Sequence record: NC_048203.1
Length of the DNA stretch: 64,000 nt
Source of the DNA: Escherichia phage vB_Eco_mar003J3
Strand: one strand, 5' to 3'
Shown piece after piece: positions 1-64,000 of this stretch. The notes under the pieces were generated by a model. It was not told the origin of the DNA. It saw only the letters and a program-made list of their open reading frames with translations, and ran no database searches. The position numbers and the translations under genes were made by a program. Position 1 is the first letter of the stretch; each line of letters opens with the position of its first letter.

Positions 1-302
1 ACCACCACGTCTTAGAGTTTTGTCGATTATGAACGCTTGAGATCTTCGCCTCATTAAAGTGCTTCAAAAGCATATAATCAGCCCCTAATTGCTCAAGTGG
101 AATGTGATCTCCACTAGAATCATAAACATAAGGCCGTTGATTAGCTCTGTAGTGATATACCTTATTAATCCGGCGTTTAAGCAAAGGACTAGTACAGTAT
201 ATAAAGAAGTTTTTAGGATGCATCAGCATCTCCTTCAAAATTGGTGCACCCCGTTGGTAACGATCCAACCTCTCAAGCTCTTCAGGCAAGCGCTAATCCA
301 TC

Positions 303-866
303 TCAGCTAAAGGTGCAAATATTTTTAGGGTCTCCCCCAAGAGCCTTATATCTCTTTCGGAGTCCATTATCAGATAGTCCAAGTTCTCTTGAAGCTATAG
401 CCCAGGAGAAGTTTCGTACCCAATACTCTATATCTTCTTTTGTAATATCTCTATTCTTAATCCTAGCCGAAGCAGTACACTTTAAGCAGGCTTTTGAGGA
501 TTTATGCTTAGTATCACCACAAATAGGACAAACATCCGTTCTTCTACTAATATTGTTATCAGAACATGTTTTTATTACGTGCTCTTCTTTACTAAGAACT
601 TGTAGGTTGCTTAGTTCAAAATTTGCCGGATTTCTATCTTTATGGTCTACTTCTTTAGAGGAATAAAGATCTTCTAAATCTTTAAATACTCTGCATAATA
701 GTCTAGATATTAAAAGAGTATGCTCAACACCATTTTTACTTAGCTTAACACATGGATAACCTTTATTGTTAAGATAAGTAGCTATTTCTCTGTTAACATG
801 CAATGAGTAAACTTTGCCTGTTTCAGAAATTTTATACATAGGAAATTCAGGTATTGTCTTAAACAT
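303..866 (-). CDS. HNH homing endonuclease
   Basis: 187 aa; HNH-like core VDHKDRNPANFELSNLQVL plus C-terminal Cys cluster CPICG...CLKC. Confidence 0.7.
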   Translation of the reverse strand: MFKTIPEFPMYKISETGKVYSLHVNREIATYLNNKGYPCVKLSKNGVEHTLLISRLLCRVFKDLEDLYSSKEVDHKDRNPANFELSNLQVLSKEEHVIKTCSDNNISRRTDVCPICGDTKHKSSKACLKCTASARIKNRDITKEDIEYWVRNFSWAIASRELGLSDNGLRKRYKALGGDPKNICTFS

Positions 867-880
867 ACTATTTTCTTATC

Positions 881-951
881 TGGCAGGGGTAAAGGTATTC
901 GAAACCTTTTCATGGGTTTTGGAGGCCCACTAGCAACCTATGCGTACCCCC
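881..951 (-). other. degenerate tRNA-like element
   Basis: Acceptor GGGGGTA/TACCCCT, T-arm AAGGT-TTCGAAT-ACCTT and CCA present, but only 71 nt with non-canonical D and anticodon arms. Confidence 0.3.
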
Positions 952-960
952 ATTATTAAT

Positions 961-1035
961 TGGCACACCCACGGAGAATTGAACTCCGATTCTCAGATTG
1001 AAATCCTGATGTCCTAACCATTAGACGATAGGTGC
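961..1035 (-). tRNA. tRNA, anticodon TTC (Glu) by manual fold
   Basis: 75 nt cloverleaf; acceptor GCACCTA/TGGGTGT, D stem GTCT/GGAC, anticodon loop ATTTCAA, T-arm CGGAG-TTCAATT-CTCCG, encoded CCA. Confidence 0.6.
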
Positions 1036-1044
1036 ATTAAATTT

Positions 1045-1126
1045 GGTGGGGGATGGAGGACTCGAACCTCCGCGTGATATACCCGGTCTACAGCCAGGCG
1101 CCGTCGCCACTGAGCCAATCCCCCAT
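1045..1126 (-). tRNA. tRNA-Tyr (anticodon GTA)
   Basis: Acceptor GGGGGAT/ATCCCCC perfect, anticodon stem CCTGG/CCGGG with loop CTGTAGA, extended variable region, T-arm GGAGG-TTCGAGT-CCTCC, CCA. Confidence 0.7.
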
Positions 1127-1248
1127 ATTTGAATGAAAAGTAAGTCGGTTAAACTCAAGGTGGAATATTTCAGGATTTCCTGACTTTACCCCTAAAAGCA
1201 ACTCGCTTAATTACTTCTCATTCAGATATGTTTCCAAATTAGATAAAT

Positions 1249-1278
1249 ATTATATCAAGTTTTAAGGCACTTGAGCAA
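1249..1278 (-). promoter_or_regulatory. sigma70-like promoter (-35 TTGCTC, 18-bp spacer, -10 TATAAT)
   Basis: Read on minus strand; lies upstream of the minus-strand tRNA pair. Confidence 0.4.
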
Positions 1279-1314
1279 GTCAAACTTTAAAGAACTTGCT
1301 CAGTGCTGTATCAG

Positions 1315-1590
1315 TTAATCAAATGAAGGAGTGACTTTCAAAGTGAATGGAAGTTCGAATACCTCTTCACCTTCATCAGTAACAGTGACTACTCGACCCT
1401 CTAGCTTATTCATGCTGATTTCAACATCAGCCGTAGCATCAGGAGCCATACCAGCTTCAACACATTTAGCTTTAATTTCCGGCAGAAGTTCTACATCATA
1501 GAAATAAAGCCATTCAATCTCACCTTCCCAGCCTTCCCAGGATTTACAGATTGCACTTTCAATACCAGTTGTTATAACACGATTTTGCAT
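1315..1590 (-). CDS. hypothetical protein (91 aa)
   Basis: ORF preceded by promoter-like element at 1621-1650. Confidence 0.5.
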   Translation of the reverse strand: MQNRVITTGIESAICKSWEGWEGEIEWLYFYDVELLPEIKAKCVEAGMAPDATADVEISMNKLEGRVVTVTDEGEEVFELPFTLKVTPSFD

Positions 1591-1620
1591 TCGTTAACTC
1601 CTTCATCAATTTATATAACT

Positions 1621-1650
1621 ATTATAACAGAAATCTTAAGTAAAAAGCAA
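1621..1650 (-). promoter_or_regulatory. sigma70-like promoter (-35 TTGCTT, 18-bp spacer, -10 TATAAT)
   Basis: Minus-strand reading of aagcaa ... attata. Confidence 0.45.
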
Positions 1651-1680
1651 GTACATTTTTAAAATTTCTGCTTGGAGGAG

Positions 1681-1953
1681 TTAAACTCCTGATTCTTCAG
1701 CCAGATCAAGCCCAACCAACGTGATTGCCATAATAGCCGCGCCATGTTCCTTCTCTCCTAGCTCTTTAGCTTGAGTGAGAATATTGAGGAATTGCTTTTG
1801 AAAATCTGTAACTTCTTCTGTCATGCCTGCTTCAGCAATAATTCCTTTCAGCATAAAGCGTTGTGCCGTAATTTCAGGATTAGCCATTTGTTTTCTCCAG
1901 TTATTTAGAATGTAAGCCAAACTTAGGATCATAGCGATCATAAGTCGTACCAT
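1681..1953 (-). CDS. hypothetical protein (90 aa)
   Basis: ORF only. Confidence 0.4.
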   Translation of the reverse strand: MVRLMIAMILSLAYILNNWRKQMANPEITAQRFMLKGIIAEAGMTEEVTDFQKQFLNILTQAKELGEKEHGAAIMAITLVGLDLAEESGV

Positions 1954-2038
1954 TAGTTGAAGTCTTGATGCTATGAAAACGACAGTACATAAATTTACGT
2001 AGTGCTTTCTTAATAGCTTTCATTTTATTTCCTTAATT

Positions 2039-2115
2039 TGGTAGGGGTGGTGGGATTCGAACCCACAAAACCTGAATTTTAAGTCCAGTACCTATGCCAA
2101 TTCGATTACACCCCC
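2039..2115 (-). tRNA. tRNA, anticodon TAA (Leu-type) in a short-variable-arm scaffold
   Basis: 77 nt; acceptor GGGGGTG/CACCCCT, discriminator A, CCA, anticodon stem CTGGA/TTCAG with loop CTTAAAA, T-arm GTGGG-TTCGAAT-CCCAC; D stem weak. Confidence 0.55.
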
Positions 2116-2124
2116 ATGTAATCT

Positions 2125-2472
2125 TTAGAGTTCGTAACCCTGAATATATCGAGCAAAACCAGTAATCTCGAACTGAATTGCCCATGCTACTTCCATATGC
2201 TCAATCTTACTAAAATGAGCGTCAGACTGTTCTAGGAAATAACGAGAGATTATAGGGAACTCAATGTCAAAATCTTCCTTATCCATACCATAGAAGAAGT
2301 TTCCAGAAATATTACGAACTTCACGAAAGAAATCCTCAATCTGAAAATCCATCAGAGGATAAGTATATTCCTCTTTGCTATCATCCGTTTGGAAGAAGCG
2401 GAAATGCACAAGGCAAGAGCCAATCAGATTTACTGCTGGAGTAGTGTAAATATCCATGTTAACCTCGATCAA
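2125..2472 (-). CDS. hypothetical protein (115 aa)
   Basis: ORF, acidic. Confidence 0.45.
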   Translation of the reverse strand: MIEVNMDIYTTPAVNLIGSCLVHFRFFQTDDSKEEYTYPLMDFQIEDFFREVRNISGNFFYGMDKEDFDIEFPIISRYFLEQSDAHFSKIEHMEVAWAIQFEITGFARYIQGYEL

Positions 2473-2644
2473 TATCTAGAGAAATTCCAAATTCTGGATT
2501 AATACCAGAACCATTACATGCTGCGCATTCCCACTCTTCAAAACGCATATCGCCAGGTTCAGCATCATTAATAGTACCTGTTCCTTGGCAGTGAGTACAC
2601 ATGCACTCTTCTAGTTCTTGTTTAAGCTCTTGAAACTTAGACAT
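2459..2644 (-). CDS. small zinc-ribbon protein (DnaJ-type CxxCxGxG repeats)
   Basis: 61 aa; CTHCQGTG and CAACNGSG motifs. Confidence 0.5.
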   Translation of the reverse strand: MSKFQELKQELEECMCTHCQGTGTINDAEPGDMRFEEWECAACNGSGINPEFGISLDIDRG

Positions 2645-2661
2645 ATAGTCTCCTAGTTAAT

Positions 2662-2739
2662 TGGTGGCTCCCGGAGGATTCGAACCTACCTACCTTTCGC
2701 TTATGAGGCGACGGCTCATACCAAATGAGCTTGAGAACC
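2662..2739 (-). tRNA. tRNA, anticodon CAT (Met or Ile-lysidine)
   Basis: Acceptor GGTTCTC/GGGAGCC with two G-U pairs, D stem GCTC/GAGC, anticodon loop CTCATAA, TTCGAAT T-loop, CCA. Confidence 0.55.
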
Positions 2740-2744
2740 AAATT

Positions 2745-2833
2745 TGGAGGAAGAAGTGGGAATCGAACCCACAAGGCTATGTTTCAAACCGACAGATTAG
2801 CAATCTGCTGCAATACCGTTATGCTATTCTTCC
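2745..2833 (-). tRNA. tRNA-Ser (anticodon GCT), class II
   Basis: 89 nt; acceptor GGAAGAA/TTCTTCC perfect, anticodon stem GCAGA/TCTGT with loop TTGCTAA, long variable arm, T-arm GTGGG-TTCGATT-CCCAC, CCA. Confidence 0.7.
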
Positions 2834-3343
2834 TTAATTATTTCGGGCATATTCCCCATGAAGTTTCTCTCTCAGTTGAATTAGAGCTTCATTTGCTGCT
2901 TCAGGAGTACTGTGCAGCCCTGCGGAGTATGACTTACCTTTAAACATTATTCTACCCTGCCACTGACCAGATGCTTTGTGGTAGGATACTCCCTTAAATC
3001 CGCTAGTATTCCTAGAAGATTTACTAGCATTATGAGTATTAGTGGTACTATCCGCTGCTCTTAAATTTAAAGGATGTATGTTTAACTTATTGCAGTCTTT
3101 ATGATCAATCATTTCCGGCCTATACCCATAATATAGTATAAATACTATGATATGAGCTAAGTAATCTTGGTGATCAACGTTAACTCTGATATACCCAGAG
3201 CTTTTGTGCAAAGATCCCGCAGGTTTATTGGCAAACTTAGTATTAAATATCTTCTCCTCTCTGGAGTTTCCGGAGAGCGGATTCCACACCAGTACACCAT
3301 CTTCTAAACGGAATCTATAAAGTATAGACTCATAGTCTAGCAT
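2834..3343 (-). CDS. HNH homing endonuclease
   Basis: 169 aa; IDHKDCNKLNIHPLNLRAA HNH core; C-terminal SGFKGVSYHK...W.GRI AP2-like region. Confidence 0.75.
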   Translation of the reverse strand: MLDYESILYRFRLEDGVLVWNPLSGNSREEKIFNTKFANKPAGSLHKSSGYIRVNVDHQDYLAHIIVFILYYGYRPEMIDHKDCNKLNIHPLNLRAADSTTNTHNASKSSRNTSGFKGVSYHKASGQWQGRIMFKGKSYSAGLHSTPEAANEALIQLREKLHGEYARNN

Positions 3344-3376
3344 AAATAGTTCCTAATCTTCCAAATTTATGAATAT

Positions 3377-3405
3377 ATTATACAGAAAATTTCGGCATTA
3401 AGCAA
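3377..3405 (-). promoter_or_regulatory. T5-type early promoter (-35 TTGCTT, 17 bp, -10 TATAAT)
   Basis: Minus-strand reading; part of a roughly 60-bp cassette repeated through the early region. Confidence 0.6.
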
Positions 3406-3413
3406 GTGAAATT

Positions 3414-3710
3414 TTACTGAACATTGCACTGATATACCTGTTTGATACGTGTCACTGACTTCTTAGTTGGGTTGATAGAAGAACCCTGCCACCAACGTGA
3501 CTCTGAGCTAAGAATAGCACCAGGAACAGCCTGCTCTTTTGGCAGAACAATATCAAAACACTGTTCACCCATATTATCTTTAATGTGTGACCAAATATCC
3601 AAAGTAAATCGTTCTAACTTATTACAAACCTGAACTTGACAAAGTTCCTGTTGCGGAGCAGCAAATACAGAAGTAGATACTAGAGTCAGTGCAAGTACAA
3701 TGCGTTTCAT
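3414..3710 (-). CDS. secreted small protein with N-terminal signal peptide
   Basis: 98 aa; MKRIVLALTLVSTSVFA-AP signal-peptidase-I-type leader; several Cys. Confidence 0.55.
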   Translation of the reverse strand: MKRIVLALTLVSTSVFAAPQQELCQVQVCNKLERFTLDIWSHIKDNMGEQCFDIVLPKEQAVPGAILSSESRWWQGSSINPTKKSVTRIKQVYQCNVQ

Positions 3711-3740
3711 GTTTGATTCCTCTCTCGAATTTATAAATAT

Positions 3741-3769
3741 ATTATATAGAAATTTTCTATATTAAGCAA
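3741..3769 (-). promoter_or_regulatory. T5-type early promoter (TTGCTT, 17 bp, TATAAT)
   Basis: Minus-strand reading. Confidence 0.6.
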
Positions 3770-3786
3770 GTGAAAATTTCTGTATA

Positions 3787-3809
3787 ATAGCCCTCGCTTA
3801 GAGGGCTAT
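3787..3809 (-). terminator. hairpin ATAGCCCTC-gctta-GAGGGCTAT just after pnuC stop
   Basis: Perfect 9-bp stem; flanking U-rich run is weak. Confidence 0.4.
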
Positions 3810-3816
3810 AACTACT

Positions 3817-4509
3817 TTATTTGTTAACGCGTACAAAGTATCCTTTATAGGCTCCCATAATAGAGTTACCTAAGAATACTAGCCACATTGCTAGGATTGC
3901 ATAAGATGCACCTGTAGATTGAGTAGTTACAAGCCAAATGTACACAGTACCAATGTTAATAGCAATCCAGATCAGCCACTGCTCGGCATACTGCTTAACC
4001 ATAAGCCACATAGCGATCACACTACCTACCGCAGTAAATGCATCCAACATTGGGAATGGATCAGCCGTAGTAGCTAAGAAACTACCATACCCTAACGTGG
4101 CTACTGCTAGAATCCCTAGAGTCAGCAGAGCTTGGACTTTAGTCAGAATCTTAGTTGGAACATCTGGCAGATTACTTGGCTTATTTTTATGCCATAAGTA
4201 CATTCCATAAAACTGCATAGGAACGTAGTATAGCAGGTTTAGTGCAGCGTTACCATAAAGATCTGCGTTTAAAGCTGTAATACCATAGGTAAGAACACCA
4301 ACTAAGCCCCAAATATAGTTAGAAACACGTCCTTTAGCAACCAAAATAACACAAACTACGTTGGTTATCGCAGTAGCCCAATCTAGAGGTGTACCATTAT
4401 AGTTAGCTAAACTAATGAAGGCAACCGCTATGAACAGCCACAGATATTCCAGAGGTTTCCAGTTTTTAAAGTCATTTACGAGATAGTTAGTCATATTAAA
4501 ACTCTCCAA
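3817..4509 (-). CDS. pnuC: PnuC-family nicotinamide riboside / NMN transporter
   Basis: 230 aa polytopic membrane protein; matches recalled E. coli PnuC in the YGxYxW and PFPxLD...WLxWIxINI regions; 14-nt overlap with upstream nadR-like gene. Confidence 0.85.
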   Translation of the reverse strand: MESFNMTNYLVNDFKNWKPLEYLWLFIAVAFISLANYNGTPLDWATAITNVVCVILVAKGRVSNYIWGLVGVLTYGITALNADLYGNAALNLLYYVPMQFYGMYLWHKNKPSNLPDVPTKILTKVQALLTLGILAVATLGYGSFLATTADPFPMLDAFTAVGSVIAMWLMVKQYAEQWLIWIAINIGTVYIWLVTTQSTGASYAILAMWLVFLGNSIMGAYKGYFVRVNK

Positions 4510-5551
4510 CGTTAAAGTGATGAATCAGCCAGTCTACTGCGTTTACTGCTTCGTCCATACGAACTTTGTAGTCCGGGGAGTCGATGTACACAGTACGCCC
4601 TTCAGGGAACTGATTTGGAAATTCTTTCTTCATCTGCTCGAACAGTTCAGAAGTAATTGAACGATCGGAGTTAATACGTAAACCATCATCTACCCACTTG
4701 ACAGTGGGCGCTAGAACAATTACTAAATCGTAATGTTCTTCTTTTGCAATTGCTGTAACCACAGGGTTCTTACGATGTTCATAAAGTCTGTGGTAGAACT
4801 CAGTAATAAAAGCATTTGTATCCACAAACATGATCTTATTTGCAGTACGTTCTGCCTCAAACTCTAGCTCTTTGTGTCTGAACGCAATTTTACTATAATC
4901 TTCGCTGGTAAGCAGATTTTCGTTACCAACTAGATCAACTTCACAATACGTTCGACCATATTCTTCTACCCACGAAGTGTTGTATAGCTTCGCAAGGTAT
5001 TTTGTTAAAGTAGTCTTTCCTGAGCTTTCAGTCCCAATGATTACAACCCTACGCACGTAATCTTTACGAACTACGCTAGGAAGAAACTCCCAATACTTCA
5101 TAAGATCATTACGAATCATTGTAGCTGAGATTGGAACACGAGTCCGATCAGAATCTACAATATAATGACCAAACTTCGGCAGATATTTCTTATATTCTGC
5201 ATCATAGTCTAGTTCGCTAGAGAAAATGGTGATCTCAGGCAAATGTCCGTAATTTTCATTAAGGATTCTAGCATATTCCGGCCAACCATTCGGATATTCA
5301 GGAATATCATCTTCAATAGTGTACTCTACCGAAATGTGCTCAATATCCGCGTAAGTTTGTTCTAACCAACGAAGTCGATTCTTTAACTGTAATACTTCCT
5401 GATCACGTGTGTTCTGCTTATCCAACCAACGATTATCATGACTAACTACAACAATAACTCGTTCACACATAGTTGCTGCTGTGTTTATTAGGTTAATATG
5501 ACCACGCGTTAATGGTGCGAACTTACCAATTACTAGACCAGTCTTAATCAT
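4496..5551 (-). CDS. nadR: NadR-like bifunctional NMN adenylyltransferase / ribosylnicotinamide kinase, no HTH domain
   Basis: GKFAPLTRGH nucleotidyltransferase motif, then Walker A GTESSGKTT kinase domain; start moved to MIKTG (SD GAGAGGAA) because the ORF-track extension to 5602 contains the promoter. Confidence 0.85.
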   Translation of the reverse strand: MIKTGLVIGKFAPLTRGHINLINTAATMCERVIVVVSHDNRWLDKQNTRDQEVLQLKNRLRWLEQTYADIEHISVEYTIEDDIPEYPNGWPEYARILNENYGHLPEITIFSSELDYDAEYKKYLPKFGHYIVDSDRTRVPISATMIRNDLMKYWEFLPSVVRKDYVRRVVIIGTESSGKTTLTKYLAKLYNTSWVEEYGRTYCEVDLVGNENLLTSEDYSKIAFRHKELEFEAERTANKIMFVDTNAFITEFYHRLYEHRKNPVVTAIAKEEHYDLVIVLAPTVKWVDDGLRINSDRSITSELFEQMKKEFPNQFPEGRTVYIDSPDYKVRMDEAVNAVDWLIHHFNVGEF

Positions 5552-5581
5552 ATTTGATTCCTCTCTCAAATTTATAAATAT

Positions 5582-5610
5582 ATTATACAGAGAATTTAGC
5601 ATTCAAGCAA
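5582..5610 (-). promoter_or_regulatory. T5-type early promoter (TTGCTT, 17 bp, TATAAT) for nadR-pnuC
   Basis: Minus-strand reading. Confidence 0.6.
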
Positions 5611-5769
5611 TCGAATTTTTTAACTTTTTAGTGGAAAAAATCTCAAGGCATTTAGTGGTAGCACGTTGTTGCTACAATAATAGTATATGATTCTAAAGAA
5701 TTAAAGAATTAAATACTAAAGACCTTAGTTGAATAACTTATGGGCTTTTCTTTTGCCTTAAATACAGAA

Positions 5770-5800
5770 AAGCCCACGCTCTCGGAGGAAACGCGGGCTT
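5770..5800 (-). terminator. hairpin terminator after SPFH gene
   Basis: AAGCCC...GGGCTT stem followed on minus strand by UUUCUGUAUUU. Confidence 0.5.
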
Positions 5801-5823
5801 GTTTCGAAGATTACGTGTAACTA

Positions 5824-6768
5824 TTACTTATTACGCATATCCATAATCATCTGGCCATCATAACCAGTACCTACAACAGTCTGAGGAACGCCACCCTGAT
5901 ATTTTTCAGCGCGTTTCATATCAACTTCCAGCTGTTTCCAGCGAATCATCTCTGGAGTGATGGTACGCTGCAGAGCGGTGTTAGCTTCAGCTTCTTTCTT
6001 AGCTGCATACAGTTTAGCATCTGCGTCACGTTCGTTAGCTACTGCCATATTTTCACGAGCAGAACGATCAGCCTCAGCTTGCTTAACTTTCTGCTGTGCT
6101 TCTTGTTCAACACGAGCTAGTTCAGCTTTTGCAGCGTTAACTTGTTCTTCACGAACTTTGGTGTTTTGTACCTGTTCCATGATTACCGGTGGCAGAGTAA
6201 TATCCTGAAGGAATACTTGCTTAACGGTGTAGCCATAAGGACGCGCATACTCTTCTACTTCTTGCTGAATAGCGGTTTGCAGTTGAGCCTGAATCTTAGC
6301 GTCGAACAGATCTTGTGCTTTTGGTACAGACTTACCAAACTCACGAATCGTAGACAGCATCTTCTCTTCAACGTACTTGTTCAGAGCTTGATCCTGAGTA
6401 CCTGCGTTAACACGGTTCATAGGAGCTTTAGCACCATCAAACTGCAACATAACTGTAATGTCAACTGTAGACTTAAACTTATCCTGGCTAGGAACCTGAA
6501 GTTTATCCAGTTTCATAGAAATATCTTTCGTACTAAAAGTATCAAAAGAGGCGAATGGGTTGACAATATGGAACCCCGGCAATACAGGATTAGGACTAAC
6601 TTTACCCAGGAAAGTCTGAGTTTTAACCGTACCATCCTGAACAACTGTATAGGAATTGAGAGCCAGAATAAGAGCGCCAAGACCAACTACAGCACCAACA
6701 CCCCAACGTTTAATAGCACGAATTACTTTTTGATCGGAAGTCAGTTCTTTAGTGTTTTTAGTAAACAT
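5824..6768 (-). CDS. SPFH/band-7 (prohibitin/HflC-like) membrane protein
   Basis: 314 aa; N-terminal TM helix, band-7-like core, long charged coiled-coil C-terminus. Confidence 0.65.
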   Translation of the reverse strand: MFTKNTKELTSDQKVIRAIKRWGVGAVVGLGALILALNSYTVVQDGTVKTQTFLGKVSPNPVLPGFHIVNPFASFDTFSTKDISMKLDKLQVPSQDKFKSTVDITVMLQFDGAKAPMNRVNAGTQDQALNKYVEEKMLSTIREFGKSVPKAQDLFDAKIQAQLQTAIQQEVEEYARPYGYTVKQVFLQDITLPPVIMEQVQNTKVREEQVNAAKAELARVEQEAQQKVKQAEADRSARENMAVANERDADAKLYAAKKEAEANTALQRTITPEMIRWKQLEVDMKRAEKYQGGVPQTVVGTGYDGQMIMDMRNK

Positions 6769-6779
6769 ATATTTCCTTA

Positions 6780-6980
6780 TTATTTAGAAGAGTTAGCTAC
6801 TACAGTTACTTTAGTTGCAGAAATAAACAGGCTAGCATCCACAGCAAATTCAGGAGCTTTGATATCTCCGTTATGAAATATGACTATACCGGAGACTACT
6901 TCAAATGCTAGCGCTGTAACATCGGTGGTATTTACTTGTGAATGTTCACCTACTACTTTTACTATATATCGTGTTTTCAC
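6780..6980 (-). CDS. hypothetical protein (66 aa)
   Basis: ORF only. Confidence 0.4.
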   Translation of the reverse strand: MKTRYIVKVVGEHSQVNTTDVTALAFEVVSGIVIFHNGDIKAPEFAVDASLFISATKVTVVANSSK

Positions 6981-7006
6981 TTTATTTTCCTAGCAGTTAA
7001 TAAAAT

Positions 7007-7081
7007 TGGCCGAGGTGACAGGATTCGAACCTGCATAAAGGAATTTAGAAGACTCCTGCCTATCCCTTAGACTACACCCCG
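7007..7081 (-). tRNA. tRNA-Arg (anticodon TCT)
   Basis: 75 nt; acceptor CGGGGTG/CACCTCG, D stem GTCT/AGGC, anticodon stem GGAGT/ATTCC with loop CTTCTAA, T-arm GCAGG-TTCGAAT-CCTGT, CCA. Confidence 0.7.
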
Positions 7082-7577
7082 TTTAGGTATTTTTAAGAAC
7101 TCTTATAAAAGCTCTTAAAGATACCGCCAGTAGCGAAGGACGAATCCCTTCATTAAGCGTCTCATTGGTACACACTACTGCCAGACGTATCTTCCAGTTT
7201 ACGTCAAGGTGACTTTGTGGTTATGTTCTCCGTATGTGAAGAACTCGGTTAGGCTTAGGTCATGACTCCCCGCCTACTGCTGCCACTCAACAGGAATTAT
7301 CGCGAATTACCTGTACTATTGGGCACCATTAGTGACATCTCTCATGTCAGCATTTCCCACTTTGTGGATAGCTTGAAAAACTACTCCGATATGGAGAAAG
7401 AACTTCACTATCCTAGAAATACCTTCTAAAGTTCTTCTTTAGCCTGGACATAGTTAAATCGTAATAAAACTATTCAGCAGACTGGTTGGTTAGCCTGGAA
7501 CCAACTACCGCGTGGTTTAGGCAGTGCGTAACTAACCTCGGAAGCTTTTACGTTAAAAGCTTCAGTTATCCAGTTCT

Positions 7578-7649
7578 TACCGACCGTAGGATTCGAACCT
7601 ACATCTTCCACCAGTTACGGCTTGATAATACCAATTATACTAGGACGGC
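7578..7649 (-). tRNA. tRNA-like gene, anticodon arm not resolvable (possible pseudo-tRNA)
   Basis: Acceptor GCCGTCC/GGTCGGT (one mismatch) and T-arm GTAGG-TTCGAAT-CCTAC clear; no 5-bp/7-nt anticodon arm found; no CCA. Confidence 0.4.
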
Positions 7650-7687
7650 AGTGTTACTACATAAGTGATTTCCACACACCACTATTA

Positions 7688-8170
7688 CTAACCAAAGTTA
7701 GTAAATTCTTTATGTAAGGATTCTCTTAATATCTTAGAGGCCTCGAAAGCCTCTTCCGCAGTTTTAAACCCTCTTTTACTGTAATTTTTTCCTTCATGTC
7801 TTACTTGGTATCTCCAGGAAGAGCCTTCCCAACTTACTCCTTTGTACCCAGAAGTATTATTGCATTGTTGGTTTCTATTCGCATTGTTTTGCGATCTAGA
7901 GGCGTCCCTTAGATTATTTTTCCTATTATTTCTAGGATTAGTATCCTTATGATCTACTTCTTCAGGCCTATATCCATAGTACATAATAAACAATAAGACA
8001 TGCAGTTGATAGGTGTCGCCCTGAAATCCCACATCTGGATGTGATTTCTTATTATTGGCACAACACTCTTTCAAACCTTTCTTTGTTTTCCTATATAGTA
8101 TCCCATTATCAGGATCAGCTACAAAATATTTTTCAAGTATTTCTTTAGTAGGGTATTCTTTCCTTTTCAT
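7688..8170 (-). CDS. HNH homing endonuclease
   Basis: 160 aa; EEVDHKDTNPRNNRKNNLR core; SGYKGVSW...WRYQV AP2-like C-terminus. Confidence 0.75.
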   Translation of the reverse strand: MKRKEYPTKEILEKYFVADPDNGILYRKTKKGLKECCANNKKSHPDVGFQGDTYQLHVLLFIMYYGYRPEEVDHKDTNPRNNRKNNLRDASRSQNNANRNQQCNNTSGYKGVSWEGSSWRYQVRHEGKNYSKRGFKTAEEAFEASKILRESLHKEFTNFG

Positions 8171-8176
8171 GAATAT

Positions 8177-8205
8177 ATGATACAGAATTTTGGAACGTTT
8201 AGCAA
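8177..8205 (-). promoter_or_regulatory. sigma70-like promoter (-35 TTGCTA, 17 bp, -10 TATCAT)
   Basis: Minus-strand reading. Confidence 0.5.
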
Positions 8206-8213
8206 ATCAATTT

Positions 8214-8657
8214 TTAATTAAATTCGCCAGCAACCTGAGCAGCAATGCCACCATCGTAACGACCAGGAAACTCTTCCTTAATCGCTTTCATCAGCATACC
8301 CTTTGTAATCCCAGGATTCAGCTTAACTAATTCTGCAAAGTATTTGCGAATCTCAGAATCAGATAGCTGAGGAGGCAAATACTGCTGTAACCATTTGTTC
8401 AGTATATATTCATACTGAGCAGACTGCAAGCTATAATTATCAAGATCTTGACTGTGAAGTTTAGATTTCGTCTGATTAATGCTTTTCAGTTGAGCTTTTA
8501 GATAAGATATAAACTGTTCAGAAGTAATGAAGTCTTTATCAACACGCTGAAGATCTCCGATTATGGTCTGGTAGCTTTTAGCTACTTCTTTATCAGAACC
8601 ATCAAACTTGGATTCCTGCAAAGCCCTACGCAAAACATCTAGAATATTCTCTTCCAT
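8214..8657 (-). CDS. GatB/YqeY-domain protein
   Basis: 147 aa; C-terminal GITKGMLMKAIKEEFPGRYDG resembles the YqeY signature as recalled. Confidence 0.6.
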   Translation of the reverse strand: MEENILDVLRRALQESKFDGSDKEVAKSYQTIIGDLQRVDKDFITSEQFISYLKAQLKSINQTKSKLHSQDLDNYSLQSAQYEYILNKWLQQYLPPQLSDSEIRKYFAELVKLNPGITKGMLMKAIKEEFPGRYDGGIAAQVAGEFN

Positions 8658-8827
8658 TATTTAATTCCCAGTGCTTGGTTAAAAAATTGTTCTGTCATAA
8701 CTGCCGAGACTTTAGCGAAATCAAACTTCTTAGGGTTTGTAGTAATTTCAGCAACGTTAGTAGTTTTAACTGTTTTCGTAGTACGGATACCACGAGTATT
8801 AACACCAATAATTACAACTGATTTCAT
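8657..8827 (-). CDS. small hypothetical protein (56 aa), absent from ORF track
   Basis: ATG at 8827 with SD GAGAGGAA; MKSVVIIGVNTRG...; stop overlaps next gene start. Confidence 0.35.
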   Translation of the reverse strand: MKSVVIIGVNTRGIRTTKTVKTTNVAEITTNPKKFDFAKVSAVMTEQFFNQALGIK

Positions 8828-8858
8828 ATTTCGCTTCCTCTCATTAATTTATGAAAGT

Positions 8859-8887
8859 ATTATACAGAAATTTAAGGCTTTAAGCAA
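8859..8887 (-). promoter_or_regulatory. T5-type early promoter (TTGCTT, 17 bp, TATAAT)
   Basis: Minus-strand reading. Confidence 0.6.
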
Positions 8888-8895
8888 TCGAATTT

Positions 8896-9363
8896 TTAAG
8901 TTTTCTTAACCACAGGTTTATAGAACGTATGGCCTTGAATCTTTGTTGTTTTCTTAAACTTCTTTGTCCAGTACGGTTTATCTTTACCACTATGGAAGTA
9001 TAACGCTCCATGTGTTGGATCTTGTGGTAAATCAACGTAGTATATCACTCTAGCTACATTCTTAGCAGTTTGCCAAGCCGCATCGGTTTTATCAACTTTT
9101 GGTCTCTTAGATACCCAAGAGAACTGGTTAGACTGATATACTACTTTACAGTAAGAATCCGGAAATGTACCAGAGTTAACACGGTTTTTAGTGACCTGTG
9201 CAACTGCAACCATTCCCTTCGTGCCCTCACCTCGGCTCTCAAAATAGACATTTTTTGCAATGCAATCAATCTGTTTAGCGTCGTAGGTCGCATGACTATT
9301 GAAGCTATAGGTTAGGGCAGCTATTAAAAGCAAAGCTGCCTTCATTTTATTTACTCCGGCCAA
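8896..9363 (-). CDS. secreted cell-wall hydrolase (SleB/Hydrolase_2-like)
   Basis: 155 aa; signal peptide MKAALLLIAALTYSFNSHA; NVYFESRGEG...AVAQVTKNRV motif. Confidence 0.6.
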   Translation of the reverse strand: MAGVNKMKAALLLIAALTYSFNSHATYDAKQIDCIAKNVYFESRGEGTKGMVAVAQVTKNRVNSGTFPDSYCKVVYQSNQFSWVSKRPKVDKTDAAWQTAKNVARVIYYVDLPQDPTHGALYFHSGKDKPYWTKKFKKTTKIQGHTFYKPVVKKT

Positions 9364-9668
9364 TCGTACTCAATACGATTAGGGCTTTCTTGATACCCTT
9401 CGTCTAAGAGATCATTACGCATGGTCTCTTTAGCTACTGGGTTCGAGGTTACTAGTACCACTTTCTTGGGTCTCTGACCAAATTCTAGGAGTAAACGAAG
9501 AATTTGATAACCTTCCATACCATCTACAGCCAGATCGTTATCCATATAAACGAAATGGCCTGTGGTATCGGTTTTATTCAGAAACTCAACAGCGGCTTCG
9601 GGGGTTCGAATGATAATGTCCATTCCATGGAGGTTACGCACATCATCAATCAGAATATGAAAAACCAT
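9351..9668 (-). CDS. hypothetical protein, possible receiver-like fold
   Basis: 105 aa; ILIDD...YMDNDL acidic pocket-like pattern; weak. Confidence 0.4.
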   Translation of the reverse strand: MVFHILIDDVRNLHGMDIIIRTPEAAVEFLNKTDTTGHFVYMDNDLAVDGMEGYQILRLLLEFGQRPKKVVLVTSNPVAKETMRNDLLDEGYQESPNRIEYDWPE

Positions 9669-9698
9669 AATAGCCTCGTCTCATCAATTTAAAAATAT

Positions 9699-9727
9699 AT
9701 TATACAGAAAACTAAACTAATTAGCAA
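9699..9727 (-). promoter_or_regulatory. T5-type early promoter (TTGCTA, 17 bp, TATAAT)
   Basis: Minus-strand reading. Confidence 0.55.
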
Positions 9728-10111
9728 ATACATTTTTAAATTGAGAGACTAGTAAACCGATAAACAGCCTAGAGGCGCCACAGGCCATATCTTATGAGCC
9801 ATGTACCTTTGATCTAGGGTTTGAATCATCAACGAATACTTTGCATCTTTTAGCTTTAGAAGGTTAGAAGTTTGAGTGCTTTTAACTTTTCAGCTTTCAT
9901 ACTTGAGCGTTGATCTTTGAAGTTGTGTTGGTACTACCAACGACCTTTTGTTTTTACGTGTCAGATTAAATGTCCGATGTAATAAACATAATCTCCAATA
10001 GATTATACTTTATAGTATGGTCAGCGGTCTTATTTAACCTCGTATTTCAACCGCTGCTGCGAGGTAAGATGCTTGGGCTTTCGTCTACCGATTTACTAGT
10101 CTTTTAAATTA

Positions 10112-10750
10112 TTACTCTACTTCGATAAAAGTAGAGGCGTTGGACTCAGACAGAACAAAGTCAACGTTGGTTGCAAAGTCCTGGTATTCTTCGTCGTGTT
10201 GCTTGATCAGCTTTTCCAGCTCCAGCGGATCGATCAGGAACGGAGTGTTCTTGAGTTCCAGCAGGTTAAGCTGCATCTTAACTTCATCCTCGGAAGTCTT
10301 CTTGTCGCGGGTAGCCATGGTATCCTGCAAACGCTCATACTTGGCATCAAACTGAGCCTTCTGAGTGTTAAACTTAACAGTAGCAGCATGGAACTGCTTA
10401 CGCATGTTAGCCAGCAACTGAGCTTTGAGTTCCATAGAACGCTTAGCTTCGATTGCTTCCGCAACAGTCATAGAGCGGGAACCGATCTCTACAACAGTTT
10501 CAGCATTGCTCTTGATCAGCGCTGCTTTCAGATGATCACGCTGGGTCATCATATCCAGCAGAGACTGGAAATCAGTTTTAATACGAGTAGACAGAGCATC
10601 TACTTCGATTGCAGCACCAACGACAACTTGATTCTTGTCTTTACCTTCACCAACAGCAATCAAAAGCTGTTGTTCAGTAGCTTTACGGATTTTAGCTTCC
10701 AGAGACTTGATAGTTGCCAGAGCACGAGTTTTAGAGATACGAGTAGTCAT
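10112..10750 (-). CDS. coiled-coil protein (212 aa)
   Basis: Start moved to MTTRISK (SD AAGGAAG); heptad-rich. Confidence 0.5.
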   Translation of the reverse strand: MTTRISKTRALATIKSLEAKIRKATEQQLLIAVGEGKDKNQVVVGAAIEVDALSTRIKTDFQSLLDMMTQRDHLKAALIKSNAETVVEIGSRSMTVAEAIEAKRSMELKAQLLANMRKQFHAATVKFNTQKAQFDAKYERLQDTMATRDKKTSEDEVKMQLNLLELKNTPFLIDPLELEKLIKQHDEEYQDFATNVDFVLSESNASTFIEVE

Positions 10751-10805
10751 TATTTGCTTCCTTATATGAAGTTTGAGATTTGAATTTGTTTTAAAAAACG
10801 GTCTA

Positions 10806-10988
10806 TTACAGACCGATTGCCAGCAGAGTGCGCAGAACAGTATCAGAACTGTTATCAATATTCGGATTGGCGCGATTCAGCACATTAAAGATTTTCTGGA
10901 TGCCGGACTGACGCTCAGCCATACGACGCAGACCCAGGTTACGTTTTGCTACTTTACCATTTTTACGGACGTTTTTAGATACTGGCAT
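10806..10988 (-). CDS. small basic protein (60 aa)
   Basis: SD AAGGAAA upstream; K/R-rich. Confidence 0.45.
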   Translation of the reverse strand: MPVSKNVRKNGKVAKRNLGLRRMAERQSGIQKIFNVLNRANPNIDNSSDTVLRTLLAIGL

Positions 10989-11028
10989 AATTATTTTCCT
11001 TTTGTTGTTCTCTCAAATTTATGAATAT

Positions 11029-11057
11029 ATTATACAGAATTTTGGAGCTGAAAGCAA
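11029..11057 (-). promoter_or_regulatory. T5-type early promoter (TTGCTT, 17 bp, TATAAT)
   Basis: Minus-strand reading. Confidence 0.6.
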
Positions 11058-11058
11058 A

Positions 11059-11760
11059 TCAAATTTTGATTTTTTCGATCATGACGGCTACACAATAACT
11101 TTCAACTAAAGCATCGAATGCTGGATCATGCTTCACAGGATAGATTCCATAACGAATGGTGTCCATCTTTTCCATTTTAGCTTTTGCCCAGCTAGTACCT
11201 TCGGCTTCTAGATCTTTATAGCTATAACCAGCTTGCATCCACTGATTACGGAAAGATCGAACGTTACCTAAGTTCCAGAATTTCCACGGAACTATTTCTT
11301 CATGGGTTCCGGCATGGAACGTATTTGCAGAGTAGATTGTCATATCAAACTCTGGGCCATTGCCGTAATACAGAGCATTATCTCCTAGAGACAATTCCAT
11401 AATGTTCTGAGCCATAGAGAAGGCAGCATAATTAGAGCCTACGTCATTAGTGCAGTGATGCTTACCATCACGGAAGGCAATCAGTTTAGGATTACGACCA
11501 TTTAGAGCCTCCATAATATGGAGCGCAGATGGACTGTTTTTAGCTTGATCCATCCAGAATGCAATAGTAGAGGCAGTTACCTTAGCACCCGCATTAAGCT
11601 GATCTTGAACGTCTAGAGTAACGAATACCAGATCAGGATCTTTATCAATTCCGTGCATCGCTACAAAAGCGAAAGAAGGCATTGCAATATGAGTAGTACC
11701 GCAATTTCCTGGAGTACCTAGAGATTCAATGTCTAGCATACCAAAGGGCTTGAATTTCAT
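11059..11760 (-). CDS. DEDDh-type 3'-5' exonuclease (DnaQ-like fold)
   Basis: 233 aa; LDIESLG (motif I D-x-E) and HDPAFDA (H-x4-D). Confidence 0.55.
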   Translation of the reverse strand: MKFKPFGMLDIESLGTPGNCGTTHIAMPSFAFVAMHGIDKDPDLVFVTLDVQDQLNAGAKVTASTIAFWMDQAKNSPSALHIMEALNGRNPKLIAFRDGKHHCTNDVGSNYAAFSMAQNIMELSLGDNALYYGNGPEFDMTIYSANTFHAGTHEEIVPWKFWNLGNVRSFRNQWMQAGYSYKDLEAEGTSWAKAKMEKMDTIRYGIYPVKHDPAFDALVESYCVAVMIEKIKI

Positions 11761-11790
11761 AATTATGTCCTTTATTGTTGTAGAAAACTA

Positions 11791-12003
11791 TTAAAGAGCT
11801 GTCTCTTTAATAGACTCCCACTGTTTGGGGTCTTTCAGAGGAAGTTCCTCTTCTTCAAACAGGTCTGTTTCATTTTCACTAACATCCCAGTTTTCTTCCA
11901 TGATTTCTTCTAGAAGCTCATGTTTAGAAAGACGAGTGTAGTCTCTAGCAGACTTGTGAGTGCTAGCACGGTTAAAATCATTCTTTGCAACGAAGTTACG
12001 CAT
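11791..12003 (-). CDS. small acidic protein (70 aa)
   Basis: ORF; E/D-rich C-terminus. Confidence 0.45.
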   Translation of the reverse strand: MRNFVAKNDFNRASTHKSARDYTRLSKHELLEEIMEENWDVSENETDLFEEEELPLKDPKQWESIKETAL

Positions 12004-12018
12004 AGTTTCTCCAAATAA

Positions 12019-12036
12019 GAGGGGCTTTCGCCCCCT
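12019..12036 (-). terminator. GGGGC-tttc-GCCCC hairpin terminator
   Basis: Followed on minus strand by CUUAUUUGG; sits 15 nt upstream of next start. Confidence 0.5.
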
Positions 12037-12044
12037 GATTTAAA

Positions 12045-12260
12045 TTACTTGCCCAGCAGTTTAAGGATATTTTCCTTAATAGTTTGAGCAGATTTTTCAC
12101 TCTTATTGGTTTCAGCCAGTTTCAGAGCGAGTTCTTCCTGCTGTTTCTGAATATCAGCAGCAGTTTTCTGGTCAGCTTCAATACGAGCTTGAAGTTCATC
12201 AGTAATAGTGGTAAAGGAAGCAACGATTTCAGTAACGGAACGTGGTTTCTTAGAGAACAT
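12045..12260 (-). CDS. small coiled-coil protein (71 aa)
   Basis: ORF only. Confidence 0.45.
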   Translation of the reverse strand: MFSKKPRSVTEIVASFTTITDELQARIEADQKTAADIQKQQEELALKLAETNKSEKSAQTIKENILKLLGK

Positions 12261-12297
12261 AAAAATATCCTTGATTAGTCAGAGAAAGAGTTAGTGT

Positions 12298-12315
12298 ATG
12301 GGGCTTTCGCCCCAT
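12298..12315 (-). terminator. ATGGGGC-tttc-GCCCCAT hairpin
   Basis: Second copy of the same hairpin type 280 bp from the first. Confidence 0.45.
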
Positions 12316-12321
12316 CAATCA

Positions 12322-12837
12322 TTACTTCGCTTTACGCTTACGAGTAGGTTTAGCGGATTTACGATCAGAAGCACCAGTAAACTTAATACCGATACCGTAG
12401 CACAGAGCGCGAACGTTGTCACGGCTATACTCTACACCGAAAATATTCGGTTTAACGGAGCCAAACTGTCCACGGGATTCACGCATTACGTCAGCCATTG
12501 GCTTACGCTTCTGATTGACTGCTTTTTCGTAGTCTTTCAGAGCCATACCGTTGCGGGCGAACATCTCAGCACCGCCGTTAAAGCTCAGAGTTACAGGTAC
12601 AGACTTATGACCTTCACCCTTGATGAACACAACCTGCTTAGCAGTTGCGCGAGTAGAGTTCTTGGCCTTCGGCTTCTGGCGAACCGGAGCCGCAGACTTC
12701 AGGGCAGTCTGAGCCTGAGCATCAGTAGGATGCTTACGCAGATGACGTTCCAGACGAGCCTTACGATTGGCTTCGGTCTGAGCGAAAGTTTTAACTGCCG
12801 GAGCTGCCTGAGTTTTTGCGTTTTTATGCTTAGCCAT
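12322..12837 (-). CDS. basic protein, possible nucleic-acid binding (171 aa)
   Basis: K/R-rich termini. Confidence 0.45.
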   Translation of the reverse strand: MAKHKNAKTQAAPAVKTFAQTEANRKARLERHLRKHPTDAQAQTALKSAAPVRQKPKAKNSTRATAKQVVFIKGEGHKSVPVTLSFNGGAEMFARNGMALKDYEKAVNQKRKPMADVMRESRGQFGSVKPNIFGVEYSRDNVRALCYGIGIKFTGASDRKSAKPTRKRKAK

Positions 12838-12875
12838 TATTTGTTTTCCTTTTTGTTGATCAATTTATGAGATAT

Positions 12876-12904
12876 ATTATACGAAATTTTGAAGAGTTTA
12901 GCAA
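12876..12904 (-). promoter_or_regulatory. T5-type early promoter (TTGCTA, 17 bp, TATAAT)
   Basis: Minus-strand reading. Confidence 0.55.
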
Positions 12905-12920
12905 ATGAATTTTTTAAAAA

Positions 12921-13199
12921 TTATCTGCCGATCATCTTAGCTTGTTCCTCACTGGAAACGTACTGATAACCACCCTTGTTATATGCAGGAGCAGTACACA
13001 GTTTCTTGCGCTCAATTTCTTCTTGAGCTTTGCGTTCCCTTTCGGCTAATTCTTCATCTAGATAAACTAGACGCTGCTCCGGAGGTGGTGGAAGCCTAGT
13101 TTCTGGCTCACCAATATTTGCCTTTCTGATCTGACGCGGAGATTGTGCGCGTTTTCTCAAAGGTTTAAATCCTAATGAATTTGAGTTGTAAATTCGCAT
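12921..13199 (-). CDS. hypothetical protein (92 aa)
   Basis: ORF only. Confidence 0.45.
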   Translation of the reverse strand: MRIYNSNSLGFKPLRKRAQSPRQIRKANIGEPETRLPPPPEQRLVYLDEELAERERKAQEEIERKKLCTAPAYNKGGYQYVSSEEQAKMIGR

Positions 13200-13226
13200 A
13201 AAGCCCTCCTCACTTTCAATACGAAT

Positions 13227-13255
13227 ATTATACTAAATTCGAGGGCTTTAAGCAA
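13227..13255 (-). promoter_or_regulatory. T5-type early promoter (TTGCTT, 17 bp, TATAAT)
   Basis: Minus-strand reading. Confidence 0.6.
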
Positions 13256-13275
13256 GTGAATTTTTAAATTATTTA

Positions 13276-13764
13276 TTACATCTCAGCAAGTTCTTGCTCA
13301 GTAATTACAGTATTGCATAGAGCATCAACTTCTTCATTACCACGAATACCTGAGTGACCTTTAACCTTAACAAAGGTTGGATTGGTATCATGGAAGTTAA
13401 TATACTGTTGAGTTAGTTTAAATGCTTCTTGCCAGAGTTCTAGATTAAGAGGAGTTTCACCATCTCCCTTCTTCCAGCCTTTCTTCTGCCAAGACCACAT
13501 CCAGCTTTCCATACCATTTTTGCAGTAAGCAGAATCAGTGTAGATAATTACTGGACGATTATCTTTCTTAGTAGACCAACGAAGAACTTCTACAATTGCA
13601 GTAAGTTCCATTTCGTTATTAGTAGTTTTAGGGCTGAATCCAGATTTAGAGCCAATACGATCATCATTATCATTATAGACAACGAATCCCCACGCACCTA
13701 AACCAGGATTGCCTTTACATGCACCATCTGTATATATGTGGAAAACCGACATTATTTGCTCCAA
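13276..13764 (-). CDS. rnhA: ribonuclease H
   Basis: 162 aa; YTDGACKGNPG start, TNNEMELTAI, YTDS, HSGIRGNEEVD. Confidence 0.85.
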   Translation of the reverse strand: MEQIMSVFHIYTDGACKGNPGLGAWGFVVYNDNDDRIGSKSGFSPKTTNNEMELTAIVEVLRWSTKKDNRPVIIYTDSAYCKNGMESWMWSWQKKGWKKGDGETPLNLELWQEAFKLTQQYINFHDTNPTFVKVKGHSGIRGNEEVDALCNTVITEQELAEM

Positions 13765-14021
13765 TCAATTTCAAGCCAAAAACCTTCACGCTGTTCATAC
13801 TTAGCTTCTACAACATAACCTAGTTTGCTAAATTTTTGCATGACGCTATTTCTAGCGTTTTCTGAGTATTCAGTTAATCCCTGGATGTGACAGTTAAATT
13901 CTTTATCTTTAATAGCTTTGTCAATCTCTACGGCAATAAGTGATTCTAGGTCAATTACTTCCTTTTTAATGCTAGCAATAGTATTTTGTTTTGCTTCTAA
14001 AGCAGATAAAAGAATAGACAT
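13752..14021 (-). CDS. hypothetical protein (89 aa)
   Basis: ORF only. Confidence 0.45.
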   Translation of the reverse strand: MSILLSALEAKQNTIASIKKEVIDLESLIAVEIDKAIKDKEFNCHIQGLTEYSENARNSVMQKFSKLGYVVEAKYEQREGFWLEIDWSK

Positions 14022-14023
14022 AT

Positions 14024-14602
14024 TTATTCTCCAATTACTAAAACATCATGTTGAGAAGATACACCACACATATAATCTGCACAATGCGTAAAAGCCAGAT
14101 CAATGATTTCAAATATATCATCTACATCTAAATCTGTGGCTCGACAATCCGCAATAGCTAAACCTGTACGAATACTGGAAAGTACATCTTCTCCTCCACA
14201 GCCTACACCGGCATATTCAACTTCTAGAATAGAAGCATTAGATTGGAAAATAAAGATTCTTCCTTTGTAGAGCATAATAAATTGTCCCAGATTAGGTTCA
14301 GCATATTTTTCATTTTTCTTTTCGCCAAAATCTTTCTGGTTAAACATATCACGTAGTTTAGGTACTATTTCCGTATATAAATATTTATCATCGGAAATAT
14401 CTGCTAAACGTGGTGGTACAGTAAAGCTATGCTCTAGTAATTGTCCCATGTAGAAGGAACTAGTGTATCCGAAGTACAAATCATCAGAGATTTTGAATAC
14501 TTTCGGATTTTTAACCAGCAGTTTCGTATAGCCATTAGAACCCATACGATCACCAGCTAAGTATACTTTATCTTTATATTTAAATGCTACTATGGCTGTC
14601 AT
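14024..14602 (-). CDS. HslV-like / proteasome beta-type Ntn-hydrolase peptidase
   Basis: 192 aa; MTAIVAFKYKDKVYLAGDRMGSNGY resembles the HslV N-terminus as recalled; glycine-rich GVGCGG; Thr at position 2. Confidence 0.55.
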   Translation of the reverse strand: MTAIVAFKYKDKVYLAGDRMGSNGYTKLLVKNPKVFKISDDLYFGYTSSFYMGQLLEHSFTVPPRLADISDDKYLYTEIVPKLRDMFNQKDFGEKKNEKYAEPNLGQFIMLYKGRIFIFQSNASILEVEYAGVGCGGEDVLSSIRTGLAIADCRATDLDVDDIFEIIDLAFTHCADYMCGVSSQHDVLVIGE

Positions 14603-14632
14603 TATTAAATCCTTCTGTCAAATTAGAAGTAT

Positions 14633-14661
14633 ATTATATTTGAATTTCACTCAGTAAGCAA
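14633..14661 (-). promoter_or_regulatory. T5-type early promoter (TTGCTT, 17 bp, TATAAT)
   Basis: Minus-strand reading. Confidence 0.6.
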
Positions 14662-14677
14662 ATGAAATTTAAATATA

Positions 14678-14695
14678 ATAGCCCCGAAGGGCTAT
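14678..14695 (-). terminator. ATAGCCC-cgaa-GGGCTAT hairpin
   Basis: Directly after membrane-protein stop. Confidence 0.45.
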
Positions 14696-14700
14696 TTGAA

Positions 14701-15054
14701 TTAGATTATAATCAAGATTATTAGGGCGTATGTCAGATAATGCAGTAACTGATCAAATCCTAAAGCTATCCAAAACTTAGCATCGCTTATAGCGTATTTA
14801 CAGCGTTGTGCTTTCCAATAATCTATAATAAAGTGTAGAATTAATTCCATAATAGCTAAAGCTATAGACATTCCTGGTGATGTGAATAGGATTAGAATTG
14901 CAAATGTTAATCCAGCATGTACTAGCGAATGGGTTAATAATGGAAGTTTCCACCCTATTTTATGCGTCTTTCTTAGCATATATGGTGTTTGGAGTGGATA
15001 ATCGGCCATAAAATGTTTTAGAAAGAATATGACAAATAATAGTATAATTAACAT
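14701..15054 (-). CDS. small integral membrane protein
   Basis: 117 aa; 3-4 hydrophobic helices. Confidence 0.5.
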   Translation of the reverse strand: MLIILLFVIFFLKHFMADYPLQTPYMLRKTHKIGWKLPLLTHSLVHAGLTFAILILFTSPGMSIALAIMELILHFIIDYWKAQRCKYAISDAKFWIALGFDQLLHYLTYALIILIII

Positions 15055-15057
15055 ATG

Positions 15058-15912
15058 TTACACCGTAAATGGATATGCAATAGCAGGATGGTGTTCATAG
15101 CCACGAACAGTAAAATCATCTTTACTTACCCACGTTAATACATCATCCAAAGTTCTAATATTTGGATTGATTTCTAAAGTAGGAGGTGCAAAAGGTTCAC
15201 GATCGAATTGCTTGTGCTCCATCAGAACATTATACTGATCTTCATAGATATGAAGATTAATAATCTTTTGACGAGCAATACCTGGCTTAAGACCTGTAAT
15301 CTGTGCCATAATAGCTAGAAGTGCATAGCATTGCACCATATTAAATACTTGGCCCAGCAAGAAATCATTAGACCTCTGGAAAGAGTTTAGGTATAGTGTA
15401 TCACCTAAAATAGAGAATTGATGGGTATGCATACACGGACGTAGGCATCCTTTACGAAATTCCCCAGGGTTCCAAAAAGTTAAAATTTCTCCACGATCGT
15501 CAATCCCTCTTTTCAAATTATGATAGACTTTGGCTAACTGATCAAATACCATACCATCAGAATTAGTCCAATGACGTCCTTGAACACCATAGACTCGTCC
15601 CATATCATCCTCGCCTTTACGGAATGGATTACCTAGCCAGGCAATATTTTCATTTGCATTAGCATTCCATGTATTAACACCAATAGCGCGGAATTGTGCT
15701 GCTGAGTCGTACCCACGGAGATATCCGATCATTTCCATTATTGCTTGTTTAGCAAATGCTTTACGAGTAGTTACTAGCGGCAGTTCTCCTGCTCCTACGT
15801 TAAAGGTAAAGTCTGCATCAATAATGGTTAGGCAACGAACCCCTGTTCTAGGATTCGTTACCCATACACCCTCTTCAATAATACGTTTTCCAGTTTCAAT
15901 ATATTGGCGCAT
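15058..15912 (-). CDS. thyA: thymidylate synthase
   Basis: 284 aa; [12 protein letters not shown] catalytic Cys region and other ThyA blocks. Confidence 0.9.
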
Positions 15913-16439
15913 TAATAAGTCACCAGTTCTTGTACAAAAGATAAACTTTTGTCTGCATTATGCCCTACTGCATAGTCCATCCTAGTTGCTGTTGAATTAG
16001 TCATAGTAATATGATGGTGAAGATGTACATCAGCAGATAATGGTGTAACTGAATTAATAGTAGATACATACGCCATATCTAGATGATTATTGACGTACAT
16101 TTCAAGAAGCAGAGTTGCTCCTCCTAATACTACAGTTACTTCTTCCTTGAGGAAATCAGGCAGACTGTATCCAATATTACTTATGCGTGTGGCTGATCCT
16201 ACAGAGTTAGGTAGTGGTCTATTTGCATAAATAAATAGGTCAGAATCTCCTAGTATTCTTTTTTGCAGAGTCTCAGGGAAGGCTAACCAAGTCCCTGCTC
16301 CTACAATAATATTATCAGGTGCTAGAGAATCCAAAGTAGCATAGAAGATATCTAGTTCTTCTTTGAAAGAACCCCAGGGGAGCTTACCATTAAGGCCGAA
16401 CTCCCCATTCGGCCCAGTTGCATAGATTGCTGCTATCAT
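15912..16439 (-). CDS. dihydrofolate reductase
   Basis: 175 aa; [27 protein letters not shown]-terminus; start overlaps thyA stop. Confidence 0.85.
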
Positions 16440-16948
16440 TTATTAAGTTCCTCTAGTGACGGAATAGTACCTTGAAATTCTTCTAATCGTGCAAAATCCC
16501 CTTGTTTTTGTACTCTAAGGTTATTGGCTTTTTTAATTGCTAAAGAGAGATCTTCATAGTTAAATACTCCCCCATATACACCTTGAATACGAACATACCA
16601 TTTTTGTCTCTGCTTATTCCAACTAATCCCAGAATAGCCTGATTTATTTGGTATTTTTCTGTTTTGCTTATTCTGCTTACTAGTAGATTTCCTAAGATTA
16701 TCCCACTTATTGTTAAGACCATCCCTATCCTTATGGTCTACTTCCTCCGGCATGTAACCCTCCATGTATAGAAAGGCTAACCTATGGGCATACTCTTTGG
16801 TACTATCTATACCTATAACTAAGTACCCGTCTCTCTCATAGCCTGCCACGCTTCCTGCCTTCTGGTTAGCTATGTCGATTAATCTAATAAATTCTCCCGT
16901 TTCCGGGAGATATTTAAATAGTTCCTTTAATCTTTGTTGTGTTACCAT
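16436..16948 (-). CDS. HNH homing endonuclease
   Basis: 170 aa; EEVDHKDRDGLNNKWDNLR; paralog of 39601-40131. Confidence 0.75.
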   Translation of the reverse strand: MVTQQRLKELFKYLPETGEFIRLIDIANQKAGSVAGYERDGYLVIGIDSTKEYAHRLAFLYMEGYMPEEVDHKDRDGLNNKWDNLRKSTSKQNKQNRKIPNKSGYSGISWNKQRQKWYVRIQGVYGGVFNYEDLSLAIKKANNLRVQKQGDFARLEEFQGTIPSLEELNK

Positions 16949-18093
16949 TAAAACATATCACTAAATTCATTACCCAAATCTTTTAGAGTATCCATAGATG
17001 TTTCTGTGACTTGACCTACGCGGTAGGCTGCACCAATCTGAATCTCTTGCGGAGCAGGTTGTAGAGAAGTAGTATCCAACCAGTTCATGATCCACGGAAT
17101 AGGGTTCTTAGTAATTACAGGTAAGTGGCTTGGCCATTCTACACCAATGTGCATAAATGCGTTACGTCCTACAAAGTAAAGGTATTCTTCAAGCAGTTCT
17201 GCGTTCAAACCAATCAGACTACGGCCTTTAAAGATAAAGTGACCCCATTCAATCTCAGTTTTCAGAGTTTTTAGGAGTTGTGTTGGTGCTTTAGCTAATG
17301 CTTCATCTACCAGATCTTTATCAAACTGCTGGAACATAATCTGGATGATAGCTTTAGACATTTGAGTATGTAGAGCTTCATCTTTAGCTATTAATTGCAG
17401 GTTCTTAGCAATACCTTGCAGAATATCGTTCTCTGCTAGAGCAAAGGTACATGCAAAAGATGCGTAGAACTGCATTGCTTCCAGACCGTAGATTGCAAAG
17501 TAAGCATCTAACAGCTTAGCCTGAGTTTCACGTTTAACTTCAGGGAACTCAGTTTCTGGATAAGTATTATCACCACGATGATCACGTACTGCAAGGAAAT
17601 ACTGACCTAACAGATACAATTCATCAAACAGTTCAACAGAATCTGCGATACGTGCAAATGCTTCTTGGTTTTTAGTTACAGAATCAATAAATTCTGCTGG
17701 ATCAGTCAGAACGTTACGAATAATGTTACTATATGCACGGCTGTGTAGATCTTCGAAGTAGCTCCACTGTTTGAGCATGCCTTCCAGTTCAGGACGGCTT
17801 ACTAGTGGCATAATAGCTGCTTCAGGAGCACGACTAATGAAAGAATCTGTTTGAACCTGCCAAGCTAAGTTCAGCAGTGTGATTTCTTGTATTTCTCTTG
17901 GTAGATTAGGCCATTGCTTTTTGTCACTTTCTAGACTGATTTCAGTTTCAGTCCAAAACTGACTCCTCTGCAAGAGTGCAAGTCGTTCTAGCTCTGGATG
18001 AGCAACGCGAACATAGTCTGCTACTCCCAGAGCATCTCCGAGAAACAGTTCTTCAGAATCAGGATTCCAGTTCAGATTTAGTAAAGTTGTCAT
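16948..18093 (-). CDS. nrdB: ribonucleotide reductase small subunit
   Basis: 381 aa; NrdB-like sequence by recollection; gene context with nrdA. Confidence 0.85.
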   Translation of the reverse strand: MTTLLNLNWNPDSEELFLGDALGVADYVRVAHPELERLALLQRSQFWTETEISLESDKKQWPNLPREIQEITLLNLAWQVQTDSFISRAPEAAIMPLVSRPELEGMLKQWSYFEDLHSRAYSNIIRNVLTDPAEFIDSVTKNQEAFARIADSVELFDELYLLGQYFLAVRDHRGDNTYPETEFPEVKRETQAKLLDAYFAIYGLEAMQFYASFACTFALAENDILQGIAKNLQLIAKDEALHTQMSKAIIQIMFQQFDKDLVDEALAKAPTQLLKTLKTEIEWGHFIFKGRSLIGLNAELLEEYLYFVGRNAFMHIGVEWPSHLPVITKNPIPWIMNWLDTTSLQPAPQEIQIGAAYRVGQVTETSMDTLKDLGNEFSDMF

Positions 18094-18124
18094 TGATTTT
18101 CCTCTTTCTCACTATTTCAGGAAT

Positions 18125-18153
18125 ATTATAGCAAATCTGGTAGCGATTAGCAA
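18125..18153 (-). promoter_or_regulatory. T5-type early promoter (TTGCTA, 17 bp, TATAAT)
   Basis: Minus-strand reading; upstream of nrdB. Confidence 0.55.
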
Positions 18154-18159
18154 GTAAAA

Positions 18160-18642
18160 TTATAAACTATCAAGCTCCAATAGTTTAGCATCGCGCCATT
18201 CTATAGCATCCTCTAATTCTTTAAATGTTTTAGTATGTTTTACACCTTTCCTAGCTATTTGGACTTGATAAGATCCACTTGCTTTTTGGTGTATATTTTT
18301 AATACCTAACTTATTGTCCTTATGTGCCCCAACGTTCTTTCCATTACTAAATCTGTCGGAGGCTAATAAATTAATTGCTCTATTATCATGACGTATTCTA
18401 TTATCATGATCTACTTCTTTTGGGATGTACCCATGAGTAATATAGAATGCTAGGATATGTGCATAGTATTTTGTACCTCTTACCTGCATTACTATGTATC
18501 CTGAGCATTTTTCCAAAGAGCCTGCCTCTTTGCCTGCAAACTTAGTATTAAATGATTTATCTTCTCTAGGTTTGTGGGTAAAGATTCCGGTTTCTGGATT
18601 ATAGTCAAATAACTCAGCTATTTCTTTGTATTTTTCTTCCAT
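18160..18642 (-). CDS. HNH homing endonuclease
   Basis: 160 aa; EVDHDNRIRHDNR core; inserted between nrdA and nrdB. Confidence 0.75.
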   Translation of the reverse strand: MEEKYKEIAELFDYNPETGIFTHKPREDKSFNTKFAGKEAGSLEKCSGYIVMQVRGTKYYAHILAFYITHGYIPKEVDHDNRIRHDNRAINLLASDRFSNGKNVGAHKDNKLGIKNIHQKASGSYQVQIARKGVKHTKTFKELEDAIEWRDAKLLELDSL

Positions 18643-18673
18643 AATCTAAAATTACAGCCATTATAGACCTAAT

Positions 18674-18693
18674 AAAGGGGCGAGAGCCCCTTT
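18674..18693 (-). terminator. AAAGGGGC-gaga-GCCCCTTT hairpin
   Basis: Between nrdA stop and HNH start; U-rich on both strands. Confidence 0.45.
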
Positions 18694-18698
18694 ATTTA

Positions 18699-21092
18699 TT
18701 ATAATTGACAACCACCAGATGCGCATCCAGCAGCAGTTTCTTCCCCTGCACCACCACCATTCTCGGTGTTAAAGTTTGCATAGTAGAAAGTTTTCCACCC
18801 ATACTTAACAGCAGTCATAAAGTCACGAACTACTACTGGGCCGGGAATGATTTCATTCTCGAACTTGGTGTAGTCGTAGTACATATTCGTACTGATAGAC
18901 TGACTGAAGAATTTCTGCATGGTTGCTACCCATTTAATCCACTCGATACGATCTACATCATAAGCCAGTTTATAACTCATTAATGTATCCCAATCGGTTG
19001 CACCTGGAGCAATTGCAATTACTTTATTCACTGCACTACCCTTGATAGATACAATCTTACGAGGTGGTTCAATAGAGTTAGTAACACCTAGCAGTACAGA
19101 GGAACTTTCACCCGGCATCTGAGCAGTCAGAACAGAGTTACGCATACCGTATTTCAGGATATCTGCACGCAGAGATTCCCAATCCATTTCTAGACCTACG
19201 GTTACCAGTTCATCAACAGTTTTCTTGTACGTGTCGATTACCAGAGTTCCTTTGGATGGCTTAGTACGATTAAACCAGTCACATGCACCTTGTTCTTTAG
19301 CCAGACGTACAGAGGCTTTATGCAGAAAGTAGGACAGCTTTTCAGCTTCACGGTGAATCCAGTTACGAGCTTCAACACCTTCGTAAGCCAAACCTTCTGC
19401 TGCCATTGCACCTGCTGCGTTCATCAGACCAATACCAACGTTACGACGTTTCTTAGCCGTGTATTCCATTGTTGGGAATGGGTAATCCTGAATCTCGATG
19501 ATTGTATCAACGAATTTCAGAAGGATGTAGCAAGTTTTCTCCCATTCAGCCAGAGATTCCATGCGGCCTAGTACAACACCACCTAAGTTACACAGAGATA
19601 CTTCACCAATATCTTCTGGACGCATATCGTCTAACTGATCTTGGGTTTTATACAGTTCCGTAATGTGATGGAATGGACGGGTTGGCTGAGTAATTTCAAC
19701 ACAAAGGTTGGTCATACGAATCGGGTCAAGGAAGTTACCATGACGGTTAGATTCACCAATGTGATGAGCATACATACGCCCTGTTTCCATACGGATACGT
19801 AACCAAGTATCTAGGATTTCTTTTGCAGAGATTCTAGGAGCTGCTGGAATTGTTTTTCCTTCGTGGTCGATCTTTGTAAGAGATGCCACACGTTTCTCCG
19901 CTGCCATGTAGATTTCTTCAAACTTAGCCTCATCTTCGCCATAAAACGCTTCATGAACTTCTGGTGCGTAGAAGTAGGACATTAGCGTAATATCTTCGTT
20001 TTTCAGGTAACGTTTTAACAGAAGGTTATTAAAGCTCAGAGAGTAATCCATCTTATCGATTTTATTCTCATCTGTAGCACGTTGCTGCTTAACCTGCATC
20101 AACTGAATGATTTCAGGATCGAAGTATGGATAAGATACAGTAGCAGAACCACCACGGGTTTGCTGAGTGTTAGCTTTTACTGATCGGTCAATGTGTCGAT
20201 AATATGGCAGTTTTCCGGAATGCGGGAATGCCCCATTTCGCACCGGATCAGCAATTGATCGGCTTTCAAGATGATACCCGATTCCCGCTCTGGCTGCGAC
20301 CATTTTGAAGACGATGTGCTCGGCTGTGTCGATTGAATCCAGCGTGTCAGTGGAATCCACGAGACAGCAACTAGCAAATCCACGGTCACTAGAGCGCAGG
20401 CCAACCAGTGGCGGCGTAGGAACGTTGATTTTGTGGAGCGACATTGCATTGTAGAGGTCGATTGCATCTAGAATTGTCCAGTTAGGTTGAGATAACATCG
20501 CCATTGCCATACCCATGTAGGCAAACTGCGGGGTTTCATAAATTTCACCAGTTGCAATATTACGACGAGAATACTTGTCGAAGAACTGTTTCAGTCCACC
20601 ACTGGTGAATAAACGATCGCGATCATGATCAATAACTTGGTTCAGAGCGTCAAACTGATCATCGCTAATCCATGCACTCATGTCTTCCCAAGCGCCAACA
20701 CGAACCATATGATCGTGGAAGAAACGCAGAGAAGGAGGTTCAAAGGAATCATATAGGCGTTTACGCATCTGCGCAAGACGTAATTCCTTTGCTACAGTAT
20801 CATATGCTGGGTTGTCTTTGATAAGACCTTCAGCGGCTTTAATTAACACATCTTGGAGTGTATCGGAGTCTACAACACCTTTGGGTAGATTTTTCAGGGC
20901 AGCCATAACTACGGCAGACCAACTTACGTCAGTATCTTTACATGCCCATGCAGCCCAATCATTGAGTTTTTCAGGAGCAAAGTCCTGAACAGTACCGTCA
21001 CGTTTAATTACTTTTTCGATACGATGGCTCATTTGGCTTTCCTTTTTGTAGTTATCAGGATTTAAATAGTATTCTACTTTATTCTCAGTCAT
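18699..21092 (-). CDS. nrdA: ribonucleotide reductase large subunit
   Basis: 797 aa; N-terminal ATP cone, C-terminal Cys pair CASGGCQL. Confidence 0.9.
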   Translation of the reverse strand: MTENKVEYYLNPDNYKKESQMSHRIEKVIKRDGTVQDFAPEKLNDWAAWACKDTDVSWSAVVMAALKNLPKGVVDSDTLQDVLIKAAEGLIKDNPAYDTVAKELRLAQMRKRLYDSFEPPSLRFFHDHMVRVGAWEDMSAWISDDQFDALNQVIDHDRDRLFTSGGLKQFFDKYSRRNIATGEIYETPQFAYMGMAMAMLSQPNWTILDAIDLYNAMSLHKINVPTPPLVGLRSSDRGFASCCLVDSTDTLDSIDTAEHIVFKMVAARAGIGYHLESRSIADPVRNGAFPHSGKLPYYRHIDRSVKANTQQTRGGSATVSYPYFDPEIIQLMQVKQQRATDENKIDKMDYSLSFNNLLLKRYLKNEDITLMSYFYAPEVHEAFYGEDEAKFEEIYMAAEKRVASLTKIDHEGKTIPAAPRISAKEILDTWLRIRMETGRMYAHHIGESNRHGNFLDPIRMTNLCVEITQPTRPFHHITELYKTQDQLDDMRPEDIGEVSLCNLGGVVLGRMESLAEWEKTCYILLKFVDTIIEIQDYPFPTMEYTAKKRRNVGIGLMNAAGAMAAEGLAYEGVEARNWIHREAEKLSYFLHKASVRLAKEQGACDWFNRTKPSKGTLVIDTYKKTVDELVTVGLEMDWESLRADILKYGMRNSVLTAQMPGESSSVLLGVTNSIEPPRKIVSIKGSAVNKVIAIAPGATDWDTLMSYKLAYDVDRIEWIKWVATMQKFFSQSISTNMYYDYTKFENEIIPGPVVVRDFMTAVKYGWKTFYYANFNTENGGGAGEETAAGCASGGCQL

Positions 21093-21112
21093 TCTGCAAA
21101 TACTTTTTTACA

Positions 21113-21601
21113 TTATTCATGTCTGGCGAATTCGCCATGTAAACTTTCTCGCAGCTTAACTGCATACTCATTAGCTTCTTCTGGAGAATTGAAACCACTC
21201 TTAGAGTAACATTTACCAGCAATAGTAATTTTTACCTGCCAGTATGTGCCATTCTTATATACGCCTTTATAGCCAGAAGAATTATCTTTTCTTAGTCTAG
21301 TATTACATGAGTTTTGGGTATGGGTTGCTTCTCTTAAATTTCCTGGTCTATTATTAAGAGTATTACCGTCTTCATGATCTACTATGTTTTCTGGTTGATA
21401 CCCCCTACCCATAATAAAGGAGATAATATGGGCATAGTAATATGTGCCCTTAAAAGATACTTGTACATACCCTGATGAAGTAGCCGATCCTGCTCTCTTA
21501 ACTTTACCTGATTTCAGGCGTCTCATTAAGATTCCAGTAGAGTCATCTATAAAGAATACTTTCTCCAGCTCTTCTTTGGGCGGGTAGATTAATTTTCCCA
21601 T
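21113..21601 (-). CDS. HNH homing endonuclease
   Basis: 162 aa; IVDHEDGNTLNNRPGNLR; SGYKGVYKNGTYWQ AP2-like. Confidence 0.75.
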   Translation of the reverse strand: MGKLIYPPKEELEKVFFIDDSTGILMRRLKSGKVKRAGSATSSGYVQVSFKGTYYYAHIISFIMGRGYQPENIVDHEDGNTLNNRPGNLREATHTQNSCNTRLRKDNSSGYKGVYKNGTYWQVKITIAGKCYSKSGFNSPEEANEYAVKLRESLHGEFARHE

Positions 21602-21663
21602 TATAACTTCCTAATACAAAGGATAAAAGAGCCTGGATATTTTCATACCCAGGCTCATCTGTC

Positions 21664-21906
21664 TTACCATTTAGTTTTATCGACCATATCTCTTAATTTC
21701 TCTCGTATTTCCTTAGCCATTAAAATATCTACGGAAGTATTCAATTCATTATAGTTGAACGGTCGATTTGGATTAGAGGCTACAATTTTCCATGCTAGAG
21801 AAGTCTTAGGACTTTCTTCACCCTCTTTACGGGTGATCATGTTTGCAGCACTCAACGAAGTGCGGTGAATTTTAGTTTTGCGATGTAGATGTACGACATT
21901 TCCCAT
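21664..21906 (-). CDS. hypothetical protein (about 80 aa)
   Basis: Track ORF 21664-21984 trimmed to Met at 21906 to avoid 77-nt overlap with phoH. Confidence 0.3.
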   Translation of the reverse strand: MGNVVHLHRKTKIHRTSLSAANMITRKEGEESPKTSLAWKIVASNPNRPFNYNELNTSVDILMAKEIREKLRDMVDKTKW

Positions 21907-21907
21907 A

Positions 21908-22666
21908 TTACACCAGCCCCATCTCTTTAAAGATGTCATAGAATGCTTTAGATTCTCGGGAACGTACGTTCTCAATAAGTTCAATCATTGAGAATGGAGA
22001 GTAATCATACCTCTTATACACTTCCATTAGAAGTGCTAAGCCTGAGTCACCCTTAATGTCTTTCTGAGCGATATCTCCGCAAATGACTAAGCGACAATCT
22101 TGTCCTACACGAGTTAGGAGACAGATCATTGCTTCGACTGAGATATTCTGAGCTTCATCGACAATCACATAGGAGTTGTTGAAAGTTCGTCCACGAGCAT
22201 GCTCGATAGCCAGGAATTTAACTTTCTGACGTTCTACATACCCTTTATATGCCTGATCACCTATAGCCCATTTCATGCCATCTGCAATCGGTTCCAGCCA
22301 AGGTTCTAGCTTCTCAGCCAGGTCACCCGGTAGCATCCCAAGAGATTTGCCTAGAGGTTCGTTAGGACGCACTAAAATCACTTGCTCAATATTAGAGCGA
22401 GGATTAGTAAGTTCCTGAGCAGCAAGAACGGAAGGGATAAAAGTCTTACCCGTACCTGGTTCACCAATACCAACGGTAATGGTGTTGTTCTTGATCATAT
22501 TGATATATGATTTTTGCTCTTTGTTTTTACCTTCTAGGGACTTAGCAACGGGAATAGCAAAATCAGAGAAGTTTCCCTGAATAATGTTATCTTCATAGTT
22601 GCTGTTACGCTTTCTTGACCCGTTACGGGTTTCTCTTTTCTGACGCAGTTTTCCCATAAATAACAC
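21908..22666 (-). CDS. phoH: PhoH-like ATPase
   Basis: 252 aa; Walker A GEPGTGKT, Walker B VIVDEAQN. Confidence 0.85.
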   Translation of the reverse strand: MLFMGKLRQKRETRNGSRKRNSNYEDNIIQGNFSDFAIPVAKSLEGKNKEQKSYINMIKNNTITVGIGEPGTGKTFIPSVLAAQELTNPRSNIEQVILVRPNEPLGKSLGMLPGDLAEKLEPWLEPIADGMKWAIGDQAYKGYVERQKVKFLAIEHARGRTFNNSYVIVDEAQNISVEAMICLLTRVGQDCRLVICGDIAQKDIKGDSGLALLMEVYKRYDYSPFSMIELIENVRSRESKAFYDIFKEMGLV

Positions 22667-22730
22667 TCCTATAGTGTACTTCGCTAACAGAGGATCAACA
22701 AAAAGATCTTGTTTATCAACTTACAAATAT

Positions 22731-22759
22731 ATTATACCAATATCTACAGTAAAAAGCAA
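22731..22759 (-). promoter_or_regulatory. T5-type early promoter (TTGCTT, 17 bp, TATAAT)
   Basis: Minus-strand reading; divergent from the nrdD promoter. Confidence 0.6.
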
Positions 22760-22959
22760 CTACAATTTTAAATAAGCCTATGACATTGCAGTTAAATAAA
22801 AAATTTGCTTGCTTATAGAGGGAGATGTATGATACTAGATAATCATTTTATATCGCGTACATGGGCGCGGGATTATAGTATAAAATAGGGTAAGGTGTCA
22901 ACAACAATTTTCCAAAAATTGAGCCAGATCAAGTTACTTAGCTCTTTAGAAAATTTATA

Positions 22960-22988
22960 TTGACATACGCCTTCAAATGAGCTATAAT
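22960..22988 (+). promoter_or_regulatory. consensus sigma70 promoter (TTGACA, 17 bp, TATAAT) for nrdD
   Basis: Perfect hexamers; SD GAAGGAG precedes ATG at 23018. Confidence 0.7.
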
Positions 22989-23017
22989 AGTAGTCTTAGT
23001 TAGAGAAGGAGAATATA

Positions 23018-24892
23018 ATGAATCACAATGATCAGATGAAGATTAAAATAATGCAGTCTTTAATTACAAACTGCAAGGAAATTATCGAAGGTTCAGCAGA
23101 TGAAGAGCTGCTGTTTAATAACGCCAATAAACCTTCAGAACGCTTCCCTACTCAAAGGGATATGCTAGCAGGTGAGTTGAGTAAGTATCTGATTCTAGAA
23201 GAAATGCCGATTCAGATTCGAAATGCTCATATGATTGGTGATATTCACTTCCACGATGCTGACTATGCAGCTTTAGGTATGACTAACTGTTGCCTCGTTG
23301 CTTTGGAAGATATGTTGAAGAATGGTATGAAGGTTGGTAATGCTGAAATCAGTACGCCAAATTCTATCACTACTGCGGCTGCTATTACAGCTCAGATTAT
23401 TACTCAGGTTAGCTCCCATCAATATGGTGGTACTTCTGTAGACCGATTAGATGAAGTACTGGCTCCTTATGTTCGTAAGTCTTATGATAAGAATCATGCG
23501 TTTGCAAAACGTTGGACTAAGGATGAAGCCAAAGCATCTGTAATGGCTACGGAAATGACTGAGAAAGAAGTTTACGATGCCTGTCAAGGTCTAGAGTATG
23601 AAATCAATACGATGTTCAACTCTAATGGTCAGAGTCCATTTATTACCTTTGGTTTTGGTCTAGGAACTTCCTGGGAAGCACGTCTTGTACAGAAAGCAAT
23701 CTTAGAAGTGCGTATGGATGGTTTGGGTATCAATAAACGTACAGCTATCTTCCCTAAACTGGTATTTGTTCTGCGTGACGGCGTAAACATGAAACCTGGT
23801 GATGTTAACTATGATATCAAGAAGTTAGCCATGAAATGTACTGCCGAACGTATGTACCCCGACTATATCAGTTATGATAAGGTTGTAGAAGTTACTGGTG
23901 ACTATAAAGTCTCTATGGGTTGTCGTTCATTCCTGGCTGCTGCGGAAGATGGTGAAACTTCTGGTCGTAACAACTTAGGCGTTGTTTCCGTAAACCTTCC
24001 TCGAATCGCTATCGAAGCAGAAGGAAATATTGATCTATTCTTCGATCTGCTTGAGCTGCGTGTTGATACTGCACTTAAAGCATTGGAGTGGAGGGTTGAT
24101 CGCCTGAAATACATTCAAGCTAAAGCTGCGCCCATCCTCTATATGTCAGGAGCCTTTGGATTACGTCTGGGGCCAGATGAGTATGTGTTTGATCATTTCT
24201 ACAGGCGTGCTTCTGTATCTCTAGGGTACATTGGTTGCCATGAAATGTTGCAGTTCATGTTTGGTAAAGACGTAGATACAATGTCTGACACCTGTATCAA
24301 GTTTGTACAACGTGTTTTACAGTATATGCGTGATCGTGCAGATCAGAAGAAGGAAGAAACTCAGCTAGGATACAGTTTGTATGCAACACCTTCTGAATCC
24401 CTATGTGATCGCTTCTGTCGTCTAGACCGTGAATATTTCCCAGAGCATGAAGATATTCTTGGTAAAGGGTACTATACTAACTCACATCACCTTGATGTGG
24501 AACGTAAGGTTGCTCCAAACGTGAAGTTTGATTATGAGTCTAACTTTACCCCAATTGCTTCTGGTGGGTGCATTTCCTATGTGGAATTACCTGATATGAA
24601 GAAATTCCCTGATGCACTGGAATGGGTTATTAACTATGCTGCAAGTAAGGTTCATTACTTCGGTATTAATACCCCCGTAGATTCCTGTGGTGAGTGTGGA
24701 TTCTTGGGTGAGACTATCGCTTCTGAGGACGGATTCAAGTGTCCTATCTGTGGAAACCATGATCCTGAAACTTTAGAGGTAACTCGTCGAGTTTGTGGTT
24801 ATCTTGGGAACCCAGGAGCACGTCCTTTTAACCCAGGTAAACAACATGAGGTTATGGGTCGAGTGAAACATAGAGACGTTCGCGCTAAATAA
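23018..24892 (+). CDS. nrdD: anaerobic ribonucleoside-triphosphate reductase
   Basis: 624 aa; C-terminal Cys cluster and glycyl-radical motif RVCGYLG. Confidence 0.9.
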   Translation: MNHNDQMKIKIMQSLITNCKEIIEGSADEELLFNNANKPSERFPTQRDMLAGELSKYLILEEMPIQIRNAHMIGDIHFHDADYAALGMTNCCLVALEDMLKNGMKVGNAEISTPNSITTAAAITAQIITQVSSHQYGGTSVDRLDEVLAPYVRKSYDKNHAFAKRWTKDEAKASVMATEMTEKEVYDACQGLEYEINTMFNSNGQSPFITFGFGLGTSWEARLVQKAILEVRMDGLGINKRTAIFPKLVFVLRDGVNMKPGDVNYDIKKLAMKCTAERMYPDYISYDKVVEVTGDYKVSMGCRSFLAAAEDGETSGRNNLGVVSVNLPRIAIEAEGNIDLFFDLLELRVDTALKALEWRVDRLKYIQAKAAPILYMSGAFGLRLGPDEYVFDHFYRRASVSLGYIGCHEMLQFMFGKDVDTMSDTCIKFVQRVLQYMRDRADQKKEETQLGYSLYATPSESLCDRFCRLDREYFPEHEDILGKGYYTNSHHLDVERKVAPNVKFDYESNFTPIASGGCISYVELPDMKKFPDALEWVINYAASKVHYFGINTPVDSCGECGFLGETIASEDGFKCPICGNHDPETLEVTRRVCGYLGNPGARPFNPGKQHEVMGRVKHRDVRAK

Positions 24893-24899
24893 GTGAATC

Positions 24900-24932
24900 A
24901 GCCAGGTTGCTAGTCGACCTGGCTTTTATTTT
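24900..24932 (+). terminator. rho-independent terminator after nrdD
   Basis: AGCCAGGT...ACCTGGCT stem followed by TTTTATTTT. Confidence 0.6.
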
Positions 24933-24934
24933 AC

Positions 24935-24963
24935 TTGCTTTCTAGCTAAAACTTAGGTATAAT
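24935..24963 (+). promoter_or_regulatory. T5-type promoter (TTGCTT, 17 bp, TATAAT)
   Basis: Plus-strand reading. Confidence 0.6.
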
Positions 24964-24980
24964 TGTACAAGGAGGGCTAA

Positions 24981-25667
24981 ATGGTACGAAGGAAGTTAGA
25001 TAAAGACACTATCAATAAAGATTTAGAGCCGAGAAGAATTAAGCTAATAAGTGAGTATTCTGGAATCCTTAATAAAGGCACATTCATATGTAGTGTAGGT
25101 CATACATGGGAAGCTACTGTTAATAATGTAAGGAATAGCAAATCTGGCTGTCCAATATGCGCAGGTACTTTTAAACTTACTAAAGATTCGGTAAATGAAG
25201 GGTTACGTAGTAGGGGTATTACTCTTATTGGAGAGTATAAAAATAATGCTACTAAAACTCTTTTTGAATGTGAGCATGGGCATAGGTGGGAAGCCACAGT
25301 AGGCAATGTAAAGAATAAAAATTCTGGGTGTCCTGTGTGCGATACTGATTGGAATACCCCTGGTTTTATATACATTATGCGTAGTAGTATGGGAACTAAA
25401 ATAGGAATTAGTATCTCTCCTGAAAGACGGTGGAAAGAGATAGTTAAAAGCTCCAATATACTAGATTTATATATTTTTGGTGTCTATTCAATAGATTCTG
25501 GTACCAAATCTAAAAGTAGGTCTATCGAGAAACAGACTCATGAATATTTTTCAGAATATAGATTAAAGTATACAGGATTTGCTGGATGTACTGAATTCTT
25601 TGATATATCTCCCATAGCCGTAGAAAAGCACTTAATTAATAATGGGTGTATAAAGGTAGAAAAATAA
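24981..25667 (+). CDS. putative homing endonuclease: duplicated zinc-ribbon module plus GIY-YIG-like core
   Basis: 228 aa; two repeats of W-EATV-NV-N-SGCP-C; then GFIYIMRSSMGTKIGIS...RRWKE. Confidence 0.4.
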   Translation: MVRRKLDKDTINKDLEPRRIKLISEYSGILNKGTFICSVGHTWEATVNNVRNSKSGCPICAGTFKLTKDSVNEGLRSRGITLIGEYKNNATKTLFECEHGHRWEATVGNVKNKNSGCPVCDTDWNTPGFIYIMRSSMGTKIGISISPERRWKEIVKSSNILDLYIFGVYSIDSGTKSKSRSIEKQTHEYFSEYRLKYTGFAGCTEFFDISPIAVEKHLINNGCIKVEK

Positions 25668-25676
25668 ATAAAGTAC

Positions 25677-25705
25677 TTGCTTATATTACTTTTATTTGAT
25701 ATTAT
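25677..25705 (+). promoter_or_regulatory. T5-type promoter (TTGCTT, 17 bp, TATTAT)
   Basis: Plus-strand reading. Confidence 0.5.
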
Positions 25706-25732
25706 ATTATTATAAATTAGAGAGGAGGGTGT

Positions 25733-26092
25733 ATGAAATTAAAACCATTTATTGTTGTATCTAAACTAGGGCATTATCACGTAGGAGTAGATACAATTCA
25801 GGAAGCTATTTTTGCTGCTACAGGTGATTACTCATTACTAGAAGGTATTGGGTATCCTACATTACTAGGTGACTTCGTAGAGCAAGAACTAGATATTACT
25901 GTCTATAATCCTATATATGAAGAACCTGAAGACTTAAAAGAGACTCTAGAATTTGTATACTGGAACCACTTACAAGTATTTAATGTTACCTCTAATGGCA
26001 CAGAGGATTTCTCTTCTGCTATTAAGTATTATATTAAACAAGTTTACTATGATTATTTCTATGAGGATATTGGAGCGGAGCTAAAAGTATGA
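25733..26092 (+). CDS. hypothetical protein (119 aa)
   Basis: SD GAGAGGAGGG upstream. Confidence 0.5.
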   Translation: MKLKPFIVVSKLGHYHVGVDTIQEAIFAATGDYSLLEGIGYPTLLGDFVEQELDITVYNPIYEEPEDLKETLEFVYWNHLQVFNVTSNGTEDFSSAIKYYIKQVYYDYFYEDIGAELKV

Positions 26093-26319
26093 AAAACGTA
26101 AAACATCTTAAGTATCGCTTAATTTACAACGGACGTATGGAAACAGAAGATCTAGCTCAGCTAGCGATCAATTCAGATGAAGTTACAGTTCGTGCTTTGT
26201 CCATCGAGAAGCTGCGTGCTTCTTACGAAAATCATATTATGGAATTAGAGGAGAGACTTTATGGATTTCTTGAATCAGAAGCTAAAAGTAACCCAGGGGA
26301 CAGGCCTTCTAAGCAATAG
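26089..26319 (+). CDS. hypothetical protein (76 aa)
   Basis: ORF, start overlaps previous stop. Confidence 0.45.
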   Translation: MKNVKHLKYRLIYNGRMETEDLAQLAINSDEVTVRALSIEKLRASYENHIMELEERLYGFLESEAKSNPGDRPSKQ

Positions 26320-26371
26320 AAGGTATGCCTATAGGGAATAATTTTACCCAAAACATTATCGAAGGATTTAA

Positions 26372-27211
26372 GTGAGGAATTGTACAGTGCGTAGATTAAT
26401 TATTATTAGCGGTGCAGGTTTGAGTGTTGGAAGTGGTGTACGAGCTTTTCGTACTGATACTGCTAGTGGTAAAGCACTGTGGGATGATTATGATCTAGAA
26501 GAAGTATGTAATATTCATGCCTTTCGTGGTAATTTTTATCATAAAACCCATATGTTTTACAACAAGCGTCGTGAAGAGCTAAAAACTGTTGAACCCAATC
26601 TTGCACATTTGCGTATTGGTGAATGGTATAAACAATATCCAGGTCAAGTAGTAAACTTGACTACCAATGTTGATGACCTTATTGAACGTGCTGGCGTTCC
26701 ACATAGTGACATTCTGCACATTCACGGATATTTAAAAGAGGTTGTTGTAGCTGACAGCTACAATAGTAGTAATAAACGAATTATTGATGTTGGGTATAAC
26801 TCTATTGACCCAGATGATTATAAATGGGTTAAACCTAATGTAATCTTCTTTGGTGAGCATGCTCCAGCATATACAGAAATGTACAATGTTTTTGATGGTA
26901 TTACCAGTCAAGATATGATCATTGTGGTTGGTTGCTCTAACCAAGTAATTAACTTCTACTGGGAATTATTTCCTGTTCTTAATTTGACTGCTGCCAAATT
27001 AATGGTAGTTAACTACTATGATAGTGCCCTGGCGACAGAGCCAGGCTATCAAGGTATGACTCGTAGTGAGATGTACCAGCTGGAAGAACGCGGTATCCCT
27101 TACTGGAGTAAAGGGGCTGTAGATGCCTTCAGTGACCCTGATTTTATTGCTCGTGTAGAAGCTCATCTAGAGGGTAGACCTTATATGCCGGGGAAACAAA
27201 TATGTCCATAA
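26372..27211 (+). CDS. Sir2-family NAD+-dependent deacylase / NAD-utilising enzyme
   Basis: 279 aa; ISGAGLSVGSGVRAFR (GAGIS...GIPxFR-like), TTNVDDL (TQNIDxL-like), HG dyad. Confidence 0.7.
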   Translation: MRNCTVRRLIIISGAGLSVGSGVRAFRTDTASGKALWDDYDLEEVCNIHAFRGNFYHKTHMFYNKRREELKTVEPNLAHLRIGEWYKQYPGQVVNLTTNVDDLIERAGVPHSDILHIHGYLKEVVVADSYNSSNKRIIDVGYNSIDPDDYKWVKPNVIFFGEHAPAYTEMYNVFDGITSQDMIIVVGCSNQVINFYWELFPVLNLTAAKLMVVNYYDSALATEPGYQGMTRSEMYQLEERGIPYWSKGAVDAFSDPDFIARVEAHLEGRPYMPGKQICP

Positions 27212-27384
27212 TTAAATCTGTGTATACACACCCTGATGATATATTTGTATGGGCGGATGGTAGTTGGTGCTACCGATGTGAGCTATGGGAAATGGACTAT
27301 AAATCTGATGACTATGGTGTCATATATGTTGATACGGTTGAGTATGATACGTTCTTAGAAAGGGACAAAAATGGAAATAAGTAA
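27202..27384 (+). CDS. hypothetical protein (60 aa)
   Basis: ORF only. Confidence 0.4.
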   Translation: MSIIKSVYTHPDDIFVWADGSWCYRCELWEMDYKSDDYGVIYVDTVEYDTFLERDKNGNK

Positions 27385-27877
27385 TACTCCTGTGATTTTC
27401 CTGGATATTGATGGGGTGCTCAATTCGAGCATCTCTCACCATCATGCTCCAGATAGTGAGAAGCTATTCTTTGGTGGTGATTGGGTTTACAAGCCATTAC
27501 TCCAGGCTTTTAAGAACTTTCTTAAGCCATCCCCAATAATGATTGTTTGGGTATCTTCATGGTTTTCTGTACGAAACGAGATGGAGAACGTCCAGATTAT
27601 GACCGGACTCGGTTTGATCGATCGTTTTCTTGGTACTACAGATTTTACTGGTGGCGGTTTATCTCGTGGTAATTCTGTCTTACGTTTTGTCGAAAAATAT
27701 AAGCTCAAGCATTGGTGTGTCCTAGATGATGCTGGTGCTATGATGTATCAATTTCCTACTGTTATTGTAAATGGCAGGACTGGAATAAACCTTCAAGATT
27801 TAAATGCTATCAGCTATATGCTGGAGTTTAGTCCAGATCTTGAAATGTGTAAGGCTCTTCAGAAACTTAAGGTGTAA
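27371..27877 (+). CDS. HAD-superfamily hydrolase (phosphatase/nucleotidase-like)
   Basis: 168 aa; motif I FLDIDGVL near N-terminus. Confidence 0.6.
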   Translation: MEISNTPVIFLDIDGVLNSSISHHHAPDSEKLFFGGDWVYKPLLQAFKNFLKPSPIMIVWVSSWFSVRNEMENVQIMTGLGLIDRFLGTTDFTGGGLSRGNSVLRFVEKYKLKHWCVLDDAGAMMYQFPTVIVNGRTGINLQDLNAISYMLEFSPDLEMCKALQKLKV

Positions 27878-27879
27878 AT

Positions 27880-28308
27880 ATGTTCAATAATATTTTCATG
27901 AAAGAGGTAAATCCTATGCTTCTCAACTTCTGGCGCTCTCTCCCTAATGGTATGTATAATGAAACCATCAATCTGCTCAAGATTTGGTGTGAGAATAACG
28001 ATATCTTCTTATCCTTTAAAGGCCCGCTAGAGGAAGCTCCGTGTATTGGAGTTAGCGTGGATTTAGGGGAGGGAGTAGAAGAGATTGTAGACTGGAAAGA
28101 ACTCGATGAAATGGGTCTGGTTTTTGCCTTGAATCATAAGCTGTTTATGCCTGCAAATCACCGTCTTATTGTAAATTATCGCACTGGTGAAGCTCCTGCT
28201 TTCCAGGTAAATGAACGTGAGGGCTGGTCATATTCGCCCGAGGAAGTAAATGAGGGGATTCAGAAACTTCGTCGTTTCGGGTATATGATCCCAGGTTTAA
28301 CTGCTTAA
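27880..28308 (+). CDS. hypothetical protein, paralog A of tandem pair
   Basis: 142 aa; shares W.ELDEMGLVFALN...GYMIPGL with next ORF. Confidence 0.5.
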   Translation: MFNNIFMKEVNPMLLNFWRSLPNGMYNETINLLKIWCENNDIFLSFKGPLEEAPCIGVSVDLGEGVEEIVDWKELDEMGLVFALNHKLFMPANHRLIVNYRTGEAPAFQVNEREGWSYSPEEVNEGIQKLRRFGYMIPGLTA

Positions 28309-28317
28309 GGAGGCAGA

Positions 28318-28713
28318 ATGGAACAAGTATTTTGGCGTCAGATAGATCCTAGTTTGGTAGAGCGTGCTGAGGGGCTCCTTGCACGTTGGTTGGGGGTTGA
28401 CAAGGTTAGTGTAACATTTCCGTTTACTTCTGTAACAGACCCTAGTGTAGGTGTCTTTGTGGACGAAGGTGAAGATGATGGTTGGGAAGCTGACTGGAAT
28501 GAATTGTCCAGCATGGGCTTGATTGTTGCCCTCAACTTCTCTATATTCCATCCACGTGGCTTAGCCATTACACGTGACCCCGAAACTGGTGAATCCCCTT
28601 ATCTTTTGCAAGTAGAAGATGATATTTGGGAGTACACCGAAGATATTCTCGAAGAAGCTAAAACTCAATTAGATAGTGTTGGGATCTATGTACCAGGCCT
28701 AAATGATGATTGA
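28318..28713 (+). CDS. hypothetical protein, paralog B of tandem pair
   Basis: 131 aa; W.ELSSMGLIVALN...GIYVPGL. Confidence 0.5.
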   Translation: MEQVFWRQIDPSLVERAEGLLARWLGVDKVSVTFPFTSVTDPSVGVFVDEGEDDGWEADWNELSSMGLIVALNFSIFHPRGLAITRDPETGESPYLLQVEDDIWEYTEDILEEAKTQLDSVGIYVPGLNDD

Positions 28714-28785
28714 TTTTCATTAACTAAACTCTATAATCCGGACTATTAGTGCTCGGATTATTACCTAATCTTTCCAGTCGATTGA

Positions 28786-28833
28786 TTGTCAAAATAAATT
28801 GTCATTGACAATTTGGATGGATTATGTAATAAT
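28786..28833 (+). promoter_or_regulatory. candidate promoter with palindromic operator-like repeat
   Basis: ATTGTCA-T-TGACAAT perfect palindrome containing TTGACA, 17 bp from AATAAT. Confidence 0.35.
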
Positions 28834-28852
28834 ATATGTATTGGAGGTGAGG

Positions 28853-29305
28853 ATGTCATTCACACAGCAGGAACTTTTAGATAACTTCCGATATGAAGAT
28901 GGTAAGTTATTTAGAACTACAGGAAGAAATGCAGGGAAAGAATGTTGTGTTTCTACGGGTAACGGATATTATCGTATATCTCTAGGGAATAGGACTATGC
29001 TTCGGCATAGAGCAATATTTTTAATGCATCATGGATACTTACCTGATTTAGTAGATCATGTGAATACTATAAAAGGCGATGATCGTATTGAAAATCTTAG
29101 AGAGCAGACAGTATCCGGTAATCTAAGAAATATCAAATATAAGAAAGGAATGCATGTTTACCCTTCTGGTAGTAAGAACTGGCAAGTAGTATTTACTATT
29201 AATCGTAAACGAGTAGTTAAAGGAACATATGATAACTATGAAGTTGCATGTTCTATGGCCAAGATGTTTAGAGGTCAATTATACGGTAGAGAATCAATCC
29301 AGTAA
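28853..29305 (+). CDS. HNH homing endonuclease
   Basis: Start at MSFTQQ (SD GGAGGTGAGG); LVDHVNTIKGDDRIENLR core. Confidence 0.7.
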   Translation: MSFTQQELLDNFRYEDGKLFRTTGRNAGKECCVSTGNGYYRISLGNRTMLRHRAIFLMHHGYLPDLVDHVNTIKGDDRIENLREQTVSGNLRNIKYKKGMHVYPSGSKNWQVVFTINRKRVVKGTYDNYEVACSMAKMFRGQLYGRESIQ

Positions 29306-29313
29306 AATTTCAT

Positions 29314-29343
29314 TTGCAAGGGAGTATTATTTTATAGTATAAT
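29314..29343 (+). promoter_or_regulatory. sigma70-like promoter (TTGCAA, 18 bp, TATAAT)
   Basis: Heads a roughly 490-nt ORF-free leader. Confidence 0.45.
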
Positions 29344-29837
29344 ATTCCCATAAATGAGAGACATTAGTAAAAATTGATTTTGCTAATTTTTCTTGTTTAC
29401 AATCCGCAATACGGAACAGTTAGGCTGCCCCATTAAGGGTTGTTTTAACTATTACTAGTGTTTATACTGCATTAGTTAATTATCAATTAAGTGATCTGCG
29501 TACCCTGAATTCGGAAAGGTAAATCCAAACCGTGCATATTTAGCTCGTTATATAGGCAGAGCTTTATATGGGGGTGCGAACGAAAAGAGCAGCGAATGGT
29601 GACACGTCCAGTAGCCACCTACCAATAGGATAGTGAGGGCAATCAGAATCGGCTTAGCGGCCAATGACCTAGGTTCTGATCTGGATAAGAGTTAAGAGAG
29701 CGCAGCACTGAGGTATGATAACTTATTCATACTGCTTGATGATTATTAATGTTTGTGTAAATGGTAGTAATAGTTGTTCTATTCTTTTGAATAGTCCTAA
29801 AGAAAGATATCCGAATAACCAACATAGGAGTATTGTT

Positions 29838-32627
29838 GTGTTCTCAATCCTACAAGGTCACGCAGGATTTTCCAGAGATAAAGCCACTGGCATCTGGAAA
29901 GAGATCAAAGTGGAAGATTACACCTTTGCAAAGCGATTCTCTAAAGAGCATCCAGAAGGTAAACCAGCTTCCATGCCCTTCAAATTTGACGTACTTGAAG
30001 AACTTGACCCGCAAAACCTTGCTGAAATGTTACCTATCATGCGTCGTCTTACCAAAGACCCGCATATTGTAGCTATTCGTGGTAAATGTCTAGCTCCAAA
30101 AGATAATGTGCGTCGTACCAGAGGAAACTTTAACGTATCCAATCCTAGTCATATTATCGCTATGGACGTGGATGGTATTGTAGATACTGGTGGCTATGAC
30201 AAGTTTAATCTTGTTGGCATGGCACGTCATATTATTAAGATGTTGAATAGTATTAGTGAGGATATGTTTCCTCTTGATGCAGGGTTTATTGCTCATGCAT
30301 CGTCTTCGGCTGGATTAAAACCAGGTATCCGAATGCACTTAATGCTAGAATCTAATGTCAAGGTAACGCAGGGGCAATTAAAATTCTTATTTACATCCAT
30401 CAATGACAGTAGTAAGCAAAAGTATGGCTTTGATATTGCTGACTTAGCTTATTATTCTTCTGTTCAGCTTCACTATTTCGCAGATCCCTTATTTGATGAT
30501 GGTATAGTCGATCCGTTTAAAGCGGAGAATAAACCACGTCTTGTGTATGTTAAGGGTTCGAAAGTGAATCTACCCAATAACCTAGTTGACTTTGAAACAA
30601 CTAGAGGTGAGTTTAAAGAAGAATTCTACTCCTTACTTGACCAAATTAAAGGCAAGAAGGCTGCATCTGATAAAGTGGAAGAAACCATCAGCGAACTAGA
30701 AGAAGCTGAGGATGGGGTGTACCTGCGTATTATCCCAAAACTTTATCACAGAGCGTTAGAAGATGGTGTTGACTTTACGTGGTTAGAACGTGAGATTAAA
30801 CCAGCTTTATCTGAATATATTGCAACTAAAGATAATAGTCGTAATATTCAAGATTACTTTAATAACGGTCGTAAGCAGGCTCTCAAAGCCTTTGTAAATA
30901 ACTCCAAACGTGAGATTCCACCCAACTTAAAAGGTGTACCATTAAAACGTCTGGACACAGATTCTCCACCAGAAGTTCCATACCTGAAAATTAACATTGT
31001 ACCACCAAAAGGACATTTAACATTTGTTAAGGCAAGTCTTGGTACGGGTAAAACTACAGCAGTAACTAAGTGGCTAGATGCAGGTGTTCTTCCAGGGAAC
31101 TTTATTGCAATCACAAATACTAGGGCACTTGTATCTTCTAACGCGAAGAAATTCGGTGCTGGCCAGTATGATAAGTCAGTTGATATGCTGAACTTCAAAC
31201 GTGGTGCTATTGATCGTATGTCTTCAACTATTCACTCTATCCATAAGTTCAAGAGCTTTGTGGGTCAGATTGATACGATCTTTATTGATGAATGTGACGC
31301 AGTAATGAATGATCTGTTATTCGCTCCTGTTGTTAAAAACCGTCGTGAATGTATTCAGGTTCTTCGTGATATCCTTATTACTGCTAAAACTGTTATCTTA
31401 TCTGATGGTGATATCAGTGCAGAAACGATTGAAGCCTATGGTTCTTTGATTGATTTTGATAAACCAGTTGCATTCTATAATCATCACCGTAAAATGCTGG
31501 CGAAAGCTCACGCTTATGAATTCCCTGACGAATCCAGTATTTGGGTTGCACTTCAAACATCTCTAGAGATGGGTGAGAAGTCAATCCTAGTATCTGACTG
31601 TGGACCAGATGAACTGAATGAAAAGGGAATGGCGTTACGTCGTAATACTGGTGCGTTAGTTAAAGAAATTCACTCAAACTCTACGTCTGATATAGATATC
31701 AGACGTATTCTGGATTATACAACTAATGAGCTAATTGATCAACAGATTGATTGTTTGTTATGTAGTCCATCTGTAACTAGTGGTGTTGACTTTAACTATT
31801 TTGATAACGTATTCGTAATCACTAGAACCTCAAACCAAGCGCCAAACATGCGTTTTCAAGCAATCAGGCGCGACCGTGGTGCTCAGAACATTTATTATTT
31901 TATTGATAAATCTACGAGTGGATTCTCTGCGGGTTCCGAGCAATATAATATTGACGAGGGTTGGATTGAGTTAGCTCAGCAACTGTACGCACGCCGTCGT
32001 GAGCTGGAATCTAGAAACTATACCAGTACTTTGCGTTATTATCTTCTCGATCAAGGTGCAACTATTGATATCTTCAGTGAAAGCTGGGGGACTATCGAAG
32101 GTGCAGGCAAAGAGTATACAGAAGAGCGAATCAAAGCTATTCTGCACTCAACTCCTGAATATTGCGCACCACGTCATGCAGATGCCTATGAAGCCAAGTT
32201 ACTTCTGGTTCGCTATTATCATCTGGATTCTATTAAAGATGTAACAGTGGAACACGTTGAACAGTATATCAAGGATAAACCGAATGATCGAGCTGCATTT
32301 TTCCATAAGATGCACGAGATGTTCTGGGAAGATATTAAAAAGTGTTCAAACGTAACAATCAAACCGTTTATCGAAGCTCTTAAGAATAAGAAGAAAGATT
32401 TCTTCCTTAAGACAGGTCAGAGCGCTAACCCAAAGTATGCTCGTATGTATCTTGGCATGATGGGTATCGGTAAAGATCTGGATACGGAAAAGATTGTGGA
32501 CTGGTACAGAACTTACTGTAAGATCGAATGTATGCCGATTCCAGTTAAGTTTATGACAGATGAAGAACGTCAGATGCATGAGGAAGCTCTTGCTGAATTG
32601 GGAGCTAGAAATGACAGTGAAGAATAA
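29838..32627 (+). CDS. P-loop NTPase, putative replication origin-binding / SF2 helicase-like protein
   Basis: Central Walker A GTGKTTAVT, DE-type Walker B FIDECDAV; start set to GTG after GGAG; track start 29715 rejected. Confidence 0.5.
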   Translation: MFSILQGHAGFSRDKATGIWKEIKVEDYTFAKRFSKEHPEGKPASMPFKFDVLEELDPQNLAEMLPIMRRLTKDPHIVAIRGKCLAPKDNVRRTRGNFNVSNPSHIIAMDVDGIVDTGGYDKFNLVGMARHIIKMLNSISEDMFPLDAGFIAHASSSAGLKPGIRMHLMLESNVKVTQGQLKFLFTSINDSSKQKYGFDIADLAYYSSVQLHYFADPLFDDGIVDPFKAENKPRLVYVKGSKVNLPNNLVDFETTRGEFKEEFYSLLDQIKGKKAASDKVEETISELEEAEDGVYLRIIPKLYHRALEDGVDFTWLEREIKPALSEYIATKDNSRNIQDYFNNGRKQALKAFVNNSKREIPPNLKGVPLKRLDTDSPPEVPYLKINIVPPKGHLTFVKASLGTGKTTAVTKWLDAGVLPGNFIAITNTRALVSSNAKKFGAGQYDKSVDMLNFKRGAIDRMSSTIHSIHKFKSFVGQIDTIFIDECDAVMNDLLFAPVVKNRRECIQVLRDILITAKTVILSDGDISAETIEAYGSLIDFDKPVAFYNHHRKMLAKAHAYEFPDESSIWVALQTSLEMGEKSILVSDCGPDELNEKGMALRRNTGALVKEIHSNSTSDIDIRRILDYTTNELIDQQIDCLLCSPSVTSGVDFNYFDNVFVITRTSNQAPNMRFQAIRRDRGAQNIYYFIDKSTSGFSAGSEQYNIDEGWIELAQQLYARRRELESRNYTSTLRYYLLDQGATIDIFSESWGTIEGAGKEYTEERIKAILHSTPEYCAPRHADAYEAKLLLVRYYHLDSIKDVTVEHVEQYIKDKPNDRAAFFHKMHEMFWEDIKKCSNVTIKPFIEALKNKKKDFFLKTGQSANPKYARMYLGMMGIGKDLDTEKIVDWYRTYCKIECMPIPVKFMTDEERQMHEEALAELGARNDSEE

Positions 32628-32844
32628 AAAGTGGGAAACAAGGAAGTTTCCAGTAAAAGAACGTAAAACTTCTGTTTACGATACTGCGGAGAAACTATGT
32701 AGGGTTGTACCACCTCGTCTCGCTGGCATCCCTAATGTCTCCATATGGTTACTTAAACAACGGAAGACTCGTGTGTCTCTTCGCATTGGCTTTGAGTTAG
32801 ATAAAGTCTATGCTGAACTTGCTTCTTTGCTCAAAGAATCATAA
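32611..32844 (+). CDS. hypothetical protein (77 aa)
   Basis: Start at MTVKNKK after GGAG; track start 32560 rejected. Confidence 0.4.
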   Translation: MTVKNKKWETRKFPVKERKTSVYDTAEKLCRVVPPRLAGIPNVSIWLLKQRKTRVSLRIGFELDKVYAELASLLKES

Positions 32845-32913
32845 AAATTTTATTTGCTTTCAGGAAAAATTTTCTGTATAATAGATTCATAAATTTGAGA
32901 GAGGAGTTTAAAT

Positions 32914-33618
32914 ATGGCTGGTTCTCGTAGAAAGAAACTTATCCATGAAATCCCTGATGAAACCTTTAAAAAGGTCATTGAACATCTGGAGAACGGTGGT
33001 ACTAAGAAAGCAGCATGTGAGATGCTCGGTGTTTCTTCTAACCCAACTATGGAACGAATGATCGAAGAATGGAGAGATCGTCAGGTTCAAGTTGCGGAAA
33101 TGAAAAAGAAGAAGCGTGGAACACTGATTGAGGGTGTTGAGCTTGCAAACGTAATTGAACAGTATCTTTCTGGTGATTCTTTTGAAGAAATTGCTGATCG
33201 TAACTATCGTTCTGTAGCGATGATTAAATCTGTTCTGGAACGTTATGGTGCTCTGCTTCGTTTAAACGATATTGTTGATCCATTGAATCCTCCGTTGATT
33301 CCTGATGATGCAATGGCAGAAGAATTTGAAGTTGGTGAACTTGTTTGGGTTCCTGGCTATCAGTGTATTGGTGAAATCAAGAAAGCAATGACCAACCCAG
33401 TTGGCTGCTACCGTGTTTGGTTGTTATCAGAAGGTAAACAACAGAACGTTCACTATATGCACTACGAATTAGCTTCTGTTAAACATCTGGAAAAGCTGGG
33501 TGTTGATGTTAAGGCTCTGGGCTTTAAGTGGAGTCGTGAAGAAGTTATCACGTTGGTTAATGAAGCTGTTAAAGCTGCCCTGAAACTAGATAAAGAGAAA
33601 GGAAAACGTCGTGAGTAA
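32914..33618 (+). CDS. DNA-binding protein with N-terminal HTH
   Basis: 234 aa; GGTKKAACEMLGVSSNPTMERMI helix-turn-helix-like. Confidence 0.45.
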   Translation: MAGSRRKKLIHEIPDETFKKVIEHLENGGTKKAACEMLGVSSNPTMERMIEEWRDRQVQVAEMKKKKRGTLIEGVELANVIEQYLSGDSFEEIADRNYRSVAMIKSVLERYGALLRLNDIVDPLNPPLIPDDAMAEEFEVGELVWVPGYQCIGEIKKAMTNPVGCYRVWLLSEGKQQNVHYMHYELASVKHLEKLGVDVKALGFKWSREEVITLVNEAVKAALKLDKEKGKRRE

Positions 33619-33847
33619 ACTAACTGATCTGTTAAAAGCTGGAGACGTAAAATATCTCCAGCGAACTAGTTGGGAAAATAATAAAGATTACACAGTAATC
33701 CTGAAATTCTTTGTAGATAGCAATACCGTACGCCAGTACGTGTGGATGCCTTTTGATACATCATTATTCCCAAGTGATGAAGTGTGTGAACTAACCCTAG
33801 AAGAAGCCCTGGCCGACGATTGGGAGATCGTTGAACTAGATGTGTAG
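33611..33847 (+). CDS. hypothetical protein (78 aa)
   Basis: GTG start overlapping previous stop. Confidence 0.4.
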   Translation: MSKLTDLLKAGDVKYLQRTSWENNKDYTVILKFFVDSNTVRQYVWMPFDTSLFPSDEVCELTLEEALADDWEIVELDV

Positions 33848-33954
33848 CAGTTACTGAAAAATTTCAGTTGCTTAATCCTGTAATTCTTGATATAATATTC
33901 TCATAGTTTGAAAGAACTATTCTGTTTAATTCTTAATTAAGGAAATCGAAAAAT

Positions 33955-34365
33955 ATGACTACTCCAACTCAGTGGACTGATGAACTGTTCGAAAAAATGT
34001 CTTCCGACTACGTTGCTCGTATGGAGCAATTCCCAGAAGATGAGCGTCCGGGCGTTAGCATGGAAATTGTTAGCGAAATTGCTCAGGAAAATGGTGTAAC
34101 TCCGAACGGTTTCCGTATGAAGCTGACCAAAGCAGGTCTGTATATCAAGAAAGCTGCTGGCTCTACTTCTAAATCAAGCGCATCTACTGGAGAAAAAGCT
34201 TCTGGTGGTTCTCGTACTTCCAAAGCTCAGGCTCACTCCGATCTTCGCTCTGCATTCTCTGATGCTGGCTTAGCCCCGGACTTCCTGGACGACGCAATCA
34301 TCGACAAGCTGACCGGTAAAGCAGCTGCTCATCTGGCAGAAGCTATCCGAGCTATCACTAAGTAA
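33955..34365 (+). CDS. hypothetical protein (136 aa), Ser/Ala-rich linker
   Basis: SD AAGGAAA upstream. Confidence 0.5.
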   Translation: MTTPTQWTDELFEKMSSDYVARMEQFPEDERPGVSMEIVSEIAQENGVTPNGFRMKLTKAGLYIKKAAGSTSKSSASTGEKASGGSRTSKAQAHSDLRSAFSDAGLAPDFLDDAIIDKLTGKAAAHLAEAIRAITK

Positions 34366-34401
34366 TTCTTAGATAAATCCACCAACACAAGGAATACAGT
34401 T

Positions 34402-34698
34402 ATGAATAAAGCTGAAATTATTGCTCAATGCGAAAAATTTGGTGAGTTTTATCTTCATTACGAAAAACTTCGTCAGAAAGGAACCACGTACCTTCAGGGT
34501 ACGATGGAATTTGATCCAGCTCAGGATAAATACCTGGCTGAGCGTATTAAACGTGAGCGCATCCGTAAGCCGAAAGAAGATGAAATCCTCGTTTTCTCTC
34601 GTACTAATGATAGCTTCCGTTTCATTCCTGTTGCGAAAGTTCGCCGTGTGACGAGCCTCCAGTCAGAGTTAGATCGTGCTTCTCCAGTAGGCCGATAA
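34402..34698 (+). CDS. hypothetical protein (98 aa)
   Basis: ORF followed by terminator. Confidence 0.5.
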   Translation: MNKAEIIAQCEKFGEFYLHYEKLRQKGTTYLQGTMEFDPAQDKYLAERIKRERIRKPKEDEILVFSRTNDSFRFIPVAKVRRVTSLQSELDRASPVGR

Positions 34699-34708
34699 GA
34701 AACCAATT

Positions 34709-34735
34709 AGCCCCTATATGGGGCTTTTTGTGTAT
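34709..34735 (+). terminator. rho-independent terminator
   Basis: AGCCCC-tatat-GGGGCT then TTTTTGTGTATTT. Confidence 0.65.
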
Positions 34736-34748
34736 TTGGGATATGTAA

Positions 34749-35057
34749 ATGAGCGATCAGGTAAATCAAAACTATGAAGGACACGTTGACGACCAGTCCA
34801 TCATGCTTTGGGAGAAGGAGGGGGAACAAGTAAGACTAACCGTATCTGAATTTCGTGGGAATCTATACATGGGAATTCGTTACTGGCTCCAAGATATTAC
34901 TGGAGAGTGGTTTCCAACGAAATCCGGCTTCTCTTTTCCTTATACCCTAGAAACTACATCACAGCTATTCTACGCTTTTACGCAAATCCTCAGTGAATCA
35001 GAGGTCTTGCATGAAGTACAGAAACGAGCTGAAGAACTCAAAGCCAAGAATGTCTAG
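34749..35057 (+). CDS. hypothetical protein (102 aa)
   Basis: ORF followed by terminator. Confidence 0.5.
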   Translation: MSDQVNQNYEGHVDDQSIMLWEKEGEQVRLTVSEFRGNLYMGIRYWLQDITGEWFPTKSGFSFPYTLETTSQLFYAFTQILSESEVLHEVQKRAEELKAKNV

Positions 35058-35075
35058 TTCTTGGCTTTTTCTTTA
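35042..35075 (+). terminator. rho-independent terminator
   Basis: AGCCAAGAA...TTCTTGGCT then TTTTTCTTT. Confidence 0.6.
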
Positions 35076-35084
35076 TAAATGTAC

Positions 35085-35113
35085 TTGCTTTCGACTCAGT
35101 TTTCATATATAAT
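35085..35113 (+). promoter_or_regulatory. T5-type promoter (TTGCTT, 17 bp, TATAAT)
   Basis: Plus-strand reading. Confidence 0.6.
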
Positions 35114-35124
35114 ATTTATATAAA

Positions 35125-35343
35125 TTGATGAGAGGATCAATTATGGCAATGACAATAACACTTCCAAAGATTCAAGCAAAACTTAATTTGCTCTCCATAG
35201 CAAGAATCAATTACCAGGATAGTATCGGCACTCCAAACCAGAAAGCGTACAAAGATGCGTGGTTGAAAGAAGCTGCTGATTTAGCTGGTATGGCTGCGCA
35301 GTATAGTAAAGAACTCAAAATGGAAATCGCAGATGATGAATAA
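35125..35343 (+). CDS. hypothetical protein (72 aa)
   Basis: SD GAGAGGA upstream. Confidence 0.45.
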   Translation: MMRGSIMAMTITLPKIQAKLNLLSIARINYQDSIGTPNQKAYKDAWLKEAADLAGMAAQYSKELKMEIADDE

Positions 35344-36307
35344 TGTAAAAGACTTTATTAAACGTTGTCAAGAAGCGTACTACCAGGGAATGAGTCTTAT
35401 TTCCGATGAAGAATATGATCGTCTGATTAAAAGATTCCCACTAGAGGAAGAAATCGGACCGAAAGGTGATATCCCTCATTTGTATCGTATGTATTCTTTG
35501 CAGAAAGTCTATTACGATCGTGGTGATAAAGCTCCATTCAACCCACTTGGTCAGGTTGAAACTGATAAGTTAGATGGTTGTGCGATTTCTCTATTATATA
35601 TTAATGGTGAGTTTGTTCAAGCGTTAACTCGTGGTAACGGTATTCTAGGAAATGATGTAACGCATAATGTTAAAATGCTGAACATCCCCAAAACTATTTC
35701 CCAAAAAGTACCAACTCAAATCACTGGTGAAGTTCTCATTACTAAAGAAGTAGAGAACAAACGTAACTATGCTTCTGGTGCTATTAACCTGAAAGATAGT
35801 GATGATTTCATGCAACGTATTGGTGAAGGTGGTTTAATCTTCGTTGCATATGGTATCCAGTGTTCAGCGGAAACAGTCGGTATTACAGAAGCCTATTTAA
35901 AAGATATGCTTTGGCTAGAGAATGAGAACTTCTTGACAGTTGTTAATGTTCGTTCCTTTTTTAAATGGATTCCGACGGACGGTAAAGTTGTTCGTATTAA
36001 CGACAACAATAAATTCTTCCGTGAAGGTTGGACTAATAAATTTCCTCGTGGTGCATTTGCTATTAAAGAGGATGAAGAAGGCGAAATTACCACACTTGTT
36101 AAAGTTGAATGGCAAGTAGGGGCTTCTGGTAAAGTAACTCCAGTTGGTTATTTCGAGCCGGTGATTATTGATGATGCCACAATCGTTAAAGCAACTCTTA
36201 ATAACGTTGATTATATTAACGCTCTCGATTTAGAGATCGGTTGCCAGATTCGAGTGATTCGTGCTGGTGGTGTAATCCCTTGTATAGTAGAGCGAGTATA
36301 CGACTAA
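35333..36307 (+). CDS. NAD+-dependent DNA ligase, adenylation (N-terminal) subunit
   Basis: 324 aa; LISDEEYDRL Ia-like start and KxDG adenylation motif KLDG. Confidence 0.8.
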   Translation: MMNNVKDFIKRCQEAYYQGMSLISDEEYDRLIKRFPLEEEIGPKGDIPHLYRMYSLQKVYYDRGDKAPFNPLGQVETDKLDGCAISLLYINGEFVQALTRGNGILGNDVTHNVKMLNIPKTISQKVPTQITGEVLITKEVENKRNYASGAINLKDSDDFMQRIGEGGLIFVAYGIQCSAETVGITEAYLKDMLWLENENFLTVVNVRSFFKWIPTDGKVVRINDNNKFFREGWTNKFPRGAFAIKEDEEGEITTLVKVEWQVGASGKVTPVGYFEPVIIDDATIVKATLNNVDYINALDLEIGCQIRVIRAGGVIPCIVERVYD

Positions 36308-36357
36308 TTCGTAACCCTTTGCTACCCGTTTACCATGTCGGAATTATAAAGTGGTTA

Positions 36358-36386
36358 TTGACATTTTCGCCGCTTAGGTATATACT
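36358..36386 (+). promoter_or_regulatory. sigma70 promoter (TTGACA, 17 bp, TATACT) between ligase halves
   Basis: Plus-strand reading. Confidence 0.55.
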
Positions 36387-36450
36387 ATTATCATTCAGTT
36401 GAGGGATAGAAAGTTATGGCGAGGGTAAGCAAAGTTAGTTAAAATTGTAG

Positions 36451-36479
36451 TTGCTAAATGCTTAAATACTTGTTATAAT
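36451..36479 (+). promoter_or_regulatory. T5-type promoter (TTGCTA, 17 bp, TATAAT) between ligase halves
   Basis: Plus-strand reading. Confidence 0.55.
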
Positions 36480-36506
36480 ATTTATATAAATTGATAAGGA
36501 AGAAAT

Positions 36507-37289
36507 TTGATGAAAATCGAAATTCCAACACAATGTCCCTCTTGTGGTTCTAAGCTAGATCTTGTCAACGGGCAATTATTCTGTAGGAATAAGTCCAACT
36601 GTCCAGCACAATCAAGTAAGTTAATCGAGAACTTCTGCACAAAAATGAAGTTAAAGGGCTTTGGCCCGAAAACTATTGAGAAGCTGGAACTGACCAAGAT
36701 CTCAGAACTGTTTTACCTGACCGAAGAAGATTTGGTCGGAGCTGTGGGTAGCAAGGTTGCCGCTAAGTTGATTAGCGAGTTAAATACTAAGGTTCGCGGA
36801 GACATTGACTTTGGTTCGGTTCTCGGTTCTTTAGGAATTCCTCTTATTGGAGAGGTTGCAGCAAAGAAACTGTCCCAAAATTGCACTAGCTTCCACGATG
36901 TGAAGGCTGACGGCAAGGCTGGAGAAAATTACAAAACCTGGCTAAATTCCCCACAAGGCAAGGATGTTATTGAATTACCCTGGAAATTCTCAACTGGTAT
37001 TCGAGGTACTAAAGCTGATATCATCATTACGGATGATTTAGTTGCCCAGCCAAATGGAATCACGATCTGTATTACCGGATCTTTGCAAGATTTTGCAAAT
37101 CGAACGGATGCAACAAACTATTTAGAAAGTCTAGGATATACGGTTAAGAAATCCGTTACCAAAGACGTCAAATACCTAATCTGTGAGGATGAATCAAAAC
37201 GTTCTTCCTCATCTTATAAGAAAGCCGAAACGAATGGGATAGAAATCCTGTCGATTAAAGAACTATTGGAGAAAAATAATAATGTCTAA
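36507..37289 (+). CDS. NAD+-dependent DNA ligase, C-terminal subunit (Zn-finger, HhH, BRCT-like)
   Basis: 260 aa; CPSCGSKL...C..KSNCP zinc finger, then HhH-like and BRCT-like regions. Confidence 0.7.
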   Translation: MMKIEIPTQCPSCGSKLDLVNGQLFCRNKSNCPAQSSKLIENFCTKMKLKGFGPKTIEKLELTKISELFYLTEEDLVGAVGSKVAAKLISELNTKVRGDIDFGSVLGSLGIPLIGEVAAKKLSQNCTSFHDVKADGKAGENYKTWLNSPQGKDVIELPWKFSTGIRGTKADIIITDDLVAQPNGITICITGSLQDFANRTDATNYLESLGYTVKKSVTKDVKYLICEDESKRSSSSYKKAETNGIEILSIKELLEKNNNV

Positions 37290-38049
37290 ACTGAACTGGA
37301 ACGTAGAAGGTGTAACCGAGTCTCTGAAAGCAAAAGCCACTGCTCTGGGTGTTGCTGTAATCTCTCAAGAACAAGTAGCTGCTATCGCTGCTGAACTGGC
37401 TACCGAGACTGGTAAAGACGTTACCGCTCGCTCTGTTGGCTCTAAGCTGCGTAAAGAAGGTTTCGAAGTACAGAAAGCTAACGAAGTACAGAAATCCCCG
37501 TGGACTCCTGAGCAGGAAGCTGAACTAGTTGATTTCCTGAACGCTCATGCTGGTCAGTATACTTACGCTGAAATCGCTGCTGCTGTAGCTGGTGGTCAGT
37601 TCGGTACTAAGCAGGTACAGGGTAAGATCCTGAGTCTGGAAATGACTGCTTCTGTTAAGCCAACTGAAAAAGCTGCTGCTGTTCGTTCCTTCACTCCTGA
37701 CGAAGAAACTGATTTCGTTAATCAGGTTGTTGCTGGTGCTACTATTGAAGCTATCGCTGCTCACTTCGGTCGTAATATTAAGCAGATCCGTGGTAAAGCT
37801 CTGAGCCTGCTTCGTGAAGGTCGTATCGCTGCTATGCCGGTACAGGAAACATCAAGTGCTAAGACTCGTGAAGATCTGTTAGAAGGTCTGGATCTGGCTT
37901 CCATGACTGTTGCAGAAGTTGCTGAGAAAACTGGTAAGTCTGAGCGCGGTGTTAAATCTATGCTGTCTCGTCGTGGTCTGGTTGCTAAGGACTATGATGG
38001 TGCTGCTAAGCGTGCTAAACTGGATGCAAAAGCTGCGGCTGCTGAATAA
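37282..38049 (+). CDS. hypothetical protein with four internal HTH-like repeats
   Basis: 255 aa; roughly 50-aa unit repeated four times; Ala-rich. Confidence 0.45.
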   Translation: MSKLNWNVEGVTESLKAKATALGVAVISQEQVAAIAAELATETGKDVTARSVGSKLRKEGFEVQKANEVQKSPWTPEQEAELVDFLNAHAGQYTYAEIAAAVAGGQFGTKQVQGKILSLEMTASVKPTEKAAAVRSFTPDEETDFVNQVVAGATIEAIAAHFGRNIKQIRGKALSLLREGRIAAMPVQETSSAKTREDLLEGLDLASMTVAEVAEKTGKSERGVKSMLSRRGLVAKDYDGAAKRAKLDAKAAAAE

Positions 38050-38066
38050 TCTGGTAAATTAAACCT

Positions 38067-38100
38067 AAGGGGAGGGGGCTATGCTCCTTCCCCTTTTTGC
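38067..38100 (+). terminator. rho-independent terminator
   Basis: AAGGGGAGG...CCTTCCCCTT then TTTGCATTT. Confidence 0.6.
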
Positions 38101-38131
38101 ATTTAGAAGGCACGAAAGCGTGCAAAGGAGA

Positions 38132-39604
38132 ATGACCTTGTTTAACGTGCAAGCTGTAGTGTTGAAGATGCTTCTCGCTTCTGAACAGAAGCAAATAGCA
38201 TTGGAAACATTCTCAAAACTGCATAAAGATCATTTTAATGACGCTTTCTCCTCAATTTACCAAGCCGTCCAGAATTATTATAAGAAATATAACGCAATGC
38301 CGTCCATTGACGCACTGATGCTTGAGGCCAATAGGAACGCCCGCCTTTCTCAAGCTCTTGTCGTCTTAGCTAACACTCAAATTCCAGAAGTGAGCATGGA
38401 ACAGGCACTTGAAGTCCTAGAAGCTGAATATACACAGGATCTATTCCTGAAACTTCTAGAAACAGACGTGCTTCAAGATTTAACAATGCTGGATCAGGGA
38501 GAAATTCTCAATCGAGTTGCCTCCCTTCACTTAAAATTAGAAGAGAAAGTAACGAATACTGGAAAGGTATTCAACGCAGACACAATGCGTATTTTCCAGA
38601 GAGAAGAAGATACCAAACTGAACTTGATCGCTCTTGGTATTTGTAATGAGTTCGACGCTCAAATTGGTTTAGCTCGCACAGAAACGTTACTGCTTGGTGG
38701 TTGGCGTGGTACTGGTAAATCCATTATCTGTTCAAACATACAGGTTCAGCAATATTTGAATGGGGATATTGCTCCATACTTCTCAATTGAGATGAAAGAA
38801 CATGAAGTATTTAGACGTAATCTAGCCATGTTAGCTGGCGTATCAGCACTAGCAATGCGTAATAATACTCTAGAAGGTGCAGCTCTGTTGAGATTAGCCA
38901 GAACTAGAGCTAGGATGTTTAACGGCGGTGAAGAGCTTTTCGATAACTTCGTTAAACAGTACACAATGGCTAAGATGAGTGATTTCTACGATATGGAAAG
39001 TAAGCTAATAGAAGGGTATGAGCTACATACTCCTATGATTATTGTTTATGACCCTGAACTGTCCATTACAACAGTTGACGTAGAATTAAATAAATTAGTT
39101 GCTAGATATGGTGATAAAGTTACAGTAGCTTTACTGGACTATATTAACCAAACCCGACTTCCAGACTCTAAAACCATTGATATGTATGACTGGAAAGAAC
39201 AGATGGTTGTTAGCTCGTCTTTCAAATCTATCTGCCAGAAACATAACGTGGCTGGTGTAGCCCCTTACCAGATCGATCAAGATGGTAGAACACGTATGTC
39301 AAAGGGGATTCTTGATTCCGCAGACATGGCTGCTAATCTTAATGCTGCAAAAGCTGATAATGGTCAAGGTGCTATTATGTTTGACTTCGTTAAGACCCGT
39401 TCTTCTGATAGCGTGAAGTTTATGCCTAAAATGAACTGGGAAACCCTACGGATGGATAACACTACCAACCTAGCAATGGAAGATATATCTCAAATGGAAG
39501 CTGAGTTCGTTATCCCTATTGAGAAGGATAAGCCGGCTCAATCTAAACGTGCTAAGAAAGACAAAGCTGAAAATTCAACAGGTGAACAGGCCAGCGATAT
39601 ATGA
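38132..39604 (+). CDS. DnaB-like replicative helicase
   Basis: Start moved to MTLFNVQ (SD AAGGAG); Walker A GGWRGTGKS; RecA-like C-terminal domain. Confidence 0.65.
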   Translation: MTLFNVQAVVLKMLLASEQKQIALETFSKLHKDHFNDAFSSIYQAVQNYYKKYNAMPSIDALMLEANRNARLSQALVVLANTQIPEVSMEQALEVLEAEYTQDLFLKLLETDVLQDLTMLDQGEILNRVASLHLKLEEKVTNTGKVFNADTMRIFQREEDTKLNLIALGICNEFDAQIGLARTETLLLGGWRGTGKSIICSNIQVQQYLNGDIAPYFSIEMKEHEVFRRNLAMLAGVSALAMRNNTLEGAALLRLARTRARMFNGGEELFDNFVKQYTMAKMSDFYDMESKLIEGYELHTPMIIVYDPELSITTVDVELNKLVARYGDKVTVALLDYINQTRLPDSKTIDMYDWKEQMVVSSSFKSICQKHNVAGVAPYQIDQDGRTRMSKGILDSADMAANLNAAKADNGQGAIMFDFVKTRSSDSVKFMPKMNWETLRMDNTTNLAMEDISQMEAEFVIPIEKDKPAQSKRAKKDKAENSTGEQASDI

Positions 39605-40131
39605 TAACACAGGAACGACTAAAAGAACTGTTTGACTACTCCCCAGATACTGGGGAGTTTACTAGAAAAGTATCTAGAGGCAATCAGAAAGCTGGTAGTA
39701 TTGCGGGTACTCTAGATAGTGGATACATACGGATAAAGGTAGATAGAAAATTATACTTTGCACACCAACTAGCCTTCCTATATATGGAAGGATATATGCC
39801 AGAGGAAGTAGACCATATTAATCGAATTACTTGGGATAATAGATGGATTAATATTAGGCCATCCACCCGGCAAGAAAATAGCAGAAATAAAACAGCTAGA
39901 AGTAAATCTGGATACTTGGGAGTTTTCTGGTTTAAGCGGGATCACAAATGGCATGTAAGAGTAGTAAATTCTATGGGAGAAAAAGTTCACGGTGGGCTCT
40001 TTAATTACGCAGATCTAAAGCTTGCAGTCACTAAAGCCAATGAACTACGTCTACAATTACATGGAGAAAATGCTGTTCAAGAGATCTTTGATCCAACTAA
40101 GTATCCTTCACTGGAGGAGTTAAATTCATGA
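39601..40131 (+). CDS. HNH homing endonuclease
   Basis: 176 aa; EEVDHINRITWDNRWINIR; paralog of 16436-16948. Confidence 0.75.
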   Translation: MITQERLKELFDYSPDTGEFTRKVSRGNQKAGSIAGTLDSGYIRIKVDRKLYFAHQLAFLYMEGYMPEEVDHINRITWDNRWINIRPSTRQENSRNKTARSKSGYLGVFWFKRDHKWHVRVVNSMGEKVHGGLFNYADLKLAVTKANELRLQLHGENAVQEIFDPTKYPSLEELNS

Positions 40132-41018
40132 GTCGAATAACAGAATTACTTGATCTTAAGGGAATTGAGTATAAAGATACTGGTGGAGATATTTTAATCT
40201 GTTGCTTAAATCCAGATCATGACGATAAACACCCAAGTTTGCGTATTGACCCTGAAACAGGTATTATGCACTGCTTGAGTTGTGGCTTCGGTAAAGGTAT
40301 ACCGAGCATTTACCATTATTTTAATGAGACTCAGTACCGACAGTCCCCAAGGCTATCGCAAGTACGTAAAAAGATTTCAGAGATTAGGAATGGATCAACG
40401 AATCTTGCAATTCCTGAATCTGCTTACCTTTTCGAAGGTGATTTCCGAGGTATAAGTTCTAAGACCTTGAAGAAATATTTTGCTTTCCAACACCAAGCAG
40501 ACTGGGAAGGCAGAATTGTATTCCCAATCACAGATGCTGTTGGACGCAATATCCTATTTTTGGGTCGTTCTATAAACAGTTCTGCCCCTCCTAAATACTT
40601 AGTAAAACCAAAACAAGTTTCACCGCCAATTTTTCCTGTACGATATAATACTCCAGTTCTTATTCTAGTTGAAGGCATCTTTGATATGCTGAACCTAGAG
40701 GATAATGGTATAGACTATGCTTCTTGCTGCTTTGGTACACATCAGTTTACTTCGGATAACATTGCAGATAAGTTCAGTCCTTATATTATTGCCGGTGTAA
40801 AAGTTGTTGTTATCTTACTAGATAATGATGCTTCTGGTAATAAAGCTGCCCAGGCTCTAGCAAAATTAATTCGTACAAAAACGCGTTTAACACCTGTAGT
40901 TGCTAACTTTCTTCTTCCTGAAGGTAAAGACCCTGGTGACTTAAATAAAGAAGAGATTGATATGTTAGCAAAACGTATTGAAATTTTAGTTGCTGAATCA
41001 CTTAAAGATTTGGTATAA
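40128..41018 (+). CDS. DNA primase (zinc finger + Toprim)
   Basis: 296 aa; CCLNPDHDDKHPSLRI...CLSCGF zinc finger; acidic Toprim-like LVEG and LLDNDASG. Confidence 0.65.
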   Translation: MSRITELLDLKGIEYKDTGGDILICCLNPDHDDKHPSLRIDPETGIMHCLSCGFGKGIPSIYHYFNETQYRQSPRLSQVRKKISEIRNGSTNLAIPESAYLFEGDFRGISSKTLKKYFAFQHQADWEGRIVFPITDAVGRNILFLGRSINSSAPPKYLVKPKQVSPPIFPVRYNTPVLILVEGIFDMLNLEDNGIDYASCCFGTHQFTSDNIADKFSPYIIAGVKVVVILLDNDASGNKAAQALAKLIRTKTRLTPVVANFLLPEGKDPGDLNKEEIDMLAKRIEILVAESLKDLV

Positions 41019-41080
41019 TATATTGGTAAGTTAGAGAAGAAACACTGAAGTTATACTTACTTACCAAGAGGAGATTAAAT

Positions 41081-43648
41081 TTGAAAATCGCAGTAGTTGA
41101 TAAAGCTCTAAATAACACTCGTTATGATAAACATTTCCAGCTATACGGCGAGGAAGTTGATGTATTCCATATGTGTAACGAGAAGTTGTCCGGTCGTTTG
41201 CTCAAAAAGCATATTACTATCGGGACTCCAGATAACCCGTTCGATCCGAACGATTACGATTTTGTTGTACTAGTTGGTGCTGAACCTTTCCTGTATTTCG
41301 CAGGTAAGAAAGGTATCGGTGATTATACTGGTAAACGTGTAGAGCATGGAGGCTATGCCAACTGGATTGCAAGTATTAGTCCAGCTCAGCTACACTTTAA
41401 ACCTGAAATGAAACCAGTTTTCGATGCAACTGTTGAAAGTATTCATGACATTATTAATGGTCGTGAGAAGATTGCAAAAGCTGGTGATTATCGTCCTATT
41501 ACTGATCCAGATGAAGCTGAAGAATACATCAAGATGGTGTATAATATGGTTATCGGACCTATCGCATTCGACTCCGAAACCTCAGCTCTGTATGCTCGTG
41601 ATGGTTATCTTCTTGGTGTTTCTATGTCTCACCAAGAGTATCAGGGTGTCTATATTGACTCTGACAGCATTACCGAAGTAGCTGTACATTATCTCCAGAA
41701 AATTCTGGATAGCAAGAATCATCAGATCGTTTTTCATAACTTGAAGTTCGATATGCACTTTTACTCCTATCATCTAGGACTTTCCTTCGAGAAAGCACAT
41801 AAAGAGCGTAGACTTCATGATACCATGTTGCAACACTATGTTCTTGATGAACGTCGTGGTACTCACGGCTTGAAATCTCTGGCTATGAAGTATACTGACA
41901 TGGGCGATTATGACTTTGAACTGGATAAGTTCAAGGATGATTATTGCAAGGCACATAAGATCAAAAAAGAGGATTTCAGCTATGATCTGATTCCATTTGA
42001 TATTATGTGGCCTTATGCTGCAAAAGATACCGATGCTACTCTGCGTCTGCATAATTTCTTCTTACCGAAAATTGAGAAGAATGAAAAGCTTTGCAGTCTA
42101 TACTATGACGTTCTGATGCCTGGTTGTGTATTCTTGCAACGTGTGGAAGATCGTGGTGTACCGATTTCTGTTGATCGCTTGAAAGAAGCTCAGTATCAGC
42201 TAACTCACAATCTGAACAAGGCTCGTGAGAAACTGTATACTTATCCAGAAGTCGTTCAGCTAGAAAAAGACCAGAACGAAGCATTTAACCCTAACTCTGT
42301 TAAGCAACTCCGTGTTCTTCTGTTTGATTATGTTGGTTTGACTCCAACTGGTAAACTGACGGATACAGGTGCAGATTCTACAAATGCAGAAGCTCTGAAT
42401 GAACTGGCTACTCAGCACCCGATTGCTAAAACTCTGCTAGAGATTCGTAAGCTGACTAAGCTGATCTCTACTTATGTTGAGAAGATTCTTCTGAGCATCG
42501 ATGCAGATGGTTGCATTCGTACCGGTTTCCACGAACACATGACTACTTCTGGTCGTCTGAGTTCTTCTGGTAAGCTAAACCTGCAACAGTTACCACGTGA
42601 TGAATCTATTATCAAGGGTTGTGTAGTAGCTCCCCCTGGATATCGTGTAATCGCATGGGACTTAACAACTGCGGAAGTTTATTACGCTGCTGTACTGTCT
42701 GGTGACAGAAACATGCAACAAGTATTTATCAACATGAAGAATGAGCCGGATAAATACCCTGACTTCCACTCAAACATCGCACACATGGTATTTAAACTGA
42801 CCTGTGAACCACGTGATGTTAAAAAGCTGTTCCCAGCTCTGCGTCAGGCTGCTAAGGCAATTACCTTCGGTATTCTGTATGGTTCTGGCCCAGCGAAAGT
42901 AGCTCATTCTGTTAACGAAGCTCTTCTGGAACAGGCTGCTAAGACAGGCGAACCGTTTGTTGAATGTACCGTTGCAGATGCTAAGGACTATATCGAAACT
43001 TACTTCGGTCAGTTCCCTCAGCTTAAGCGTTGGATTGATAAGTGCCACGATCAGATCAAGAACTTTGGATTCATCTATAGTCACTTTGGTCGTAAGCGTC
43101 GTCTGCACAACATCCATTCCGAAGATCGTGGTGTTCAGGGTGAAGAAATCCGTTCTGGATTTAACGCAATCATTCAGTCTGCATCTTCTGATAGCCTGTT
43201 GTTAGGTGCTATTGATGCTGATGAAGAAATCCTGTCACTGGGTCTAGGAAAAGAGATGAAGATCGTCATGTTGGTTCACGACTCCGTGGTTGCCATTGTA
43301 CGTGAAGATCTGATCGATCAGTATAACGAGATTCTGATTCGTAACATCCAGAAGGATCGTGGTATTAGTATCCCTGGCTGCCCAATCGGTATTGATTCTG
43401 ATTCTGAGAAAGGTGGTTCTCGCGACTACTCTTGTGGTAAGATGAAGAAACAGCACCCATCAATCGCTTGTATTGATGATGATGAATATACTCGTTATGT
43501 TAAGGGTGTATTACTCGATGCAGATTTCGAGTATAAGAAGTTAGCTGCAATGGATAAAGAGCATCCAGACCACAGCAAGTACAAGGATGATAAGTTTATT
43601 GCTGTATGTAAAGATCTGGATAATGTGAAAAGGATTTTAGGTGCTTGA
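41081..43648 (+). CDS. DNA polymerase, family A
   Basis: 855 aa, TTG start; 3'-5' exo DxE FDSET; RQAAKAITFGILYG motif; VHDS motif C region. Confidence 0.9.
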   Translation: MKIAVVDKALNNTRYDKHFQLYGEEVDVFHMCNEKLSGRLLKKHITIGTPDNPFDPNDYDFVVLVGAEPFLYFAGKKGIGDYTGKRVEHGGYANWIASISPAQLHFKPEMKPVFDATVESIHDIINGREKIAKAGDYRPITDPDEAEEYIKMVYNMVIGPIAFDSETSALYARDGYLLGVSMSHQEYQGVYIDSDSITEVAVHYLQKILDSKNHQIVFHNLKFDMHFYSYHLGLSFEKAHKERRLHDTMLQHYVLDERRGTHGLKSLAMKYTDMGDYDFELDKFKDDYCKAHKIKKEDFSYDLIPFDIMWPYAAKDTDATLRLHNFFLPKIEKNEKLCSLYYDVLMPGCVFLQRVEDRGVPISVDRLKEAQYQLTHNLNKAREKLYTYPEVVQLEKDQNEAFNPNSVKQLRVLLFDYVGLTPTGKLTDTGADSTNAEALNELATQHPIAKTLLEIRKLTKLISTYVEKILLSIDADGCIRTGFHEHMTTSGRLSSSGKLNLQQLPRDESIIKGCVVAPPGYRVIAWDLTTAEVYYAAVLSGDRNMQQVFINMKNEPDKYPDFHSNIAHMVFKLTCEPRDVKKLFPALRQAAKAITFGILYGSGPAKVAHSVNEALLEQAAKTGEPFVECTVADAKDYIETYFGQFPQLKRWIDKCHDQIKNFGFIYSHFGRKRRLHNIHSEDRGVQGEEIRSGFNAIIQSASSDSLLLGAIDADEEILSLGLGKEMKIVMLVHDSVVAIVREDLIDQYNEILIRNIQKDRGISIPGCPIGIDSDSEKGGSRDYSCGKMKKQHPSIACIDDDEYTRYVKGVLLDADFEYKKLAAMDKEHPDHSKYKDDKFIAVCKDLDNVKRILGA

Positions 43649-44138
43649 TTTCAAATTGCCCGTATATGCTTTACGGGCGTTTGTATCAATTGAGCAGGAA
43701 GGTGATTATTCCGTAATTACAACAAGATATAATAAATATGTGCTAGATAACAGGAAGTTGCCTGGCACATTCTCTCAACGTAGGTTAGACCTATTCGAGA
43801 AGCGGAAAGAATTACCTTATAAGCTCTATCCTATTCGTGGTAGAATATCAATGTTGTCCCAATTAGTTGGGTCAAAGCGTAGCCAGTTCATAGATTCTGA
43901 TGGAAATCTTATTAATTGGAAGAAAACTACGTTCTATGATGTTATCACGTCTAAAGTTCTGCATTCTGCAAGAATTTATAATGGAAAGTATCAATGTTAT
44001 GTGGCCAAAGTTCCATATCCATTCGTACTATCCTATGTTCCAGCTTATATAAGCTATATTCTGGTAAATAATAGCCCTGTTATTTACCAAGTCCATCAAG
44101 AGGAGCCTGAAATTCCTAGACTTAGAATAAAATTATGA
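43641..44138 (+). CDS. hypothetical protein (165 aa)
   Basis: ORF only. Confidence 0.5.
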   Translation: MLDFKLPVYALRAFVSIEQEGDYSVITTRYNKYVLDNRKLPGTFSQRRLDLFEKRKELPYKLYPIRGRISMLSQLVGSKRSQFIDSDGNLINWKKTTFYDVITSKVLHSARIYNGKYQCYVAKVPYPFVLSYVPAYISYILVNNSPVIYQVHQEEPEIPRLRIKL

Positions 44139-45487
44139 AGGTTGTTATATCTAATAAAGCCTATTTCAAGCCCGATGATGAACTCTGGGATTATTGTAGT
44201 AAACAAACCACTTACCACATCGAGACAATGACTAGTAAATACCCTATTATGTATAAGAATAGTGGTGTTGTTGCTAAAGAGATTAAGTGGATTCCCATTA
44301 CGCGTCTGGATTTGCTAGATGCTAAGGGAGTAAAATACGAATTAGTTGATAAACGCACGTTAGCTCCGGTAAAAATACCAGAACCTCAGTTCAAGCTGCG
44401 TGAAGAAGATCAACTCCCTATATATGAAGAGTGTGATGATACTTGTATTATCAATGGTAAGCCCGGATTTGGTAAAACTATCCTAGCTTTAGCTCTTGCA
44501 TATAAGTTTGGCCAGAAAACTCTGGTAATCTGCACCAACACATCCATACGGGAAATGTGGGCTGCAGAAGTTCGTAAATGGTTTGGATTCGAGCCTGGTA
44601 TTATAGGTTCTGGAAAGTATAATATTGATCCACCAATCGTGGTCAGTAATATACAAACCGTGAATAAACATGCGAATAATCTTTCTAAGGTGTTCGGTAC
44701 TGTTATAGTTGATGAAGTTCACCACTGTGTGGCTACAACTTTCACTAATTTCTTAGAGATCTCGTGTGCTCGCTACAAGATTGGTTTATCGGGTACGTTA
44801 AAACGTAAAGATGGCCTACAAGTTATGTTCAAAGATTTCTTTGGATATAAGATCTTTAGTCCGCCTGTCAATAACACTGTTCCACCCACAATCCATAGGT
44901 ACTCCGTGCCTGTTGAGTTATCAGGAAACCAGAACGTACCGTGGGCATTACGTGCTAACGATGTGTATAACCATCCTGAATATCGAGAGACTATTATAAA
45001 TCTAGCTCATTTATATGTGTCTATGGGGCATAAGGTTCTCTTTGTAAGTGATAGAACAGAACTAATTCAAACAATACTAGAAGCTCTCGCACAACGTGGT
45101 GTTACAACCTATGAGATTATAGGTGCAACTCCTTTGGATGATCGATTGAGAATCCAGAAAGATGTAGCGGAGGGCGGACCTTGTGTACTTGCAGCAGCTC
45201 AGAGTATCTTCTCAGAAGGTATTTCTCTTAACGAGCTATCTTGTTTAATAATGGGAAGTCTCATTAATAATGAATCTCTCATAGAACAGCTAGCAGGTCG
45301 CGTTCAACGTATTGTTGACGGAAAACTAGATCCGATTGTTGTAGATTTAATTATGAAAGGAGGTACTGGTTTAAGACAGGCTTCTGGACGTATGGCCGTA
45401 TATCGCAATAACGCATGGAAAACTATTACTATGACTCCGGAGAAAGCAGTACAATTAGCTAAAATTGCATTTGGCAACTGCTCATAA
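44135..45487 (+). CDS. SF2 DNA helicase
   Basis: 450 aa; Walker A GKPGFGKT, DEVH box VIVDEVHH. Confidence 0.8.
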   Translation: MKVVISNKAYFKPDDELWDYCSKQTTYHIETMTSKYPIMYKNSGVVAKEIKWIPITRLDLLDAKGVKYELVDKRTLAPVKIPEPQFKLREEDQLPIYEECDDTCIINGKPGFGKTILALALAYKFGQKTLVICTNTSIREMWAAEVRKWFGFEPGIIGSGKYNIDPPIVVSNIQTVNKHANNLSKVFGTVIVDEVHHCVATTFTNFLEISCARYKIGLSGTLKRKDGLQVMFKDFFGYKIFSPPVNNTVPPTIHRYSVPVELSGNQNVPWALRANDVYNHPEYRETIINLAHLYVSMGHKVLFVSDRTELIQTILEALAQRGVTTYEIIGATPLDDRLRIQKDVAEGGPCVLAAAQSIFSEGISLNELSCLIMGSLINNESLIEQLAGRVQRIVDGKLDPIVVDLIMKGGTGLRQASGRMAVYRNNAWKTITMTPEKAVQLAKIAFGNCS

Positions 45488-45499
45488 TTATTGTATAAT
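45471..45499 (+). promoter_or_regulatory. sigma70 promoter (TTGGCA, 17 bp, TATAAT)
   Basis: Overlaps helicase stop. Confidence 0.5.
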
Positions 45500-45570
45500 A
45501 TACACATAAATTTGAGAGAGAAAGTTTCGGATTGATAAGAAAGTCCGAAGCAGAAAAATAAAAATTGTAC

Positions 45571-45600
45571 TTGTCAAATCCTCCCGATTTAATGTATAAT
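45571..45600 (+). promoter_or_regulatory. sigma70 promoter (TTGTCA, 18 bp, TATAAT)
   Basis: Plus-strand reading. Confidence 0.5.
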
Positions 45601-45627
45601 ATATACATAAATTGATGAGAGACAAAA

Positions 45628-45990
45628 ATGAAATTCTTTGATTACGAGAGAATTTACCTCTTAGCTAGAGGAAACTCCGACCTGATTGTCAAGCTATTTA
45701 ATAGAATGCTTGCAGAGCCTGATGCTCACCAACTACTGGTCGGTTCTTCATTCATCTTGAATGAATCAACTATTGTTGATAACCCTTACAAATTGTCTAA
45801 TAGACAACTGGCAGAATATCTAGGAATTCTAAGTCTACGAAATTATGCCGAATATAAGTTTACAAACGATCCGAGTTTGGACATGCAATATGTTCCCGTA
45901 TGGATACCACGTTCTGTAATCGATACTAACCCACTAATTGCAATCAATAAATCGAAGATAATCTTTAAAGAGGAAATAAAATATGGCTAA
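45628..45990 (+). CDS. hypothetical protein (120 aa)
   Basis: SD GAGAGA upstream. Confidence 0.5.
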   Translation: MKFFDYERIYLLARGNSDLIVKLFNRMLAEPDAHQLLVGSSFILNESTIVDNPYKLSNRQLAEYLGILSLRNYAEYKFTNDPSLDMQYVPVWIPRSVIDTNPLIAINKSKIIFKEEIKYG

Positions 45991-46756
45991 GTCTTGGGGC
46001 GAAACTACTGGCGGTTCTAACGATAAAATCGACTTCCTGAAATTCAACAACGGTGTAACTCGTGTTCGTATCGTTTCTGGTGTTCTTCCACGTTATGTCT
46101 ACTGGCTGACTAACAAAGATGGTAATGCAGCTCCGTTTGAGTGCCTGCGTTTCAACCGTACTAAAGAGAGCTTCATCCGCGGTAAAGCTGACCCGATTCA
46201 CGAAATGGGCTTCTTCGAAAAAGAGCTGGACAAAGATGGTAATCGTGTTCCGCTGAAACCGAAGAAAAACTACATCGCCTTCGTTATCGACCGTTCCGAT
46301 AACAAACTGAAAGTTATGGAAGTTAAAGCTACTATCCTGAAAGGCATCCAGTCTATCATGAAGCAGCTTGAACTGGCAGATCCATTCGATATCGATATTT
46401 CTATCGAGAAGAAAGGTAAAGGCTTCGATACTGAGTACGATGTACAGCAGATCGCAGCAATGCAGTTCCAGATGAAACTGAAAGATCCTACCAGTGCTGA
46501 GTCTAAACTGCACGCCGCTGATGTTGATATCCTCGGTGAAGCTATGTGTGATGATACTGGTGAGTTCATCAAGTTCGAAAAAGTTCCTTCTCTGGAAGAA
46601 ACCTACCCGGTTCCGTCCTATGAAGAGCAGAAAGAAGCTATTCTCGCCTTCATGGAAGGTCGTGAGAAGCAAGACGGCGGTGACGCTAAGTCTGGTGGAG
46701 ATGCTGGTTCTCAGAAAGGCATCGACGCTGAAGCTGCTAGCGATCTGGACGACTAA
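45983..46756 (+). CDS. putative single-stranded DNA-binding protein
   Basis: 257 aa; acidic C-terminal tail ...EAASDLDD typical of SSBs. Confidence 0.4.
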   Translation: MAKSWGETTGGSNDKIDFLKFNNGVTRVRIVSGVLPRYVYWLTNKDGNAAPFECLRFNRTKESFIRGKADPIHEMGFFEKELDKDGNRVPLKPKKNYIAFVIDRSDNKLKVMEVKATILKGIQSIMKQLELADPFDIDISIEKKGKGFDTEYDVQQIAAMQFQMKLKDPTSAESKLHAADVDILGEAMCDDTGEFIKFEKVPSLEETYPVPSYEEQKEAILAFMEGREKQDGGDAKSGGDAGSQKGIDAEAASDLDD

Positions 46757-46762
46757 TAAACC

Positions 46763-46790
46763 AAGGGGAGCTACGGCTCCCTTTCTTTTT
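46763..46790 (+). terminator. rho-independent terminator
   Basis: GGGGAGC-tacg-GCTCCC then TTTCTTTTT. Confidence 0.6.
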
Positions 46791-46795
46791 AACTT

Positions 46796-47773
46796 ATGAA
46801 AATACTATTTAGTGCTGATCATCATATCAAATTAGGACAAGATAAAGTTCCAAAGGAATGGCAGAAGCGTCGCTTCCTGATGCTAGGAGAACGGTTAAAT
46901 GACATATTCCATAATCATAACTGTGATCTGCATATTGCTGGTGGTGATATTCTTGATGTTGCCGACCCATCGTCGGAAGAAATAGAACTTCTTGAACAGT
47001 TCATGTCAAGGCTTGACCATCCAGGCAAGATCTTCACTGGGAATCATGAAATGTTAACTAAAACTATTTCATGTCTGTATCATTATGCAGGAGTTATTAA
47101 TAAAGTAACAAACGGAAATTGGGAAGTCATTAATAAACCATATCGTTCTCCTGAATTTGATATTATCCCTTATGATGAAATCCACAAACCAAAGTGGAAA
47201 CCATCTGAGTCAAAATTATGTTTCACGCATGTTCGTGGTGAAATCCCTCCACATGTAAAACCAGAGATTGATCTAACGAGGTATAACTGTTATGACATTG
47301 TAATTGCTGGCGATTTACATTCTTATACTAATAGTCAAACTGTTGGTTCTACTAGACTTCTTTATCCAGGATCTCCACTAACTACATCGTTCCATAGAGA
47401 ACGCACAAAAGGTACAAATGGTTGTTTTATCATTGATACCGACACATTAAAAGTAGAATGGATTGAACTTGGTGACTTACCACAACTGATTCGTAAAACA
47501 ATCGGAGTTGGTGAGGAAATGGAGCCTAGTGACTATGACCGTGTAATTTATGAAGTCACTGGTGACGTCGTTCAGTTAAAGTCTATCAAAGATTCCGATC
47601 TCTTAGATAAAAAGATTAACCATCGAGTTACTAAAGATGCTAAGTTAAATCTTGTCGATCTTGATATGTTAGGCGAGCTTGAGCTTTACTTCCGTGAAGT
47701 TGAAAAGCTGTCTCAAGGCGACATTGATAGAATCTTAGCTAGAGCTGCTAAATATGTCAAAGATTACAATTAA
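46796..47773 (+). CDS. SbcD/Mre11-like nuclease subunit
   Basis: 325 aa; metallophosphatase start LFSADHH and GNHE motif. Confidence 0.8.
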   Translation: MKILFSADHHIKLGQDKVPKEWQKRRFLMLGERLNDIFHNHNCDLHIAGGDILDVADPSSEEIELLEQFMSRLDHPGKIFTGNHEMLTKTISCLYHYAGVINKVTNGNWEVINKPYRSPEFDIIPYDEIHKPKWKPSESKLCFTHVRGEIPPHVKPEIDLTRYNCYDIVIAGDLHSYTNSQTVGSTRLLYPGSPLTTSFHRERTKGTNGCFIIDTDTLKVEWIELGDLPQLIRKTIGVGEEMEPSDYDRVIYEVTGDVVQLKSIKDSDLLDKKINHRVTKDAKLNLVDLDMLGELELYFREVEKLSQGDIDRILARAAKYVKDYN

Positions 47774-49592
47774 GACACTAAAATTCAGCAACGTTATGTC
47801 TTACGGTAAGGATATCGTAATTCATTTCGATAAGAATCCAGTTACTCAGTTAATCGGAGGAAACGGTCTAGGGAAGTCCACTATTGCTACTGTTATTGAG
47901 GAATTGTTTTATAACAAGAACTCACGTGGTATCAAGAAGGACGCCCTATTCTCTTGGGGTTCTCCGAAGAAAGAGTATGATATGCACGCTTACTTCTCGA
48001 AAGATGAAGATGAGTATGAATTGCATAAAGTAGTTAAATCAACTGCTAAGGTTACGCTGATTAAGAACGGAGAAGATATCAGTGGACACACAGCAACTCA
48101 AACGTACAAGATGATTGAAGAGATTATGGGTGGTGACTTCCAAACATTCACTAAACTGATCTATCAATCTGTTGGTTCCAATCTAGACTTCCTCAAAGCA
48201 ACTGATGCAACACGTAAAGCTTTTCTTGTTAATCTGTTCAATCAGGAACAGTATAAAGAGATGTCAGAAACTATTAAGGCTGATCGTAAAGAAGTGGCAA
48301 GTACGTTAAGTAACTTGCAAGGCCAGATGGCCGTAATTACGAAGATCCTCAATGGAAAAGGTAATCTCGGAAGTTTACAAGAGCCAGTTGAAGTTCCAGA
48401 GTTTGAGGAAGAACCGTTAGCACAAGAACTTACTGAATCGAAAATTAAGGCGGCATTAGCCAAGTCACAAGAGGCTAATATTACTAAACTTCGTAATTTG
48501 GACAAAGCTGTACAAGTTGCCGAACAATCTTTCGAGCCTTTCAAAAATTTCCCCGCGCCCACTGACCAATCTGAAGAGATCTCAAGTGTTACGCGTGACC
48601 TAACGATTGTTACCTCACGTGCAGGAGAAGTCAAGAAACGTTATCAGAAGTTCAAGCAAGAGGCTTCAAATACTGAATGTCCTACTTGTGGCACTCACCT
48701 TGATACAACTGCTGCTCAAAAAGCAATGGATATGGCTAGAACAGAATACGATCCTCTGTTTAAAGAGAAACAATCTCTTGAAGCTACATTGGAGCAGTTG
48801 AAGAAAGAACAAGTTGAGTATACTGCATATATTAGAGCTAAGGATGCTTTGGATAAGGCAGTAGCAGCTAGAGACGAGTTCAAAAATTCAATGAGTGATG
48901 CTTCTTTTGAAGAACTCAATGTGCAAATCCTACAGGTGCAAATCCGACAATTAGAACAGGAAATCGCAGATGGACGTTCTAAAGTTGCAATTGCCAAAGA
49001 GCATAATGCAAATGTCGAGTTAGCCAATGCAAAATATAAAGCGAAACTAGAACAGATTGAGAAAGCTGAGGCAGAAATGTCTGAGATAACGTCCAAACTG
49101 GATGGAGTATCAGAAGCTGTTGCTGATCTTGATATTCTGATCACTGCATTGAAAAATCTGGTAGGATATAAATTAGAGCATAGTGTGAAAGTATTTGAGG
49201 AATTGATTAATAAATATCTTTCTATTATGACTGGTGGTAAGTTCGCACTTGGATTTGAGCTTGATGAAACGAAATTACAAGTAGTAATCTTCAATGATGG
49301 GAACCGTACCAGTATGGAAAACTGCTCTACTGGTCAGCAAAGTAGAATTAACCTAGCAACTCTGTTAGCTATTCGAATGCTGTTAACATCTATTAGTAAA
49401 GTTAATATTAATCTTCTGTTCCTTGATGAAGTTATTAGCTTTATTGATACGAAAGGACTTGATACTCTCGTTGAATTATTAAATGAGGAAGATAGTCTGA
49501 ATTCTATCATTGTTTCTCATGGGCATACGCATCCATTAGCCCATAAGATTACTGTCAAAAAAGATGCAGAAGGATTTTCCTACTTAGAATAA
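47754..49592 (+). CDS. SbcC/Rad50-like ATPase subunit
   Basis: 612 aa; Walker A GGNGLGKST, coiled coil with CPTCG zinc hook, LLFLDEVISFID Walker B. Confidence 0.8.
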   Translation: MSKITIKTLKFSNVMSYGKDIVIHFDKNPVTQLIGGNGLGKSTIATVIEELFYNKNSRGIKKDALFSWGSPKKEYDMHAYFSKDEDEYELHKVVKSTAKVTLIKNGEDISGHTATQTYKMIEEIMGGDFQTFTKLIYQSVGSNLDFLKATDATRKAFLVNLFNQEQYKEMSETIKADRKEVASTLSNLQGQMAVITKILNGKGNLGSLQEPVEVPEFEEEPLAQELTESKIKAALAKSQEANITKLRNLDKAVQVAEQSFEPFKNFPAPTDQSEEISSVTRDLTIVTSRAGEVKKRYQKFKQEASNTECPTCGTHLDTTAAQKAMDMARTEYDPLFKEKQSLEATLEQLKKEQVEYTAYIRAKDALDKAVAARDEFKNSMSDASFEELNVQILQVQIRQLEQEIADGRSKVAIAKEHNANVELANAKYKAKLEQIEKAEAEMSEITSKLDGVSEAVADLDILITALKNLVGYKLEHSVKVFEELINKYLSIMTGGKFALGFELDETKLQVVIFNDGNRTSMENCSTGQQSRINLATLLAIRMLLTSISKVNINLLFLDEVISFIDTKGLDTLVELLNEEDSLNSIIVSHGHTHPLAHKITVKKDAEGFSYLE

Positions 49593-49595
49593 AAC

Positions 49596-50078
49596 ATGGC
49601 CGTAGATAGTAGAGAGAAAGGTAAACGTGGTGAATATCAGGTAAGAGATATACTGCGTGAACGTACAGGTCTTGAGTGGGAACGTGTTCCAGGCTCTGGT
49701 GCTTTTGGCCAGAGCCATGGACTGAAGGGTGACATCTACCTTCCACCACAGAGCGGACATATTAGTAAATACTGCTTCGAAGTTAAGTGGTATAAAGATG
49801 ATAACATATCAAGTAATTTATTTAACGTTGGTGAATCCACTCTAGAGAAGTGGTGGCAGCAGTGTTCCCGTGAAGGTGAACAGATGAACTCCAAACCAGC
49901 CTTAATATTCAAGAAAGACAGAGGACAGTGGTTAATTGCTTTGGGTAGCTCAGATCCTATGGTTGACAACTTAATGTGTCGTACCCATATGGTGTTAAAT
50001 AAGAAAGACATGGAAATCGTAATCGGGTTATTTGAACCATGGTTACACCACGCATCTGTTGAGGACTTAATTAAATAA
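49596..50078 (+). CDS. putative PD-(D/E)XK-type nuclease / resolvase-like protein
   Basis: 160 aa; GDIYL...FEVKW pattern; weak. Confidence 0.35.
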   Translation: MAVDSREKGKRGEYQVRDILRERTGLEWERVPGSGAFGQSHGLKGDIYLPPQSGHISKYCFEVKWYKDDNISSNLFNVGESTLEKWWQQCSREGEQMNSKPALIFKKDRGQWLIALGSSDPMVDNLMCRTHMVLNKKDMEIVIGLFEPWLHHASVEDLIK

Positions 50079-50953
50079 TGAGTAAATCCTGGGGAAAATT
50101 TATTGAAGAGGAAGAAGCTGAGCTGGCTTCTCGTCGCAACCTAATGATTGTTGATGGAACTAACTTAGGCTTCCGCTTCAAACATAATAATAGTAAGAAA
50201 CCATTCGCATCAAGTTATGTTTCTACAATTCAATCTCTAGCAAAATCCTACTCAGCTAGAACTACAATCGTTCTCGGTGATAAAGGAAAGTCTGTATTCC
50301 GTTTAGAGCACCTTCCTGATTATAAGGGCAACCGTGATGAAAAGTATGCTCAACGTACAGAAGAAGAGAAAGCACTAGATGAACAGTTCTTCGAGTATCT
50401 TCGTGATGCTTTCGAATTGTGTGAAACCACATTCCCAACTTTCACTATTCGTGGTGTAGAAGCAGACGATATGGCAGCTTATATTGTTAAGCTCATTGGT
50501 CATTTATATGATCATGTTTGGCTGATTTCTACTGATGGTGACTGGGATACTCTATTAACTGATCGAGTTTCTCGCTTCTCCTTTACCACACGTCGTGAGT
50601 ATCATCTTCGTGACATGTATGAACATCATAACGTTGACGATGTAGATCAGTTTATCTCTCTGAAAGCAATTATGGGAGATCTTGGTGATAACATCCGTGG
50701 TGTTGAAGGCATCGGTGCAAAACGTGGTTATAATATTATCCGTGAATTTGGTAATGTTCTGGATATTATTGATCAACTCCCTCTGCCTGGGAAACAGAAA
50801 TATATACAGAATCTGAACGCATCGGAGGAGTTGCTTTTCCGAAACTTGATTCTGGTTGATTTACCGACCTATTGTATAGATGCTATTGCTGCTGTGGGTC
50901 AAGACGTACTAGATAAGTTTACGAAAGATATTTTGGAGATCGCAGGACAATGA
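50078..50953 (+). CDS. flap endonuclease / 5'-3' exonuclease
   Basis: 291 aa; acidic clusters MIVDGTNL and STDGDWD; H3TH-like GIGAKRG. Confidence 0.85.
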   Translation: MSKSWGKFIEEEEAELASRRNLMIVDGTNLGFRFKHNNSKKPFASSYVSTIQSLAKSYSARTTIVLGDKGKSVFRLEHLPDYKGNRDEKYAQRTEEEKALDEQFFEYLRDAFELCETTFPTFTIRGVEADDMAAYIVKLIGHLYDHVWLISTDGDWDTLLTDRVSRFSFTTRREYHLRDMYEHHNVDDVDQFISLKAIMGDLGDNIRGVEGIGAKRGYNIIREFGNVLDIIDQLPLPGKQKYIQNLNASEELLFRNLILVDLPTYCIDAIAAVGQDVLDKFTKDILEIAGQ

Positions 50954-51396
50954 TTAAAATTAAACTAACTCATCCAGATTGCATGCCAAAGATTGGTTCT
51001 AATGATGCCGCAGGTATGGATCTGCGTGCATTCTTTGGTACTAACCTTGCAGCAGATTTACGTGCTATTGCACCAGGCAAATCCCTTATGATAGACACCG
51101 GTGTCGCGGTGGAAATTCCGCGAGGTTGGTTTGGTTTGGTAGTTCCTCGCAGCTCTTTAGGTAAGCGTAAACTGATGATCGCAAATACCGCAGGAGTGAT
51201 CGACTCAGACTACCGTGGTACTATTAAGATGAACCTGTTTAACTACGGTTCTGAAATGCAAACTCTGGAGAATTTCGAGAGACTTTGTCAGCTAGTGGTA
51301 CTACCACACTATTCAACCCATCATTTTGAAATCGTTGACGAACTAGAGGAGACTGATCGTGGAGAAGGCGGCTTTGGAAGCTCAGGAAGTAAGTAA
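50950..51396 (+). CDS. dut: dUTPase
   Basis: 148 aa; AGMDLRA, RSS, GVIDSDYRG, RGEGGFGSSG. Confidence 0.85.
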   Translation: MIKIKLTHPDCMPKIGSNDAAGMDLRAFFGTNLAADLRAIAPGKSLMIDTGVAVEIPRGWFGLVVPRSSLGKRKLMIANTAGVIDSDYRGTIKMNLFNYGSEMQTLENFERLCQLVVLPHYSTHHFEIVDELEETDRGEGGFGSSGSK

Positions 51397-51625
51397 TTTT
51401 GCAGATCCTAATATGATAGGAGTAGATGTAGATCAATCTAATTTTTACAAGATTGATATTAAATACGTTGAACCTGAGAAAATAGTATTGAGGGTTGATG
51501 TATCTGGTGTAGTAGAGCAGTGGGATGAAGAGGGATTTATCGCACTTTGCACTGAATCTCAGGATCCTATGCTTAAAGCTATGCTAGCAGTGTATAACTT
51601 AGGTATTATTGCAGGTAGTAGATAA
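51359..51625 (+). CDS. hypothetical protein (88 aa)
   Basis: Overlaps dut 3' end in another frame. Confidence 0.35.
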   Translation: MEKAALEAQEVSNFADPNMIGVDVDQSNFYKIDIKYVEPEKIVLRVDVSGVVEQWDEEGFIALCTESQDPMLKAMLAVYNLGIIAGSR

Positions 51626-51632
51626 TAATAAA

Positions 51633-51667
51633 CCCCAGTGGATTATCCACTGGGGTTTTCTTTTACT
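51633..51667. terminator. bidirectional terminator between convergent modules
   Basis: CCCCAGTGG-attat-CCACTGGGG flanked by T-runs on both strands. Confidence 0.65.
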
Positions 51668-52931
51668 TAGAACTTCTTAGTGCATTAAGTTCTCTCTGCA
51701 TATATTCTAACTGTTCCTTATAGTCCACTATTTGTTTTTGTAGTTCCTGTACAACTGTGATAATATCAGCCATAACAGCCTTATCATTTACGTTTAGAAT
51801 CTCAAATTCTTTTCCATTATCATCTACAGACTGACCCCCACTAAAAACATAAATAGGGTCAATAGCTTCCATCTGCTGTGCTAAATACCCACGCTGGGGA
51901 ACTACATTTCCTTTATATGTGAATTCTACAATCCCTATTTGTTCAATTCGTTCCCACGCACCCGATTTCGGCAATTTAAAATTGTCTTTGATACGAACAT
52001 CAGAACCTTGAATAGCAACTTGCCCTAAAGGAGTATGCATTGTGCTGTCCGCTCGCATAGAATACCAGAGATTTATATTATCAGATCTTGTTAATTGCCA
52101 TGTATATTGTGCGACTCCATCTACAGTATAAATGTAGTTGGCTACCGTACAGTCAGAGTTTTCAAGATGGGATAACTTGTTATGTCTAACACCGTCTAAC
52201 GACTCTTGGCTTTTTAGCTTTACAATTGTAGCAGTGTATGCGTCAGAATTCCCAAAAAGTGCTCGAGCTACAAGGTTTGATTGTGTTTCTAATCCATTCT
52301 GTGGTAGTAAAGTCCCTGGTATATAAAGGTGTCCATTAGAATTAAAACGCATTACTGCTGTATTTGTTCCATGTGCTTCAACCCTTGCTTCGGTAATTCC
52401 ATTTCCAATTGCTGCTTGTGCGTAGAAATCTGCACTAAAGTTATCGGTAGCTCCTACTTTATACTTTGAACTAACTCTGCCACCACTTACTACAGTATTC
52501 ACTGGGGGTAATACTGCATCGGCATTGTTAACACTCCAAGAAGTATTTGCCGCAACAAAACCACCAGATGCACGAATAACCCAAACACCAACAAAACTAC
52601 GTGGCAATATGTTGTTTTTTATTGAATATTTTCCATAGACTCCATCACTGGCCCCAGCGTTAATTGTTAATACTGCGTTGTTTCTTACTCTGCTAAAAGT
52701 ACCATCATTAGGTAAAAATGTATCTTCAACTGCAGAATTATATCCGAAAGCTCCGCTTACAGCTTTAGGTGCTGGTTGCCAAACTTTTCCGCTTGTATCG
52801 TTTGCTGCCGTACCATAAATATTAGGTGCTGCCGCTTCATAGACACGCCCATCTTCGGAAGAATTACCACCATCACCACGCCCAAAAAGACTTAACGTAG
52901 AATTTGGTTGCGCACCGTTCCGGTCAGGCAC
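51663..52931 (-). CDS. L-shaped tail fibre protein, distal part with C-terminal intramolecular chaperone domain
   Basis: 422 aa; in frame with 53013-53888 across one TAG; GTG start without convincing SD; C-terminus parallels LtfA. Confidence 0.6.
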   Translation of the reverse strand: MPDRNGAQPNSTLSLFGRGDGGNSSEDGRVYEAAAPNIYGTAANDTSGKVWQPAPKAVSGAFGYNSAVEDTFLPNDGTFSRVRNNAVLTINAGASDGVYGKYSIKNNILPRSFVGVWVIRASGGFVAANTSWSVNNADAVLPPVNTVVSGGRVSSKYKVGATDNFSADFYAQAAIGNGITEARVEAHGTNTAVMRFNSNGHLYIPGTLLPQNGLETQSNLVARALFGNSDAYTATIVKLKSQESLDGVRHNKLSHLENSDCTVANYIYTVDGVAQYTWQLTRSDNINLWYSMRADSTMHTPLGQVAIQGSDVRIKDNFKLPKSGAWERIEQIGIVEFTYKGNVVPQRGYLAQQMEAIDPIYVFSGGQSVDDNGKEFEILNVNDKAVMADIITVVQELQKQIVDYKEQLEYMQRELNALRSSK

Positions 52932-53012
52932 ACGGAATGTAGTAGATCCGTTACCCGTTGAATACCTACCTCGTTTTTCTGGGTCAGCAAGCCATTCAGC
53001 ATCGGAAATAGG

Positions 53013-53888
53013 CTATAACATTTGAGCGTATGCCCACAATTCAGGCCAGTCTGCGCGATTTAGCAATTGACCATCTGATAAGACTTCATATGGTTGAATA
53101 TACGCACGACTATCACGAAGATGGAAATCACCAACGCCATAGTTCATTACACCATTCATTGTCGGGCCGACAGTGCCTGTATTTACAAGGTTTTGCACCC
53201 AACGTTTCGTCGCTGCATCATAATCGTTAACTGGATCACCAGACAGTGGGGTAGGACCTTGGGGCCTAACAACAGACCATAAAGCTTCCCTATTGGTTAC
53301 TCCTGTACCTCCCTGTTCAACAGATAATGATATCCACTTGTTTTCTACGTCACTATACGCACCCCAAGCACCTGAATTCTGAATAGTTAACCTTGAGCTT
53401 TTATCTCCACTATACACTCGAGTTTCTGTTCCAAATTCCTGGCTAAATCTATCAAGTTCTAGTGCAGTTTTAGCCCCATCTACAGTAGAAGAACCAGTAC
53501 CACCCTGAGCAATAGTAATAGCTTTGGTAAGTGAATTTAGTTCTGTAATATCGTTATTAGCACCCTTACCTGCTTTAGTATCTAGGCCAGTATTAATACT
53601 CTCAATGGATGTGTTAATACCACCCAAGGCAGAATTAATACCACCAATAGACTCGTTAATGCTACTAACAGACTCATTAGTATTGTTAATAGAAGTATCA
53701 ATTCCACTTAGACGAGTGTTTAATTCTTGCTGATCTATATTATACTTAGAGATTTGTAAGTATTTAGAAGTTAATACAACAGCACCAGCCTCTCCATCAA
53801 CAGAGAAAACACCAGCAACAGCAGCATCTCTGTTAACTACAATATATGGCGCCATTGCGCCAGATTTAGGCATTAAATTACGTGACAT
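53013..53888 (-). CDS. L-shaped tail fibre protein, N-terminal part (ends at in-frame amber)
   Basis: 291 aa; SD AGGAAAT; GGTG repeats; stops at TAG inside a tail-collar-like motif. Confidence 0.6.
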   Translation of the reverse strand: MSRNLMPKSGAMAPYIVVNRDAAVAGVFSVDGEAGAVVLTSKYLQISKYNIDQQELNTRLSGIDTSINNTNESVSSINESIGGINSALGGINTSIESINTGLDTKAGKGANNDITELNSLTKAITIAQGGTGSSTVDGAKTALELDRFSQEFGTETRVYSGDKSSRLTIQNSGAWGAYSDVENKWISLSVEQGGTGVTNREALWSVVRPQGPTPLSGDPVNDYDAATKRWVQNLVNTGTVGPTMNGVMNYGVGDFHLRDSRAYIQPYEVLSDGQLLNRADWPELWAYAQML

Positions 53889-54286
53889 AAGATTTCCTAA
53901 TAAGATTAGAATTACTCCCTAATCTCTTGTAAACTTTTAGAGTAAAGTGCGAGTCCCTTCGCACAATAGGTTATTATGGAGTATTTTTTATTTTACTCAC
54001 TTCTGTTTCAAGTGTGGACACACAGTTAACTAAAGCTAGAGCTTGATTTACTTCCGTAAGAAGTTTCTTAAGAGTAGTAATCCCTCCCTTTAAGCTATCA
54101 ATTTCTTTTGCTTACTGGTCATTTTCATCCCTTAGCTGAAGAAGAGCTTCATGGTGTAGTACTCTGTCTTTTCATCGAACATGATGTTGTCCGCATATTG
54201 CCGAGTTTGATCGGACTGTATACTCACAACATCCGCGCGGATGTAAAAACCTGCAACAGCATGGTTTAGGAGGAATCCAAATGGTG

Positions 54287-56929
54287 TTACTTTTGTAACA
54301 TCAGATTAACTAGTTCTTTAAGCTCTGCGACTTCTGACTTCAGCGTTTCGATTTCCGTATTCTTTCTCTGTAACTCCTGAACGACGGTTACTACATCCGC
54401 CATGACCGCGCGGTCATTTACGTTCATTATCTCAAATTCATTACCGTCATCACCAAGAGCGGTCCCCCCAAAGTAAGTATAGGTATCGTCGATATCAGCC
54501 ATTTGCTGTGCAAGAAAACCGCGCTGACGGATTTTACTTCCGTTATAGTAAAATTCCATGACACCTATTTTAGCAATCCTTTCCGCTGCGCCATCCCTTG
54601 CAGGAGCAAAGCTATTCTTAATGCGGATATCAGATCCTTGGATGGCGACGCGCCCTTCAGGGGTGTACATCCCGTTATCTGCTCGGATCGAAAAATATTT
54701 AATATCAAGACCTGTTACGTCCATCCTTGTTACAAACTGTTGTTGTGAACCTCCTGGAGATACAAGATAGTGATATATTTTTGTTGTGTTATTTTCGACT
54801 TGGCTCAGATAGTTGACGTTATCCGCGTCCGTCGACGATCTATCCGCTTTTTTTATGACCGCCGGGCCGAAAGCGCCATCACGGCCCGAAAATACGCGCC
54901 CCCGGGCTTCACTCTCACATGACATATTGCCATCAGAGTCTATCGCCAAAATAGCCTGTTTAAGTACGCCACCGATTCTGGATACTGCTGATATGCGAGT
55001 CACCACCACTGACGACCCTTTCGTCGCAGCCACGGACATCGACGCATCGGCGATATTAACGCCGTTTTCGGATAGTCGGCTAGTCAGCCACCCGCCCGCC
55101 GTAGCCCCCGCAGGTAGAACAGTCTCCTTATGTACGACCTGCAACGTGTCCTGGATATTAGGGTTAGTCACCTTTTCCAGAACCCAGCCACGCGTCGCGG
55201 CATCCATCTCGCTAACTGGATCTGCTGCTAATGGCGTGGCACCTACTGGGCGGACGTTAAGCCAAGCAGCGGCGCGGTCTGCGAGATCGCTCAAGTTATT
55301 TGCTTTCTTGAGTACATCTGAAGAAGCTGGAACTTCTAGGGCAGTTCTAGCCTCTTCTACTGTAGAAGCTCCGGTACCACCTTTATTTATCGGGATAATA
55401 TCTTCTACAGAGGCTTCTCCAAGTCCTAAAGCTGATCTTGCAGTCTCAATAGTAGAAGCTCCGGTACCACCTTTATTTATTGGGATAATATCTTCTACAG
55501 AGGCTTCTCCAAGTCCTAAAGCTGATCTTGCAGTCTCAATAGTAGAAGCACCAGTACCTCCTTTAGCTACAGGTAAAATTCCCTCAAAACTATCTGTAGA
55601 AATGGCAATATTAACAGAACCATCTGCAGAAGGTCCAATCCCATTAACCATAGTAATATACGGAATTTGTTCCTTAATAGCACCAGCGTTTTCCTCGCCT
55701 TTTGCAGCAGCACGGAATGCTTGACCCTGCATCATATCAGGTAGACGGAAAGTAGTAGTACCATTACCAGTGGAGAAATAGAGAGTTGCACCAGCTTGCC
55801 ATTGTTCCTCAGTAACCGAAGGGATTAAGCCAGCTTCAATAGCTTCCCAAGTATCTGGGTAGTCTACACGTAGAACCTCACGACCATCAGCAGGAAGAAC
55901 ACCAGGGTACCCAACGCCTGAATCCTTATCATAAGGGAACCAAGTAACTTCACCTAACCACAGAGAAGGATTACCACCAGGAAGAGTAATCTGTATGTTA
56001 CCTACATCATCTGCACGAACGTTATTAATAGAAACTATCTTTTGCTCTGCCTCTACTAACTCTAATTCTGGAGTCTCAGCAGTTCCAGCTACTTTGTACC
56101 ACCCATATTTTGAGTCAGTTTGGTTCCATACTAGGATCTTTTCACCTAGTGCGCGACTACTAACGTCAGTATCTGCTTCTTCTTTGGTCTTGTAGACTTT
56201 GATAAAGCCAGATATATCTTCTTTATCCAGTTTGCTATCTACAATCTGAGTAGCACGATCTGCCTCAGCTTTAGCACGATCTGCCTCAGTAGTAGCATCG
56301 ATAGCTTTATCGCCAGCTTCAGTAGCAGAACCAGCAGCATTAGTTTCAGAAATCTTAGCGTTTAGTTCTGATTGCTTAGCAGCAGCAGCATGCTCACCAG
56401 CAGTTGTTGCAGCAGCATCGGCTCCTTCTTTAGCAGTTTCTGCACCAGTTTGTGCAGTTTCAGCGGCTACTTGAGCTTGTTGAGCAGCAGTTTTAGCTTG
56501 TTCGGCTAGTTCTCTACTTCTTTCAGCATTTTGAGCAGCTAACTGAGCCGCATCTTTGTGTGTGCCGGCTTCTGTAGCAGATGCAGCGGATTCTTCAGCG
56601 CTAGCCTTAGATAATCCAGCTTGTCTCTCAGATTCCGTAGCAGAAGTAGCTGCTTGAGTAGCAGAAGCTTCAGAAGAATCAGCGTAAATAGCAGCTCTAT
56701 TTTCTGAGTCTCTAGCGTTAGTTTCAGATAATTTTGCTGCAATTTCAGAATCTTTTGCAGCAGCAGCTGAAGCTGCGGATGATTCCACAGCCGCAGTCAG
56801 TTCACCCGCAGTAATAGAACTGATAGAGTTACCTAAAACTACTGTATATTTAGGATACTTACTAGCAGTAGTTGTAGTATCATCTATGTTCAGAATCTGC
56901 TGTACAATAATTTTAGTTTTAAGTGCCAT
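54287..56929 (-). CDS. ltfA: L-shaped tail fibre protein LtfA-like
   Basis: 880 aa; Ala-rich coiled N-terminus, GGTGASTIETARSALGLG repeats, tail-collar-like STGNGTTTFRLPD, C-terminal chaperone-like domain. Confidence 0.75.
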   Translation of the reverse strand: MALKTKIIVQQILNIDDTTTTASKYPKYTVVLGNSISSITAGELTAAVESSAASAAAAKDSEIAAKLSETNARDSENRAAIYADSSEASATQAATSATESERQAGLSKASAEESAASATEAGTHKDAAQLAAQNAERSRELAEQAKTAAQQAQVAAETAQTGAETAKEGADAAATTAGEHAAAAKQSELNAKISETNAAGSATEAGDKAIDATTEADRAKAEADRATQIVDSKLDKEDISGFIKVYKTKEEADTDVSSRALGEKILVWNQTDSKYGWYKVAGTAETPELELVEAEQKIVSINNVRADDVGNIQITLPGGNPSLWLGEVTWFPYDKDSGVGYPGVLPADGREVLRVDYPDTWEAIEAGLIPSVTEEQWQAGATLYFSTGNGTTTFRLPDMMQGQAFRAAAKGEENAGAIKEQIPYITMVNGIGPSADGSVNIAISTDSFEGILPVAKGGTGASTIETARSALGLGEASVEDIIPINKGGTGASTIETARSALGLGEASVEDIIPINKGGTGASTVEEARTALEVPASSDVLKKANNLSDLADRAAAWLNVRPVGATPLAADPVSEMDAATRGWVLEKVTNPNIQDTLQVVHKETVLPAGATAGGWLTSRLSENGVNIADASMSVAATKGSSVVVTRISAVSRIGGVLKQAILAIDSDGNMSCESEARGRVFSGRDGAFGPAVIKKADRSSTDADNVNYLSQVENNTTKIYHYLVSPGGSQQQFVTRMDVTGLDIKYFSIRADNGMYTPEGRVAIQGSDIRIKNSFAPARDGAAERIAKIGVMEFYYNGSKIRQRGFLAQQMADIDDTYTYFGGTALGDDGNEFEIMNVNDRAVMADVVTVVQELQRKNTEIETLKSEVAELKELVNLMLQK
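55362..55541. repeat. 90-bp tandem duplication (2 copies, 1 mismatch) inside ltfA
   Basis: 55362-55451 and 55452-55541 identical except one C/T; encodes 30-aa repeat; degenerate third copy follows. Confidence 0.8.
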
Positions 56930-57351
56930 TATTGAGTTACTCCATCGCTGATGTATACTTTACCTTCCATAATACGGAAAGAACTGACTTCAGAGCCAAT
57001 TACATCACGAGTCATTAGGATATCATAATAACCAGCAAAACGTTGTCTTGGGTTATACTTATCACGTTCTTTAGATGCTTTTTCACCAATATTAGTAACG
57101 TCTGCAACGGAAAGACTAATTGCAGCAGCACCTTGAGCAGCATCAATAACACGAGTTTTAAAGTTAGCTAGAACCTCGGCGTTCTCATCTAAACTAGACT
57201 TAATAGTTCCTCGGAGTGAATATCCGGTTAAGTTAACAGGAACTTCTGTTGGTGGATATACACTGTCATCAACATCCATAAACTGCATGATAAGACCATA
57301 AGGTACTTTCTCATCAACAACAATATCAATAACTCGGTTTTCTGTACTCAT
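56929..57351 (-). CDS. tail collar / small tail protein (T5 p132-like by size and position)
   Basis: 140 aa; lies between fibre and pb4-like gene. Confidence 0.45.
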
Positions 57352-57356
57352 TATAA

Positions 57357-59414
57357 TTACCTTATATGGATATACCCACTATTTAGGTCTATCTTCATCT
57401 TGTAGTATGCTTCAGGGTTCCCTGATAACGCAGCATTTCTATCGTAGATTATATTAACACCGATTTGTGATAAGAAGGCATTTCCTGCCACAATCTTATC
57501 CGCAGTAACAGTTCCATTAACAATCATATTGCCATGAAGAACCATTGCAGGGTTAATCCATCCAGCTCCGTTCCACTGACGGGTAAATGCTGTTTGTGGA
57601 GCATTACTGTTAAATTGTGTTAGAACATCGTATTTAACCGGAGGTTTTCCAAAGTTATTTTGAAAGAATGCGTTAGCTTGTCCATCATCCCAACCGCCTA
57701 ATCCAGGAATACCCATGGAGTACATCCCAGGACCACGCTGTCCATCATGTCCTATAGTACCTTCAGTACCACTCCATTGAACTACATCAGACCAGCTAGT
57801 ACCTTCAAGAAGTTTGTTAGTAACTGGATCAAGTGTACCTGTAGTCGCATAGATATTTTGTGTCATATCTGTACGGTTAGGTGGAGTTTTTGACCAACCA
57901 GGAGGTGGATAATCTTGTTCTAGCGGTTTGGCCGGTAAAGATGTTGCTAACTTATAAACAAATACTGTTTGCTTACCTTGTAAACCAGTTCCAATATCTA
58001 CGTCACCATTTGGTGTTCCAATCACTACACCACTAGAAATACGCAGAGTAGTACCATCATAACGTATCCATTGTGTAGCATTACCAATGTCTAACTTAGC
58101 TTTGGCAGAGGTATTATCCATACCCATCCAAATACCAGAGTTATTATCCCCCCAGGATTTACCTTGAGTGTAAATTGCTGGGTTATCTTTACCAGACAAG
58201 TTAGTCATGATAAAGTTCGCAGCATTAATATCTCTAGTAATTACTTTACCATCAACGTTAACAACACGGTTTATAGGGTCAAAAGAAATAGGTGCTTTAC
58301 CTTCTTCATCTAGCAGACCAATGTTAATAGCACCAGTAGCTGCATCAATTAGGAATGTTTGTCTCCAGATTTCCCCATCTTTCATGCTGCCTTTAATAAA
58401 GGCATAGTTAACATCAATACCCGTCTCATTGACAAAACTATTATCTAGAGGAGTATCTTCATTCAGAATAAACGTTACAGGAGCTGACTCTGTTATATCT
58501 TGTTTACTTGGTCCCCAGGCAATTGATGATACCTTAAAAGTATGTTCAACTTTCCATGGGAATGATATAATTGTTGCAGCTCTGGCAGCACCCACGTTTA
58601 TCTTTTGAGCTTTAGCCCATCCGGTTTTAGCATATTCCTCGGAGTTTATGTAAGTAACCAAGAATTCACGAACGTTAGCACCAGCACCACGTTCCCAGTC
58701 CCACTCAATTCTAACATCATATCGTTCTTTACCATCAGCAATTCGTGCAGCTTTAAAAACAATATCGATAGGTGCAGTAGGAGGAACAAAATTATAAGCT
58801 ACAGTTAGAATATTAGTGAACTCATAGTACCCAGAAGAATCAACTGTAACACCATCAGGCATAGTTACTTGACCAGATATTCTGATCTTATAATCTCCGA
58901 TAGGAACTCCACCAAATTTAATAGTAGAACCTAAAGCCCCAATATAATATTTAGTCCATGGACTGTCTTCAGTGGCTGTACTTTTTAACTCAATAGTACA
59001 GTAGCTTGCTTCACCAGTTGTTTCCACAACAACTATTGGTGCGCCCACCCCAACATCCACAGGTTCTGACTCAGATCTTGCTGCAACAATTATTGGCTTC
59101 TCTTTTGTTTTAAAGTTAGTTTCATTAGAGAGGTTAATACCAATTTTTGCATTTAAAAGTTCTGAGTCAATAATTGAGTCATAAAAAGCTCCCTGAACCT
59201 GATAGGTAGTTGAGGGAGTTAAGTTATTGATCATAACAAAGAAAGTGTCGATTCCAGTGAAATCTCTTCTATCCACTTCTTCGCCAAGTTTAAGCCAGAA
59301 TGATCTACCGATAACATCGTAGTCGGTATAGATAGAATGCTGGATATACGCCATAGTATATCCAGTCATAATACTATTTAAGACCATCTTGGCTGGTGCA
59401 TTATTCGAAATCAT
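57357..59414 (-). CDS. baseplate / central fibre protein (T5 pb4-like)
   Basis: 685 aa; beta-rich; position and size match recalled T5 order. Confidence 0.55.
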
Positions 59415-62264
59415 TTAAATAGATGCCCAATCCACAGATTGCTCGCCATTATCACCTTCTGCTCTTATACGGAAGCGTAACTTCCTATTAATACCTAGAG
59501 CATCCTCGTTATGAAGAGCATAGTCTGCCTTATTGTATATCAGTAGATAATCGTAGACATACTGATCTTCAATTCGTACACTTCTTAATAAACGATCTAG
59601 GTTATCGTAGATTTCGAGAGTGTAGAAGATTCCATCAATGATATCTTCTTCTGGAATTCTATCCCAGGCCAACTTAACGTCTGGTCCTACAAACTCCGAT
59701 ACATCTCCTGAAGCTGTATTAGTAACTCTGAAGTTACTAACGACGCTTAAGTTTTTAGCAGAGTTAAGTTCTACTGATAGTGTTACTGGAGAACTTCGTC
59801 TACCATTAATATCTACAGCTCTAATCTCAAATACTGCTAAACCAGCAGGTTCTCCAATAATTTCTTGGATCATTCGTAGATTTGGATTAGTTTCTAATTG
59901 CTGTACGATATAAGGATCAGCATGTCCAGAGTGAACGATGGAGTAATAAACAACGTTATTAGTTAAGCTAGGAAGCCAAGATAGCTCACCATTCTTACCA
60001 ATAGATCCTACTTGTCCACCCGGTGTTGGTGTATACATAAAGTCTCTAGGAGGCAGTACGTTATTACTAACATCAGGGATATCGTTACCACTATTATCAA
60101 CCTGCTCGGAGTTAATGAATACATCCTCACCGTACTCTTGCAGTGTAATATTAATCTTACCTTCTCTAGAGTTTTCAACTTCATCAACTAGGAAGTATTT
60201 CTTGTCCCAACCATAACGACCGTATGTAAAAGCAATCGGATCGTTAGGCTCAATGCCTATGAAATGATATGGTAATGAGAATGTGAGAGTTCGTGAGTAA
60301 CGAGACTTTTTCAGTTCTCTATCTGCAAAGCTACGCGCAGTATAGTAGTTAGTGATGTTTGCAAAAGAAAGCTGAAGTTTTTTATCTAACCCTTTATCTT
60401 GCTCCTTAAATATAGAGTTAAAGAATGTAATGGAGTTAGTTTTCCAGCTTAATGCGGGATCTAGTATAGAGGCTTGTACTGAGTTGAATTTATTTCTACC
60501 AGTAGTATCTGACAATTCCAGATCACCATAGGTATCTAAGAAGTCAATCTCCAGTGGAGTATTCGAGAACTTCTCAACAGTTATTCTATACTGACCAGAT
60601 AAGTTGTTGATAGCACCTCCATAAGACTCTATTAATCCCTGCACGTTTTTAAATACTGACTCAGAGGTATCGAGAATAGTATTCATTTGAACTATTTGTC
60701 TATTCTCTCCTACAGCATCAGTCCATCCAACGTATCTCCAGTAGGGTTGCCAAGAAACCTGATAGGATTCATCAATGATATCCAGGATAGCTGCTTCTTG
60801 AATAAGTTGCTGGAGAGGGAACTGATCAATAGTGATATTAGCACCGTAGCGGTCAGAGGTTAGGTAGTCCAGAGTTTGCCAGATACCGTTTAAGCTAGTC
60901 TTATCAGCAGTTACTCTACCATCTGAATGGTAGATTTTAGTCTTCTTACCTTGAACTTCAGCACTAACTTCTGGAATTTCTGTTCTGTTTTCGTTAATAG
61001 TAAAGCGAACAATAGCATAAGCAGTATCTAACAGTTTATAACGAGAGTCCCAGTATTCCGGTCCATTCTCATTCATGTTCTGTAGATAGAAACCTTTCTC
61101 TTTTGCAATGTTAACTAGAACATCCGCAGCAGATTGGTCTGCTCTACCATGGTAAGTCCAGATACGGATATCACCATTACCATCATTATACCTATATTCC
61201 TGTCCATGAACAGAAGGTTCAGAGCTTGATTGACCAGAAGCAATACGTTGCATGGTATCTCCAGCTACTTTCTTAGTACCAAAGCAAGTACGAGACTTAC
61301 TATCATTAGGATCAATACAGATCATTGGTACATCACCAAAGTAGAAATCTAGAAATCCATCAATCTCACCCTCACAGAATGCATACACTATATATACGAT
61401 ATTAGGGTTATGCAGCTCAGTATCTGCGAATACGGGGATTCCAGGAATTTTCTGAGTTCCATACACTACCGGGAGGAACTTAGCCGCTAAGTTAAAATCG
61501 ATATCAACTTCCTTAGTCACAGTCTCATAGTATTTCTTCATGCTATAGCTTCTAGAAAGACCAAATAACTTTTTCTTAGACTGTAACTTGTAGCGTTCTT
61601 CCTGAACCTGATACTTAGCTAGAATAGAGATACTCTTATTAGCGTGGAAGAATCCATAGTCCTCTTGATATTCAGGTCGCTTAGCGCCGTTAGATGGAAC
61701 TAATTGGCCAGCAACAATCTCAAGTCCCCTATGGGCAGCATCATCTGTGAAACGTCCGTTTACTCTATCAAAGTCATAGAATTGATTTGAACAGTTCCAT
61801 GTGATAGTAGATGTGCTAATTCCAGAAGTACCAATGTTATCCTTAATACCTCCACCAGTAATTTTACCACGAAAGTAAAGTAAAGGACCATTAGTGTCTG
61901 AATCTACAGGAAGAATATTGCCTTCTTCATCAATAACCGCTTGATGGATTGAGATAGACCTATCTAGGAAGGATACACCATTTTGGACTAGTTTTAATAC
62001 TTCATCCTCAGCAGTACCTGTGATAGTAAAAGAAAGACTACCAATGGAAAGATCTCTATTTTGTTTATGTGTTGTTATAGACTTAACCTTACCGGATGTA
62101 TAAAGAATACCATTATATCTTACATCTCTAAAATAATCTGTAAGATATATGTACGCAGAACTTGATCCGGTAGAGCTTGGCAATTCAAGAGTAATAAGGC
62201 ATGCAGTTTTTATTTTATTATTGGTTCTTAGATACTCTCTTGCACTGTCAAGAATTTTCTTCAT
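59415..62264 (-). CDS. baseplate hub / tail tip protein (T5 pb3-like)
   Basis: 949 aa; size and position after distal tail protein. Confidence 0.7.
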   Translation of the reverse strand: MKKILDSAREYLRTNNKIKTACLITLELPSSTGSSSAYIYLTDYFRDVRYNGILYTSGKVKSITTHKQNRDLSIGSLSFTITGTAEDEVLKLVQNGVSFLDRSISIHQAVIDEEGNILPVDSDTNGPLLYFRGKITGGGIKDNIGTSGISTSTITWNCSNQFYDFDRVNGRFTDDAAHRGLEIVAGQLVPSNGAKRPEYQEDYGFFHANKSISILAKYQVQEERYKLQSKKKLFGLSRSYSMKKYYETVTKEVDIDFNLAAKFLPVVYGTQKIPGIPVFADTELHNPNIVYIVYAFCEGEIDGFLDFYFGDVPMICIDPNDSKSRTCFGTKKVAGDTMQRIASGQSSSEPSVHGQEYRYNDGNGDIRIWTYHGRADQSAADVLVNIAKEKGFYLQNMNENGPEYWDSRYKLLDTAYAIVRFTINENRTEIPEVSAEVQGKKTKIYHSDGRVTADKTSLNGIWQTLDYLTSDRYGANITIDQFPLQQLIQEAAILDIIDESYQVSWQPYWRYVGWTDAVGENRQIVQMNTILDTSESVFKNVQGLIESYGGAINNLSGQYRITVEKFSNTPLEIDFLDTYGDLELSDTTGRNKFNSVQASILDPALSWKTNSITFFNSIFKEQDKGLDKKLQLSFANITNYYTARSFADRELKKSRYSRTLTFSLPYHFIGIEPNDPIAFTYGRYGWDKKYFLVDEVENSREGKINITLQEYGEDVFINSEQVDNSGNDIPDVSNNVLPPRDFMYTPTPGGQVGSIGKNGELSWLPSLTNNVVYYSIVHSGHADPYIVQQLETNPNLRMIQEIIGEPAGLAVFEIRAVDINGRRSSPVTLSVELNSAKNLSVVSNFRVTNTASGDVSEFVGPDVKLAWDRIPEEDIIDGIFYTLEIYDNLDRLLRSVRIEDQYVYDYLLIYNKADYALHNEDALGINRKLRFRIRAEGDNGEQSVDWASI

Positions 62265-62875
62265 AGACTTTCCCTCAAGGAAAGTGAAATACCAGTATAT
62301 GTACCATTACTATTTAACGTAGAGCCAAAACTGTCTCCGTTCATTAATTTAGTTCTAAACAGAATACCATTAAATACCGGTTTCTCACTACCCGTAGTAG
62401 TAATGAATAGATCAGGATAAACACTTATATTCCAAGTATTTCCTGCTGTGTTGATAGAAGTGATTTTGTACACTTTTGGATGGTTGGACAATTTAAATAA
62501 ATCGCCTGGTTTAGGCAGTCCACGAAGTGTACCTTTAGTGTCCATAATAACTATTGAACCTTTTTGTCCGGCAGGAATATTTACAGCACTAGTATCACCA
62601 CGAACTCGGAAAGCTTCATATTGTGGTAATAACACATCAATATAGCTACCTGTTCTTTTATAATCTAGAATGAATGAGTCTAATTTAGCAAATTCATCTG
62701 GGAATAATTCTGGATAAGAGATATTAATACCCCAATATTGAGCAGACACCTTAACCTCCCTAACTTTACCATTAGGTAATTCATCACGAATCATAGGGTC
62801 ATTGTCTACTAAGTTAACGCTTTCAAAACCTAACCCTGATAGCTCTGGGTTCGTGTATGGGTCTGGTAGTCTCAT
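62261..62875 (-). CDS. distal tail protein (Dit, T5 pb9-like)
   Basis: 204 aa; between tape measure and hub. Confidence 0.65.
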   Translation of the reverse strand: MRLPDPYTNPELSGLGFESVNLVDNDPMIRDELPNGKVREVKVSAQYWGINISYPELFPDEFAKLDSFILDYKRTGSYIDVLLPQYEAFRVRGDTSAVNIPAGQKGSIVIMDTKGTLRGLPKPGDLFKLSNHPKVYKITSINTAGNTWNISVYPDLFITTTGSEKPVFNGILFRTKLMNGDSFGSTLNSNGTYTGISLSLRESL

Positions 62876-62983
62876 AGTTAATTTCTCCTCTTAATAACAA
62901 TATTATAATAGGATTGGAAAATTTTATCAAGAAATTTTTATTTTTCCATAAAGAAAAGGAGGACATAAAGTCCTCCTCCAGTA

Positions 62984-63999
62984 TTAAGAATTACCAAGTG
63001 ATTTCAGGGTGGTTCCATTCTCATTAAGAGCCTGTTCTACGGCATCCCTGAAAGCAGCACTGTTGCTCGAAGCAAAGTCTCGGAAGCTAGCCGCATCCAT
63101 CGTACTGATGTTCAGCACAATAGGTCTACCCGATGTACCCTTTGAAGATCCTTTGAGTTCATCAGTAGGAGTAGCCTTCATCGGAACCATAGGAGTGATT
63201 ACTTCGGTACCATGTTCACCCATCTGGTAACTAACTCCAGGATACATATTACCACCTTCTGCACGGGGTACGAAAGAGTTAGCATTACCAATCCCTTGAT
63301 CTCCTCGAATATAAGAAAGCTCACCTGCGTTAGCCGACATAGAAACGTCTACGTTCTTCTGGCGCTCTCCAAGAGTTAAGTAACCAGCTGTCTCAGCACC
63401 AGAGTCCCCAATAGAAGACATACCAGATGCAGAGGATGCTTGAGCAAGAGCCATAGCACCTGCTAAACCAGCCGCAACCATCAGAGGAATAGAGAATGGA
63501 TACGGAACAGCTGTTGCTGCCTGCATCACCGCTACTGCCGTCTGGATAATGATTTGCTTCTTAGCCGCATCTTGCTGGATCTTGAGCTTTTCAGCCTCTA
63601 ACTTCTTGATCTTAGCTTTAGATTGCTCAGATTTACCATCACGTTTCTGTTCTGCTGCAATAGCTGCATCAATAGCACTTACCTGTTGACCAACACTATA
63701 CTGAATCATTGAAGATACAGTTTGCATACCAGCCGCTACTAGAGAAGTGGTATCCAGAGATCCTTGTGAAAACTGGATCATAGCATTAGTTAGGTTACCC
63801 ATGCTTTGTGCTACAGCAGTTGCTTCGGAGTTCAGTTCAGACAGCTTAGAAATAGCCTGGTCATAGGATGCCATTCTATTCTGCATATCCATATTTGCTT
63901 TATCATCTCCTTCCAGTCCAGTTGTTGGAGTGTAAACACCACCAACAGAAGAAGTGACTTGCTGCTGCATCTGAGCATCACGTTGCATCTTAAGCTGTG
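62984..63999 (-). CDS. tail tape measure protein, C-terminal portion (5' end beyond window)
   Basis: Frame open to window edge; coiled coil then hydrophobic Gly/Ala-rich segment. Confidence 0.7.
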   Translation of the reverse strand, partial: QLKMQRDAQMQQQVTSSVGGVYTPTTGLEGDDKANMDMQNRMASYDQAISKLSELNSEATAVAQSMGNLTNAMIQFSQGSLDTTSLVAAGMQTVSSMIQYSVGQQVSAIDAAIAAEQKRDGKSEQSKAKIKKLEAEKLKIQQDAAKKQIIIQTAVAVMQAATAVPYPFSIPLMVAAGLAGAMALAQASSASGMSSIGDSGAETAGYLTLGERQKNVDVSMSANAGELSYIRGDQGIGNANSFVPRAEGGNMYPGVSYQMGEHGTEVITPMVPMKATPTDELKGSSKGTSGRPIVLNISTMDAASFRDFASSNSAAFRDAVEQALNENGTTLKSLGNS

Positions 64000-64000
64000 C

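What the first reader, a model, noticed from the sequence alone, without database searches (positions are those of the whole stretch)
53889..54286. 400-bp ORF-free gap between the two fibre genes with possible decayed coding remnants
Late-module genes are otherwise tightly packed or overlapping, yet about 400 bp between ltfA and the next fibre gene has no intact ORF. Minus-strand frames give short fragments (for example GFLLNH...KLFFS* and a heptad-like ...EIDSLKGGITTLKKLLTEVNQALALV...) that loosely recall the C-terminal end of a fibre chaperone domain, which would fit a recombination scar from a fibre-module swap. The resemblance is weak and may be chance. A perfect 16-bp palindrome ACATCCGCGCGGATGT lies at 54229-54244.
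Basis: inference. Interest (0 to 1): 0.4.

Follow-up and report, generated by a model that had tools for sequence, protein, structure and literature searches.

The report
Probable fibre-gene scar between ltfA and ltfB
The 398-base stretch between the two side-fibre genes of this T5-like phage is real, non-coding and found only in phages carrying one particular swapped fibre tip; it is most likely the dead tail end of an older fibre gene left by a rearrangement, an ordinary by-product of how phages exchange host-recognition modules.

Summary
Positions 53889-54286 are a 398-bp gap between ltfA (54287-56929, -) and ltfB (start 53888, -). It has no credible ORF, the quoted peptides are there, and the 16-bp palindrome is at 54229-54244.

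Relatives have only about 40-60 bp at this position (42-43 bp in four of them). The long gap occurs only in seven records: vB_EcoS-26175I-V, one of them deposited twice, and Citrobacter phage YZU-L1. These are the same records that carry this clade's own LtfA C-terminal module (residues ~446-880).

The "decayed fibre-chaperone end" reading is partly supported:
- One minus-strand frame (54171-54040, KDRVL..EALLQLRDENDQ*AKEIDSLKGGITTLKKLL) has coding-like codon usage.
- In a targeted test it matches the last 30-40 residues of intramolecular-chaperone (IMC) domains of fibre proteins. Its score beat all 300 dinucleotide shuffles, and the top hits all lie at C-termini.
- It is followed by TAATAA, a hairpin and TTTACT, the same layout as the normal ltfA end.

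The similarity is undetectable in database-wide searches. It is also not exceptional next to real 398-bp windows of this genome (8.5% score as high). No intact ancestor was found anywhere.

The palindrome as such is within chance, but its CCGCGCGG core recurs only once in 64 kb, in the ltfA IMC, and this is unexplained. Verdict: an ordinary mosaic scar, of low interest.

The parts
54287..56929 (-). ltfA, 880 aa. The N-terminal ~445 aa are standard Epseptimavirus LtfA. The C-terminal ~435 aa are a clade-specific receptor-binding and IMC module that ends with its own stop codon.
   Evidence: ORF. Pfam Peptidase_S74 match at residues 766-813, E=9e-6. blastp domain map. The 3' part is ~70% identical in DNA to Tls-like stf genes.
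53889..54286 (-). 398-bp untranslated intercistronic gap, the finding itself.
   Evidence: Present only in 26175I-V and YZU-L1 at 99% identity. Relatives have 42-43 bp here.
54040..54171 (-). Best-supported pseudogene fragment: KDRVLHHEALLQLRDENDQ*AKEIDSLKGGITTLKKLLTEVNQ, resembling the last ~40 residues of an IMC domain. An in-frame TAA sits at 54112-54114, where homologues have a hydrophobic residue. A TGA lies just upstream at 54172-54174.
   Evidence: tblastn of 140 IMC C-termini: best 23.1 bits, reached by 0 of 300 dinucleotide shuffles; 8 family members score at least 20.5 bits. phmmer: 9.9 bits, and all top-5 hits lie within 14 aa of a C-terminus. Codon-usage log-odds +8.4, a value only 0.5% of out-of-frame windows reach.
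53971..54033 (-). Same frame continued: LVNCVSTLETEVSKIKNTP followed by the double stop TAATAA (53971-53976). This may be a second coil fragment or the original gene end.
   Evidence: Best profile segment, 16.4 bits to IMC profile positions 107-124. p=0.03 against shuffles, but about 8-10% of real windows do as well.
54229..54244 (.). Perfect 16-bp palindrome ACATCCGCGCGGATGT. As RNA it forms a 6-bp stem with a GCGC loop and has no U-tract after it.
   Evidence: The fold is -11.4 kcal/mol with z=-0.8, which is unremarkable.
54402..54417 (.). The only other 16-bp palindrome in the window, ATGACCGCGCGGTCAT, inside ltfA (codons N-D-R-A-V-M of the IMC). It shares the CCGCGCGG core with the gap palindrome.
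53939..53964 (-). Hairpin GTGCGA-AGGGAC-TCGCAC followed directly by TTTACTCT. It begins 6 nt after the TAATAA, the same stop-hairpin-TTTACT layout as at the end of standard ltfA genes.
   Evidence: Terminator-like hit in the pattern scan. -9.0 kcal/mol, z=-2.9. Layout compared with the standard spacers.
53889..53938 (-). Diverged counterpart (~65% identical) of the standard 42-nt ltfA-ltfB spacer: a weakened hairpin at 53902-53926 and the ltfB Shine-Dalgarno AGGA at 53895-53898.
   Evidence: Alignment with four relatives. Fold of -7.8 kcal/mol against -15.5 for the STG2 spacer.
51663..53888 (-). ltfB, 741 codons, interrupted in this window by an in-frame amber codon at 53013-53015.

Best explanation
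The gap is a vestige with no function of its own. It is probably the decayed 3' end of a fibre gene, namely the C-terminal helix and coil of an IMC domain, together with that gene's own post-stop hairpin. It would have been stranded when the distal half of ltfA was replaced, or when an adjacent fibre gene body was deleted.

Shown:
- The present ltfA ends with its own complete IMC and stop codon.
- The 398 nt behind it are no longer translated. Stop codons are shared by all copies, and 1-2-nt homopolymer indels are tolerated.
- The last ~50 nt are the diverged normal spacer and carry the ltfB ribosome-binding site.

Inferred:
- The gap is transcribed as part of the late ltfA-ltfB message.
- ltfB is translated by independent initiation at AGGA-N6-ATG.
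- The retained hairpin(s) may still act as a weak attenuator or RNA-stability element, as the hairpin in the standard spacer may.
- The remnant came from an unsampled, distant allele. It was either already present in the donor of the cassette or is much older than the clade.
For: Context:
- Relatives have about 40-60 bp here, mostly 42-43 bp, against 398 bp in this window.
- The gap co-occurs 7 out of 7 with the clade-specific LtfA C-terminal module.
- Homology to other phages resumes at 53898.

Former coding status:
- The frame-2 segment 54171-53983 has a codon-usage log-odds of +8.4. That is inside the in-frame distribution, and only 0.5% of out-of-frame windows reach it.

Similarity:
- tblastn of 140 IMC C-termini against the gap gives 23.1 bits. 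The best of 300 dinucleotide shuffles gives 22.7.
- Eight different family members hit the gap, six of them at the same coil locus and frame. No control window outside the fibre 3' ends has more than 6.
- The phmmer top-5 hits are all at C-termini. Shuffled peptides reach the real best score (9.9 bits) in 1.5% of cases and place all five top hits at C-termini in 2%.
- The in-frame TAA sits where homologues have Leu or Ile. That TTA>TAA would be a single change is inference.

Architecture:
- TAATAA, then a hairpin, then TTTACT copies the layout of the standard ltfA end.

Non-coding now:
- Indels in the G/T run at ~54249 differ between the window, 26175I and YZU-L1.

Precedent:
- The ltf locus is a documented recombination hot spot, including an ltfAB fusion in phage DT530 (PMC4728585).
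Against: - No hit at database scale in phage genomes, IMG/VR, metagenomes and GTDB genomes, E. coli genomes and plasmids, or 5.8 billion proteins.
- A profile HMM of 117 IMC domains scores only 1.7 bits.
- Frameshift-tolerant profile alignment finds no chain of segments. Its best score is matched by ~8-10% of real windows.
- 8.5% of real windows reach 23.1 bits in tblastn.
- DNA-level alignment to the ltfA and ltfB 3' ends is at chance.
- Coiled-coil sequence is low in information. Several of the statistics were chosen after looking at the data.
- The upstream third of the gap (54172-54286) cannot be assigned to any frame or motif with confidence.
Confidence: 0.6

Rival explanations
1. The gap is spacer DNA of unrelated or unknowable origin that was imported with the cassette. 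The coil-like translation would then be a chance product of AT-rich sequence. Any role is regulatory: a hairpin-based attenuator or terminator after ltfA, and possibly an internal promoter for ltfB.
For: - There are no significant database matches, and the profile scores are at chance level.
- The ltfB-proximal 107 nt fold better than shuffles, z=-2.3 with 1 of 200 as good.
- There is a terminator-like hairpin at 53947-53964 and -35/-10-like hexamers at 54018-53983.
- The gap is as well conserved between the window and YZU-L1 as the low-divergence background.
Against: - Promoter-like and terminator-like counts are not above shuffles: 4 against 2.8+/-1.5, and 2 against 0.7+/-0.9.
- There is no Rfam match.
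- The whole-gap fold has z=-1.8 only.
- The sequences compared are too close (~1% divergence) to show selection.
- This reading does not explain the coding-like codon usage or why hits concentrate on IMC C-termini.
Confidence: 0.27
2. The gap encodes a small protein or a small RNA that is still functional.
For: A 53-aa TTG ORF on the + strand and a 31-aa GVG-start ORF on the - strand exist. The 45-codon open stretch AKEID...NTP has coding-like codon usage.
Against: - The + strand ORF has a different length and end in YZU-L1.
- The 45-codon stretch has no start codon in the window.
- No homologues exist in 5.8 billion proteins.
- No Rfam family matches.
- The only Pfam hits are generic coiled-coil families below their cut-offs.
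Confidence: 0.05
3. The gap is an assembly or sequencing artefact, either a mis-join or an ORF broken by errors.
For: The 26175 records carry frameshifts elsewhere; for example, ltfA is split in 26175I. The only length differences in the gap are in a homopolymer run.
Against: The same 398-400-bp sequence, with the same stop codons, is present in independently isolated and sequenced phages from Austria (26175 series) and China (YZU-L1). Correcting the homopolymer does not open any frame.
Confidence: 0.02

Closest known systems
ltfA-ltfB branched lateral tail fibre locus of T5-like phages DT57C and DT571/2 (Golomidova et al. 2016, PMC4728585; Ayala et al. 2023, PMC10713586)
   Same: The gene order is the same: p132 collar, then ltfA, then ltfB. 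Both fibre proteins end in a Peptidase_S74 intramolecular chaperone. The locus is known to recombine readily, to exchange host-range segments and to produce fusions such as DT530 ltfAB.
   Different: In the relatives inspected here the two genes are about 40-60 bp apart. A 398-bp untranslated stretch carrying a possible dead 3' end was not mentioned in the passages of the papers I searched.
C-terminal intramolecular chaperone (IMC) domain of phage fibres and spikes (Pfam PF13884 Peptidase_S74; endosialidase K1F and T5 Ltf per PMC4728585)
   Same: The frame-2 translation resembles the last helix and coil of this domain (..AIQEL..EN..LK.EI..LK...LK.L..). It lies where such a domain would end, just before a hairpin and the next fibre gene.
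   Different: Only the last ~40-60 codons can be recognised. The part modelled by Pfam, including the cleavage serine motif, is absent. Two in-frame stops are present, and the similarity is not significant at database scale.
Mosaic-junction remnants and pseudogene fragments in tailed-phage genomes (general knowledge; not searched in the literature here)
   Same: Leftover sequence at the border of an exchanged tail-fibre cassette, confined to the lineage that carries the cassette.
   Different: Nothing distinctive, beyond the unusually GC-rich palindrome pair that flanks the ltfA 3' end.
Standard 42-43-nt ltfA-ltfB spacer of Epseptimavirus and Tequintavirus phages (SpoonbillGilly, DaisyDussoix, STG2, Ob_P)
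   Same: The last ~50 nt of the gap align with it at ~65% identity, including the hairpin position and the AGGAAAT ribosome-binding site.
   Different: Its hairpin is weakened, -7.8 against -15.5 kcal/mol. About 345 extra nucleotides, with a second hairpin-TTTACT unit, lie in front of it.

Membership tests
Peptidase_S74 / IMC domain (as a pseudogene fragment) | Match to the Pfam PF13884 model (N-terminal part of the domain, with the autocleavage Ser and the SD.R.K motif) | tested here: not met
   The reconstructed 106-aa pseudo-protein gives no PF13884 hit even at E<=10. LtfA and the ltfB C-terminal ORF give 26 and 32 bits. No SD(I/V)R(I/L)K-like motif appears in any minus-strand frame.
Peptidase_S74 / IMC domain (as a pseudogene fragment) | Similarity to the C-terminal helix and coil that follows the Pfam-modelled part | tested here: inconclusive
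   Better than all 300 dinucleotide shuffles in targeted tblastn, and only 1.5% of shuffles match the phmmer score, with hits confined to C-termini. However, the profile HMM gives 1.7 bits, 8.5% of real windows score as high, and nothing is found at database scale.
Peptidase_S74 / IMC domain (as a pseudogene fragment) | Position at the 3' end of a fibre gene, followed by a stop, a hairpin and the next gene | tested here: met
   TAATAA at 53971-53976, a hairpin at 53947-53964, then TTTACT, the same layout as at standard ltfA ends.
Intrinsic (Rho-independent) terminator | GC-rich stem-loop followed directly by a U-tract | tested here: inconclusive
   The hairpin at 53947-53964 passes the simple scan, but its tail is TTTACTCT (5 T in 8) and the number of such sites is not above shuffles. 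The 16-bp palindrome has no U-tract after it on either strand.
Sigma-70-type promoter for ltfB | -35 and -10 hexamers with 16-18-nt spacing, more frequent than chance | tested here: not met
   There are two weak overlapping candidates (9 of 12 matches) at 54018-53983. The count in the region is 4, against 2.8+/-1.5 in shuffles.
Known structured RNA (Rfam 15) | Covariance-model match | tested here: not met
   No match at E<=1 on either strand of 53700-54500.
Protein-coding gene | An intact ORF with a start codon, conserved in frame among relatives | tested here: not met

The most novel reading that the evidence does not exclude
The gap could be a stack of two or three fossil fibre-gene ends. 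The units would be KDRVL...LKKLL, then LVNCV...KNTP** with its hairpin and TTTACT, then the diverged standard TL.V.K end with its hairpin, each left by a separate host-range cassette exchange. In that case the rare CCGCGCGG palindromes that bracket the present ltfA 3' end would mark the crossover or cleavage sites, for instance targets of a phage-encoded endonuclease that drives fibre-module exchange.
Probability: 0.08. Interest if true: 0.45.

Novelty: new member of a known kind. Interest (0 to 1): 0.17.

Why it matters
It matters little beyond annotation. It does mark the right-hand border of a host-range cassette in a T5-like phage. It also shows that such swaps do not always use the conserved "last 45 nt of ltfA + spacer" landing site seen in relatives. 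That is useful for anyone engineering LtfA or LtfB specificity in Epseptimavirus phages, or using these phages (urinary E. coli and Citrobacter isolates) for therapy. If an intact ancestor of the remnant is ever sequenced, the history of the swap could be reconstructed.

Tried and rejected
Searches that found nothing:
- Homologues of the gap or of its conceptual translation: blastn and tblastn against 50,697 phage genomes; E. coli genomes; plasmids; IMG/VR; metagenomes and GTDB genomes; 5.8 billion proteins.
- These returned only self-hits or chance hits. The L006 match lies antisense to a real gene. L010 and L011 share only the 21-mer that was searched.
- Rfam gave nothing.

Alignment approaches that gave no signal:
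- A DNA profile of seven IMC 3' ends gave no hit.
- Single-sequence nhmmer gave E=0.17 at best.
- Smith-Waterman DNA alignment to the ltfA and ltfB 3' ends gave p=0.26 and p=0.77.
- A frameshift-tolerant profile alignment that I wrote myself never chained the candidate motifs (GF.I.ADV, KDR, the coil) into one alignment, even with relaxed penalties.

Readings considered and dropped:
- The frame-0 fragment (GFYIRADVV..LFFS) as the GFIAQDV or DRA motif of an IMC. There is no statistical support, and it competes with the frame-2 reading GCCEYTVRSNS of the same DNA.
- Purifying selection on the gap. The window and YZU-L1 differ by ~1% in the gap, the same as the patchy low-divergence background, so this is uninformative.
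- The region downstream of the Tls-like fibre genes as the donor of the gap. There is no similarity.
- The CCGCGCGG sites as T5-type nick sites. This was only a recollection; I found no usable consensus in the papers searched and did not pursue it.

Full report
WHAT THE WINDOW IS
The region is 99.8% identical to Escherichia phages vB_EcoS-26175I-V and 97% identical to Citrobacter phage YZU-L1, all Demerecviridae of the genus Epseptimavirus, i.e. T5-like. The minus-strand gene order is baseplate hub, straight fibre, p132 collar (56929-57351), ltfA (54287-56929, 880 aa) and ltfB (51663-53888). This is the two-gene lateral fibre locus described for DT57C (PMC4728585). Both fibre proteins carry a Peptidase_S74 intramolecular chaperone (IMC) near the C-terminus.

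THE OBSERVATION
- The gap is exactly 53889-54286, 398 bp at 38% G+C.
- Nothing longer than a 53-aa TTG ORF (+ strand) or a 31-aa GTG ORF (- strand) is open.
- The + strand ORF has a different end in YZU-L1 because of a 2-nt homopolymer difference.
- The upstream late genes abut or overlap.
- Other ORF-free stretches of 200-450 bp exist in the window, but in the tRNA and early or middle regions. None lies in the structural block after ~51.6 kb.

COMPARATIVE ANATOMY
- In SpoonbillGilly, DaisyDussoix, STG2 and Ob_P the ltfA stop and the ltfB start are 42-43 nt apart. The layout is TAA, five nt, a strong hairpin (TAGGGGAG...CTCCCCTA, -15.5 kcal/mol), TTTACT, AAGGAAAT, ATG.
- Kenya-K38 and HZ_ZJUN2 have 39 and 58 nt.
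- In those phages the last ~45 nt of ltfA, the spacer and the 5' end of ltfB are nearly identical even when the IMC upstream differs. This stretch looks like the usual right-hand crossover site for fibre cassettes.
- In the window, LtfA residues 1-445 are 77-81% identical to standard LtfA. Residues 446-880 are not. Their last 200 aa are about 50% identical to the fibre of Tls-like Drexlerviridae and to an LtfB-type IMC.
- Nucleotide homology to other T5-like phages resumes at 53898, ten nt before the ltfB ATG.
- The clade-specific block therefore runs from about 55590 to 53899, and the gap is its untranslated tail.
- The block and the gap are found in the same seven records and nowhere else.
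- The last ~50 nt of the gap still align, at ~65% identity, with the standard spacer. They include a weakened hairpin (53902-53926) and the ribosome-binding site.

IS THE REST A DEAD CODING SEQUENCE?

Evidence for:
1. With a codon model trained on 33 long ORFs of the window, one minus-strand frame (54171-53983) scores +8.4. That is inside the in-frame range and is exceeded by only 0.5% of out-of-frame windows, or 5.5% of stop-free ones.
2. I collected 129 representatives of this IMC subfamily by a full HMMER search with the LtfA IMC. I then compared their last 90 residues, plus those of the fibres fetched here, with the gap.
   - tblastn gives 23.1 bits (Tls Stf), 22.7 (P0118) and 21.9 (P0131), and so on. 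Six of the eight family members scoring at least 20.5 bits hit the same locus and frame, 54171-53992; the other two hit further upstream in that frame.
   - 300 dinucleotide shuffles of the gap reach at most 22.7 bits.
3. phmmer with the frame-2 peptide gives 9.9 bits. All five top hits lie within 14 residues of a C-terminus. Shuffled peptides match the score in 1.5% of cases and the five-out-of-five placement in 2%. The reversed peptide does neither.
4. The consensus alignment is EALLQLRDENDQ*AKEIDSLKGGITTLKKLL against KAIQEL..EN..LK.EI..LK.....LK.L. The in-frame TAA (54112-54114) falls where homologues have Leu or Ile, so TTA>TAA would be a single change (inference).
5. The frame ends in TAATAA (53971-53976). 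Six nt later comes a hairpin (53947-53964, -9.0 kcal/mol, z=-2.9) and then TTTACT. This is the layout of a normal ltfA end.

Evidence against:
1. No search at database scale finds anything.
2. A profile HMM of 117 IMC domains scores 1.7 bits.
3. My frameshift-tolerant profile alignment picks only an 18-residue segment (LVNCVSTLETEVSKIKNT, 16.4 bits). Its p is 0.03 against shuffles, but ~8-10% of real 398-bp windows do as well.
4. 8.5% of real windows also reach 23.1 bits in the tblastn test. None outside the fibre 3' ends collects more than six family members, against eight for the gap.
5. DNA-level comparisons with the present ltfA and ltfB ends are at chance.
6. The frame-0 fragment (GFLLNH...LFFS) has no support, and indels of 1-2 nt are tolerated inside it.

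I conclude that the middle and distal part of the gap (about 54171-53971) is probably a decayed IMC C-terminus, but this is not proven. I give it 0.6.

WHERE THE REMNANT CAME FROM
It is not a recent copy of the standard ltfA end, which would be ~90% identical in DNA to relatives, as the neighbouring ltfB 5' end is. It is also not a copy of the present ltfA or ltfB ends. It therefore derives from an unsampled, distant allele. Either it was already behind the cassette in the donor, or an adjacent fibre gene body was deleted. The window and YZU-L1 differ by only ~1% here, like the patchy low-divergence background, so nothing can be said about selection.

THE PALINDROME
- As RNA it is a 6-bp stem with a GCGC loop and no U-tract, and it folds no better than shuffles. 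It is not a terminator.
- One or two perfect 16-bp palindromes are expected in 64 kb.
- The unexpected point is that the window has exactly two, 173 bp apart. Both are centred on CCGCGCGG, a word with an expected count of 0.07-0.15, and even CGCGCG occurs nowhere else.
- The second lies in the ltfA IMC (codons D-R-A-V).
- The word is absent from the fibre loci of six other T5-like phages.
- The flanks do not align.
- I leave this unexplained. It could be a short patch of common ancestry, a microhomology used in the rearrangement, or a recognition site.

FUNCTION NOW
This section is inference. The gap is probably an untranslated intercistronic stretch of the late ltfA-ltfB transcript. ltfB would start independently at AGGA (53895-53898). 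The proximal 107 nt are more structured than shuffles (z=-2.3), so a residual attenuator or stabiliser role like that of the standard hairpin is possible. Promoter-like and terminator-like pattern counts are not above chance, and no Rfam family matches.

VERDICT
The feature is real and clade-specific. It is most likely an ordinary mosaic scar in a locus already known to recombine. Targeted tests move it to "probably real" for the heptad-like fragment only.

Noticed in passing
window 53013-53015 (ltfB, - strand): ltfB is interrupted by an in-frame amber codon TAG after residue 291. 26175I has TCG and YZU-L1 has TCA (Ser) at this position. The remaining 449 codons are intact, including the IMC. 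None of the six tRNA genes in the window is a suppressor. This may be a laboratory LTF-branch-loss mutant, a type reported to arise readily in DT571/2 (PMC4728585).
   Followed up: partly
window 54402-54417 and 54229-54244: These are the only two perfect 16-bp palindromes in the window. Both are centred on CCGCGCGG, which occurs nowhere else in 64 kb. They are 173 bp apart and bracket the 3' end of ltfA. The word is absent from the fibre loci of six other T5-like phages.
   Followed up: partly
window 55362-55565 (ltfA): A 90-bp tandem repeat, 2.3 copies at 96% identity, encodes GGTGASTIETARSALGLGEASVEDIIPINK units. It lies just inside the clade-specific C-terminal module, next to its border (~55590) with the conserved N-terminal half of LtfA. 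Related GGTG motifs also occur in LtfB.
   Followed up: no
L003, L004 and L005 (SpoonbillGilly, DaisyDussoix, STG2), ltfA 3' end plus spacer: The last ~45 nt of ltfA (AELAELKALVATLVNK*), the 42-nt spacer and the ltfB 5' end are nearly identical in phages whose IMC domains upstream differ. This looks like a conserved landing site for fibre cassette exchange, and the window's clade did not use it.
   Followed up: partly
window ~49590 compared with L002 1388-1897: YZU-L1 carries an extra ~510-bp ORF (ORF153, hypothetical protein) between the recombination exonuclease gene and D14, which the window lacks. HZ_ZJUN2 has an HNH homing endonuclease at the equivalent position.
   Followed up: no
window 56202-56801, 53002-53201 and 53602-53801: Divergence between the window and YZU-L1 is concentrated in patches (up to 32% in the Ala-rich N-terminal coil of LtfA) against a 1-3% background. 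This suggests further small gene-conversion tracts within both fibre genes.
   Followed up: no
L001 (MK907267.1) 2247-4893: In the deposited 26175I record ltfA is split into two ORFs and ltfB is not annotated at all, whereas the window's ltfA is intact. The public records of this phage series seem to contain frameshift errors or variants.
   Followed up: no

What the first reader, a model, noticed from the sequence alone, without database searches (positions are those of the whole stretch)
55362..55541. Near-perfect 90-bp tandem duplication inside ltfA
Two adjacent 90-bp units differ at one nucleotide and encode a duplicated 30-aa GGTGASTIETARSALGLGEASVEDIIPINK unit, with a degenerate third copy downstream. 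Such a recent in-frame duplication in a fibre shaft is a substrate for slippage or recombination and could give length polymorphism in the fibre.
Basis: seen in the sequence. Interest (0 to 1): 0.45.

Follow-up and report, generated by a model that had tools for sequence, protein, structure and literature searches.

The report
Old repeat in phage tail fibre
The 90-bp tandem repeat is real and sits in the side tail-fibre gene of a T5-like phage, but it is an old, shared duplication of a very common fibre-shaft building block whose two copies were recently made alike again by gene conversion, so it is ordinary.

Summary
A period-90 repeat lies at 55362-55565 (2.3 copies, 96% matches), in frame in ltfA (54287-56929, minus strand, 880 aa) of a T5-like Epseptimavirus. 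It encodes three 30-aa GGTGA units: c1, c2 and a diverged c3.

The idea of a recent duplication is not supported. Seven GenBank genomes (vB_EcoS-26175I-V and its RefSeq copy, Citrobacter YZU-L1) match the gene at full length. The three I read have the same three units, and their c2 differs from c1 at 9-10 of 90 nt. With YZU-L1 as outgroup, 5 of the 9 window-specific substitutions in 1.9 kb fall in 26 nt of c2. Each one changes c2 to the c1 base. That is c1-to-c2 gene conversion, so the units do recombine.

No copy-number variation is seen in this clade. It is seen in homologous 90-bp arrays of sibling Kuraviruses (5 versus 3 perfect units). It was also reported for a different 19-aa repeat at the same LtfA position in phage DT571/2.

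The unit is an uncurated but widespread fibre repeat: 1,968 protein clusters, with 2-18 matched units among the best 150. It matches the helix-plus-turn shaft of R-pyocin fibres.

The most likely role is a length-setting shaft spacer just after the LtfB docking region. Interest is low.

The parts
54287..56929 (-). ltfA, the lateral (L-shaped) tail fibre protein A, 880 aa
   Evidence: ORF. phrog_5481 tail fiber E = 1e-218. DT57C LtfA 8hqz_d E = 7e-257 over aa 1-597. 297 T5-like phage records match the first ~1300 nt.
55472..55561 (-). Unit c1, aa 457-486, GGTGASTIETARSALGLGEASVEDIIPINK
   Evidence: It is 100% identical in nucleotides in the window, 26175I, 26175II and YZU-L1.
55382..55471 (-). 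Unit c2, aa 487-516. Same peptide as c1, with 4 synonymous nt differences from c1. Its first 20 nt are identical to those of c3.
55292..55381 (-). Unit c3, aa 517-546, a diverged unit (GGTGASTVEEARTALEVPASSDV...). It corresponds to the single GGTGA motif of other T5-like LtfA proteins.
   Evidence: By my count from the sequences, it matches SP3 'GGTGATTKEAARTALEVPAASDV' at about 18 of 23 residues.
55362..55565 (.). The near-perfect period-90 DNA repeat tract as seen at DNA level
   Evidence: TRF score 380. The self-match is 114 nt with 4 mismatches.
55406..55431 (-). Minimal gene-conversion tract in c2 (gene nt 1499-1524). The maximal tract is 55392-55459.
   Evidence: Five window-unique substitutions, each to the c1 state, with 26175 and YZU-L1 agreeing on the other state. 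Chance estimate is about 1e-7.
55409..56236 (-). Central region homologous to the Kuravirus long-tail-fibre proximal protein (SU10 gp12), aa 232-507. In DT57C the equivalent phiEco32 gp14-like region is proposed to be the LtfB docking region.
   Evidence: 7z47_D E = 1.2e-46. The DT57C homology (aa 223-471) and the docking proposal are from PMC4728585.
55247..55297 (-). Conserved anchor NLSDLADRAAAWLNVRP (aa 545-561) at the start of a high-GC patch. It is shared with DT57C, SP3 and TrudiGerster LtfA.
   Evidence: GC is 56% at 54800-55300 against 41% in c1+c2. TrudiGerster is 86.7% identical over 60 nt there.
54491..54634 (-). C-terminal intramolecular chaperone (Peptidase_S74), aa 766-813
   Evidence: Pfam PF13884, 26.3 bits against a cutoff of 22.
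56929..57351 (-). ltfC, the collar protein that attaches the L-shaped fibre
   Evidence: phrog_34807 and phrog_15373.
51663..53888 (-). ltfB, the second fibre protein, interrupted by an in-frame TAG at codon 292 (window 53013-53015)
   Evidence: phrog_6921 positions 1-273 and 302-733 are split over two ORFs. The codon is TCG in 26175II and TCA in YZU-L1 but TAG here, in a gene 99.3% identical to 26175II.

Best explanation
The repeat is a three-unit array of a 30-residue 'GGTGA...AR..LGLG' fibre-shaft module in LtfA. It lies directly after the region that, in the related phage DT57C, is thought to dock the second fibre protein LtfB. It lies before the conserved NLSDLADRAAAWLNVRP anchor and the receptor-binding distal part.

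Each unit most likely contributes one short stretch of a three-chain interdigitated 'helix-plus-turn' shaft. I estimate roughly 2.5-4 nm per unit, so the number of units would set the length of the distal arm.

The c1/c2 duplication is old. It probably arose by unequal exchange between two GGTGAST-coding motifs, with the junction in the shared GCTTCTAC. It is shared by all sequenced relatives. In this genome's lineage, a 26-68 nt tract of c2 was overwritten by c1 through intragenic gene conversion, which restored near-identity.

The same homology makes gain or loss of units by slippage or unequal recombination possible, but no such variant is seen in this clade.

Shown: the anatomy, the sharing with relatives, the conversion tract, and the wide distribution and variable copy number of the unit. 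Inferred: the shaft fold, the length per unit and the spacer function.
For: The three relatives I read have the same three units, with c1 and c3 100% identical to the window and c2 diverged.

There are 29 YZU-unique, 5 26175-unique and 9 window-unique sites in nt 701-2643. Five of the 9 window-unique sites lie in 26 nt of c2, and all five change to the c1 state. The chance estimate is about 1e-7.

The first 20 nt of c2 equal the first 20 nt of c3 in all genomes.

T5-like LtfA proteins have unrelated tandem blocks at this same place: 19-aa units in DT57C and TrudiGerster, 25-aa in SP3, 13-aa in Kenya-K42. The QIPY-to-NLSDL distance is 115-124 aa in all of them. A copy gain of the 19-aa unit in DT571/2-ABF, immediately after the gp14-like region suggested to contact LtfB, is reported in PMC4728585.

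The unit is widespread. 1,968 protein clusters match at E <= 1e-3, with 2-18 matched stretches among the best 150. The commonest spacings are 28, 30, 45, 40 and 31 aa.

Kuravirus XT32 and XT73 carry 5 versus 3 perfect 90-bp units with only 4 other mismatches in 3 kb. Those units are 70% identical in nucleotides to c1+c2.

Structural lead: the unit profile hits the R1 pyocin fibre 6CL5 at E = 1.1e-3, 8vbx gp47 at 1.2e-3 and P7-1 short tail fibre gp92 at 1.8e-7. By my arithmetic the pyocin match lies at the end of the Shaft domain (residues 529-598, about 93 A, helix-plus-turn; PMC6116203).
Against: No solved structure covers this region of any LtfA or of SU10 gp12. Only the N-termini are resolved.

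The pyocin match is short and only marginally significant.

My AlphaFold monomer model was useless (pLDDT 41).

No copy-number variant exists among the 8 genomes with this module, so the length-tuning role is untested here.

The conversion inference rests on one outgroup sequence. It cannot exclude import of a homogenised c2 from an unsampled phage, or a consensus-polishing error.

The Kuravirus copy-number difference could be an assembly effect. XT18 has an aberrant 31-nt junction in its array.
Confidence: 0.7

Rival explanations
1. One reading: a recent duplication that arose in this genome or its immediate ancestors, with the copies not yet having had time to diverge.
For: c1 and c2 differ at only 4 of 90 nt, all synonymous. 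The 5' end of c2 equals the 5' end of c3, as expected just after an unequal-exchange duplication.
Against: The same array, with a diverged c2 (9-10 of 90 nt, two amino-acid changes, one triple-nucleotide codon change), is present in 26175 and YZU-L1. Their ltfA is otherwise about 98-99% identical from nt 720 onward. With YZU-L1 as outgroup, the diverged state is ancestral.
Confidence: 0.08
2. The near-identity is an assembly or polishing artefact. Reads from c1 were mis-mapped onto c2 and the consensus was homogenised, while the array itself is real.
For: The five changes are confined to 26 nt and make c2 identical to c1. Perfect 90-bp arrays do visibly trouble assemblers, as the XT18 junction shows.
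Against: c2 keeps its own flanking markers on both sides (unit positions 3, 9, 12 and 81). Reads of 100 nt or more would be placed uniquely. The whole array is only about 200 nt. I have no reads, so this cannot be excluded.
Confidence: 0.08
3. The main significance of the GGTGA units is as conserved linkers for exchanging fibre modules between phages, that is, homologous-recombination junctions, rather than as length spacers. This is not exclusive of the best explanation.
For: The array lies between two mosaic boundaries. Homology to about 290 T5-like phages stops at gene nt 1286-1303, about 65 nt before c1. GC jumps from 41% to 56% just after c3. c1+c2 resemble Kuravirus units (63% aa by my count; 70% nt) more than the T5-like unit does, while c3 resembles the T5-like unit. 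In R-pyocin fibres the motif directly precedes the receptor-binding lectin domain. The rest of ltfA is demonstrably mosaic: nt 91-720 are 98.9% identical to IrmaTschudi and the remainder about 99% to 26175.
Against: The observed breakpoints at about nt 90 and 720 are not at GGTGA motifs. The junction at about aa 430 lies before the first motif. No recombinant with a crossover inside a unit was found.
Confidence: 0.3
4. The units are themselves receptor- or glycan-binding sites, so that duplication raises avidity.
For: None directly. The fibre recognises O-antigen in related phages (PMC4728585).
Against: The motif is highly conserved across phages of unrelated hosts (Escherichia, Microbacterium, Klebsiella, Acinetobacter and others). 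That is the opposite of what is expected of a specificity determinant. In DT57C, specificity maps to the divergent C-terminal part of LtfA.
Confidence: 0.04

Closest known systems
Tandem 19-aa repeat block (VDSALADKADIATTYTKME) of LtfA in phages DT57C and DT571/2 (Golomidova et al. 2016, PMC4728585)
   Same: It sits in the same protein and at the same position: after the single or first GGTGA motif that ends the phiEco32 gp14-like region proposed to dock LtfB, and before the NLSDLADRAAAWLNVRP anchor. It has 2.5 tandem copies. A copy gain was seen in a laboratory mutant. The overall spacer length is similar, 115 versus 124 aa.
   Different: The unit sequence and length are unrelated (19 aa, rich in Asp and Thr, against a 30-aa GGTGA unit). 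Here the extra units lie before the orthologous GGTGA motif, not after it.
30-aa GGTGA arrays in Kuravirus long tail fibre proteins (SU10 gp12, PDB 7z47; vB-EcoP-XT32, XT73 and XT18)
   Same: The motif, the strict 30-aa (90-bp) period and the preceding domain are the same. SU10 gp12 matches aa 232-507 at E = 1e-46. The XT units are 70% identical in nucleotides to c1+c2 and 63% in amino acids by my count. Adjacent copies are identical or nearly so.
   Different: These are podoviruses with a different fibre attachment. Copy number is higher (up to 7 motifs) and apparently variable between sibling isolates.
Shaft domain of R1/R2 pyocin fibres (PDB 6CL5, 6CL6, 6CT8; Buth et al. 2018, PMC6116203)
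   Same: It contains one copy of the motif (GILPLARGG[LV]G..TAAGAR..[IG]GAG), matched by the unit profile at E = 1.1e-3. It is a trimeric interdigitated helix-plus-turn shaft whose authors stress that repeats allow fibre length to be adjusted.
   Different: There is a single copy, not a tandem array. It sits next to an HxH iron site and directly before the lectin domain. The sequence match is short.
Adenovirus fibre shaft pseudo-repeats (from my own knowledge, not tested here)
   Same: The number of tandem structural repeats in a trimeric fibre shaft sets its length and differs between related viruses.
   Different: The fold is unrelated (triple beta-spiral), the repeat is 15 residues, and the host is eukaryotic.

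Membership tests
DT57C-type branched lateral tail fibre, protein LtfA (T5-like phages) | N-terminal domain and coiled coil homologous to DT57C LtfA / T5 pb1, which attach to the LtfC collar | tested here: met
   8hqz_d E = 7e-257 over aa 1-597. 297 T5-like records match nt 1-1300.
DT57C-type branched lateral tail fibre, protein LtfA (T5-like phages) | Gene order ltfC - ltfA - ltfB | tested here: met
   ltfC lies at 56929-57351 and ltfB (phrog_6921) at 51663-53888. ltfB carries an in-frame amber codon.
DT57C-type branched lateral tail fibre, protein LtfA (T5-like phages) | Central region homologous to Kuravirus gp14 / gp12, proposed to dock LtfB | tested here: met
   SU10 gp12 (7z47_D) matches aa 232-507 at E = 1.2e-46. 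Docking itself is a proposal from PMC4728585 and was not tested here.
DT57C-type branched lateral tail fibre, protein LtfA (T5-like phages) | C-terminal self-cleaving intramolecular chaperone (Peptidase_S74) | tested here: met
   PF13884, 26.3 bits against a cutoff of 22, aa 766-813. Cleavage is not testable here.
GGTGA / AR-x-N-LGLG fibre-shaft repeat (no curated model; defined here from 668 units) | Consensus x-x-L-P-I-A-N-GGTGA-T-T-A-A-x-AR-x-N-L-G-L-G | tested here: met
   c1, c2 and c3 all fit. The unit profile finds 1,968 clusters at E <= 1e-3.
GGTGA / AR-x-N-LGLG fibre-shaft repeat (no curated model; defined here from 668 units) | Tandem arrangement with a fixed period, most often 28-31 aa | tested here: met
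   The period here is exactly 30 aa. The spacing distribution in 150 proteins peaks at 28 and 30.
GGTGA / AR-x-N-LGLG fibre-shaft repeat (no curated model; defined here from 668 units) | Forms a trimeric helix-plus-turn shaft, as in the R-pyocin fibre | tested here: inconclusive
   There is only a short sequence match to 6CL5 (E = 1.1e-3). The monomer model had pLDDT 41. No trimer prediction tool was available.
Curated phage fibre repeat families (Pfam Collar PF07484 and PTR PF12789 were the only weak matches seen; NCBIfam) | A match above the gathering threshold that covers the repeat | tested here: not met
   No Pfam family covers aa 457-546 at E <= 1. There is no NCBIfam hit. Multi-unit homologues also lack any Pfam hit on the units.
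Contingency (phase-variable) repeat locus | Short-unit repeat whose copy changes shift the reading frame and switch expression | tested here: not met
   The unit is 90 nt, a multiple of 3, so any copy change stays in frame.

The most novel reading that the evidence does not exclude
The GGTGA unit would be a general, so far uncurated, length-tuning cassette of phage fibres, kept recombination-prone by concerted evolution. In this phage, remodelling of the LtfA array (conversion of c2: V to A and T to V) would be functionally linked to loss of LtfB (S292 amber). This would echo the DT571/2-ABF mutant, in which a repeat change in LtfA accompanied LtfB inactivation and was proposed to be compensatory.
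Probability: 0.1. Interest if true: 0.5.

Novelty: new member of a known kind. Interest (0 to 1): 0.22.

Why it matters
The finding matters little on its own. It adds a clean, polarised example of gene conversion between in-frame structural repeats in a phage fibre.

It also shows that near-identical tandem copies need not mean a recent duplication.

It flags a very common 28-31-residue fibre motif (nearly 2,000 protein clusters) that no curated family covers. That could improve annotation of tail-fibre genes.

For phage engineering, the array marks a tolerated place to lengthen or shorten the distal arm of a T5-like lateral fibre, or to swap its receptor-binding end.

Tried and rejected
- I looked for outgroups and copy-number variants of this exact module and found none. 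The search for related loci in IMG/VR found no relatives. An exact degenerate 35-nt pattern found nothing in IMG/VR or JGI metagenomes.
- Two word-indexed protein searches returned only short, distant fibre proteins: 3 hits and 11 hits. Neither listed the GenBank relatives.
- A single-sequence AlphaFold2 model of aa 436-585 gave mean pLDDT 41 and pTM 0.25. I did not use it, and I ran no fold search on it.
- The narrow three-sequence unit profile did not reach any resolved structure. A broader 68-unit profile was needed.
- A literature search for 'GGTGA' with 'tail fiber' gave nothing relevant.
- The DT57C and SU10 cryo-EM papers resolve only the fibre N-termini.
- The plus-strand ORF 54813-55724 (303 aa), which overlaps the repeat in antisense, has no PHROG match and lies in the high-GC patch. 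I treated it as spurious.
- A phase-variation reading was rejected because the unit is a multiple of three.
Full report
**1. The observation**

Tandem Repeats Finder reports one strong array in the region: 55362-55565, period 90, 2.3 copies, 96% matches, no indels, score 380. The period-90 self-match at 95% or better runs for 114 nt.

The array lies in the minus-strand ORF 54287-56929 (880 aa) and is in frame. In peptide phase the units are:

| Unit | Residues | Window coordinates |
|---|---|---|
| c1 | aa 457-486 | 55472-55561 |
| c2 | aa 487-516 | 55382-55471 |
| c3 | aa 517-546 | 55292-55381 |

c1 and c2 encode the same 30 residues and differ at 4 synonymous bases. c3 shares GGTGAST and then diverges (39 of 90 nt differ from c2). 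The only correction is that the quoted peptide units lie 20 nt off the quoted coordinates.

**2. The gene**

- The protein matches tail-fibre PHROGs (phrog_5481, E = 1e-218).
- It matches DT57C LtfA (PDB 8hqz_d) at E = 7e-257 over aa 1-597.
- It matches the Kuravirus SU10 long-tail-fibre proximal protein gp12 (7z47_D) over aa 232-507 at E = 1e-46.
- It ends in a Peptidase_S74 intramolecular chaperone at aa 766-813.
- Upstream lies ltfC (56929-57351) and downstream lies ltfB.

This is the ltfC-ltfA-ltfB locus of a T5-like phage. The closest records are Epseptimaviruses. The name ltfA is right.

**3. The duplication is shared, not recent**

Of 297 phage records that match the gene, only seven cover it fully: vB_EcoS-26175I-V with its RefSeq copy, from Austria, and Citrobacter phage YZU-L1, from China. 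The three I read have the same three units at the same positions. Their c1 and c3 are 100% identical in nucleotides to the window. Their c2 differs from c1 at 9-10 of 90 nt, giving A to V and V to T, the latter by a whole-codon change GTA to ACC. Independent assemblies with the same architecture rule out an assembly artefact for the array itself.

In every genome the first 20 nt of c2 equal those of c3 (GGTGGTACCGGAGCTTCTAC), while c1 differs there at 3 bases. So c2 reads as the c3 head joined to the c1 body, with the junction in the shared GCTTCTAC. That is what unequal exchange between two GGTGAST-coding motifs would leave (inference).

**4. Why the copies are nearly identical here**

From nt 701 to the end of ltfA, a three-way alignment gives 29 sites unique to YZU-L1, 5 unique to 26175II and 9 unique to the window. 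YZU-L1 is therefore the outgroup to the other two.

Five of the nine window-unique changes lie within 26 nt of c2 (gene nt 1499, 1518 and 1522-1524; window 55406-55431). At each of them, 26175 and YZU-L1 agree, and the window carries the base that c1 has at the homologous position.

c2 keeps its own markers on both sides (unit positions 3, 9, 12 and 81). The replaced tract is therefore internal: at least 26 nt and at most 68 nt (55392-55459).

A rough scan statistic gives 2e-5 for the clustering and 4e-3 for all five changes landing on the c1 base, so about 1e-7 jointly.

The simplest reading is intragenic gene conversion from c1 to c2 in this lineage. I cannot exclude import of an already homogenised c2 from an unsampled phage, or a consensus-polishing error, because I have no reads.

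**5. What the unit is**

No Pfam or NCBIfam model covers it. A profile of the three units, searched against 1.84 billion cluster representatives, found 1,968 proteins at E <= 1e-3 and 318 at E <= 1e-10. The best 150 carry 2 to 18 matched stretches each.

In those 150 proteins the commonest spacings between motifs are 28, 30, 45, 40 and 31 residues. The consensus from 668 units is x-x-L-P-I-A-N-GGTGA-T-T-A-A-x-AR-x-N-L-G-L-G. A tblastn search of phage genomes found the region in 405 records from phages of Escherichia, Microbacterium, Klebsiella, Salmonella, Acinetobacter and other hosts, mostly in annotated tail fibres.

A broader 68-unit profile searched against the PDB gave these hits:

| Chain | Protein | E-value |
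|---|---|---|
| 7z47_D | SU10 gp12 | 2.7e-14 |
| 8hqz_d | DT57C LtfA | 3e-9 |
| 9zd7_AE | Pakpunavirus P7-1 short tail fibre gp92 | 1.8e-7 |
| 6CL5_A | R1 pyocin fibre | 1.1e-3 |
| 8vbx_R | Tail fiber (gp47) | 1.2e-3 |

In DT57C and SU10 the region is not resolved.

In the pyocin fibre, the match (GILPLARGGLGANTAAGARNNIGAG) falls at chain positions 254-282. [quoted passage not shown] P7-1 gp92 is a slender trimer about 410 A long and 25 A thick for 499 residues (PMC13338283).

From these two references I infer 0.8-1.3 A per residue, or about 2.5-4 nm per 30-residue unit. This is an inference, not a measurement.

**6. Position in the fibre**

Comparing T5-like LtfA proteins, all share the sequence up to about aa 430 (QIPY at 421). 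They then have one GGTGA motif, then a tandem block, then the conserved anchor NLSDLADRAAAWLNVRP. The tandem block differs between phages:

| Phage | Tandem block |
|---|---|
| DT57C, TrudiGerster | 19-aa units, 2.5 copies |
| SP3 | 25-aa units, 2 copies |
| Kenya-K42 | 13-aa units, 3 copies |
| This clade | Two extra 30-aa GGTGA units placed before the orthologous motif (c3) |

The QIPY-to-NLSDL distance is 115-124 residues in all of them.

c3 resembles the T5-like motif (about 18 of 23 residues with SP3, my count). c1 and c2 are closer to Kuravirus units: 63% amino-acid identity by my count, and 70% nucleotide identity over exactly c1+c2.

Golomidova et al. place the 19-aa block immediately after the phiEco32 gp14-like region that they propose contacts LtfB. 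They found a laboratory mutant (DT571/2-ABF) with one extra copy, which they thought compensated for loss of LtfB (PMC4728585).

The site is thus a recognised repeat-bearing spacer at the branch point of the fibre. What is new here is the kind of unit.

**7. Does the copy number vary?**

It does not in this clade. The eight genomes all match at full gene length, and the four arrays I read each have three units.

It does vary in homologous arrays. The fibre genes of the sibling Kuraviruses XT32 and XT73 differ by 4 mismatches in 3 kb plus a clean 180-nt indel. That indel gives 5 versus 3 perfect 90-bp units, or 7 versus 5 GGTG motifs. XT18 has an aberrant 31-nt junction that breaks the frame. 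This warns that short-read assembly of perfect arrays is unreliable, so this evidence is suggestive only.

**8. Mechanism, with confidence**

Most likely (about 0.7): the array is a structural shaft spacer whose unit number sets the length of the distal arm of LtfA beyond the LtfB branch point. The duplication is old. The copies exchange sequence by gene conversion, and the same homology permits rare gain or loss of units.

A non-exclusive rival (about 0.3) is that the conserved motif DNA mainly serves as a junction for swapping fibre modules. The array does lie between two mosaic boundaries. Homology to other T5-like phages ends at nt 1286-1303, and GC rises from 41% to 56% just after c3. However, the breakpoints I could locate in this gene, at about nt 90 and 720, are not at motifs.

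A recent duplication and a polishing artefact each get about 0.08. A receptor-binding role for the units gets about 0.04.

**9. Verdict**

The finding is real but ordinary. It is a new member of a known kind: in-frame structural tandem repeats in phage fibre shafts. Two modest additions come out of it: a polarised gene-conversion event, and the recognition that the unit belongs to a large uncurated motif family. Interest is 0.22.

Noticed in passing
window 53013-53015 (minus strand), within ltfB 51663-53888: ltfB is interrupted by an in-frame amber codon at codon 292 (AQML*PISDAEW). The codon is TCG in vB_EcoS-26175II and TCA in YZU-L1, in a gene that is otherwise 99.3% identical to 26175II. 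The product would lack the receptor-binding part and the C-terminal chaperone, unless the phage is grown on an amber-suppressor host.
   Followed up: partly
window 56210-56839 (ltfA nt 91-720, Ala-rich coiled coil): This segment is only about 70% identical to the otherwise closest relatives (26175, YZU-L1) but 98.9% identical to phage IrmaTschudi. ltfA is therefore a recombinant of at least two lineages, with breakpoints near nt 90 and nt 720.
   Followed up: partly
window 54800-55300: This patch has 52-58% GC in a 40% GC genome. It starts at the conserved NLSDLADRAAAWLNVRP anchor, and 60 nt of it are 86.7% identical in TrudiGerster even though the flanks are unrelated. It may be a second conserved junction for module exchange.
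   Followed up: no
L001 and L003 (vB_EcoS-26175I and II), ltfA nt ~2075: The 26175 records carry 1-4 extra bases in ltfA. One search located one extra A near nt 2075 in 26175II. The extra bases break the gene into two annotated 'hypothetical protein' CDSs. The window and YZU-L1 have the intact 880-aa frame.
   Followed up: partly
L016 (vB-EcoP-XT18) 3185-3234: The fibre gene of XT18 is split into two overlapping CDSs by an aberrant 31-nt partial unit inside its perfect 90-bp array. This is probably a repeat mis-assembly. The copy numbers of such arrays in public records should be treated with care.
   Followed up: partly
window 53013-53888 (LtfB N-terminal ORF): LtfB also carries two GGTG motifs (ITIAQGGTGSSTVDGAKTALEL and SVEQGGTGVTNREALWSVVRPQGPTPL). 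The second is fused directly to the 'RP.GPTPL..DPV.DYDAAT' anchor that also follows the array in LtfA. The same connector logic is therefore used in both fibre proteins.
   Followed up: no
window 54813-55724 (plus strand): A 303-aa TTG-started ORF lies antisense to ltfA and overlaps the repeat. It has no PHROG match and is most likely a shadow ORF of the high-GC patch.
   Followed up: partly
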